Shown here one piece after another: positions 1 through 64,000 of a stretch of DNA of 64,000 nucleotides. Below the pieces are notes generated by a model. That model was not told where the DNA came from and searched no databases. It worked only from the letters and a program-made list of their open reading frames with translations. Positions within the stretch are counted from its first letter, which is position 1, and each line of letters starts with the position of its first letter. The translations under genes and the position numbers were made by a program. The stretch is from positions 62,001 through 126,000 of the forward strand of contig JAHLWZ010000803.1 of assembly GCA_020536535.1 (NCBI GenBank), written 5' to 3'. The DNA is from Pelomyxa schiedti (Eukaryota > Protista > Evosea).

Positions 1-2338
1 GCATTTCAAGGTACAAAACACCGTGTGATTGTTCTATTACCTAGGGTGCTGCAAGTTTAAAAACCAGGAATTTAGGGAGGTGTTACTTGAACAAAAGGGT
101 TAATGGAATTTGGTGTGCAATAAGCATCCCCTGTTTTTAACACAGTTTCGATAGTCTAAAAGGAAATGTTGACATCGAGGTGAGTATTACAAAAACTTGA
201 CCTCAATAATCACAGTTACCATCTTGGTATCACCACAACTTAGTAGTAAGCACATGGGCTCAATAAAATTCTGTGAAATGAGGGATCTAAATTGTGTGTT
301 GGATGTATGTTATTTCGCCTGAGAATGTACCCAATATGTTCAGAGCCGCCGCCTGAAACGGCATTACATATTGCCCAACAAGCTTCTTTCTTAATTTCCA
401 TATCTGTACTACTCATGCACTGAATTAATGGTGGAATGAGATCGGCATTTATTATGGCAGCAACTTGCTCTCTTCCAGGTTTCAGAAACTAAAGAACAAA
501 GGAGAATAACCTGGTCCCAGCTGCAACATTTGACAACTGTTTTGTTTTAGCTATAAACTTTATTTTTTTTTAAATAAATCATACCACCCAGCAGGCCTCT
601 TTTTTGATGCATTTTTTTGGGTTCTTTAACCTTTATGCTCAGGGTTAATAGAAGACCAAACACTGGAGACATACAAAGGTCCCATTGCAGGTAAGAGACC
701 AGCATCAATTACCCCCTGGGTTTGAGTGTGCCTGAAAGATTTAGTACAAAAGCCTAAGAAGGAAAAAAAACTCACGTTCCAGTGACAATGTTCCCCAAAG
801 CCCGCATTGCCGGAATTTGCATGTTGACATTGTTCACCTTAACAGGTTCATGTTTTGAAAACCGTAACTAAAGAAATGCATACTGAGAGAAGTGGGACAA
901 CAACTCGACAAATCCCTGCCTCTAGAATAGCCTGATTCGGGATTTCACCCCCATCTGACAAGTAACTGAGACCCCTTTTGGTTGAAAAAAAAGGTTCGGT
1001 GTTGAAAAAATTTGCAAAGGCAATACCACAGGGCATCTGTTAGAACATCGATGTCATTGTACTGAAGTAACGCACACAATGTAGGCAAAACTAAAACAGA
1101 TGAAAAAGCATTCGCCATTGATAGGTAACATACCAGGTTTAATGGGAGAAAAATCTGGGGGTGGCTTTCCCCTACAAAGGTTTGATATCGTCCATGTCTA
1201 ATTATAGGGTAGAGTTATGGTAGTTGCTAAACCTAGCATACTGCATTACGTATCAGAGATATTGATGTTGAGTCTTGTGCTACTAGGCGAATCAATGGAG
1301 GTACAATCCCTACACGAATGACATAATCTCTGTAGGTTGAGCTATCACCAGCTATATTCCCTAACCCCCACACGGCCTTTTTTCCCCCCTGTCAGTACAG
1401 ACGATGTTGGTTTGGTGTTAACAACTTGTTCTCGAAGTTCTGGATCAGGAGATGACATTAACCCTATTAGAAGGGGTACAGCACCCGTTTCTATAACAGC
1501 CTGTGTTTGCTTGCTTGTACCACTGGCAACTTTAGTTAAAGGTTAATTTACACGTTGTTTTTTGGTTTCAGGATGATAAAAGGGCTATACTGTTTGTAAT
1601 TGCCCAAGCAGCTTCAAATTGTAATTTTGGGTTATCTAACTTGGGTTTTTTTTATAAAATGAATGCCAAAAAATACAGCACTGTTAACGAGAAGTTCTTA
1701 AAAAGTGGAAAGATACCACGGAAAGAAATTGCACAAGCCGTGGAAGCACCCCACTGTCAATAACTTCAGCAATTGGTGGGTTGTGCTCTGCAACAGGGAC
1801 AGAGTGAGGTGGAAGAGTTTCTTTTTCAAAAAAATTGGGATTTTGCGGAGTGTCTTTTTAAGGAGCATACCAACAGAGAGGAGTTGTCTGATTTGCTGCG
1901 TTGCGGGAAAGTGTAGAGACGTGTCATTTCCCATGCACGCTGCAACCATTTGTGCTAGTGTCTTTGAGAAAGTCATTTCCCATCAAGTGTGCTAGTCACG
2001 CTAACAGCTCCACGAACGAAAAAGGATGAGGACAAAGGTACCTCGAATTCCACTCCCGGCGGCGATGGCGCAGCCATAGAGGAGGGTGCTGGTGCAGATA
2101 CCGTCGTTGTAATTGCGTTGTTGGCCGCTCGAGCCACGATGTCGGACAAGGTTCGCCGTTTGAGTGACTCTGCTTCACGGCGGTTCTTGCGCACATTGAC
2201 TTTGATTGTGAACTCCTCGTGTTTGCCGCGGTCCCTTGTGGTGTGCTTGGTGATAGTGGCTCGTGGTGCGGCTCTATGATTTCGGCGTCTCTTCTGGTCC
2301 TCCGTCATCTCCTTTAGTGACTGAATGAGTGAGTCCAT
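1..2338 (-). CDS. Importin alpha (karyopherin alpha), multi-exon, runs off the left edge
   Basis: IBB-like N-terminus ([14 protein letters not shown]) and ARM-repeat exons reconstructed across GT-AG introns: QIRQLLS|[22 protein letters not shown]|[15 protein letters not shown]|[23 protein letters not shown]. Confidence 0.92.
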
Positions 2339-2489
2339 CACTTGTTTCTGCTTTGTTTTTATGGTTTGTGGAAGGAATTCCCGAAAGTCCAAGACTTTGA
2401 CAAGTACGCAGGGAAGTGCTGTTTGAAAGAAAGAGGTTTGTTCTTTGTACAGTACTTTATGTTCAGAAGAATTTTGGTGTGTAGGTGTC

Positions 2490-2700
2490 TCTTGGAGTGT
2501 GTTGTTGGTTTTGTGGTGTTGCAGTTGTTATGCGATTGTGTTGGTGCTGTTGTGGTGTGCGGTTGTGCCTGCTGGTTGTGTTGTTTGTAGTAGTGGTAGT
2601 GTTTGGGGGCGCGCTTGGTGTGGGTTGTTTGATGTTGGTTTGGTTCTGTTTGTTTGGTTGTGGTTGAGGGGTGACTTCGGCATCGGCACTTACTAGTTGG
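2490..2700. repeat. GT-rich (CA/CAA-rich on minus strand) low-complexity tract upstream of importin alpha
   Basis: Degenerate (GTT/GTG/TGT)n composition; the minus-strand ORF 2463-2738 is Q/N/T/P-rich. Confidence 0.6.
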
Positions 2701-2756
2701 TTCAGTTGTTTCTGAGGTATGTTGTTATTAGGAATCATAATCGCGATTAGGGGGAA

Positions 2757-5600
2757 TCATGCCCTCAGTTGCCCGGTTAACTGAGCCACACTCGATTGTA
2801 GAAGCTGAGCCTCTTTTGTACTCTGGCTACAGATGCGGTTTTTCGTCTTGTAGGTTGTCATGACCGAAATTTATGGAAGAGTATAACCTCCAGTTCTTGT
2901 TGAAGAGAACGAATTTGCTGCTGTTGTTCAAGCAATTGCTCTCGCATTTCTCCCATTTCCTAGTTAAATTAAGGAAGGCACACTAAGATTTGGCTCACTT
3001 GCAGAGCAGTTTTATCCTTTTCTTGCTGTATGGCAAGTCCTACAAAGTGTGGGCATTTAAGAGCTTGAGTTGAAACTTAACTTGTATTTTTCTGAACCTC
3101 AGCCGTTCTTTTCAAGGTTAATTCCTTTTCACACTGCCTAACTTTTGGATGAGTTGCGTTTTGAGGATACGCAATACAAATAAGAAGACTGAATGTCTTG
3201 TACTGTTTGGGTTAATTTGGCTATCTGTTGAGTTTTTTCTGTCAACTCAGACTCTCTTGACTGTAATTTTCAGTCTTTCTTAGAACAACAACCACAAACC
3301 TGGAGTGTCTTAGTCACCAAATTCAGTTGGTCAACGTGTGTGGTGAGAACTTGGGTGATTTCCTTGAAGTTGTTCTCACTGTTCTTGAGCATCACACAAA
3401 GGTTTTCCTTAACTCCTTGTAAGAGTGGGACATAGTAGTAGTTTTGCATACATGTTCTAAAAACCATTTACTTGTTGATGAGATTAAGGTAACCAAGGGT
3501 TTTTGTATGGCTTTGAGGTTGGCATTTTCAGAAAGTGTGATTACAGTTCGTATTTCTGGCAAGTCCATTAATGACGATGCAAGGTTATCCAGTTTCAACC
3601 TTCTCGCTGTGTTTCCCAGAGGTGTTTTTCCTTGGGTTTTTTAAAAAAAGAAGCTAAATTCTTTTTCAAACATACTTCTTCATATAGTTTCTTAAGAAAA
3701 GCAAAGTTTTCTGATGCTTCTTGTAATTTTTTTGTCTTGGCCAAAATTAATGTTAGAACAGTACTGTAATCTTACGTGTTGTGCATATGCAGGTTCCCTT
3801 GACTCCAGTGCTGCCTTCAGTTGAATTATCTCAGAATTCTTTGACAGGAGCTGTGCCCTGTTAATGAGTGCGTTATCATAGTGAAGAAATGTGCTGAGAA
3901 ATAAATACTTCAGATCACTGACATCAGAAGACGACTGTTTCAATTCGTCGCAAACTAATTGATGTTGCTTTGAAAGTGTGGATAGTTTTGCTTGTGTATC
4001 AGCCAGTTGTGCTCTTAAGGACCTAAAATCGTTATCTTCCGTATGTTATTATGGGGTTATATTATTGGTATGCTCAGAATTTTTTAAAACAAAAAAACCT
4101 GCAATGTGGTCTTGAACTCCACTTGGTGAAAGGGAATTTGGGTCACAGTGGGCATTACTACTGCGGGCATGAGTCTTTTATGTGGAAGTACAAGTTGTTA
4201 AACCTGTTTTCTGCTATAGAAAACTCCCTTCGACGCTCACCTTTCAATGAGGGCCAAGTAAATACGAAAGTTAAAGTAAATAGGAGTACTTCTAAGCTGT
4301 TGTAGTTCAGCATTAAGTGAGCTAACCTGAGCGTTCAATTTATCACATGTGTGTTTTAGTTCATTTTTTTCTGCAGTTAATTCCTATACACATTAAAATA
4401 ACACCAAAAAATATACAGTACCAGAATGGATCGTTGTAGTGGGGCAGTGTGGATGTCTCTCTGTGCTCTATAAGGTTAGTAACTAAAACGTTCTGAGTTT
4501 TTGGGATGATGGGACATACGTGTCACGTGAGGTTGTCGAGAGTTTTACAAGAAGGTTGTGTATCTCTGGAAGGGCAGCAAGCGATGCTCTCAGCCGTTCA
4601 ATTTCCTTCTCTTGTTTCCTCACAATGTTCTGTAGTGCCGTTGATCGCATTAGAAACTGTGTTGAACTACTTGATGAAGGGTGAACTCTGCTAGAACAGT
4701 TTCTGATTGAAGAATGGATTCCTTCCGCACTTTACAGGGAACAGACAATTCAGGGAGAGTTGTTTTGGTGGGAACTTCTGAAGGTTGGTTTGGAACAACA
4801 GTGGGATTGAGAATGTTCTTTTGTGCTGTTGCTGGGGAAATTTTGACCACGGAAGGTGCAGTGCTTTCGGGGAGTTGTACTTGAGATTTCTGAGGTGCAG
4901 TGGTATTTGTTTTCCCCACGGCATCGTGTGAAAGAATGAACTGCACTGCTTCGTCATCACTCTTTGATGTCACCTTTGGGAAGTCTTGATCGTAATGTGC
5001 ATAGCTTGTGACACGATCTCGATCTCGATTCCACTCACAATCGCTCGCCGATCTAGCGGAATCTCCATCCTCGGTGTCATAAGGAGAGTCGGCGCGATCG
5101 GCATAGTAATCACTGCTATAGTTGTCTTCCAATGAGGCATTACTAGATCTCTCAGATTGTGGGCTCTCAGCTTCAGGATATTGATAGTCTTCATTTTCAT
5201 TGTATCTGTCCTAATAGTTGTCTCTTTATTTTAAATACCCAGATAAGTGCAACCGTTTTTACCTGGCTTGCATACGCCAAGTTCCGCTTCAATTTCTGTT
5301 CATTTGTCTGTCAGTGAAACAAAGAAAAACCAAGGCGATCGAAAGAAGGGAAAAAAGGCTCACACTCTCACGGAAAAGAGCAGATTGCAGCTGTTGCTCC
5401 ATATCTTCCAGACGTTCGTCGCGTGTTGCAACCTGAACCATGGTTATACCCGACTAGCATCATATCTACGCGGTTGTATTTACTTCTTCTTCCAGAGATT
5501 GGACCTGTCCTTCCCTGTCCAATACCAATTGCTGTAACTCCTCCGAGATTTCCTCCAGTTCTGTCACTCGGTGCTTTTTTTTTTATTGAACAGTTAGCAT
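2757..5600 (-). CDS. Hypothetical coiled-coil protein, multi-exon; 5' end uncertain
   Basis: Successive minus-strand exons rich in E/Q/L/K heptads (HRVTELEEISEELQQLVLDREGQVQSLEEE; EIIQLKAALESRE) separated by short GT-AG introns; final exon ends LTGQLRA* at about 2757. Confidence 0.6.
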
Positions 5601-5967
5601 TGGCACTAGTTCCCTGCCACCCCGCTTCCACTTTTCATCACGCCGAAAACACTCATCCCATAAGTGCAAATTAAGCACACCCTTGCTGGCACAGGTGGCT
5701 TGGCATCAATCGATAAACAGAACCGCCTGCCCACACACCGCTTCATGTTCCTAACCTAGATGTTTTATTCACCGCCTCAAAGTTTTTCGGGATCATCACC
5801 GTCTGTGAGGAACCATACTCTTTGCCTTTGAATCTAGCAACACAGTAGAGTGGGTGCTCCAATCCTAGTACTACTCTCACTTCGGGTGGGTTAGCCGAGA
5901 TCCATACGGAACCCAGAGAACAAGAAGGAAAAAAAAAAAAAATTCAGCAAAGGGGTGATACGCAAGG

Positions 5968-7048
5968 ATGTTCCGTAACCAGTACGACTCGGACAACGTA
6001 ACATGGAGTCCACAAGGGAGGCTACATCAAATTGAATACGCAATGGAGGCTGTCAAACAAGGCAGTTGCTCCGTTGGCGTCAAGTCAAAGGTGAGTCACC
6101 TTTTTGGTTTTTTCCCCCCGCCCCACGTGTTTTTAACGTCACTTCTTCCTTTTGTGTTGTAGACGCACGTGGTCATTGCAACATTGAAGCGTTCTTCGAG
6201 TGAACTTGGATCACACCAGGAGAAAATTTTCAAGATTGATGAACACATCGGAATAGCCATTTCCGGTCTCTGTGCTGACGCCAGGGTCCGTTTTTATTAT
6301 TATCACTTTTTTTTCCCCCTGATTCTGACTTTGTTTGTAACATAAAGGTGTTGTGCAAGTATATGCGAGGAGAGTGTATGTCACACAATTACACATTTGA
6401 CACACCTTATCCTGTTGAACGGTTGGTCGTTGCTGTTGCAGATAGTACATTCACCTAATACATTGCTGCCTCACTAACGACTATGCAGAGTCTCAGGTTC
6501 ACACACAGCGGTACGGTTCCAGACCGTATGGTGTGGGATTCCTTGTAGCTGGATATGATGTTGTCACTCTCTTACCACTTTGTATTGTTAATATTCTCCT
6601 AGACATCAGCACACCTCTTTGAGACATGTCCATCTGGCAACTATTTCGACTACAAGGCACAAGCCATTGGTGCCAGAGCTCAATCCTCCAAGACTTACCT
6701 CGAGCGCCATTTCGAGTCCTTTCAAAATCGTACATAGTGCACCCCTCCCAACCCTGAAAACTTACCGCAATCAAGTCCCACTTGATGAACTTATTCACCA
6801 TGCTCTCATGGCACTAAAAGAGAGTTTACAAACATCGTCCAAGGAAGGTGGACCCGCCGAAGGTCTCACACCACAAAACTGTGCTTTGGGAATAGTTGGA
6901 CAGGACACCCCCTTCCACATTGTGAATGACGATGCTCTCTGCCCCTATGTATGTCACCACATTTTTAAAATCGCTGTGTCACCTAATACTCCACATATCT
7001 CAGCTCGCCCGTATTGCCCAAGCAACCACACCCACTGAAGGTCACTGA
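5968..7048 (+). CDS. PSMA1: 20S proteasome subunit alpha type-1 (alpha6/Pre5), 7 exons
   Basis: [46 protein letters not shown] and [26 protein letters not shown]; six GT-AG introns restore the frame. Confidence 0.96.
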
Positions 7049-7514
7049 CCCATTGTGGCCTATAGTTCCAATAAACATTGATGTTCTTTCAAGACAGTTG
7101 TTATTATCTTGATGTTTTGTTCCTCGGTGGGCAGAATCAAATTGAGCTGCTACACAATCCCAGAGGAATGGACGGACTAGGGCCTATTTTTGCAATACAA
7201 ACGTGGTTTAATTCTTGGCTCGTTCCTGCCTTGGATTGATTCCAGCTCGGGATTAACATAAACAACAAGTTGGGAGGTTTTTTTTTCTTCCTTTGCCTGA
7301 TCTGGAATTGCCATCAGATAAACTACCATTTCGCGTTTGTGTCTGTTTCGTCGATGGGAACGAAGACCGGATGGCTGTTCCTTTGTCCTTTAAAAAGCCA
7401 CTTGCCAACACCACTCAATCTCATAATTTATTAAAAACCAAGCGGTTAACGTTGTAAAAACAAACAAAGAGCAAGCCACACACCCCAACAAGCAAAAACA
7501 ACAACCAACCAAGA

Positions 7515-10462
<2,948 letters not shown>

Positions 10463-10611
10463 ACACAACACAGTACCAACCACGTGATAACAAAAAAAGA
10501 AAGAATTTTATTTTTGGACTTGTTGTGTCTCCACATGATACGTGAGAGGTGTCAAGGTTTAGATTGAAGAGAAGGAGTGCTTGCTTTTGTGCTGGAGTTC
10601 TCTAATTTCGG

Positions 10612-10921
10612 GTGCTTCCTTTCAAAGAGTCTACCATCGTTGTCACACGAGAAGACGGTTCGGTGTCACGGTCATCAATCCAATCCCATAGTAGATGCCA
10701 GACTGAAAGGGCTTCATTCATAGATGGAGCATGTCGTTGCTGTTGGCTGCTGGTATCACAATCCACTGATTTCCGTCAGTCGTTCAGGGACATACAGAAC
10801 ATTCATGATCAGATACTCCGCGTCAAGGATTCAGCCACTGTTCCACTGGTTTTTGTTGCAGCACACTGGGGCTGTGTTCCTCGAGGCCAGTGCAAGGACA
10901 ATGACAAATGTTCACAAAATG
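10612..10921 (+). pseudogene. Degraded Rap/Ras GTPase fragment
   Basis: [26 protein letters not shown] then, in another frame, GAVFLEASARTMTNV; matches Rap1 at 43405-44051 ([26 protein letters not shown]...[10 protein letters not shown]) but lacks NKxD and has no intact P-loop. Confidence 0.75.
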
Positions 10922-11126
10922 CGGTGCTACATCCCCATTCATTGCATTCCACGACGGTACATATCTATAATTTTCTCTTTCCCAAAGAATTAAGTTCGTT
11001 GTTTTCTACCATTTTGATCATCAATGCACTGTGACCGGCACGAAAAAGGAAGGAACACGGCACAAGTACGGGAATCTCCGTTGTTGTTGTATCGTGTTAC
11101 AGCGTCACTCTTCCATCAAAATTCAA

Positions 11127-12986
11127 ATGCTTCACTGTGAGGAAGTCGTGATCCACGAAGACAGGTCACATGCGAAGCGCCTCCGGAGATGGGTGCCACT
11201 GCAGGAGGGAGGAAAGAGACGCAAGGGCGCTGTGTTGCGGACTTGTGGGATGGTGGTGTTTGTGATGTGCCTGCTGGCTGTCAACTTGTACTTCATTTTC
11301 GCGACTGACTTCTTGAACAAGTTCCTGTTCTCTTGCGGGTATTCATGTCTCTCTTCTCTCTAAGAATTGGGGGTGGGTCTTGCATGCCAAACGGTCTTTT
11401 GACATATTTGAACAGGAAGAGATGTGATGGCGTTCCACTGAGAGAGGATGTTGAATCGAGGGACGTTGACCTCGTCATTTCTTGGGTGGATGGGAGTGAT
11501 CCTGCTTGGCTTACTTTGAAAGAGGTTTGGCCTTTTGTGTGGATTCTTCCCCCTAAACCATTTTCAATTTCACAGGAATTCCTGCCAGAGAAAACAGATA
11601 CCAGAGATGCACAGCGACCCAAGAGGTGGCGCAATAACAACGAAGGCATGTCAATATCTGGCTTTTTCCGAACTTGATTTCATTCGAGAGATTGGTTTCT
11701 CACAATTTCCTAAACAGTGTGTTATCTCCTTCGTTCTGTCAAGCAGTATGCTCCCTGGATTCACCACGTTTGGATTGTTTCTTTAAAGTATCCATTCATA
11801 TTTCTTCCTTCGTTTGTTTGTCCATTCAGACTTCCTTTTTTTTTTATAGTCAGATACCGGTGTGCGTGGATACAAGTGCCACAACCTGGATCAGTGTGGT
11901 CAATCACTCTGACTTCATGAGAGAAATCGATCAACCCAATTTCAGCTCTCACAGCATCGAAGCAAATCTCCACAGAATTCCTGGACTTTCTGAGTTCTTT
12001 TTGTGTGTTATTTTTTGTGGCGCAATCTCTTATCCACTCCTCTGTCACCTTCAGATATAACAATGACGATATGTTGTTCCTCCAAAGGCTCGAGAAAGAA
12101 GACATCTTCACGTGGGATGGAAAGATGAGGTTCTATATTTACGGTTGGAAACAACTCCAGCACTTTCTATCGCTTTGGTCTTCACATGTTCACAGTATTT
12201 TCTCTTCTTTTTCGTTTATGCAACATGACTTTTCCCAAAGCTTATTGTGTCCAAGAAACCGCCAAGGCACTCTTCCGGAGGTTTCTCTCTATATCTGACT
12301 CTCAGCTCTTTGCACTTCGCAATCCATCTTCCCCATCGCAATCTTACCCACTGATCTCACTCTCTCCCACTCTCGCTCTGAAGGTTTCCGGGAGTGTTCC
12401 CACACAAACAGATGCACCAGTCCCTCGTTATGTCAAAGACTCTTCTTGAGGAAACGTGGAAGCTGTTTCCGGAAGAGATGAACAAGACTTCAATTGCGAA
12501 ATTCCGTGACATCCACACAGTAATTCCTCTCACGCTTGCCTTTGAGACTGGTGTGTCCCTCCCCATTTTCCTTCTGGCATTTCCATTGCTCTTTGAGTAT
12601 TCCTTCCAGAGGATAATGACAAAAAAAAAAAAAAAAGGCCTCGCGCTCGATTTTGGGCTGAAGGATTACACTGACAAGCAAATTTTGCTGAAACTGGCAT
12701 GTCTACTCTCTTTGTTCCCCCTGATAACTTTTCAAACAGAAGAATAAGGCAAGTGATGAAAACCAATTTGCAATGTTAAACAACGTGCAACCGAAATGGT
12801 TGTGTGTGAATGATGACTCCAATCAAGAGAGTCCTGTCAACTGGCGCCTCGTGGCATTCCTCAGAAAAGAGGTTCACATGGCCTGAAAAGTACAGATCTC
12901 TACTCACATCCTCCTAGTTTCCAATTGCGGGAGAGTGGGAGCCACCATTGTGGGAAGACAAGTGGCTTTCATCCACGACCTTGTAG
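11127..12986 (+). CDS. Stealth-family sugar phosphotransferase (type II membrane), multi-exon
   Basis: CR1 DVDLVISWVDGSDPAW, CR2 NNEVCYLLRSVKQYAPW...FSSHSIEANLHRIPGLSEFFLYNNDD, CR3 H-x-x-x-H-like segment (HKQMH), CR4 WLCVNDD...FPIAGEWE; N-terminal TM helix. Confidence 0.9.
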
Positions 12987-13094
12987 GTCTGATTGTTGAT
13001 AAGGTACACAATTGTAAACACATTTCGAAAGGAAAAATAAAGTTTTTTTGTTTCGGTATCAATCACAACAGACTGAATGTAGTGTGAGTGGGAG

Positions 13095-16000
13095 CTATAA
13101 AAGAGCTTTTGGTGCCGGTTTAGTCATATCTCGTCTGCGTGGGCTCCTAGGCACATGCCTGATTTTGGAAGATTATTAATCAGTCTATGTTTTAGTTGAA
13201 CTGGAAGATACCGTGGGTCAGAAGGGTGGTTTGGGGCTGTGGGTGGTGTGGCTGGTTGCTTGGGAGTTTCCTCACTCTCAGCGGAGCTGTGGGTGTTGTT
13301 TTTGTTTTAGAATTAGTATGGGTGTAATCTCCGGCCGGAAAAAATCAACTGGTCAGTAACTACTTACTTTTTTGTGTGTGTGGCGAGTTGGTCAGAGTAA
13401 GGGAGGGAGAGAGTCCAGGACTGGTTGTCCAGTGTCTACAAAGAAAAAGCCTGTCAGAAGCGCAGTGATTCGTGTGGATTACCTTGAAGGAGAAGAACGT
13501 TGTACGTAGTGCAAGACATTGATGTAAGGTCTTGGACAGATCCAGTGTGTCTACTTGTCTTTTCTTCTTCTGCTATTTCAACAGTTATATGTGTTTGAGT
13601 AAATGAGTTGTTTTTACCTCAAATCCTTTCCCGGTAAGTGACCAGTGGAAAGTATTGACAAACTGTTTGTATTAGAAAACTAAAGAAATAACAAAATTAT
13701 ATACCTGGTCCACATACTGTAAAATAGTTTCAAAACCACAAATTCCTCCATGGCTTTGTATGGCTGTGGCAATCAGTGCTTTTTATGTTTTAATTCGAGA
13801 TGTATTGGTCAGTGATCTAACCTTGCAGCTGACTTATTGTTGCTGGTTCAAGGTCCAAACTTATTTGTGGTGCTGGCACATGGGGAAGCGACTGATTCGA
13901 CTGGGGGAAGGGTTGTGAAGGTGTGTTTTGTGAAACTTTATTATTGGGAGTGGACACAGATGCCCTTCTTTGATGTGCTTGGTGAGGCTGTGGTAATTTT
14001 GTTGCCTGCGGGTCTTTGTGATCGGTTACTGGTGCTGAGGGGGGCAAGGCTTCAACAACTGGTGCATTATTCTCTTGGGGGGGTTCAGCCTTGGTATCAG
14101 TTTTCTGATGTGCGGTTGGTTGAGAGTCTACTGGATCCGCGTTAACGGCAGTCTTTTTCTCTCTGATTTGGTGAGCAGGTGGCTCCCTGTCTTCGTGCAT
14201 GGGGTCCAGATGCTCGCCTGAAGTGTTTCTAAGAGGTGGAGGTGCCTGCTGGTCACCTTGCTTATCTGGTAATTTATTTTCTTCTTTGGATGGCTCACTA
14301 TGTGGTTTCGTTTGGTTTTCTTGAGGTAAGAGGTCGGTTGGACTTTGAGAAGGTTGTTCATCTTTGGTTTCTATGGAACATGGTACTGCACTCTTCTCTG
14401 GTATGGGAATGGCTGTTTGCTCAATGTTTGAGGGAAGAATGTCAGGTTTATCTACTTTCTCAGAACTTGATTTATCAGTTGAATTTATAGGTGTGTGACT
14501 TCTGTCATCGATATCAGAGTTCTCTGGCCTATCAGTTCTGTGTGATGAACTTGTTTCACAAGCACCACGATCAAGTTGTTCTGCCTTAGACATATTGTAG
14601 TCTGGTCTTTCCGTTCGGCTTGTGTAATCATGTTTATCTTTGTGCACTGGTGCGCGCTCGCTCTTTTCATTTCGCTGTGGCAAGCTACCTTCACCTTTTT
14701 CCAACCTCCCATTATCACTCCTTTCCCTGTACCCATGGTCATTGATTGCATACGAGCTCTTTTCGCGGCGTGATTGTGTGTATTCATATTTGTCCATTCT
14801 CATAGAGTCGGACTTGTCATGCTGTGGGCTATCCCATTTGTCTTGTCTCTGTGCATACGAGTGTTCAGTTTTATCATATCTTCCATGATCAGAGTACTCT
14901 GGATGATTTAAAGTTTCTCCTTTGTCGAAGTGGTGAATAAAACTGTGTTCATCACTCCGATCATTGTGTGCATAATCAGACTTTTCTGGTCTTGCATATG
15001 AATCAGATCTGTGCTGACGGTGGGGAGGTTTTTCTGCTCGTGAATATCTATCAGACCATTGCTGGGGATGAAGGTAATCAGATTTTTCAGATTTTGGATC
15101 ATAATTCTGTTTACAATCTTGGGACTTGTGCTGATGCGTTGCTGGTGGCGGCAATTTGGCATGTTTGCTGGACTGTTTCTGTTGTGAACGTTGTTCTACG
15201 CTACTGTCGTGTATCTTTTTTGACTGGTAAGAGTCTGGGGACCTCGACATGAATGAATTTTGGCGCTGGGAATATTGTTCATATTGATCTGGATAATACT
15301 CAGAACCCGATCTTTGCTGTGGATATTCCTTGGGGTCATAATGAGTGTGCAGAGCTGCCCAGTGAAGTGGGTGGGAGTAAACTTGCTCTTCGGTGTGTTG
15401 AGGAGGTGCCATTTGTGCTTGTTGAAATGGTATCAGACCAGCCGAACCAATTTGTTTACCATATTCAGACTGGGGAAGTATTCGGCAAACTGGTTGCCTG
15501 GACGGAATGTAAAATGGGTGACGTGGGTATTGGTGGTAAATGTCAGGAGAAAGGGCTCTCTGTACACCAATTGGGAGTGTTTGATTCAAGCTCATCACAG
15601 AACTCACTCTTTTGGTATCCTCCATATATTGAATGGTTGGGGATAGTGGAGTTGGGAGTAAGGCTGAGTGGTGTGTGAGCTGGTCCACCCGGCCTGAATA
15701 TGACGGTGGGTGTGCATATGAAGGCGCGGGAAGAAAATGTTGGGGAGGACCCAAGTGTGAATGTGGGGAAAGACCAACATTCAAGCGAGAAGATGAGCCC
15801 TTTGGTGGGTTCTGAGGATGTGGGAGAAGTGGCGATGAAACTCTCTGAGTTTGATTGAAGGAATAAGGTGTGTCTTGGTCCCCATGTGCCTTGGTGTGCA
15901 TGAGGTGGTCGGGTGTTGGTGAGCGAGATAAGGTGCATTTAGGGATATCTCTTGGAGAATCTCGATAGATTTCTCTGGTGCTGTCCCTAGGTGCATCCCG

Positions 16001-19000
16001 CAACCCATCTCTTTCTCTTGGTAAATCTCTGTCTCTTACTGCGCCTCTATCTCGTTCCCTATCTCTATCTCGGTCTCTATCCCTGTCTCGGTCTCTATCC
16101 CGATCTCTGTCTCTGTCTCTATCTCGATCTCGGTCTCTGTCTCTGTCTCTTAGAGGATCTCTGTCTCTGTCTCTTGGAGTATCTCTGTCACGGTCTCTTG
16201 GAAGATCTCTATCTCGTGGAGAATCTCTATAATAGGGTCCAGTGTGCGTATAGAGATGTGGGGGGCTAGGAGGAGACTTGTGGGAAGGAGGGGATGTGAG
16301 TTTGCTATGGGTACTTGTTTGTGACGAAGCCATTGTGGGTGATGAAGGACGGGGGTGAAGTTGGGTATTTGATGAAGGAAATTGCGCGTGAGAAGGAGAC
16401 AGTGGGGATGACGAGCGAGTTGGTGATGATGAATGAACACTGGGAGAATGCCGTGTTAGGGGAGAAGGGCTGCGTTTGCGGCGAGGCGATGTCGAACGCT
16501 GGAGAGGATGATCACTCAACAAAGGTCGATGTGGGGACCGTGAGTTGGAATTTCTCCCATAAGCTTGTGATAGTTTACCTGGTGAGTGTGAGCGCTTTGA
16601 CATGGAGTGCTGCCTTCTTGATATTGGTGAGCGTGGCCGCTTACAAGGTAAAAGTGGAGGGCTTTCCAGTGAAGTGGGTGGCGGGTGATCTCCAGGTTGC
16701 TGGGCTTCTCGGGACGTTTCTGGTGTGGCTAGCATATGTGAATCTGAGCTTCGAGGTGATAAACTTTGTAAATTTGGAGGAGAATCGTGCCCTTCTATGG
16801 CAAGAGTCTTGGAAGTTGTGGTAGTTTGGGGAGATTCTTGAAGCTGAGGCGAGGAGGCATGTTCTGTACTCGAGGGAACTTGTGCAGCTGTCTGCTCGTG
16901 GTTACTATCATTTTCATCACCAGGAGAGCTGGATTGTCCAGTATTTGGTTGCAAACTCGATTGCATAACAGAAGGTTCGCCTGTTGTCCCTTGAGTGTGG
17001 TGATCTGTGGTTTCAGGTGTGGACAATGGTATGCCAGGCTCGATTTCAGGCTTAATGGATTCGGGTTTTGCCTTGGAAACAGTAGAAGCGGGTACTACTA
17101 GGTCAGTTTGTGGCACAATTTGAGATAAAGCTGGAATGTTTTGAACTGCCGTCTCCGGCTGTGAAGTGGATTTCATGCTATCATCTGAGCTCTTCAAATT
17201 TTTATCTGAAGAAACTTAGTAATTACTGTTAATAGAGGATTCACACATTTATCTATCTGTGTCCCTGTAGGAGATTCAGTAGGTGGAGCCTGTGACTCGG
17301 GGGCTGGAAGGGAAAGGCTATCAGATGGTGCACAGAGGGGAAGACGTTCTTGGTCTGTGTTGTGTTTTACAGATGAAGATTGAGGTTGTGTCTCAGTAGC
17401 CATTGCAGGGGGATCCACATTTGAGGTATCTTCTCTGTTTTTAGTTATCTTGGCCTGTTTCACTTCTTGTTGCTTTATATTGGCTTCCTCCGAACTTGCA
17501 CCTCTTTCATTGTCCCCCTTTACTTTAGGGTGGTCTTCACTGGGATTATCTACATTCTCCTCGCTTCTCTCCTCCGTATCGCTCTCACTTGATGAGGAAG
17601 AATCATAGCTATTGTCGCTGCTTGCAACCTCACTAAGTGGGCTCCTGGGGGAATCAGAATCACTACTTTTTTCAGATTGATTATCAGCAGAGTCAGAGTC
17701 AGAATCAACAAGACGTCTCCTTCGTACTAAAAAGATTAATAAAGTCTGGAGGTACTGTATGTGGCATACAGGGTTGTGATGATTCAGAGGCCTTGATATG
17801 TGATTGCCGTGGTAAAGTAGCCTTGGCCGACTTCGAATCTGACGGTGTCTCAGGGTGAGTTGAATTGTGCTTGTTGGTAGTTTGTGTGGATGGGGGATGA
17901 CGAGAAGGTGCAGTGGTAGATGCAGATGTCTCTGAGGTGCGTGCAGAAACTTTTGCAGGGTGATTTGTTGACTCTGAAGTAGTTGTTGTGGGAAGTACTG
18001 TCAACACTGGGAGAGTGTTAAGTGCTGAGTCTGGTGTGTTTGGTTGCTTTATCTCGGTTGAGGTGGCTGTTTGAGTTGCCTGTGGTTGGGATGAAAGGGG
18101 CATAGAAGAGTCACTCTCTGTCGGCTGTGTTTCTTGTTCTTTGATGAAAGCAGGGATTTGAACTGGATCATTTGGTAAAGTATTACCTATAATGTTGCTT
18201 GTCCTTGTTTGTTCTGATGGCAGACATTGCTCTTGCCGTGATGTAGAGTTTGAATTTGTGTCTGTTGAGGGTAACTGTTCAATAGGGTTGTGAGGAGTAG
18301 GTTGTGAGGATGAGTTGGAAACTGTATGGGACGAAGAAGGAACTGGGTGCGGAACAGTATGAGAAGCATATTGATCTTTCAATCTCTTCTTGGGTGGTGG
18401 AGTTGGAGTTGTTGCAGGGCGGCTGGGGTTGGTTGGGCCATCATTGTGGCTCTGTGCAGTACTACTTATTGTAGGGGCGAGTGCATCCGTTGTCTGTACT
18501 TCGTGAGACGTTTCAGATGGTGCTGGAGGTGAAATTTTGATTACTGTTGGTGAGGTTGACGTGTGTGGTTGATTTTTTTGGTCACTAACTGCGCAAGTGA
18601 CTGTTATATCCTTTTGAGTATGCTGTTGAACTTGTGTTGTGGAGACAGAGACTTTGGGCTTCATGGGTGAAATAGTTGAATTAGTTGTATTTGCTTTCTG
18701 TTGTCTGTAATGAGGAAGATGTGGAAATGGCGGTCGTTTCGGTTGTTCACTTGGGGGAGTGATCTCGTGAGTATTATTACTTGCTGACGGCGTTGCACTT
18801 GGTTGTGCTGGTCTATGTGGTATGTGCTTTTGAGTGAGTGGCGGTGTTGTGGGGGGATCGTCAGTTTCTCGGTTCGACGATACTTGGCGAGTTGAATGAG
18901 ACAACGAAACAGAAACTGTGGGAGGGTTTATCTGCAAAATATTGGAATTGTTGGTATGAGAGAAATATGGACCTTGATGCGTTTTGGCAGGCGAGGGTTG

Positions 19001-20043
19001 TCAACTTCTTTCGGGCTATCCTGAACCTTAGTATTTTTTGTCGTGCTTGATGCATTATTGTTACTAGTGTCTGTACACAGGTCGCTTGCCTCATGTGTGG
19101 ATGGGCTTGGGGTAGAAGGACTGGATGGTGACTCCTGAGCGGGTCTCTGTCTTAGGTAAATCAGACTGACCACATCCAACACTGAATAAAATAATGGATT
19201 TATACCGATTTAGTATCAAGAAGAGCAGTGCCCCGAGGACTGATTTTCCACCACCCTGGATATTTCTCGTGTGGCTGAAGACGTTTTAGTTGCAGGAATG
19301 GACAACGATGTGGAGACGCACAAGAAACAATGCAAAATCGCCTGAACAGGAGTCTTGCAAGCAACTTAGCAGGATCTTACTGAGGGAATGTGCTCTTGCA
19401 GGAACGACCATATCATATTTTTCGGACCATTTCTATTGTAAATTACCAGCTGAGAGAGAAAAAGTAAAGAGAGACCTTCAACACCAAAGAGCTGATTAGG
19501 GAAAGTGGTGCCCCTCCAGAGCAATGTCTCAACGCTTTGAGTGTCAACCCTTCAAAAAGTAAATACAAGGCATAGAAGGTCTACTTTATATAAATAAAGT
19601 GTGGTGGCGCCACTTCGTATATCAAGAAAAAAAAAAAAAAAAAAAGGGTTGGATAACGCACGTTGGACATGTGTTAGTGTGTGCCTATTACTGTTACTAT
19701 GAGCCTTATTGTTGCTGTTCGATGCCAGCTGTTTGTTGGTGTTGGCAGTGGAGTTGTTTACAACAACAACAACAGGGGGAATACGCGAAGTCACGCTGTG
19801 AGGCGGTGACGACGACGACGTGGATTGGGACGGCGTTGTGGTCGTTTGTTGCTGTGTGGGGTGGGACTGTGATTGTTGTTGCTGTTGTTGTTGCTGCTGA
19901 TGGGGTTTGGGGCTCGAAGAGGGGTTCCAGGAGTCGCGGTAGTGGGACAACATTATGGGACGCAACGACCTGGGGCTGCGCTCCACAAGCGGTTTGGTCC
20001 TCATGGCTATGGGTTTTTTTTTCCTTCTGATCTTCACCAGCAA
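13095..20043 (-). CDS. Very large low-complexity (S/P/T/H, RD-repeat) probable nuclear protein with two short globular segments; 5' end uncertain (may extend to about 20290)
   Basis: ORFs 13817-17197, 17194-17463 and 17705-18937 link through short GT-AG introns (e.g. a 43-nt intron near 17727-17769); globular exons at about 19210-19550 and 13380-13780. Confidence 0.65.
16020..16230 (-). repeat. Coding (Arg-Asp)n hexamer repeat
   Basis: (AGAGAC/AGAGAT/CGAGAT)n encoding RDRDRD... within the 1126-aa ORF. Confidence 0.9.
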
Positions 20044-20407
20044 TCAATCTGGAATATTCCGTGCAGGTGTCAGTTACCTGGCGAGCGAGAAGTGCCATTG
20101 TTACTTGGACTTATGAACAGCAAATCGTTGATGCGGAGTTCTCAAGTACAAGTACAGTTCCCTGGAACCGAGCCGCGATTTCCAATTACACGAACGGTCA
20201 GGCTGGTTTTTGATTTTTTTTTCCCTAACCAGGGCAACGTTTTTGTGGTACCAGTACTGGTGTTCCTTGAATTTGTTGTTGTCCATTGTTCCATTTTCTT
20301 TCCAGGATCAAACATCAGCTCAACGACTTCCCAAACTGAAAGATGGTCCTGTGCCTTATTCTTCATAAGAGTACCAATTTGCATTGTGAAACAAAATTTG
20401 CATTCAA

Positions 20408-21812
20408 ATGGAGTCGAAGCTGGTTGTGAGCGTTGAAGCTGACAACGTCGTTGTCATAACAACAATGGAAGACTTGTCCAACAAAAAGAAAGCGGAGGAG
20501 GAGGCGGAGCGTTGGGGATCATCACTAGTGTCACATGAACTGTGGAACCAATGTGAAACAAAATTCCAGTCAATGATGGCGAACTCAAAGGATCCAGGTT
20601 GAGTAGTTGGTTGGGTGCTTTTGTTGTGTTTTTCTGAGTGTGTTTCTTACGTTTCACCTAGAATCAAAGACTGTGAGAAGGCAGGATGTGAGGAAGCAAT
20701 GGGCAGAGGATCATCCCACATTCTCACCTTTTGAGATAGCATCGGCTGAGACAAAGGCTGGAATGATAGGGAACAAGGTCAGCATGTTGCAGTTTGCGAT
20801 GGGCTCCTTGTTGCTTTCAAACCAATGTCCAACGTTTTGCACTGCCAGACAGTATATGGAAAGGTGTGTCCGTTTCTTTCTGGGGTGATAAAGCCAGTAA
20901 TAGTTTACAGTGGGTTTGAAGGCTCGTCTAAAATGATGGCTTGTTGTCAAGGAAGATCAGAATTCAGATTATTCATCACGTGCCTGTTTTTGAACCTATT
21001 TCTTGCTGTGAGAGTTTCATAACTTTAGACGTGTCTAATTGGTAGAAAGGTGGGATCTGTTTCCTACAGTATCAGTGGTATTCTCTCCTTTGGAACCCTG
21101 GTCATTGGGATTCTGATATTTTGGGAATATAAATCAGCACCGTTCCTGTGGAAAAATGAGCTCCTATCTGGTACGCACCCAAGAGAAATACAAACCCTAA
21201 GGGTACTTTAGGAGCGATTCTGATTTTTGCGTGTTTGGGCCTTGTGTGCGCTCTGATAGGGGTGCTTTATGGGTATTTTCTGGACATTGAAGATGTGTTT
21301 TGGTGGTATAGGCTTTGGCCAATCAGTGCGACATTCCAAATGATCTATCTTGGCTTGAGCTCCTTTTTCCTTATTCACTGCTGCGTTTTGCTTTACTCTT
21401 TTTCTCCTTCAATTCAGATCCCCATACCACAGGTGACTTACCTATTCCCCCCCTTTTTTTTTTTTTTGCTGTTGTTGCTTTCTTACTGTGATAGGTAACT
21501 CTTGTGACATTCACTATCGCCACTGCTTGGAGTCTTTTGGTACTAAACTCAATTGCATGGGTTGCTTCAATTATCCTGGCAATAGCTCTCCCAGACTGGC
21601 ACATCCTCCCAATTGCCATTGTTTTTCTATGCGGTGCTATGTTTATTGTCACCTCATTGTCTCTCTTTGCGGTTGCCTACCAAACTGGATACCCCAAGAC
21701 TATGTCAATGATTGGTATTGTGACAGCCACTACCACATTGATTGGGGCTATTGGCTTCATTGTTGTCTTGTTTTTCACTGGGCATGTAATTCGACCAGAT
21801 CCCTGCAACTGA
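20408..21812 (+). CDS. Hypothetical multi-pass membrane protein, multi-exon
   Basis: Hydrophilic N-terminal exons followed by several hydrophobic exons (GLVCALIGVLYGYF; IATAWSLLVLNSIAWVASIILAIAL; LIGAIGFIVVLFF). Confidence 0.6.
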
Positions 21813-22215
21813 AAACTATCAGTGCACTGTCAATAAGTTGTAAATTGTGAAACCTGTTTTATTGCATTTGGCTCTAAATTCGCAAGTAAGGAGAAAAACA
21901 AAAAGAAAAGGCAAGAAGAAGAAAGAAATAGACCCTAAAAACAACGAGGAGTCACCAGCTCAAGGTGAGGAAAATGCACCCCTCAAGGAACTCCTAAATG
22001 TTGGCGTTGTTAAAGGTAAAGTGGTGAATAGCCAGTTGTGGGCAGAGCACCCATTCAGAAACCTGTCATATCAAAACAACGTGTTCAGACCCACAGGATA
22101 AACGGCCAGCCAAGCTTAGGACAATCACCAGTGATTAGCCGAAACTTCCTTTCAATGAACTTCTTTCACCTGTTCTGGCTTCACAAAAAAAAAACATCGT
22201 GGCGGGGGGGTTAAG

Positions 22216-23102
22216 ATGAGGACTAGCAGCGCGCTGGTGGTGGGTTTGTTGGCGATAGTGGTTTGGTGCGCGGAGGCACGTGTGATTGGACAGGGCGCAG
22301 ACTGTTCGTGGGTTTATGGCAACAACACCGATGGCAGTGCCTACACAGATGGCCAACCCATTGATGTACTGCCCCCACTTTCCCTCCCCCACCTCTCTTT
22401 GTTTCGGTTTTTGTTCAATTTACGTTAAACTTTCGTTTTGTTGTGGTAACAAACTTTTTTTACAGGTTTGTGCAGAAAATGAGGCAGCGGAACTGTGGTA
22501 TTGGGATTCTGGAAGCACAACCATTATTATTATCCCTGGTGAAACTCTGGACAACGTGCCAGCCCACAACATTTCCGAATTTGCCAAGATAAGCTGCAAG
22601 CTTGCTGTTGATGCGTTTTACTCCATGGATCCAACTCCGGCAGTAATTGTTGTCAGTGGAGGCAACGTGCACCCTGAAGGAACTCCATACAACGAGGCTT
22701 GCACTTAATACACCTTTTTTTTTACTATAGTAATTCTCACACAGGCATATGAAATGAGAAGATATTTGGTGGAAACCCTGGGTTTCCCTATCGACAAGGT
22801 TGTACTGGAGTGTTACGCACGAAATTCTGTAACAAATTTGAGAAACGTGGGCCGCTTCATGCTGGTTTTAAATATGCAGTTAAATTTGAATCCTCTCACC
22901 TCCCAAACAGACCTACAGCTCCACAATCTCCTATGTCATTTGCGACAGCCCTCAGTCTCTCACATTCATCAACACAGCCAAGAGGGAGGAAGAGGAACTG
23001 GGCTACAGTGTGGGTGAAATGAAACGTGTGGATGCTACTACTTTCACTTTTGTGCCATCCCCTGATGTAATGACACCCAGTGGTGATTCCAGGGATCCTT
23101 GA
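22216..23102 (+). CDS. Secreted DUF218/YdcF-like protein, multi-exon
   Basis: Signal peptide MRTSSALVVGLLAIVVWCAEA; motifs IIIIPG, IVVSGGNVHP, NEAYEMRRYL and LECYARNSVTNLRN. Confidence 0.8.
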
Positions 23103-23206
23103 TTGCCCTTTCCCAACCACAAAAGGCATTTTTAATTTATTGGCCCACAACAATTTGCATTTCTTTAGAAACTTTTAATTTTTTTTCCAAAAAGAAAATG
23201 AATGTA

Positions 23207-26010
23207 TCAAAGCCTCAGTCTCTTTCTTGGCTGTGAACTGCAAAACAGACTGTTAGCAGAATAATAAGGGAAGGAGATGACACGCACGGGTCGTCTTCGT
23301 TTTCATTTTCTCCATCTTCGTGTGCACGCAATCTCATTGAGGATGTTGTTGGGTCAGTTATGGCAGCTTTTTTTTAAAAAAGAAAAAGTTAGTCCCTTGT
23401 GCGTGTTGTATGAGTAGAACTAGAATTTGGTTACCTTCCATGGAATTTTCTGTTTGAGCCATGACTTTTATCAACTAAGATATGACATGCACATGTTGGT
23501 TAGGTCCGCGGTTAATGGGGAATGGGATAATTACATCATTGATTTTCTTCATGTCTTTGTCCAGCTTGGCCTCCTTCTGTTTCCTTGTTTTCCTTCCATC
23601 TGCCATTTTTACACCAAACTGAAATGCAGCTCTGGAGGGATGAGTGAGTGGTTGGTGCAAGAACAGATAGTAACGAACCTGGGCATTGCCTCTCTTGTCT
23701 GATTATACTTTTCCCAGCCTTCTTCTGTGTCAAAATCCCATCTTTTCAATCTGTTTTTGCCCTTTGGTCCCTGATCCATTTTTGAGACATCTTCATCTTC
23801 ATCACTGTCTGCTCCAAATGACGTGGACTCAAAGGCTCTGAAAACAATTAGGGTGGAAGGGAACGTGAAAGGCTTGCACACCCTGGATAGCATTCAAAAT
23901 AAGGGTCCAATTTCGTTGGATCCTGAGGAGAAAAAGAAAGTTCGGAAATTAATTACAATAGCTGAAGGGGAATTTACATACCGGCTTTGAAGGTGGCTGA
24001 TTGTGATGTGATGCCTGTGGTGGTGCCCCACCAGGGCTAGCTTTAGTTGTTTGCTTGGGTGTGTTCAAGTCTTTCTGGGGAGATGATGGTGGAGGAGAAG
24101 TCTGGGGCAAGTTTGGAGTTGGTAGTAAGGCGGTGGGCTTCGTTCTTTCAGCAGTTGGTGGGTGACTGCCAGAGCTCTGATTGGCCGGGTCTGGATTCTT
24201 ATTCTGGCTTTGGTTCTGATTCGGGTTCTGGCTCTCTAAATCTAGGGACATCACACGTGCTTGAGCCAAGATTAAAGAAGCTGTTGCTTTTGGATCAGTT
24301 GGTGCTGGTGCTTCCTCTGTGCTTCTCTGTGAAAATTAGAGATTTTACTTTCTCAGTAATGAAATTGTTACCTCAAAATAGGACTTAGGAGGCGCAACAG
24401 GTTGTGTTGGTGTACTTGTAGTCGAGGTTGGTGCTTTGGAACTGTCTTCTTTGTCTTTGGTGGAGAATATGTAATCTCCAACATCTGGGAATATACTATT
24501 TCAAAAGGTGAGAACTTGTTAAGACTGCAAGGTGATTAACCTATCCTCATTATCAAGAGGGGCTGAGATTGTGGGAGTTGTGACGGTGGTTGGAGGTGGT
24601 TTCTGTTAAGGCTGTAAGTTGTTATATGGAAATGAGGGAAAATACTGTGGGAGTCATGGTAGGAGATTCCTTATCTTTTCTTCTTCTTCTACCCTTGGGT
24701 GCAACACGGAGACTTGTCATAACTTTCAAAATTTTGTCCATTATGTTGTTGTCAATCCTACCAGTCATCATTGCCTTTTTTTGCTATAAGATTTTTCCCA
24801 TTCACTAGTAATGCGAACTTCATCCTGTGCCGCAGTTGTCTTGGAGCTTATAATAGTTGTTGGCATATCGGGAGCCCTCTCATCTACAGGGAAATGGTAA
24901 ACCATCCTCCCACCAATGAAAAAGTCTAAAGTGTGAGATTGGTCATGCTGGTCTTGTTGGTGTGCTTGTATGGTAGCAGCAGTGGCAACAGAAGTATTAT
25001 CACTGGTATTGAATGATGTGATGAGAGGTGCTGAAAAAAGTATTTTATATACACGCCGAGCCATGGGAGAGTGCATGGCAATGGCTGGTGTTGGTCTGTG
25101 ACAGGAGTGAGGGGAAAAAGGCAACCAGGGATAAAAGTACTCGGGTAAAGGTTTTCTCTGTTCAGGAGTGTCCTTTTCTCTTTCTTCCATTTCCTTTCTT
25201 TTCTAAGAGAAGTTAGATTTAACACCAGAACTTAGACTTTGGAACCTTCTGGAGCAAAACAAAATCCAAACCTTTCACAAGATGTGTGTGAGCTTCATCA
25301 CCACCAAGGTATTTTGATTGTTCTACAGTCAACTTCTTCACGCTGACCTCTGAGACTCTATTTGCAGTGGTAGTAAAGAGGCAGAACAGTGCATAATGTA
25401 CCCTGGTGCGGGCGGGTTCATTGTTGATAAAATCTGGGTGTCACCAACAAAATCAGGATTGTCATTTTGACGTCTTTCAGCTGCCCGGTCTCTATCAATG
25501 AATGAGTGGCTGTTCATTTATGTACTGAGGTGCCAATAAATTGCAAAGGGGCGAAACAAAAAGAAGATGGTAACGAAAATGAGCTACAAACCTGTAACCT
25601 GCCGATTTTTTCTCTGAGTTCTGTGCCCTCCTACAACATTCATTCACATTAGAGTTCTTGGACAATTTTAAAAAAAAAAAAAAAAAGTGCCCCGCCTTCC
25701 CAACACAAACACAAACACTCACGTACTGCTTCTTCCTCATTTCGCTCTTTACCCTCTTTCTGTAGGCGTCGTCGTCTTCCTCCTGCTGCTGCGCCCCGCC
25801 CTCGCCTCCTCCTCCCCCCTCCCCCGTGGCCGCCCCGCCGCCGCCGCCGCCTCCTCCCCCGCGCCCCCCTGGCTTGGGGCCCCCGCGGCCCCGCGACGGC
25901 GTCGCCCTGGTGGCCCCGCCCCCTCCCCCCGGCGTGGTCCCCACCGCCGGAGTCGACCGCGGCGTCATCATGAGCACCCGGAAGTCCTGGTTCGACAGCC
26001 CCCGCGACAT
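23207..26010 (-). CDS. IK: Protein RED (IK) spliceosomal factor, multi-exon
   Basis: N-terminal LSNQDFRVLMMTPR; C-terminal KRWDFDTEEGWEKYNQTREAMP|AAFQFGVKMADGRKTRK. Confidence 0.9.
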
Positions 26011-26370
26011 GGCCTCTTCGTTATTGCGATTTTTTTTTTTTTTAGTGATGAGAGTGTCGCCACGAAAGTTCGAGGATTTAGTTGGCTTAGTGTTGTGCCA
26101 CTCTCCTGAAGAAACGAGCGATTAACAAAACCTTTGTTGGGCTGAGGGACAGGCTAAAAGGAAGGGTGGATGACTTCGATTGTATGGTTTTATTTGTTGT
26201 ACTTAGTACTGGGCCTAAGTTGTACATTTCACCACGGCATAATGGTGACGTTCAGTTCAAAACAAAAAAAAGCGCCCAATCTGCCAAAACCAAGCCTTCT
26301 TATACCTGAAATTTAAGAGTGTAAGTGACTAGTAGGTACTAAGTAGCATATCAAACCTTGGTGGCAGAAA

Positions 26371-27354
26371 TTAAACCATCCCTTCCGGTGTCTTTGCTAC
26401 CATCTCAATCTCTGCAGCGGGCCCGGCCGGAGTAGTTGCCCTAGCCTCTACAGCCATTGGGGGCCGGGCGTCAGTCGGGAACTTACAGTTGTAAAAGTGC
26501 CAGAGCAGCGGTGTGACATAGCATGCCACCACAACATCCAGTGTGTAGTGGCGCCTTGTTAGCAGGATGCACACTATTTGAAACAAGATGAGCGGGTATA
26601 GGGCGTAATTCAGTATCTCAATGGCGCGCTTGCTCATACTGGGTGCCCCATTAGCGGTGGGCTGTATAAAAACAGGCACTGAGTAGTACTGGAACGTGAA
26701 GATGAAGGTGATGAGGGTGAACATGTGTCCACTAAAGACAAGGTCACCACAGTTCGAATTTGGAGAGACTGCCAGCCGCGTGAACACGGCCAACAGTGTC
26801 TTTGGCTGATATTCTCCTGCTGCATAACTGCGGCATATTGGAGTAACACCAGGCAGTGAGGTGGCTACATATGTGAAAAAGCGTAGAGTCTGTCCCAGCA
26901 GAAACACAGTACCCATTCGTTCCATTATGTTGTATATGTAAGGCTGTACTTTGGTCAATATTGTCTCCCCCGCCCTCATATTAAAATATCGACTCCAATT
27001 GTATTTAATAGCCATTAAGGTACAGTAGGGAAACCAGTATACCTTCGTGGTTGACAGAGTATTGCCAATGAGAGTGTAGAGGCACAGGATAAGAATAAGT
27101 AAACCAATAATCTTGATCGGAAGATCAGCGAGAGTGCGCGCTGCCACGGAGTTCTCGAGATTTGGTAGGAGCGAGAACCCCCTATCAGACAAGACCGGTC
27201 TGCCCACCTCGTGGAAGTAAAAAACGAGGTTTCTCGCCACCATGCTGATGCAGTATACGAACCAGAAGGTCACCAAAACAAGGTATTTCCAGTGCGTTCT
27301 CAAGAGGTACCACTCCCCTTTTAATCTCTCCAGCAAATAGTCTGTCCAACGCAT
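26371..27354 (-). CDS. Sphingomyelin-synthase family / inositol-phosphorylceramide synthase-like protein (intronless)
   Basis: 327-aa ORF with multiple TM helices and motifs LRFFTY..TSLPG, CGDLVFSGH and RRHYTLDVVVA. Confidence 0.88.
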   Translation of the reverse strand: MRWTDYLLERLKGEWYLLRTHWKYLVLVTFWFVYCISMVARNLVFYFHEVGRPVLSDRGFSLLPNLENSVAARTLADLPIKIIGLLILILCLYTLIGNTLSTTKVYWFPYCTLMAIKYNWSRYFNMRAGETILTKVQPYIYNIMERMGTVFLLGQTLRFFTYVATSLPGVTPICRSYAAGEYQPKTLLAVFTRLAVSPNSNCGDLVFSGHMFTLITFIFTFQYYSVPVFIQPTANGAPSMSKRAIEILNYALYPLILFQIVCILLTRRHYTLDVVVACYVTPLLWHFYNCKFPTDARPPMAVEARATTPAGPAAEIEMVAKTPEGMV

Positions 27355-27771
27355 TTCCGGTGTCGCAACGACGCACTCTCGGCTTAAGATCTGGGTTGTG
27401 CGCCCAACGTCGGCAAAATGTTTGTTTGATGCGCCCGCGAGCAGATTGGAAGAAAAAAAAACAGGGACTTGGGAGAATGCAATCGAATGGAAGTCCTGGA
27501 AAGTGACGTGAACCGTTCAATTTTTCAGGCCTAAATCGGCCGGACTAGTTGCACAATCATCACAGCAGGCAAGAGGTACCCCGAACGGCCTATTCGACAA
27601 ATCCGATTGGAGTCAGTCAAGCTCTTCTTTTGTTTCAGATATCGCAATTGCAGTCAACCGTGCATGATGTGGCACCTCCAATCTGTGTTTCGAGCGCACT
27701 GAGCTAGACTGAATCTGGAAAGTGCCAGATGGCAAAAGTGGGGGTTCTTTCACAGAACAGCTGCGATTCTG

Positions 27772-30083
27772 TTAAGTGGAACTCGTGGTGGTTTTAGGGG
27801 TCACGCTTGCGTTGCAGAGCACCACGTGGTTTGTGGCCATGTTGCTTGGTTCATGTTCTGTGAGTGCTATTGGCCCGTTGGTGGTATTGATTGATGACGG
27901 GTGATTGGGGTGTATGAGTGATGTGGGGAGGTTCAGAGGGATGGGGAATGTGTGGAAGTTGCTGGTAGTGCCACCGGTAGGGGAGATTTTGAGTTTCTGA
28001 ATCAACAACCAGTCTTCCATGAACAGAGTAAACAAGCCAAGTGGAAGTGGGGAATTATGTGATGTGGAGGAGACGGATTGTTCCCATACATCGCATATCA
28101 TGGTGATGAGCTCTTGCTCAACTTTTGGGAGAAGAGATAGGTGTCCGGGTTGCAACAGCAGTTCTGACGGAAGTTCCCTCTCAAATATTGAACACACCAT
28201 CTCAAAGAGGGGTCTAAACAGGGGAAACCGCATCGCAGTCATATCCGCATCCCGTGCAGTTGGTCGTTGACTTGTGTAGGACCATGGCTCATACAAACCC
28301 ATTAAAACCTGCAAAGGTCAAGGACGAAACTTTTTCTTTGATCATTACCTGAGGGGAGCTGTCAAAATGTAGAGAGAACAATATGGACACGTTTGGATGA
28401 CCCCCCGCATAGTGTAACCAGCAAATGCCGGAATCTGCCAACTGCTTGGCGACATTCGGAAACTGCTTGACAACGGTATTAGGGGGAACTTCACAGGGTT
28501 TGGTTTCAAGATAGTTTGAAAGCGTTTCCTCATGCACCCATATTTCGACTTGCTCCCCTATGTGATATTAATCTGTGTTATATCCACACTGGGAAAATGG
28601 AAAATACCTTGCGCTATATTAATTGATGATGTTAGGTCTTTGAAGCACTCAAATACATATGGCATGCATACAAGGGAAGGTGCTGTAGGAACAGCTGTTC
28701 TATCGCGCAACAGAGCTAGAAGAGTCTTCTTAACACCTGCAATGTCCAAAGAGAGGCTGTGACTGTGCATGCATTCCACTTGTGAGGGGGGAATTGTAGG
28801 AGAAGGACAAGGCCTAAGGTGGTTGGCATAGTAGCAACTCTCGAGTTCGAAGTTCCAATGGTGCCGTTGTACCTCCCTTCCTTTCACAAGATAAGCACGG
28901 TGCAACGCAGAGATTAATACTCAGAAATTGGAGCATAATATCCGAAATAGGAAGCGTAGACGAAGGTGCTTGGAACAAGGTATTGAAATCAAGTTTTTCC
29001 ATCTCTCTTACACGTGATAATATAACAATCAACTTATTTCAATCAAGTTAATGTCCGTGTAGTAGGGCATTGATCAACCTTGTGCCCTGGAGGAAAGGTT
29101 TCACTAAGAAATTTAAGTCGCTTGCATAGAATGAGATGCTGGGCTCTGTTCAGAGTGGAAAAGCCTCCTTTCGAGTCAAAGAGTGTGCACATATTTAGAA
29201 AGTATCTTTGAAGTCATTACGTGCAAGTACTAACCCAGGAAAAAGTACATTGTTTTCTTTGCTGTGCAAAGTAGCTTTCTAGACCGCTGGGCAATCTCCA
29301 TTGTTTTAGGATCCCTATTTGTAGCATCCCCTTGCGACATTATCAAATCAAGATGATCACCACCGATTTCAATAAATTGTAGAGCCTGTTCTTAATTGGC
29401 ACTTCTCTTCATCTGTGGACAAGTCGCTAGAAGGGCACAGGCATACAACGTAACGAGTGTACGGTTCTATAGGAAGGAGATCAAGCCCGTTTTCATCAAG
29501 AAAAAAAGCGAAGTCTTCAGCTATTTATTTAAAGAGTTAAGTGTCATGGGACAGGAAGAGAAGCCGCACCTGTAAGCATAAATGATCCTCGGCATAAATC
29601 AGTATCAATAAAAGGGGGTTCGTCCATTGGGGACTCGTTTGCTGATAAAAACCTTTAAAGGAATTACAATCATAGCGAGATGAAATACTGCAACACCTTG
29701 TGTTCACAAACGAGCTGTGGACAATAGGCAGCTCAGACAGGAGGTCAATCCATCCAGGATCATTGTGGTTCACGAACGCGTGAATAAACGTAGTCTTTCC
29801 AGCATTTTGGTCTCCTAACAACAAAAAAGAAAAGCTATCTCGCCTCAGCGCTCCCAATCGCACTGGAAATGGAAAGCAAAAAAAAAAAGAAAAAAAAAAA
29901 CATTGCTGTTGCGTCTGCAGCAACACAAGACTGCGAGGAAGGTGAAGTCGAGACGCCCCAGGGATCTTCCGCACCCAAATCAGAGATCTCCTCGTCATAC
30001 AGATCGCTGTTCTGAAACTTCCCGCGCTGCACGCACCCGTATTCCGTCCTTTCCGTCACCGCCACTGTCTGCACACACGACAT
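27772..30083 (-). CDS. Hypothetical protein with divergent small-GTPase-like P-loop, multi-exon
   Basis: FSFLLLGDQNAGKTTFI (Walker A) and LQFIEIGGDH (G3-like); the rest is unassigned. Confidence 0.6.
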
Positions 30084-30111
30084 ACGAGCGACCCACGCGT
30101 GCCCTTGGCAC

Positions 30112-30160
30112 CAAAGGCGCGGACGAATGTTCGTACTTCGAATAAATTCGATTTTTTTTG
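30112..30160. mobile_element. Solo end of a hAT-type non-autonomous element
   Basis: 47/49 identical to the reverse complement of 33942-33990; begins CAAAG (YARNG-type TIR start). Confidence 0.75.
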
Positions 30161-30440
30161 GCTCATAGATTTTGTCTAAAACTCAATTTTTGGCGGGCAT
30201 GACAAGATGCCCAATCAAATTCACACCAGACAAGAAGTGAGCAGGGTGACAATGTTCAGGAACCTCAGTGGCGGCCGATGTGGGTGAGCAGCGAGGGGGT
30301 GAGGGTCGACGCAGGGCTGTGCGTGCCACAGCACACCGAGGCCAAGGGTGATGAACTGGGCGGCAACGCAGTTGTCCAGGAGCACACAGAACGGCAACAG
30401 TTCCCAGGGGGAGTTGCAACAGAGAGAGGACCTGGCAGGT

Positions 30441-30501
30441 ACCCCTTGTGTTCTTCAAAAGGTTGAATGCCCAGTACAACCTTTTGAAGAACACAAGGGG
30501 T
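30441..30501. repeat. Perfect 25-bp inverted repeat with 11-nt loop
   Basis: ACCCCTTGTGTTCTTCAAAAGGTTG (30441-30465) / CAACCTTTTGAAGAACACAAGGGGT (30477-30501). Confidence 0.95.
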
Positions 30502-30958
30502 GCCTCTCCCACAAGGCCCTGCCACTTGTTGAAGTGAAGGTTCAAGCCACACAATCCTTTTACCAACAGAGCTTCCACATTTCCCTCTTGCCACTTCCTT
30601 AACCTCAACCCATGTGACCACATCCCAATTAGACTTACCCCAAAAAACGCTTTTTAGCATGTTCCCACACTTGTACCTTGTAGTGCGTTCTGGTGCAGCT
30701 GGCATTTATGCTAGCAGATCGTTTTCTTGTTCGCAGTGCTTTCTGGCTTTCTGTGGGAGATGCCCAAGCAGGCCATCACGGTACTGGTGCCAGTCCTCTC
30801 CATCCACCCACACAAGAACGACACCACTCCCCACATCGTCGTGGTTGTGTCGTTGTGATAGTCCATTTGTGTTGTAAATAGAGCTTGTTTCACTGGTTTT
30901 GAAATTTCTTATGGTGAAATTGTGGTAGTGGTTGATGGGCACTGAACTTGGGGTCTGG

Positions 30959-32230
30959 TCACAGACGGGTGATGTGTTGAACACATGGAACAGTCAGCAT
31001 CAGGGTGAGGAAACACACACCAGTTGATGCCTCAATCACCTTGATCCTGTCAGGTGAACACACGAACAAGAATCCCGAGTTTGCCTCCATTGTGGCCATT
31101 TTTGGCCCACCAAATCTGATCACCCTCACCTTTTCTGGCCTCACACCATTGCTGCAGTCCCACACTTCTGCGAATGCACTTGGGTGGCGCTTTGTGCACA
31201 CACAGAACTGTGATTCTGACAGCTGTGACAGGCCAAGGTCACCTGGCTTCACCTCAGTGGCAACTGGCTGCTCACCTTGTTGTGGCACTGCGTCATACAC
31301 TGCACTCAGCTGGAAACTCTTCCAGTCATAAGTCTTCCTGAGAATGAAGCACCTGGAACCACTGGCAGTGCTCAGGCACAGGAGATTGGAGACTCCCAGA
31401 TGTCCATCGGCAGTAATCACACACTGTGTGTCGGACACAATCACCAGGCTCCTGGATTCGAACGACTTGGCAACGTCGACAACCAAAGCAGACAAGCACT
31501 TCTTGTTTGGTTTGTGAGTAAGCACAAACACGGCCTTGTCAGGATCAGACCGGACGCAGAACGACACGCACTTCACAAAACAAGGAAACGGCGGGTCCAC
31601 GCGGCAGCGAACAAACTTGAGCGCAGGCAGGTCAACAGCCTTGGTGATGAACACGCCGGTGCCCTCGCCGCCTGCAAACGAGAACATCACCACCCACCTC
31701 GAGTTCCCGTAGTAGCTCCCGTTGGCGTCGTTGTGCACGACGTAGTAGTGGTCGCGGTCCCCCCCGCCCTTGTTGGTCCCGCCCGTCGTCGCGTCCACCA
31801 CCCTGAGCTCGTACGCGCACCCGCCCCACTCCACGTCCAGGTGGCGGTCGCCGTCGAGCCGCAGGGAGTGGCACACGGCGTGGGTGGTGGCGGGCCCCGT
31901 GAGGGCCAGCACCGCGGGGGACACGCGCAGCTGCACCGCGCAGTCGTGGGTGCGGCCGCCCGGGGAGGGAGGGCCGCCGCCGCCGAGGGCGGTGAGGTCC
32001 ACGACGAAGCGGGCCTGGGTGGCCGCGATGTAGTCGGACCACAGGGCGCGCAGGAACGCGAGCCACAGGCCCCCGGCGTCGACAGGGGAGGGCCCCCGGA
32101 GGAGAAGGAGGGCGTTGTGTGCGCCGCATCGCGGGTGGGCCACGAGCATCAGCGACACCATTTGGGACTGCGCAGTTGTGGCTCCTTCGACTCGAAGTGG
32201 AGGTGTGCGTTGGGGCCCTGTGGTGGCCAT
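30959..32230 (-). CDS. Intronless orphan-family protein (~423 aa), distant relative of the 39-43 kb paralogues
   Basis: N-terminal AQSQMVSLMLVAHPRCG, central NSRWVV (cf. NNKWA), C-terminal GFLFV...IKVIEASTG..FLTL (cf. GGLIAF...IDLVDALSGTLILTL). Confidence 0.75.
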   Translation of the reverse strand: MATTGPQRTPPLRVEGATTAQSQMVSLMLVAHPRCGAHNALLLLRGPSPVDAGGLWLAFLRALWSDYIAATQARFVVDLTALGGGGPPSPGGRTHDCAVQLRVSPAVLALTGPATTHAVCHSLRLDGDRHLDVEWGGCAYELRVVDATTGGTNKGGGDRDHYYVVHNDANGSYYGNSRWVVMFSFAGGEGTGVFITKAVDLPALKFVRCRVDPPFPCFVKCVSFCVRSDPDKAVFVLTHKPNKKCLSALVVDVAKSFESRSLVIVSDTQCVITADGHLGVSNLLCLSTASGSRCFILRKTYDWKSFQLSAVYDAVPQQGEQPVATEVKPGDLGLSQLSESQFCVCTKRHPSAFAEVWDCSNGVRPEKVRVIRFGGPKMATMEANSGFLFVCSPDRIKVIEASTGVCFLTLMLTVPCVQHITRL

Positions 32231-32318
32231 ACTTTTGGGTGGGACGGCCAATGTAGTTAACTACAAAAAATGTGAAAAATAGTTTTCTCAATCAGGACAC
32301 CCTCAATCGACGTGAAAC

Positions 32319-33567
32319 CAGTGCTCTACCCAGTTAAAACCTTTAACTTGGTACCAAGTTTCCTTAACCTTTAACTGGGTTAACTGTTAACTGGGTTTTT
32401 TTAACTTGGTAATGGTTTTCTGTGGAAAAAAAAATGTGTTATTCCTCATTGTCCAGCTCTTGCGTTGCAGGTGGTGGTGCTTGAGGGAGTGGCTTGTAAT
32501 TAAAAATTTTCTCAAAGTTGTAGTGTATGAAGACAAGCTTCTCTGTCAGAGCAGGGTCAAGAGCATTGCGGTAGGAGTTGTGCACATAACCTTCCCAGGA
32601 GAAGACCCTCTCACAGTCAGCTTCTGTTGCAGCCACACCACAAAGCAATATAGCTAATTCTGAAAGGAATGGAGAAATAGCCAAAGATGCCAGCCAGTAG
32701 TTTGAGCAAGTGAGACCAGTCTTTGCACACCCAAGTTGTATTGGATCAGTCTTGGACACATGCTTAGATAGCTGTGCCAATAGCTGAGATGTAAGTTCAG
32801 CACGAGGTACCTTGCTAGATACTGGTAGCAGACCACACTTCATCCATTGGGGGTACTTCTCTGCAACTAATGTGAGCATCTGCATACTTCCCTTGGAAAA
32901 GGTCTCTGCCTCAAGATTTTTACCCAATCAGGCTTTGGGCATTAAACAGTGGGTAAAATCAAATATCCTTGATGCCTCAAACTTGTGAAGCATCTCTTTC
33001 ATGACAGCTTGCACAGGCACTGTCGAATCAGGCCACTGCTGACAGATTTTGTTGGAAGCAAATGGCATGACACTGAGTGACAATGGCATTTAAAGGAGGA
33101 CATGCAGCAAGGATTTTTGCTTGGGTGAGTTCCAGGCAATGTGCCATGCAACACACAGGAATTACTGTGGGATGAGATTCAATGGCTGCTTTTAACCCCT
33201 TTGTTTCAGCATGCTCATTATCACAGGTTGCACCAACAACTGTGGTTGGGGATGCCTCTGGAGTATGTTTTAAAACAAATAATGAAACAGCAATGATACC
33301 AAGCTCAGTAAAACACTCAGAAATCAAATGGGTATAATCCTCAGCATATGTGCTGTTGTTTCCCAGGTTTTTGAGTTTCCAAAGGTAAGATTCCACCTAC
33401 TGTGACACAAAACGCAATGAGCTTGTTGCCGGAAATGTCTTTGCCACCATCAAAAGTCACAGCCACAGCTTCATGAGCTGCCACAAACTCAGTGAGGCCT
33501 TTCTGAAGCCAATCATACAGTAGATTAATCCAAGCATGAATCTTTTCGATTTTAACATCCTCCATAC
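32319..33567 (-). mobile_element. Decayed, 5'-truncated hAT DNA transposon
   Basis: Transposase fragments VTFDGGKD, VGATCDN, C-x-x-H (CMAH) and dimerisation domain W...FLSELAILL...EADCERVFS...RNAL...EKLVFIHYN; in-frame TGA at 32928-32930 plus frameshifts; CAGTG terminus at 32319 with TTAACTGGG/TTAACTTGG subterminal repeats. Confidence 0.9.
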
Positions 33568-33990
33568 CAAAGCTGCGTGAATACCGAATAGGCCAGGATG
33601 GTATTCGAAAAACGAATATTCGGCCAAAAAAACGGTATTCGACGTTCGATATTCGAGGTGTTCTCCAACTTGTGCATACCTCAGACTAGACTGGCCGGTC
33701 CTCATTATTGATTGTTATGCGAAGGGTTTTTTTTTTTGTGGCCTCTTAGACTGTCGCAAATCCGGCAAAAAGGGACACGTACATCTTACGTTAACGGGGC
33801 ACGCAAGGTACAAACACTTTATGTAGGCAACTATTAATTGTATCTACCCCCACCAATAGTGTGGGCAGACACTTTCCCACGTACAACAACAAAAGAACCG
33901 AATACCAAATAGTAACAGGCATTCGACATTCGACGAATAGTCAAAAAAAATCGAATTTATTCGAAGTACGAATATTCGTCCGCACCTTTG
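33568..33990. mobile_element. hAT-type MITE (non-autonomous)
   Basis: Imperfect TIRs CAAAGCTGCG / CGCACCTTTG, many CGAATA/TATTCG subterminal repeats, no transposase ORF; interrupts the older transposase. Confidence 0.75.
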
Positions 33991-34832
33991 GTCTTAACTA
34001 CAAAAAACCAACTTGGTGTTGTAGTTAACTACATTTTGTGGAGACTGGGTCTGGTGCCACAGACCCAGGAGGTCTCATCCAATGGTGGAATGAGAGGTCT
34101 TTTGAGTATTGTAAGCCCTTTGTGTGCCACTGGCTTGTTGCCAATGTGCTCACAGTGAAGCTGTGTAACTGTACACCTGGCCAGAGCTGCCAGTGTGCAA
34201 TGATAATAATGGGCATGAGGAACTGTGTTCTCTTCCGACATAAGCTCCCAAGTGTGTACAAAACTAATTGCAAGGGGAAATAAGGAAGTGCACTGTGGAA
34301 TTACCAGTAAAAACATGGAAAAAAAGGTAACCACCCAAAAATGTGTGACCAAAGGGAGCCACTTTTGGGTGGAGGGTAACTTAAGTCACCATGTTAATAA
34401 ATGTCTCAGACCATCTTAAAACTTTTGGTAATTGTAATCCACACATAGAGACACACAGAACTGTATGCACACTTTTGTTCAAGGCCCACATTTTACTGGC
34501 AAACTCAGACAATTTGGGTGATTTCACCCTCAGGAAGCACTTTCTGTTACAAGCATTTGACAAGTTAGGGCCGAGCATGGAAGTGGGTTTTGGACCCTCA
34601 CAGTGGCATTGAATTGGGGTGAGGGTAGGTGAGGGCACTCCACTCCAACTTGGAAAAACCTGGCGTTCGCCCCTTCTCACAATGGGCCGATCCAGGAAAC
34701 AACTCTTTGCGAGCTCGAACTCAGGCCCAGTGGGTGAATCTCTGCACCCTGCCCTCTCATCAGTTCACGGAACCCCCCTTTTCGGCTTGTATTCGCAGCT
34801 CATCAACACAGCACCGCGGGCTGAGAGGGAGG

Positions 34833-35786
34833 ATGGAGGCAGCACGGAGGCTGATGGAGCGGCACGGGTGGGTGCCGGGCAGCGGACTGGGCAAGGAGTC
34901 GAACGGCATCACCAGGCCAATTGTGGCAACACTCAAGAATGACAAGCTAGGCGTACGTTGGTTTTTTTTTTCCTTTTGTAAATAATAAATGAGAGTTCCT
35001 CGCGGCACGCTATAGTGTAATGATGAATAATGATACACACAGGTGGGGGCGGGAAAACAATCATTCACGCCTTGGTGGGAGAGGGCCTATAATCAAGCAG
35101 CTTCCGGCTCTTCTACTGATACATCAACAGCAACAACTACTGCTACAGAGACTGCCCCAGCTTGTACTGTGCCTTCGGCGTATTCCGGTTCCTTTGTGAG
35201 GCCAAAACAACCAGACCCGGACGAGAGTCTGTACGATTTATCTCGGTATAAACCCGTAGCAACCTCTGTTAGCACTTTTGAGGTATCTCTTTTATACGCT
35301 TACCTTTACTTTCAATCACTCAATCAAACAAAAAAAAAAAAGGCTTTCAATCATAGAACGTGTAAAAGAGCGCATCAAACTGGTAAATTGAGTAGGCTTT
35401 TGCTTCAGGAGAAAAATTACACTGTGTCTCAAGCACAGCGTAATGAACTAGACTCAGACACCACACAACAAGAAATTCCCTCAGAGAAGAACCTTTCCTG
35501 CCCAGAAGAACCACAAACACCCACACAAGAAACACCAAATCAATGCACTCAGGATAAATCCAGTGAGGAACCACCACACCCACCACTGCTAGAGGTCAAC
35601 CAAGCAAACGAAACACAGTCAAATGCACAACATACACACAACAACCAACAAGCACCTACACGCAGTAAGGGCACCACACCTCACTCAAAGGAAATCCATG
35701 TGCAGTTGCATGACAGAAATAGAAAGCGCAAAGGGAGAGGGAAACCCTCGTTCCTTGTTTCATGTGTTTCCATCCTCAACGAATGA
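34833..35786 (+). CDS. G-patch domain protein (GPATCH4/PinX1-like)
   Basis: ARRLMERHGWVPGSGLGKESNGITRPI...KLG|VGAG...FTPWWERAYN. Confidence 0.85.
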
Positions 35787-35833
35787 ATGAATTAAGGAAA
35801 TGAAGGAAAACCTCTTTTCTATTCTGCTTTTTT

Positions 35834-37381
35834 TTATAACGAGTCCAGAGCTTGCTGGAAATCAGCCACCAATTCCGTTGGGTCTTCAAGACCAATAGAA
35901 ACCCGCATCATCTCCTGTGACACACTCTGATCATACTTGTAGCGCCATATTATTGTAGTTTCTACGCCACCAAGGCTGGTGCAATGTGTAACCAGACGTA
36001 ACTTTTAATTTTGTTGGTTAGTTCTGGGTGGAAGATGGAGTAAACCTTGTTTGGCAGTTCCTGAGCTTGTTGTGCTGTCTGTAGTTCAAAAGCGAAGCAT
36101 GGAGGGGCGTGAGTTGTACAGGTTTTCCATATAACATGCGAGGAGTGTGATGGAAGACAGGGGTTATAGACTGCTTTGACCTTTTTCCCCAAATGTCAGT
36201 AAGGAAAATGGATCGCACTATCACCTTTGGGTGCGAACTGAGAAAAGTGGCCACAATTTGAGCAGAAGAACACTGGCGTTGCATTCTTACAGCAAAGGTG
36301 CGTAAACCTTTTTTTTTTACTCGATGGAAAGAAATTGCTTCACAGGTCATACTTCTAAGAAGAAGCCATGACTCGAAACTTCCTAGAACGCCCCCGTCGT
36401 GTGTTCTCCTTCTGGCCATTGAAGGATACAACATATAATCTTTACATACGAGAACGCCACCAAGAGTATCATGGTGTCCTAATAGATTTAGCTGGTTTAT
36501 ACTTGTATGAAATTCTTACCTCCAAGAAACTTGGTGCAAGAGTGGACTTCAATATCTGCCCCGAGTTCTAGTGATGAAAATAAGAAAGGAGTTGCAAAAG
36601 TGCTGCAGGAAAAGACTTAGTATGTTATACGTGGTTGAATAAATACCAATCAACAAGTAATATGGCTCTTTTTGCATGTACTTTGGTAGCAACTGCACGT
36701 ATATCTACCATATCACAGGTAGGATTGCTTGGCACTTCAGTATAAACAAGGGAACTTTTAAAAAGTGAGAAAACATCATAGTATTCAAATCTACTGGCAA
36801 TCTAGCTCGTCAAAGCTAAATTTATTGGAAGCTTTAACTTTTCCTTGCATCAAGGTAACATAATCAGCCACAATTGCTCTCGATCCAGGGTATCCAACAT
36901 TGAGGGTAAGAATTTTTCTAACAAACAAGTAAGAATGGGTTGGAAACTACTGGAGGGCTACTCAGGGTGAAGAGCGTGTAAAACGCAAGTTATAGCAGCA
37001 GACCCAGAGCTGAAACACAACGCCGAGCCCCCAATAAGGCTCCCAAGAAGACCTTCCACTCTGCTTCCTGTCAACGACACCATATTAAAACAAAACAAAA
37101 GTATTCAAGGATAGAAGACGCATTACAGGGAAGAGGAGGGGAAAGGAAAGCACACTCGTTGGCTGATTGTCGCGCGAGTATATATACCTGCCGCCAACAC
37201 ATCGCAGCTCCTCATCGGTCTCCTCAAACACCGATGACACGTGTACTGGCGGGGCGACGTCGGTCAGAAGTGGCTCGAATCCATGATCCCCGCGAACGCA
37301 GGTGGTGTCCAGTGTGTGCGATAATGGGTCTTCTCGGCGCTTCAGGGACGAAGCCTTGGCGTCGCTTAAGGCTGCTTTCAT
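35834..37381 (-). CDS. Cys/Met metabolism PLP enzyme (cystathionine gamma-lyase/synthase family), multi-exon
   Basis: VAPPVHVSSVF, YSRDNQPT, FSSGSAA, EVPSNP, TFATP, PLP-lysine motif HSCTKFLG|GHHD, MRVSIGLEDP. Confidence 0.9.
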
Positions 37382-37674
37382 GGCACGTGGACTCTGCAAA
37401 GTTTGTGAGACACAAATGATGAGATGCAGTAGTCATGACAAAGTAGGAGCTCAACGAACAGTGAGGAATGCTTCACAAGTTCGAGGTCCAGCCTTTGGAG
37501 TACGAGTGTTGCGTCGTCTCCAAGATCGCCCTACAACGTAGAAAGTAGACCACACCACCAAAGCCACCAACAGACCGACGCCACACCCTTCAACAAAGCC
37601 AACCGGCACCATTTTTTTTAAATCCAGAGTTTTTTAGAACTTCTCACTTTCCAAAGAAGGAGAACGCCTAAACA

Positions 37675-39220
37675 ATGGATGATTCCGAAACAGTGCCACC
37701 GGACGTTGCGGACAAGTACGAGTTTGAGCGCCGATACAAGTGCTCCTACCCAGTGTGGCCAGTATACTACCATCATTGTCTTTTTGCACACGCCTAGGGC
37801 TAACATGGTGTCTTCTGGTTGTGTAAAAAACACAAAACCAAAGGTGAGGGAGAGGGCCACCTCGAGGTTCTGTGTTGTCAAGCGTGTGTATAAGTTGTTT
37901 GGTGACAAAGACACCACGAGAGACGCGTACAAGGAACTGCGCACTTTTATCCATTTGGGCTCTCATGAAAACATTGCTGGTCTCATTGAATACATCCTTG
38001 TAATTCAACCACCCAGAAATCATATAGCCACACTCTGAACACTCCACTACAAGCCTCGGAATTTCCCGGACTTGTTCATCGTGTATGAATCCCTGCCGGT
38101 TAACCTTTGCTCGGTAATTCGAGAGTGCGTACTTGAACCTATACATAAACAGGTCTGAGCTTGGTCCAATGTCTTGAAATTATTTCCCTTATATCTGGCA
38201 GTATATTATCTATCAGCTCTTCAAAGCTTTGTTGTGGATTCACTCTGCTGGGTTGATCCACAAGTTCGTAGACTCCCTTTTCTATGTTTTTAAAGAGAAA
38301 ATTCAAGTAAGGTCAAGTCCGATAACGTAGTGATAGACGAAACATGTACCATTAAGGTTGTTACCTCCCTTCCAAATTAGCACCGACCTTTTTCAGCTGT
38401 GCTCCTTTGAGAATATTGATGGTGTTGGCATCCCAAGACCCTCACCGTATGGTAGTTATTTTTTTTCTCCAAAAAGAAAACTTAAAGTAGCAGAACCTCT
38501 TGCTAGATGGTTCGCTGCCCCTGAATTGCTTCTAGAGTGCTCACATGTGACAAGCGGTATTGATGTATGGGGTGTTGGGTGAGCTTTGGTAGATTTGAAC
38601 TTAACATGTCACTCTATATCAAATCTCTAAAATGAAACTCTAAAAAGCTGCATCCTTGGAGGAATGCTAAGGGGAGAGCCCATGTTCCAAGGAACTACCA
38701 CACTAAACACCCTCGAAATAATTCTCTCTTTCACTGGTCCACCAACTCAAGAAGCTCTTAGTGTACTGGAGGGCAAATTAGGAAAGTACCTCACATTAGA
38801 AGGAGTATTCCTGATGGAATTTTCTCACTACAGACAGTATTCTTGAAGCACTACATCCGCCCGTAACAGATTGGACATCCCGATTCCCTAAAGCCACAAG
38901 CGACGCCCTTGACCTTCTCCATTGTATGTTAGATTTAAACCCTCTCAAGAGACCCTCTTCATTTGAGGTAACTAATTAATTATCAATTCCCAAATACCCG
39001 CAAATAGAGACTAATACAAATATAATAACTACTAATATTAATAGCTGAACTCACGTCAACAAAGGCTCTGGCACACCCATACTTGTCAGAGTTCTCAGAC
39101 CCTGCCTCTGAGCCAATTCACTCCCTGCAAGTGCACCTTCTTTACTCCACAACAGTTTCCTTGGAGAACCCAGAACAGTTCGGGGCGGCTCTTCAACCCG
39201 AGACAAATCAGTCGCTGTAA
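37675..39220 (+). CDS. MAPK (ERK7/MAPK15-like) probable pseudokinase, multi-exon
   Basis: Kinase fold motifs VVKRV, YKEL, HENI, YIIYQLFKALLWIHSAGLIH, RWFAAPELLL, IDVWGVG, ALAHPYL; HRD and DFG are degenerate. Confidence 0.85.
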
Positions 39221-39230
39221 AAAAAAACAA

Positions 39231-40492
39231 ATGTCAAAAGGTTTGCCTTTCACCTTGCTCGTGCGAGAGCGGGGCCAAGTGGCCCCACCAACACAACAGG
39301 GGCTGTGGGCCCGAGGCCAATTTCTTGCCCTCAGCGCCGCTGCGTTCGTGCCACGGTGCGGCGCCCGCAGCCCCGCTCGGTGCCTCCCACCAGCACTCGC
39401 GGCGTACGAGATCGGCCGCCCCTGGGTGGTCCCGAGGGACCCCGCCGCGGCTGTGGTGTTAAGGCTGCAGTTCCATCGTCTCCCCGGCGTCGACGACTGC
39501 TTCGTGTACTACGACTGTTCTCTGCATATGGACGGAAAGCTTGGATTCGACCGGTGCTGGGTCGTGACTTTTTCGCATACCGGGGGTGTTCTTGCAATGG
39601 AGCAGTGGCGACACAGAACAAGATGCCTCGGCTGGATCTCCCCAAACTTGGCCGTGGCACGTGATAACACAAACTCGGCCATGGCGGTCTTTGACTGCCG
39701 TAACGCTGTGGAGCCAGCAATTATGTGCCAGCTACCTGAAATGGACACAATGGCTTCGTTTGCAACAACAAGTGGGCAATACATCTCTATCAGGCTGGAT
39801 TTTTCCTTCTTATTCTGCCACAAAATGGTGCGCTATCTGCTGCGTCTGGCGGTGGAGACCCAGCCATTGCCTCCAAAACACAAGGAGTAGCAGTGCCGTC
39901 CCGCATTGACGGGGGCTTATGCCGGTCTCTGGGGGTGAACTTCACTGAAGGTGGAGATGACGAGGCCATACTGCGAACTACCTCAGAAAACGTACTCTGG
40001 CTTGTTGACATTCGTGAAACTTATTCCAGTGGTACCTTGTGTATCAAAGAACGCCGACGCGGCTTCCGGAGACTTGCTTACAAGGTTTTCTGCTCCGAGC
40101 TTCACAAGATGATTGCGCCAATGTACCAGCCACCGTATAAACAACCCAGCTTCGAGCTGAGAGCCATCGAACCCGATAGACGTAAACACAAGATTCTAAG
40201 GCAGTGCAGGTCAGAACCACACAAGGTCGACACACACCACTTTGTGGAGGTCACACACCGAAACCACAGGCTCGAGGTGTTTTCCACGGATGACATGGAA
40301 CACCCCTGCAACGTGATTCACAACACAACAAGGATCAGTTTCGTCTGCGGTGGTGGACTCATTGCGTTCCTGGACGAGAATGACAGGATCGACTTGGTTG
40401 ATGCTGTGTCTGGCACTTTGGTTCTGAGCTGGCCTGTGCCTTCCGATTTCGAGCAGGAGACATTCACCATGTGGGTTGTGGGTGCCCATTGA
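39231..40492 (+). pseudogene. Tandem orphan-family paralogue A (frameshifted near 39745)
   Basis: N-terminus matches paralogue B; GFVCNNKW and the C-terminal block lie in a different frame after CQLPEMDT. Confidence 0.8.
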
Positions 40493-40527
40493 CACATTCG
40501 AGAAAAAAAACAATCAAAGCTAATCAA

Positions 40528-41706
40528 ATGGTGTCCGCCAGTTGGGAACAGGCAGTCGAGGGCCTGCTCCGCCCCGAGCGGGGCCAAGTGGCCCCACCAA
40601 CACAACAGGGGCTGTGGGCCCGAGACCAATTTCTTGCCCTCAGCGCCGCTGCGTTCGTGCCACGGTGCGGCGCCCGCAGCCCCGCTCGGTGCCTCCCACC
40701 AGCACTCGCGGCGGACGAGATCGGCCGCCCCTGGGTGGTCCCGAGGGACCCCGCCGCGGCTGTAGTTCTGCGTCTCAGATGCCGGGACGGCAGGGTGAAG
40801 GCCGCCACCCGAAACAACGTTTTCTGGGTTGTCACATTTTCGGGAACTGGGGGTGTTGTCGGTGTGAAGACCTGGGAGTGCCCACTTGGCAATCACGTGG
40901 GGTGGCTATCGGCGGAGTTTGCTGTGATTGAAGCCAGAGTACCCTGCGTTTCTGCGCTTCTGTTTCTCGTTGGAACTACGATCATGGTGTGCCAATTACC
41001 TTGGATGGACACCTATGGACAAGGGGGTTTTGTCCGCAACAACAAGTGGGCACTCAATCTATCTTTCACTGGAATCCAGCTCACAATTCTGGACTTAACT
41101 GGCCCACTCCTTTGCTACAAACAATGGGCCGTATTGAACATGTCGGCTACGGATCCGCCAAGTTGGGTAGACATTGTGGAGAGGGGAGACGATGAGGCAG
41201 CTCTTGGAGCGAACCGTGCAAGGGAAATCTGGATAATTGATATTCCCGAGAGTTACTCCACCCGCAGATTGTGCATCAAACAACGCCTTACTGGCTTTGG
41301 ATCTACCACAAAAGGCAGGATTCTCACCTCTGACAACCACCAAGTGATAGTTCCCGTCCACCAGAGAGACTTGTGGACCCTCAGACCCACGGCAGACACC
41401 GTCTTGAGGAAGTGCAGGTCGGAACCACACAAGGTCGACACACACCACTTTGTGGAGGTCACACACCGAAACCACAGGCTCGAGGTGTTCTCCACGGGAG
41501 ACATGGAACACCCCTGCAACGTGATTCACAACACAACAAGGATCAGTTTCGTCTGCGGTGGTGGACTCATTGCGTTCCTGGACGAGAATGACAGGATCGA
41601 CTTGGTTGATGCTCTGTCTGGCACTTTGATCTTGACCTTGCTTGTGCCCTCGGACTTTGTTGAGGATTCGTTCGCCATGTGGGTTGTTGGTGCACACAAG
41701 AGATGA
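40528..41706 (+). CDS. Tandem orphan-family paralogue B (intronless, ~392 aa)
   Basis: ARDQFLALSAAAFVPRCGARSP...NNKW...CGGGLIAF...DALSGTL. Confidence 0.85.
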   Translation: MVSASWEQAVEGLLRPERGQVAPPTQQGLWARDQFLALSAAAFVPRCGARSPARCLPPALAADEIGRPWVVPRDPAAAVVLRLRCRDGRVKAATRNNVFWVVTFSGTGGVVGVKTWECPLGNHVGWLSAEFAVIEARVPCVSALLFLVGTTIMVCQLPWMDTYGQGGFVRNNKWALNLSFTGIQLTILDLTGPLLCYKQWAVLNMSATDPPSWVDIVERGDDEAALGANRAREIWIIDIPESYSTRRLCIKQRLTGFGSTTKGRILTSDNHQVIVPVHQRDLWTLRPTADTVLRKCRSEPHKVDTHHFVEVTHRNHRLEVFSTGDMEHPCNVIHNTTRISFVCGGGLIAFLDENDRIDLVDALSGTLILTLLVPSDFVEDSFAMWVVGAHKR

Positions 41707-41740
41707 AGATAGGGGAACAAAAAAAACAAGAAAATTGCGA

Positions 41741-42973
41741 ATGAGTTTTGTCTCCGAGCTGATCGAAACGGCAACCACGTTCGCAAGCACTTTCGTGGTC
41801 AGCCAACGAGGCAAAGTACAGCCGCCATCTTTCGCTCTGCGGGCGCGGGACCAATTTCTCGCCCTAGGCGCCGCCGTGTACTCCGCCCGGTGCGGCGCAC
41901 GCAGCCCAGGTCGCTGCCTCGCCCCCGCCCTCCTTGCCGCGGAAATCGGGCGCCGGTGGGTGCTCTCCAGGCCGCCCGCGGCCGCCGTGGTACTGAGGCT
42001 GCGCTGCGAGACGATTTGTACGTCGGGGGCCGGCTGGGTGTCGTACGACCGGGAGGTGTTCTGGGTGGTCACGTTCTCTGGAACCGGCGGCGTTATCGAC
42101 GTCGAGCCGTGGGGGGCCTCGTCCGGGACGTGCCTGGGGTGGCTCACGGCGAATCTGGCGGTGGTTCTGGTGGGCCACATGACAAGTCCCGGCGCCATGG
42201 GGTTCCCGATGGTTATGGACTGCAGCAGCCCCGTCGGCGGGTCGGTGGCGGCGTGCCGATTGCCTTGGATATGCTCGACGAGACAGGGCTTCGTTTGCAA
42301 CAACAAGTGGGCACTCCGGACGTCGGACGATGAGCTGTGCTTGTCGATTCTGGACTTGACTACTGTTTCCTCTGGAAAATGCACTAAACTGCCAGTTGTG
42401 CATGCAGGCCGCACACAATTTGTTACTTGGGTGGACTTTGTGGGGAGGGGAGGTGATGAAGCAGCTCTCGGAGTGCCCTGGGAAATCTGGATCATTGACA
42501 TCCGTGAGAGTTACTCCACCGGCAAATTGTGCGTCAAAGAATGCCTTACTGGTTTTGGAACCATCAGAGGAAGGATTCTCACCTCTGACAGCCACCAAAT
42601 GATAGTTCCTGTGACCCATATAGCAGGGAGATCACGAAAAGCCACATGGACACTTAATCCCACGCCACATTCGGTCGTGAGGAAGTGCAGGTCAGAGCCA
42701 CACAAGGTCGACACACACCACTTTGTGGAGGTCACACACCGAAACCACAGGCTCGAGGTGTTCTCCACGGGTGACATGGAACACCCCTGCAACGTGATTC
42801 ACAACACAACGAGGATCAGTTTCGTCTGCGGCGGTGGACTCATTGCGTTCCTGGAAGAGAATGACAGGATCGACTTGGTTGATGCTCTGTCTGGCACTTT
42901 GGTCTTGACCTTGCCTGTGCCCTCCAATTTCAATGAGGAGACATTCACCATGTGGGTTGTGGGTGCTCAGTGA
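41741..42973 (+). CDS. Tandem orphan-family paralogue C (intronless, ~410 aa)
   Basis: ARDQFLALGAAVYSARCGARSP...CNNKW...CGGGLIAF...DALSGTL. Confidence 0.85.
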   Translation: MSFVSELIETATTFASTFVVSQRGKVQPPSFALRARDQFLALGAAVYSARCGARSPGRCLAPALLAAEIGRRWVLSRPPAAAVVLRLRCETICTSGAGWVSYDREVFWVVTFSGTGGVIDVEPWGASSGTCLGWLTANLAVVLVGHMTSPGAMGFPMVMDCSSPVGGSVAACRLPWICSTRQGFVCNNKWALRTSDDELCLSILDLTTVSSGKCTKLPVVHAGRTQFVTWVDFVGRGGDEAALGVPWEIWIIDIRESYSTGKLCVKECLTGFGTIRGRILTSDSHQMIVPVTHIAGRSRKATWTLNPTPHSVVRKCRSEPHKVDTHHFVEVTHRNHRLEVFSTGDMEHPCNVIHNTTRISFVCGGGLIAFLEENDRIDLVDALSGTLVLTLPVPSNFNEETFTMWVVGAQ

Positions 42974-43404
42974 CCAAAATCTCATTCAATCAAATTGACT
43001 TTCATGACTTGCAACACTTCTTGACAAGGACAAGTCAGTCACTCATGTGTTGCTCGTTATCCAGGAAAAAAAATAGAGTGTTGGCGTCGGGTGCACAACC
43101 AAGGTTCACCTTAGAATTCGAAGAAATTTGTGCATATCAAATTTGCCGCAGCAGATGTGCCTTGAGCCCGTCAGGGCACCAGGTGCCACAACACAGTTAG
43201 ATTTTTTTTTGTTTATTACGAAGTAACACCCTAACTACGCACTCCAAGGAAAAAAAACTTTCCGCGGACGGAAGCTGGTAAAAAATACCCGTTGCCGGTA
43301 CTTATGGGTTTGAGTTTTTTTTGTTTTTTTGGATTCGGTTTACCTATTGGGAAAAAAAATCATGATACACAAAACTGGGTATTTGTTTCATTTCGTTAGA
43401 GCTG

Positions 43405-58094
<14,690 letters not shown>

Positions 58095-58366
58095 TTTCGG
58101 CTAAGCACTACGACGCACCGAGTCACGCAGCACCCCACCCTTTCGAGAATGTCGGCCGACGACGCACCACCCCCGTATCCTTTCGGCGTTTACTTTCGTA
58201 AGTCTGATCAAACTTTTGGGCAAAATCAAAAATTGGTGGTGGCCCGAGATTGATTCGGTTTCTTTTTTTTCGTTTGCTGGCTGTTGTCTGGGCTTGCTGG
58301 GCCCAGCTGAGATGAGGAACCTCACGAGATCTCCACCGTGAGACCCAAGTTTTGCGTGATAGGTGT

Positions 58367-58908
58367 TTAGAGGGACTGTTTCGTTGCGCCTACATCCGCA
58401 GTTGGTGTGGGTGTGGTAGTAGTGTCTTCCGTGCTGGTACTAGCCGTAGTTGTTGTTGAGTCGGACTTTGTTGGGTCCGCTACAGCAGATGGCGTGGTTG
58501 CAGTTGCGTTTGCATTTTCAGACGAAGTTGCAACAGTGTTGGTTCTTTCGCTTTCGTTTTCGTTTTCCTGAGGCAGCGGTGTGCTTTTTCTATTCTTCCC
58601 TTTGCTGATTCTACGACGTTTGGTGTCACCGTTCGATGCACAATTTTCAGAGGCAACGACACTTGTGTCTGGTTTAGTCTCTGATCTCTTGTCCAAGATG
58701 AAGTTCCTTGGCCTCCTCCTACTGTGCGGCATCTGGAAATGAAATAGCGCGAACTCTGTGGCACTGATTGTTTCCCTTTCTCCACTTTCAGCTCTGATCC
58801 GCAGTTCAAACTACCAGTGTTTATCTGCTTTGCAGTTGTCAGCATGTTTACTAGGTGAGTCTTGAGGAGTCTCCGACTCACCGCTGGGATCTCCCCCAAA
58901 AACTTCAT
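58367..58908 (-). CDS. Possible small hypothetical protein (basic, T-rich)
   Basis: Two overlapping ORFs in different frames (58480-58908, 58367-58732); splice junction not resolved. Confidence 0.3.
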
Positions 58909-58972
58909 TTATACGAAACACAAGTTTCACCGAATTCCAGGAAGAGGAAAAAACAGAGATTAAAGAAACCTG

Positions 58973-59882
58973 ATGGGTCTTGGTGCGTCAGCGTTGTCGC
59001 CAGAGGAGCAAGAGGCTATCCGTGTAAAGTATGGAAGTACGTGGTGCTCATCTAGTTGCAACTGGGACCACAAACTGCATACAAAAACAAAAAACGATTT
59101 TGCTGAACTGATCTCCAGCTAGTGCCTGAGGATAAATTCGCAGTTATTATAAAGAGTTTCAAATCGCACGCTGGAAATGACAACAGAATCACAAAGACCG
59201 CCTTTTTATCCATTCTTTCTGGGGTGATGTATGTGGACCTGGCTGAAAAGGTAAAAAGTCCTTCTGTGCGCTGAATCAACGTGAAAACCAACAAAGAACT
59301 TTTCGTGACTCTTGTGATGCTAGATTTTTGAATCCTTTGACAGGGATGGGAGTGGCTTCATGGAGCTAAAAGAATATCTAGAAATGATGGGTGTTACGCA
59401 TGGTGGCACAATTGGTATGAGTCCCGCATGAGAAAGTGTTCTGACTTCTCAATCAGATCAAAAGCTTGAAGGTTTCCATTTCTATTATAGGTATCAAACT
59501 TACGGGCATAGCATCATTCCATCTCTTTGACAAAGATACTGATGGGAGAGTCTCACGTGACGATATTAAGGACATGTTTATTATGACTGTGAAGCAGGTT
59601 TCATTCATACATGACATACTGGAGTTTTCCTCACCAGCCGTAGAAACGCGTTGCCAGAACAGGAGGTTCCTCCGCCTCTGTAATTCTTGACAATGCTGCA
59701 ATGGAAGCAATTGACAAGGTTATTGATTCCATTTTTACAAAACTGGACACCGATAATGTAATCCATCTCTTTCTCAACGCCATCACTTATCGTTGCTTTA
59801 GAGTGGTTTCTTGGACCTGGAGGAGTTTATAGCAGGGTTTACAAAGTACCGCGATGTGTGCGGCTTCTTCAAGCAATTCTAG
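58973..59882 (+). CDS. Myristoylated EF-hand calcium sensor (NCS/recoverin or calcineurin-B-like), multi-exon
   Basis: MGLGAS N-terminus; EF hands DRDGSGFMELKE, DKDTDGRVSRDD and DTDNSGFLDLEE; GTIDQKLEASFHLFD. Confidence 0.88.
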
Positions 59883-60186
59883 GCACTGTTTGAATATAAA
59901 ATTACTGTTCTTCCACCATTGCTGTGAGTTGTTAGTATCGCGAACCCACAGAGGCAGCAATAACCCAAAACAGATACATATTACTACCAAGTTCACTCCC
60001 TTCGCACCAAATAACAGACAATGTAAAACCAAATTCCCTTACCCCTTTTGTTGTTCCTAAATTGGCTGAATAAAAAAAACACCAGACCGCCGATCCTGAG
60101 CGACGATAACGAAAAGTCCAGCGTTCCAGTCTGTTGTTTATTTTATTCAGCCAATTACAAACCGAAAGTTTCGACGAAGCATCACG

Positions 60187-63100
60187 ATGAGGGCAACACC
60201 ACGCCGCGGTCTGCTCGTGGTGCTCTTCGTGTCGGTGGCGGTGCTGTGCGGTGGGTCGTCGGGAGAGGTGCGGGGCGCGGTGCGCGGGGGCTCCACGAGG
60301 GCGGCGGGTCGGGGAGCCGGCGCCGGAGCGGGGGCAGTGCCCACGGTGGAGGGGGGCGCGAGGCCGGTGTTTGGGTGGAAGGTCCTGGACGATGCCAATG
60401 GCCCTGCCCCGAGGAACGTGATGCAGACTGCATATCAAATCCTTGTCGTCAATGTTGGTTTTTATTTCTTAGTTTTTACTTTTTATTTTTGTTTTTGTTT
60501 TTTTTTTTTTTTTTCAATGTTTGAGGAATCCGTGCTGCCACGTTCTTTCAAAATAATAACAATAAAAAAAAAAAAAAAGAATGAGGGAGAACTTGTTTGG
60601 GATAGTGGAAGAGTTTCTTCAATGCAATCACAAAATGTGGTGTATGGAGGACCAATGCCGCTACTCACTAATTCATATTACCAGTGGTCTGTTAGAGTGT
60701 GTAGAGAACATCCCCCCCCTCCCCTTTCAATATTGCATTTGAGCATACTTTTCCCTTTTAGTAAAATGCCTATTAGGTGTGGACTAACTCTGACGAAAGC
60801 TTCTCCTTCACTGGGCCATTTTTAGTTGTGAGTTCCAGTGAACTAGATAATGCCACATGGATTGGCAGTAACTCCATCACTATGAACGAGATAAGGAAGG
60901 TAAAGTTGGATATTTCTTTACTGTTTATGTAAAAGACATAGGAATTTACTGTGCCCTCTTCTATTCGAACCGCCATTGCTTATATCAGTGGCATTGGATA
61001 CTATGAACTTTATGTGAATGGCGAATCTGTGGATCCAACACGTAAACTTGATCCAACCTGGACTCTGTATGAGGTATTGTGCACTGTTACATGTAATATC
61101 CTTTGAGGTCTCATTTAGAAACGCGTAATGTATGTAACATATGATGTCACATCTCTTTTGTACAACGGAGGAAATAATGCCATTGGGGTTATGCTTGGGA
61201 ATGGCTGGTATTCCCAGGTGTGCATGTTTGGTTTCTGTGGATTTGATTCCTGATTCTTCCAGGACCAATGGATTTCGTGCCAATCTGAGTCACGTTATGG
61301 TCCTCCAAGAATGATATTTGCCTTAGTTATCCAGTTGACAACTGGTGACACTGTGACACTCTATTCAGACACCACTTGGATGGGTCGTAAGGGAGCCATA
61401 ACTCAAGTAAGGTTTGTCTTACTAACAGTAAATTTACATGAAAACAGGATAGTGTTTACCATGGAGAGCACGTGGATGCCCGGTTACTTAGACCTGGCTG
61501 GACGGAACCTGGCTTTAGTGATTCAACTTCACTGTGGCTTTCTGCCGAGTCCATGAGATCTCCTGGAGGAGAATTGACTCTTATGGCAATGGAGCCTATC
61601 AGAACAGAGGTGCGAATACAACGGAATTTTATTTACCGTGCTCAAAAGGGATTAGGAAACAGAACTCTCTGCTTTGTCGTGCACATATAAAGCATTCAAT
61701 ACATATATCTACGACTTTGGGCAAAACTTTGTTGGATGGGTAAGAAAATTTTCTCGTAAGTAGTGACTTATTGCACCTCAGGTAAAGTACCATGTTGTTG
61801 GGCCTGCTGGTTCTTCCGTCACTGTAATAGTCTTTTTCTTGATCTCACAATCTAATCGTTTCTCAGATTAAATACATGGAAATTGCGGAGCACCCCGCAA
61901 GTTCTGATAGCATCTATACTGGCATGGGATATGTGGACAATTTGCGTGGAGCTGTTGTCACAGATCATTATATTCTATCAGGAAATTCTTCTGGTGAGAC
62001 CTTCGAACCACGATTTACTGTTCACGGCTTCCGATATGTGGAGGTGCTGCACCTATTTTTTTTTTAAATTTTCTCAGACAAAGTTAGGTAAGACATAGTT
62101 GGTCCACACCTTCCCTTTCAGACATTAAAGGTGTTGTCGTTCATTCTGATGTCCCTGAAGTGTGTACTAAGTGTTCTTTTTTTTTTTTACATTAACGTGC
62201 TTGGGAAGGTCGGCACTTTCGAATCCTCTGATGATTTGCTCAACTCCATTCATCACAATGTTGTATGGGGCCAAAAAGGGAACCTTATGTCAGTGCCTTC
62301 TGGTAAGAACAATTTTATGTCATTTCTCAAGTCTGACATTGTAAGACTGCCCCCAACGTGATGAGCGGAAAGGGTGGATGGGGGATGCTGCCTTGACAGT
62401 TGATGAAGCAATGTTCAACTTCAATACACAATCTTTCTATGCCTCGTTTTTACAACAAATTGCGGATAACCAGGGGCTCACTGGGGCTGTTCCAGACACT
62501 GTGCCCTTCTCATTTGGGTCACTTCCCGCCGATCCGAAGTATGTCCTCCACATAATACCCAGTTAATAACACCTTCCTCCCTAAACCCTAGCTGGGGAAC
62601 AGCATTAACAACAATCGCCTTCAATCTTATTGACCATTATGGTGACACAGAAACAGTAGCGCTTTATTATAACAATATCGTTCAATGGGTGGACTATCTG
62701 GTTCAGCGTGCTACCGAAAATGGTCACTTAGGCCTTGGAAAGATGTATTACAATTACGGTTTCATATTTCCTTGGTTTCCATTTCACTGAAGAGTCTAAA
62801 GGTGATTGGGTTCCTCCTCCACCAGTGGGAATGACCAATCAGTCACTTTGCTCTTCCTTCGCCTTGTTAATTGACCTCCAACATCTTGCCACGATAAGCA
62901 GTTTGTTGAACCACCCTGATGATGCTTTGTATCCTTTCTTTCTGATGTTAACGCTAATTCCTTCCACTTTACCTCTAGGTACTACACAGATCTCTACAAT
63001 ACTTTTGCTGAAGTATTTTTGCACAATTCATGTTCGTTCTGTAATATTTCTTTGTGCAGGAGTTCCACCAAGTTTTTTACAATAAAGAAATCAGTGGTTA

Positions 63101-64000
63101 TGCTGATGGAAAGCAAACCGCCAATGTACTTGCACTCACTGCCAATGTAGCTCCTTCTGATGTCAAAGTGCGCATTGTGTTTCCCCTTCTTCATTCTCTG
63201 ATTTTAGAAAGGATATGGTCATAACATCGCTTCTAAGTGATATCGCCGCCTATGACACTCATCTTACTACTGGGATTATTGGAACAAAGTAAAAAATCAC
63301 ATCTCACTCAGTTACCCATACCCTGAAGATATTTGTTTCCTCTTCTATCTGACTTGGGCTACCACGAAATTGCACTGCAAATTGCACAACAAAAGTCTTA
63401 TCCAAGTTATGGATATATGATTAGCAACCCCTACGAGAATGCAACAACCCTGTGGGAGGTAATCACTCTTCTTCTGGCCTCCCGTTAAAGGAGACACAGC
63501 TCTGGGATGCTCCTTTCGAGGGACCTGGAATGAACAGTAGAAATCATATTATGTTTGGCTCCATCGATGGATGGTTTTATAGATACTTGGCTGGTGTATG
63601 AACAATTATGTCTTCTGCGCATAAACACTCATTTTCACCAGATGAATCCCAATGGATTGGAAGAAATTTCATTCACACCACCCACCCTCAAGCACGACCA
63701 ATTGCAATTCGCACGTGCCTCCTACGAGTCTGCAAAAGGACTCATTCTCATACACTGGCAATGGGTTAGTGAAGACACTTACCAAATCGAAGTTCAAGTT
63801 CCGCACAATACTCGCGGTGTCATCAGGTTTCCTGGTGTGTTCAGTGTTTCCGCACCATTGTATTCATTGATAACACCCAGAGTTCCCTGTACTGAAGCTC
63901 ACAGAGGGTGATTCAATTATTTTCGATGGTTTGAACGTTGCTGACCAGGCAGCCCTAGCTAAGACTGGGATATTAAATACCGTCGTGGTAAGAAATCGTC
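60187..64000 (+). CDS. Secreted alpha-L-rhamnosidase (GH78), multi-exon, runs off the right edge
   Basis: Signal peptide; YDFGQNFVGW, FTVHGFRYVE, DCPQRDERKGWMGDA, GDWVPP, TTLWE, SRNHIMFG. Confidence 0.93.

Follow-up and report, generated by a model that had tools for sequence, protein, structure and literature searches.

Comparative analysis of the array at 39231-42973 of the Pelomyxa schiedti window (the whole 64,000-nt stretch of DNA that was analysed) revealed three head-to-tail paralogs, here termed A, B, and C, that are mosaics of near-identical blocks and deeply diverged cores. Synonymous divergence and tree topology change from one segment to the next along the genes, and the near-identity of the blocks is local to this array. 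The copies are very probably old tandem duplicates that were recently patched by short-tract gene conversion, the tracts being placed passively by homology. The array is thus best described as a case of ordinary gene conversion among tandemly duplicated genes, and it showed no indication of a programmed cassette system.

The array repeats a unit of about 1.2-1.3 kb in tandem and in one orientation, and the spacers between units are conserved (Table 1). Copy A is a probable pseudogene because a deletion near 39750 has left it 10 nt shorter than B; past this point its frame 0 meets a stop at 39888-39890, and the frameshift was reproduced by a Logan contig (39425-40243) identical in four runs. 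An earlier note on this DNA had described a tandem orphan-gene array, which holds for the three tandem copies and for a family confined to Pelomyxa and requires amendment in that A is not intact and the genome contains hundreds of members. A start codon (ATG) and an upstream A8CAA motif are present separately for each of A, B, and C, with the motif lying in the 35- and 34-nt spacers that precede B and C (four matches in the window vs. 0.49 expected). As a family-wide promoter the motif was rejected, being specific to the array and absent in front of family genes at other loci.

Table 1. Features of the three-copy array, in window coordinates.
Feature	Position	Strand	Description	Basis
A8CAA 11-mer	39220..39230	+	Abuts the A start codon on its upstream side; recurs at 40503-40513 and 41719-41729	
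Copy A 5' part, frame 0	39231..39749	+	N-terminal helical module and first blades	ORF list, family HMM positions 6-157, codon alignment
N-block of A	39267..39454	+	Candidate conversion tract common to A and B; encodes N-terminal helical module	
Copy A frameshift point	39750..39751	+	10 nt fewer than B	Sequence, DNA alignment, two frames matched separately
Copy A 3' part, frame 2	39752..40492	+	Blades 2-7, open up to stop 40490-40492	ORF list, family HMM, codon alignment
C-block of A	40203..40420	+	5 mismatches to B, 7 to C; dS 0.055-0.089	
Copy B	40528..41706	+	Intact, 392 aa, intronless	AlphaFold2 model, pTM 0.81
N-block of B	40576..40763	+	Residues 17-79; next-best genomic copies 72-79% identical	
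B region resembling C	41150..41370	+	80-88% identical to C 42412-42625; A 46-58%	
C-block of B	41411..41628	+	Residues 295-367, propeller blades 5-6; next-best genomic copies 69-83% identical	
Intron of the fused gene model	41679..41802	+	Inferred intron	GenBank model KAH3757403.1 (Pelo_10831, 773 aa); splice coordinates derived from sequence
Copy C	41741..42973	+	Intact, 410 aa, intronless	
C-block of C	42684..42901	+	6 mismatches to B; dS B-C 0.112	

A look-up for the exact product of copy B returned nothing. The GenBank model KAH3757403.1 (P0124) is a B-C fusion that matches residues 1-384 of B at 383 of 384 positions and is then identical to C from residue 22, its intron taking out the final codons of B, the spacer, and the first 20 codons of C. 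This intron is probably an annotation artefact. The GC content of the array is 55-57% vs. about 43% in the flanks, a contrast explained by an uninterrupted coding sequence lying amid AT-rich introns. Foreign origin and GC-biased conversion were both rejected as its cause since the GC3 of the family (median 0.66) falls within the range of a neighbouring Ras-family exon (GC 0.56, GC3 0.78).

The family to which the array belongs is Pelomyxa-specific and among the largest lineage-specific families there. A profile search identified 383 representative proteins or clusters among 19,876 predicted proteins, all 20 sampled proteins were from Pelomyxa, and the family genes are intronless in a genome that averages 7.4 introns per gene. 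Its members combine an N-terminal three-helix module with a seven-bladed beta-propeller, as displayed by the AlphaFold2 model of copy B (helices at residues 31-70 followed by the propeller). The propeller was matched by Foldseek (E about 1e-9) and VIA (Z 13-15 over 250-315 residues), with atlas matches to YVTN/YncE propellers (TM 0.52-0.58), and a Pfam scan of 25 family members at E up to 10 gave no hit, including no significant WD40, Kelch, YVTN, or NHL.

Several searches addressed the N-terminal module. A genome-wide PF12937 scan identified 148 F-box places, none of them in the propeller family; alignment of the module profile to 21 Pelomyxa F-boxes with hhalign reached P 0.13 over 12 columns; PDB sequences searched by profile returned nothing; and Foldseek of the isolated module model against PDB found no match at E <= 0.001, a weak negative given the moderate confidence of the model (pLDDT 72). 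An F-box identity was rejected on these searches together with the Pfam scan. The complex prediction with Skp1, in which Physarum Skp1 stood in for the intron-split Pelomyxa Skp1, scored 0.02, which speaks neither for nor against binding. Of the named clusters, a language-model feature search placed DCAF17 (0.90) and FBXW12 (0.87) closest. PF15802 matched nothing in the genome at E <= 1 and nothing in the Pfam scans, and the DCAF17/FBXW12 lead was retained as an architectural analogy only. Our best guess, held with low confidence, is that these proteins may be putative cytosolic adaptors whose constant helical module would dock to a partner that they have in common, with the variable blades left to bind diverse targets.

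The blocks reported in the earlier note proved exact. The 188-nt N-terminal block of A and B contains two mismatches, and the 218-nt C-terminal block of the three copies contains five between A and B, six between B and C, and seven between A and C. Sliding-window comparison confirmed that relatedness switches along the gene, with A and B 98-100% identical in the 5' block and C just 63-75%, and all three copies 95-100% identical in the 3' block. The N-block ends abruptly on both outer sides, as does the C-block on its 5' side (A-B and A-C), the matches per 20 nt dropping from 19-20 to 3-9, and identity decays more gradually at the 3' edge of the C-block; the resulting tracts are 188-282 nt long. 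Between the blocks, no two copies have a core segment of high identity in common. An affinity of A and C at the end of the gene was also suggested, consistent with the mismatches in the 69-nt tail (11 for A-C, 15 for B-C, and 20 for A-B), and this last switch is the least secure of those observed.

A search of the 52-Mb genome restricted the near-identity of both blocks to this array. The same segments are conserved across the family, with 14 of 28 invariant or near-invariant family columns falling in the C-block and six of 28 in the N-block. A second instance of the pattern was identified in an array on another contig (C1032, 21917-23086 vs. 25870-27018), where the synonymous p-distance fell from 0.18 in the core to 0.04 in the C segment.

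The contrast between blocks and cores is most evident at synonymous sites. The dS of the C-block was 0.055-0.112 for all three pairs vs. saturated values of 1.26-1.92 in the core1 segment (Fisher P 2e-9 to 2e-14 on synonymous differences), that of the N-block was 0.115 for A-B vs. 1.09-1.15 to C (Fisher P 1e-7), and that of the core2 segment was 0.38 for B-C vs. 1.69-1.94 to A. In the GC-rich N-module, synonymous distances are somewhat reduced by codon bias even among unlinked paralogs (median 0.61 vs. 0.70 in the core). The longest run of A-B agreement over variable sites was 23, compared to a maximum of 11 in 10,000 column permutations (0 of 10,000 reaching the observed run). This triplet test is blind to the C-block since all three copies agree there, and dS and outgroup paralogs were used for that segment instead. 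Segment trees were incongruent, grouping A with B in the N-block (96% support) and B with C in core2 (99%) and, weakly, in core1 (67%), and uniting all three copies in a single clade with near-zero branch lengths in the C-block (100%). The claim that a single duplication history cannot give this patchwork is therefore supported by the more than 10-fold differences in dS among segments and by the conflicting trees; congruent trees, or blocks as diverged as the core, had been named beforehand as outcomes that would speak against it, and the blocks lie far below the core. As arms and core differ in history, whole-gene alignments are unfit for paralog trees of this family.

The assembly derives from whole-genome-amplified single cells and used k up to 121, shorter than the blocks (PMC8887013), such that chimeric amplification or SPAdes repeat resolution might have made false mosaics or collapsed blocks. 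The short-read Logan contigs also break inside the blocks, so that each core is joined to the arms beside it without long-molecule confirmation. Against such an artefact, every core-to-block junction was reproduced by independent contigs in all four sequencing runs (one sample from one study). Zero-mismatch contigs at 39425-40243, 40734-41451, and 41599-42727 cover each unique core and reach 30-45 nt into the blocks in each run, the last of these bridging the B-C spacer. Block contigs had about twice the core depth in most runs, as true repeats would give, and the copy-specific mismatches within blocks recurred across contigs, which makes an artefact highly improbable. Selection acting without copying, with the arms held under intense purifying selection on protein, DNA, or RNA and the core left free, would account for the arms being the most conserved segments family-wide and for paralogs from other contigs aligning in the arm parts only. 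However, protein-level selection leaves synonymous differences, and the C-block dS is 0.05-0.11 in the array vs. 0.54-1.84 when array members are compared with other paralogs; near-identity of the N-block is limited to A and B and excludes C, and perfect arms are found in the frameshifted A. Because that copy still has pristine arms, arm identity appears to be kept by copying rather than by selection on each copy, and we regard selection alone as scarcely credible.

Unequal crossing-over, in which the mosaics would be hybrid genes from reciprocal exchange between misaligned array members, has a natural substrate in the tandem units and their conserved spacers, and one crossover within the C-block could give a B-C sister region followed by a common 3' end. 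Nevertheless, the N- and C-blocks are internal patches with diverged sequence on either side, for which a single crossover is insufficient and several nested double crossovers would be needed, such that this route is unlikely. The earlier note had instead proposed a cassette or segmental-conversion system with the architecture of diversified recognition repertoires. In a programmed system of this kind, arms would serve as recombination anchors to shuffle cores from copy to copy, or out of silent donors (pseudogene A would be one) into expressed copies. A variable, indel-rich core between constant arms, a pseudogene with intact arms inside the array, and a huge family in one lineage are compatible with programmed diversification, and the closest neighbours by language model are fast-evolving substrate receptors of ubiquitin ligases, a weak lead. 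However, recent exchange moved the arms and not the cores, and the individual start codon and A8CAA motif of each copy do not fit one expression site plus silent donors. In most of the family's remaining arrays, near-identical arms are missing (C1026, C1077, C178, C498, and C1111; contig C1032 was surveyed whole and the others judged from family-search loci), no alternative arm/core joints were present in the contigs of the four runs, which represent one sample and drop rare variants, and inspection revealed no hydrophobic leader at the protein N-terminus, so a surface role is not indicated. With the arms being family-wide conserved modules, neither the cassette system nor the recognition-repertoire reading of the earlier note was upheld, and programmed diversification is very unlikely.

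Gene conversion would account for the array through a small number of exchanges. A, B, and C would be old duplicates in which the synonymous sites of blades 1-4 are saturated; a recent exchange between A and B would have covered the helical module with a tract of about 190 nt, and a second recent tract of about 220-280 nt would have homogenised blades 5-6 in all three copies. Blade 4 may also have been exchanged between B and C at an earlier time, and a small 3'-terminal patch between A and C, although the likeness of B and C at 41150-41370 could represent either such an exchange or a trace of B-C sisterhood plus rate variation. At most four or five events are needed, of which two or three are solid, and their direction and exact number are beyond the resolution of one genome. 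We infer that purifying selection keeps the tract segments the most alike family-wide, that only there would homology suffice for heteroduplex formation, and that tracts would end at the diverged, indel-rich core. As the arms fall on the modules that the whole family conserves, exchange at the arms is what passive homology-dependent recombination predicts.

The array thereby represents a clean, quantifiable case of homology-limited gene conversion in an archamoeba, and we know of no ectopic-recombination data from archamoebae. It also highlights an annotation problem, with tandem copies merged into multi-propeller gene models that distort family counts. A more speculative reading is a germline-encoded recognition repertoire in which constant helices plug hundreds of variable propellers into one machine (e.g., a putative ubiquitin-ligase adaptor), with the arms also anchoring reassortment of blades 1-4 over evolutionary time. 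We consider this rather unlikely; were it true, the family would parallel in Amoebozoa the F-box expansions of nematodes and plants, with a new adaptor motif as its basis, in an amoeba that hosts several prokaryotic endosymbionts.

The family resembles known expanded families of ubiquitin-ligase substrate receptors, in which the adaptor-binding module is constant and the recognition domain evolves fast, including F-box/WD40 proteins (mammalian FBXW12-type clusters), the nematode and plant F-box expansions, and DCAF proteins, in combining short conserved N-terminal helices with a beta-propeller and in having hundreds of lineage-specific, tandem-clustered copies with conserved ends and a variable middle. 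The likeness is one of architecture only, as F-box, WD40, and DCAF17 sequence signatures are lacking and the N-module alone is without a structural match in PDB. Trypanosome VSG mosaics, Neisseria pilE/pilS, Borrelia vlsE, and chicken immunoglobulin pseudo-V genes share with the array segmental conversion that includes a pseudogene and conserved flanks around variable segments. The array differs from these systems in having no single expression site, in that the converted segments are the conserved and not the variable ones, in a product that looks cytosolic, and in the lack of alternative joints across four runs of one sample.

The closest likeness is to interlocus (ectopic) gene conversion and concerted evolution of tandem multigene families (PMC3966226), as described for Caenorhabditis paralogs including the F-box-related fog-2/ftr-1 (PMC3966223). 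Shared features are short internal tracts, a strong bias to close, co-oriented neighbours, and homogenised segments adjoining diverged ones with conflicting segment trees. Surviving conversion tracts reportedly cluster at 50-200 nt and range up to kilobases (PMC3966223), and the array agrees with that study in both its tract lengths (about 190-280 nt) and the bias to close, co-oriented paralogs. It differs from the described cases in a new organism and family, in one frameshifted participant, and in tracts that fall on separate structural modules, one on the helical module and the other on blades 5-6.

The source assembly held 52.4 Mb in 5337 contigs, with the window on contig C803 (62001-126000), and the ORF listing revealed three units arranged head-to-tail on the + strand of the flagged stretch, termed copies A, B, and C. 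The A-B and B-C spacers measured 35 and 34 nt, respectively, leaving almost no space for separate promoters and terminators. The A8CAA 11-mer preceding each copy had four matches in the window compared to 0.49 expected and did not precede family genes on other contigs. The array lay upstream of two opposite-strand features (a Ras-family GTPase gene and a VPS13 C-terminal exon), and the raised GC of the stretch was ordinary exon composition. Near 39750, copy A was 10 nt shorter than B, shifting the frame such that the upstream part ended at a stop (39888-39890) and the remainder was open in another frame. The Logan contig spanning this site (39425-40243) was identical in four runs and thus, the frameshift was not merely an error in this one assembly.

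Window coordinates of the tandem copies, shared blocks, and associated features
Feature	Position	Strand	Description
Copy A	39231-40492	+	ORF listing; reading frame broken
Copy B	40528-41706	+	ORF listing; 392 aa
Copy C	41741-42973	+	ORF listing; 410 aa
N-block	39267-39454 (A), 40576-40763 (B)	+	
C-block	40203-40420 (A), 41411-41628 (B), 42684-42901 (C)	+	
A8CAA 11-mer	39220-39230, 40503-40513, 41719-41729	+	Identical; 0-17 nt upstream of the A, B, and C start codons
Inferred intron in KAH3757403.1 (Pelo_10831, 773 aa)	41679-41802		124 nt; joins B to C, deleting the B stop codon and spacer

The earlier note described near-identical flanking blocks around a variable middle, and its coordinates and counts were exact: two mismatches in 188 nt between the N-blocks of A and B, and five (A-B) and six (B-C) in the 218 nt C-block, where A and C differed at seven. 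Its claim that relatedness changes along the gene was borne out by a sliding-window comparison, in which A and B were 98-100% identical in the 5' block with C at 63-75%, the copies were roughly equidistant over the following ~600 nt (36-70%, with numerous indels), B and C shared 80-88% at ~41150-41370 with A at 46-58%, and all three were 95-100% identical in the 3' block. A final affinity of A with C was visible in the last 69 nt (11 mismatches), but by a small margin over the other pairs (15 and 20).

The three array copies and five paralogs on other contigs were codon-aligned under protein guidance (the two frames of A being joined for this purpose only), and Nei-Gojobori distances were computed segment by segment. 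The dS values of the near-identical blocks spanned 0.055-0.115 (C-block A-B 0.055, A-C 0.089, and B-C 0.112; N-block A-B 0.115) compared to saturated values of 1.26-1.92 for the three array pairs in core1, the diverged gene middle (Fisher P 2e-9 to 2e-14 for C-block versus core1 synonymous differences). Array members differed from paralogs elsewhere by 0.54-1.84 in the C-block; in the N-block, C was distant from A (1.09) and B (1.15), and in core2, the segment including ~41150-41370 of B, B-C was 0.38 with A-B at 1.69 and A-C at 1.94. Maximum likelihood trees conflicted between segments, grouping A+B in the N-block (96% support), B+C in core2 (99%), and A, B, and C in one C-block clade (100%; branch lengths 0.01-0.02), while the longest run of consecutive variable sites with A equal to B was 23 compared to a maximum of 11 across 10,000 column permutations. 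The dS contrast, conflicting trees, and permutation test support the recurrent segmental exchange proposed earlier. Selection on the protein alone cannot keep the arms (N-block and C-block) near-identical, being unable to remove synonymous differences or to do so in one pair yet not another, and the arms of frameshifted copy A were no less clean than those of B and C. Judged from this pair-specific loss of synonymous differences and the clean arms of A, the near-identity of the blocks is a product of copying. As the origin of the blocks, short-tract gene conversion fits better than single unequal crossovers since both blocks (tract lengths 188 nt and 218-282 nt) were bounded by diverged sequence on either side, with a sharp 5' edge in both and a sharp 3' edge for the N-block.

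An assembly artefact was also weighed as the source of the mosaic. Amplified DNA of seven cells, sequenced by MiSeq, HiSeq, and Nanopore, was the input for the SPAdes assembly (k up to 121; PMC8887013), and the stretch was present in four public runs, all of one sample. Logan contigs of these runs ended within the repeated blocks, as expected for de Bruijn graphs. Nevertheless, mismatch-free contigs (39425-40243, 40734-41451, and 41599-42727, the last traversing the B-C spacer) each joined a unique core to 30-45 nt of its adjoining blocks. In addition, block contigs were deeper than cores (C-block ~2-3x in all four runs; N-block ~1.5x in runs where recovered), and no alternative arm/core joints were reported in the contigs of the four runs, arguing against an artefact. 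Single-base differences at 41984 (G>A), 43223 (G>T), and 43239 (G>A) were present in the contigs of some runs and absent from those of others, and may be allelic (nuclei or cells) or reflect allele drop-out in whole-genome amplification.

A genome-wide BLAST-type search with each block found near-identical copies in this array only, the next-best matches being 69-83% (C-block) and 72-79% (N-block) identical. Comparison with arrays on C1026, C1077, C178, C498, C1111, and the entire 27-kb contig C1032 (1-27310; almost wholly family array, with copies and fragments together numbering ~13, in both orientations and several broken) showed neighboring copies alignable in their N- and C-terminal parts only (67-85%), and near-identical blocks between neighbors were absent. 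Family-wide median synonymous p-distances (28 intact genes) for the N segment, core, and C segment were 0.41, 0.58, and 0.50 in same-contig pairs and 0.61, 0.70, and 0.72 in different-contig pairs. One further clear case was C1032 21917-23086 versus 25870-27018 (core 0.18, C segment 0.04). From this survey and the C1032 pair, arm conversion is seen as sporadically recurrent in arrays and not a constant family property. The arms coincide with conserved modules of the family, as 14 of the 28 alignment columns that were invariant or nearly so fell in the C-block and six in the N-block. The simplest account of tract placement is passive: selection would hold both segments alike enough for heteroduplex formation and tracts would stop at the diverged, indel-rich core.

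None of 25 scanned members matched a Pfam family. An AlphaFold2 model of B (pTM 0.81; 25-sequence family alignment) displayed three helices (residues 31-70) followed by seven four-stranded blades, with the N-terminal strand 73-83 probably closing the propeller ring. Mapped on the model, the helical module corresponds to the N-block (residues 17-79), blades 1-4 to the variable core, and blades 5-6 to the C-block (residues 295-367). Structure searches returned generic seven-bladed propellers, including Foldseek matches (E ~1e-9), methylamine and aromatic amine dehydrogenase heavy chains, PROPPINs, and WD40 proteins (VIA Z 13-15), and bacterial YVTN/YncE propellers (Atlas TM 0.52-0.58). An F-box identity for the N-terminal module was not supported, with none of at least 148 canonical F-box-like matches in the genome within the family and hhalign of a 31-sequence module profile against 21 Pelomyxa F-boxes giving P 0.13 over 12 columns. 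A profile search gave no match among PDB sequences, nor did the module modeled alone (pLDDT 72) match any PDB structure. Complex prediction with Physarum Skp1, not Pelomyxa's own, returned 'no answer'; at least five Skp1-like loci are present in the Pelomyxa genome (including on C76, C911, and C832), each split by several introns. The nearest neighbors in a language-model feature search of low recognition value were two cullin-ligase substrate receptors, DCAF17 (0.90) and FBXW12 (0.87). DCAF17 membership was rejected as PF15802 had no match anywhere in the genome, and the reading as adaptor plus variable propeller is a tentative analogy of architecture implying no membership.

Database relatives were 'hypothetical proteins' of Pelomyxa schiedti only. 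When 1.84 billion representative proteins were searched by profile, 383 matched at E <= 1e-3 (203 at E <= 1e-10), all 20 looked up being P. schiedti entries, and a six-frame genome search gave at least 132. Family genes were single uninterrupted ORFs of ~1.1-1.3 kb in a genome averaging 7.43 introns per gene (PMC8887013). Fused tandem copies accounted for many database entries of 700-1300 aa, in which two to five stretches matched the family and some of which were named after neighboring genes (TRAF5, adenylate cyclase, and U2AF), and fused models look common in this annotation. C1002 989-4112 and C481 17985-21108 were 100% identical across two genes (at least 1.9 kb), and C1473/C2402, C1005/C1913, and C2483/C721 were 92-98% identical across whole family genes; such pairs are probably redundant or allelic, inflating copy counts. 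Proteins of ~495 and ~364 aa (L042:252-1736 (-), L046:252-1733 (-), and L042:1989-3080 (-)) share the N-terminal module, with 65-68% identity to B across ~45 residues, on more divergent bodies with weak family-profile matches, such that the module defines a wider superfamily.

The dedicated cassette system for diversification suggested in the earlier note was not supported, the near-identical arms being local to this array and sporadic across the family. What is new is the demonstrated and quantified gene-conversion mosaic of this array, a new instance of a familiar process, from an undescribed, unusually large amoeba-specific family. The block lengths (188 nt and 218-282 nt) were inside the range reported for interlocus gene conversion, which here as in the literature favors close, co-oriented paralogs (PMC3966223; PMC3966226).
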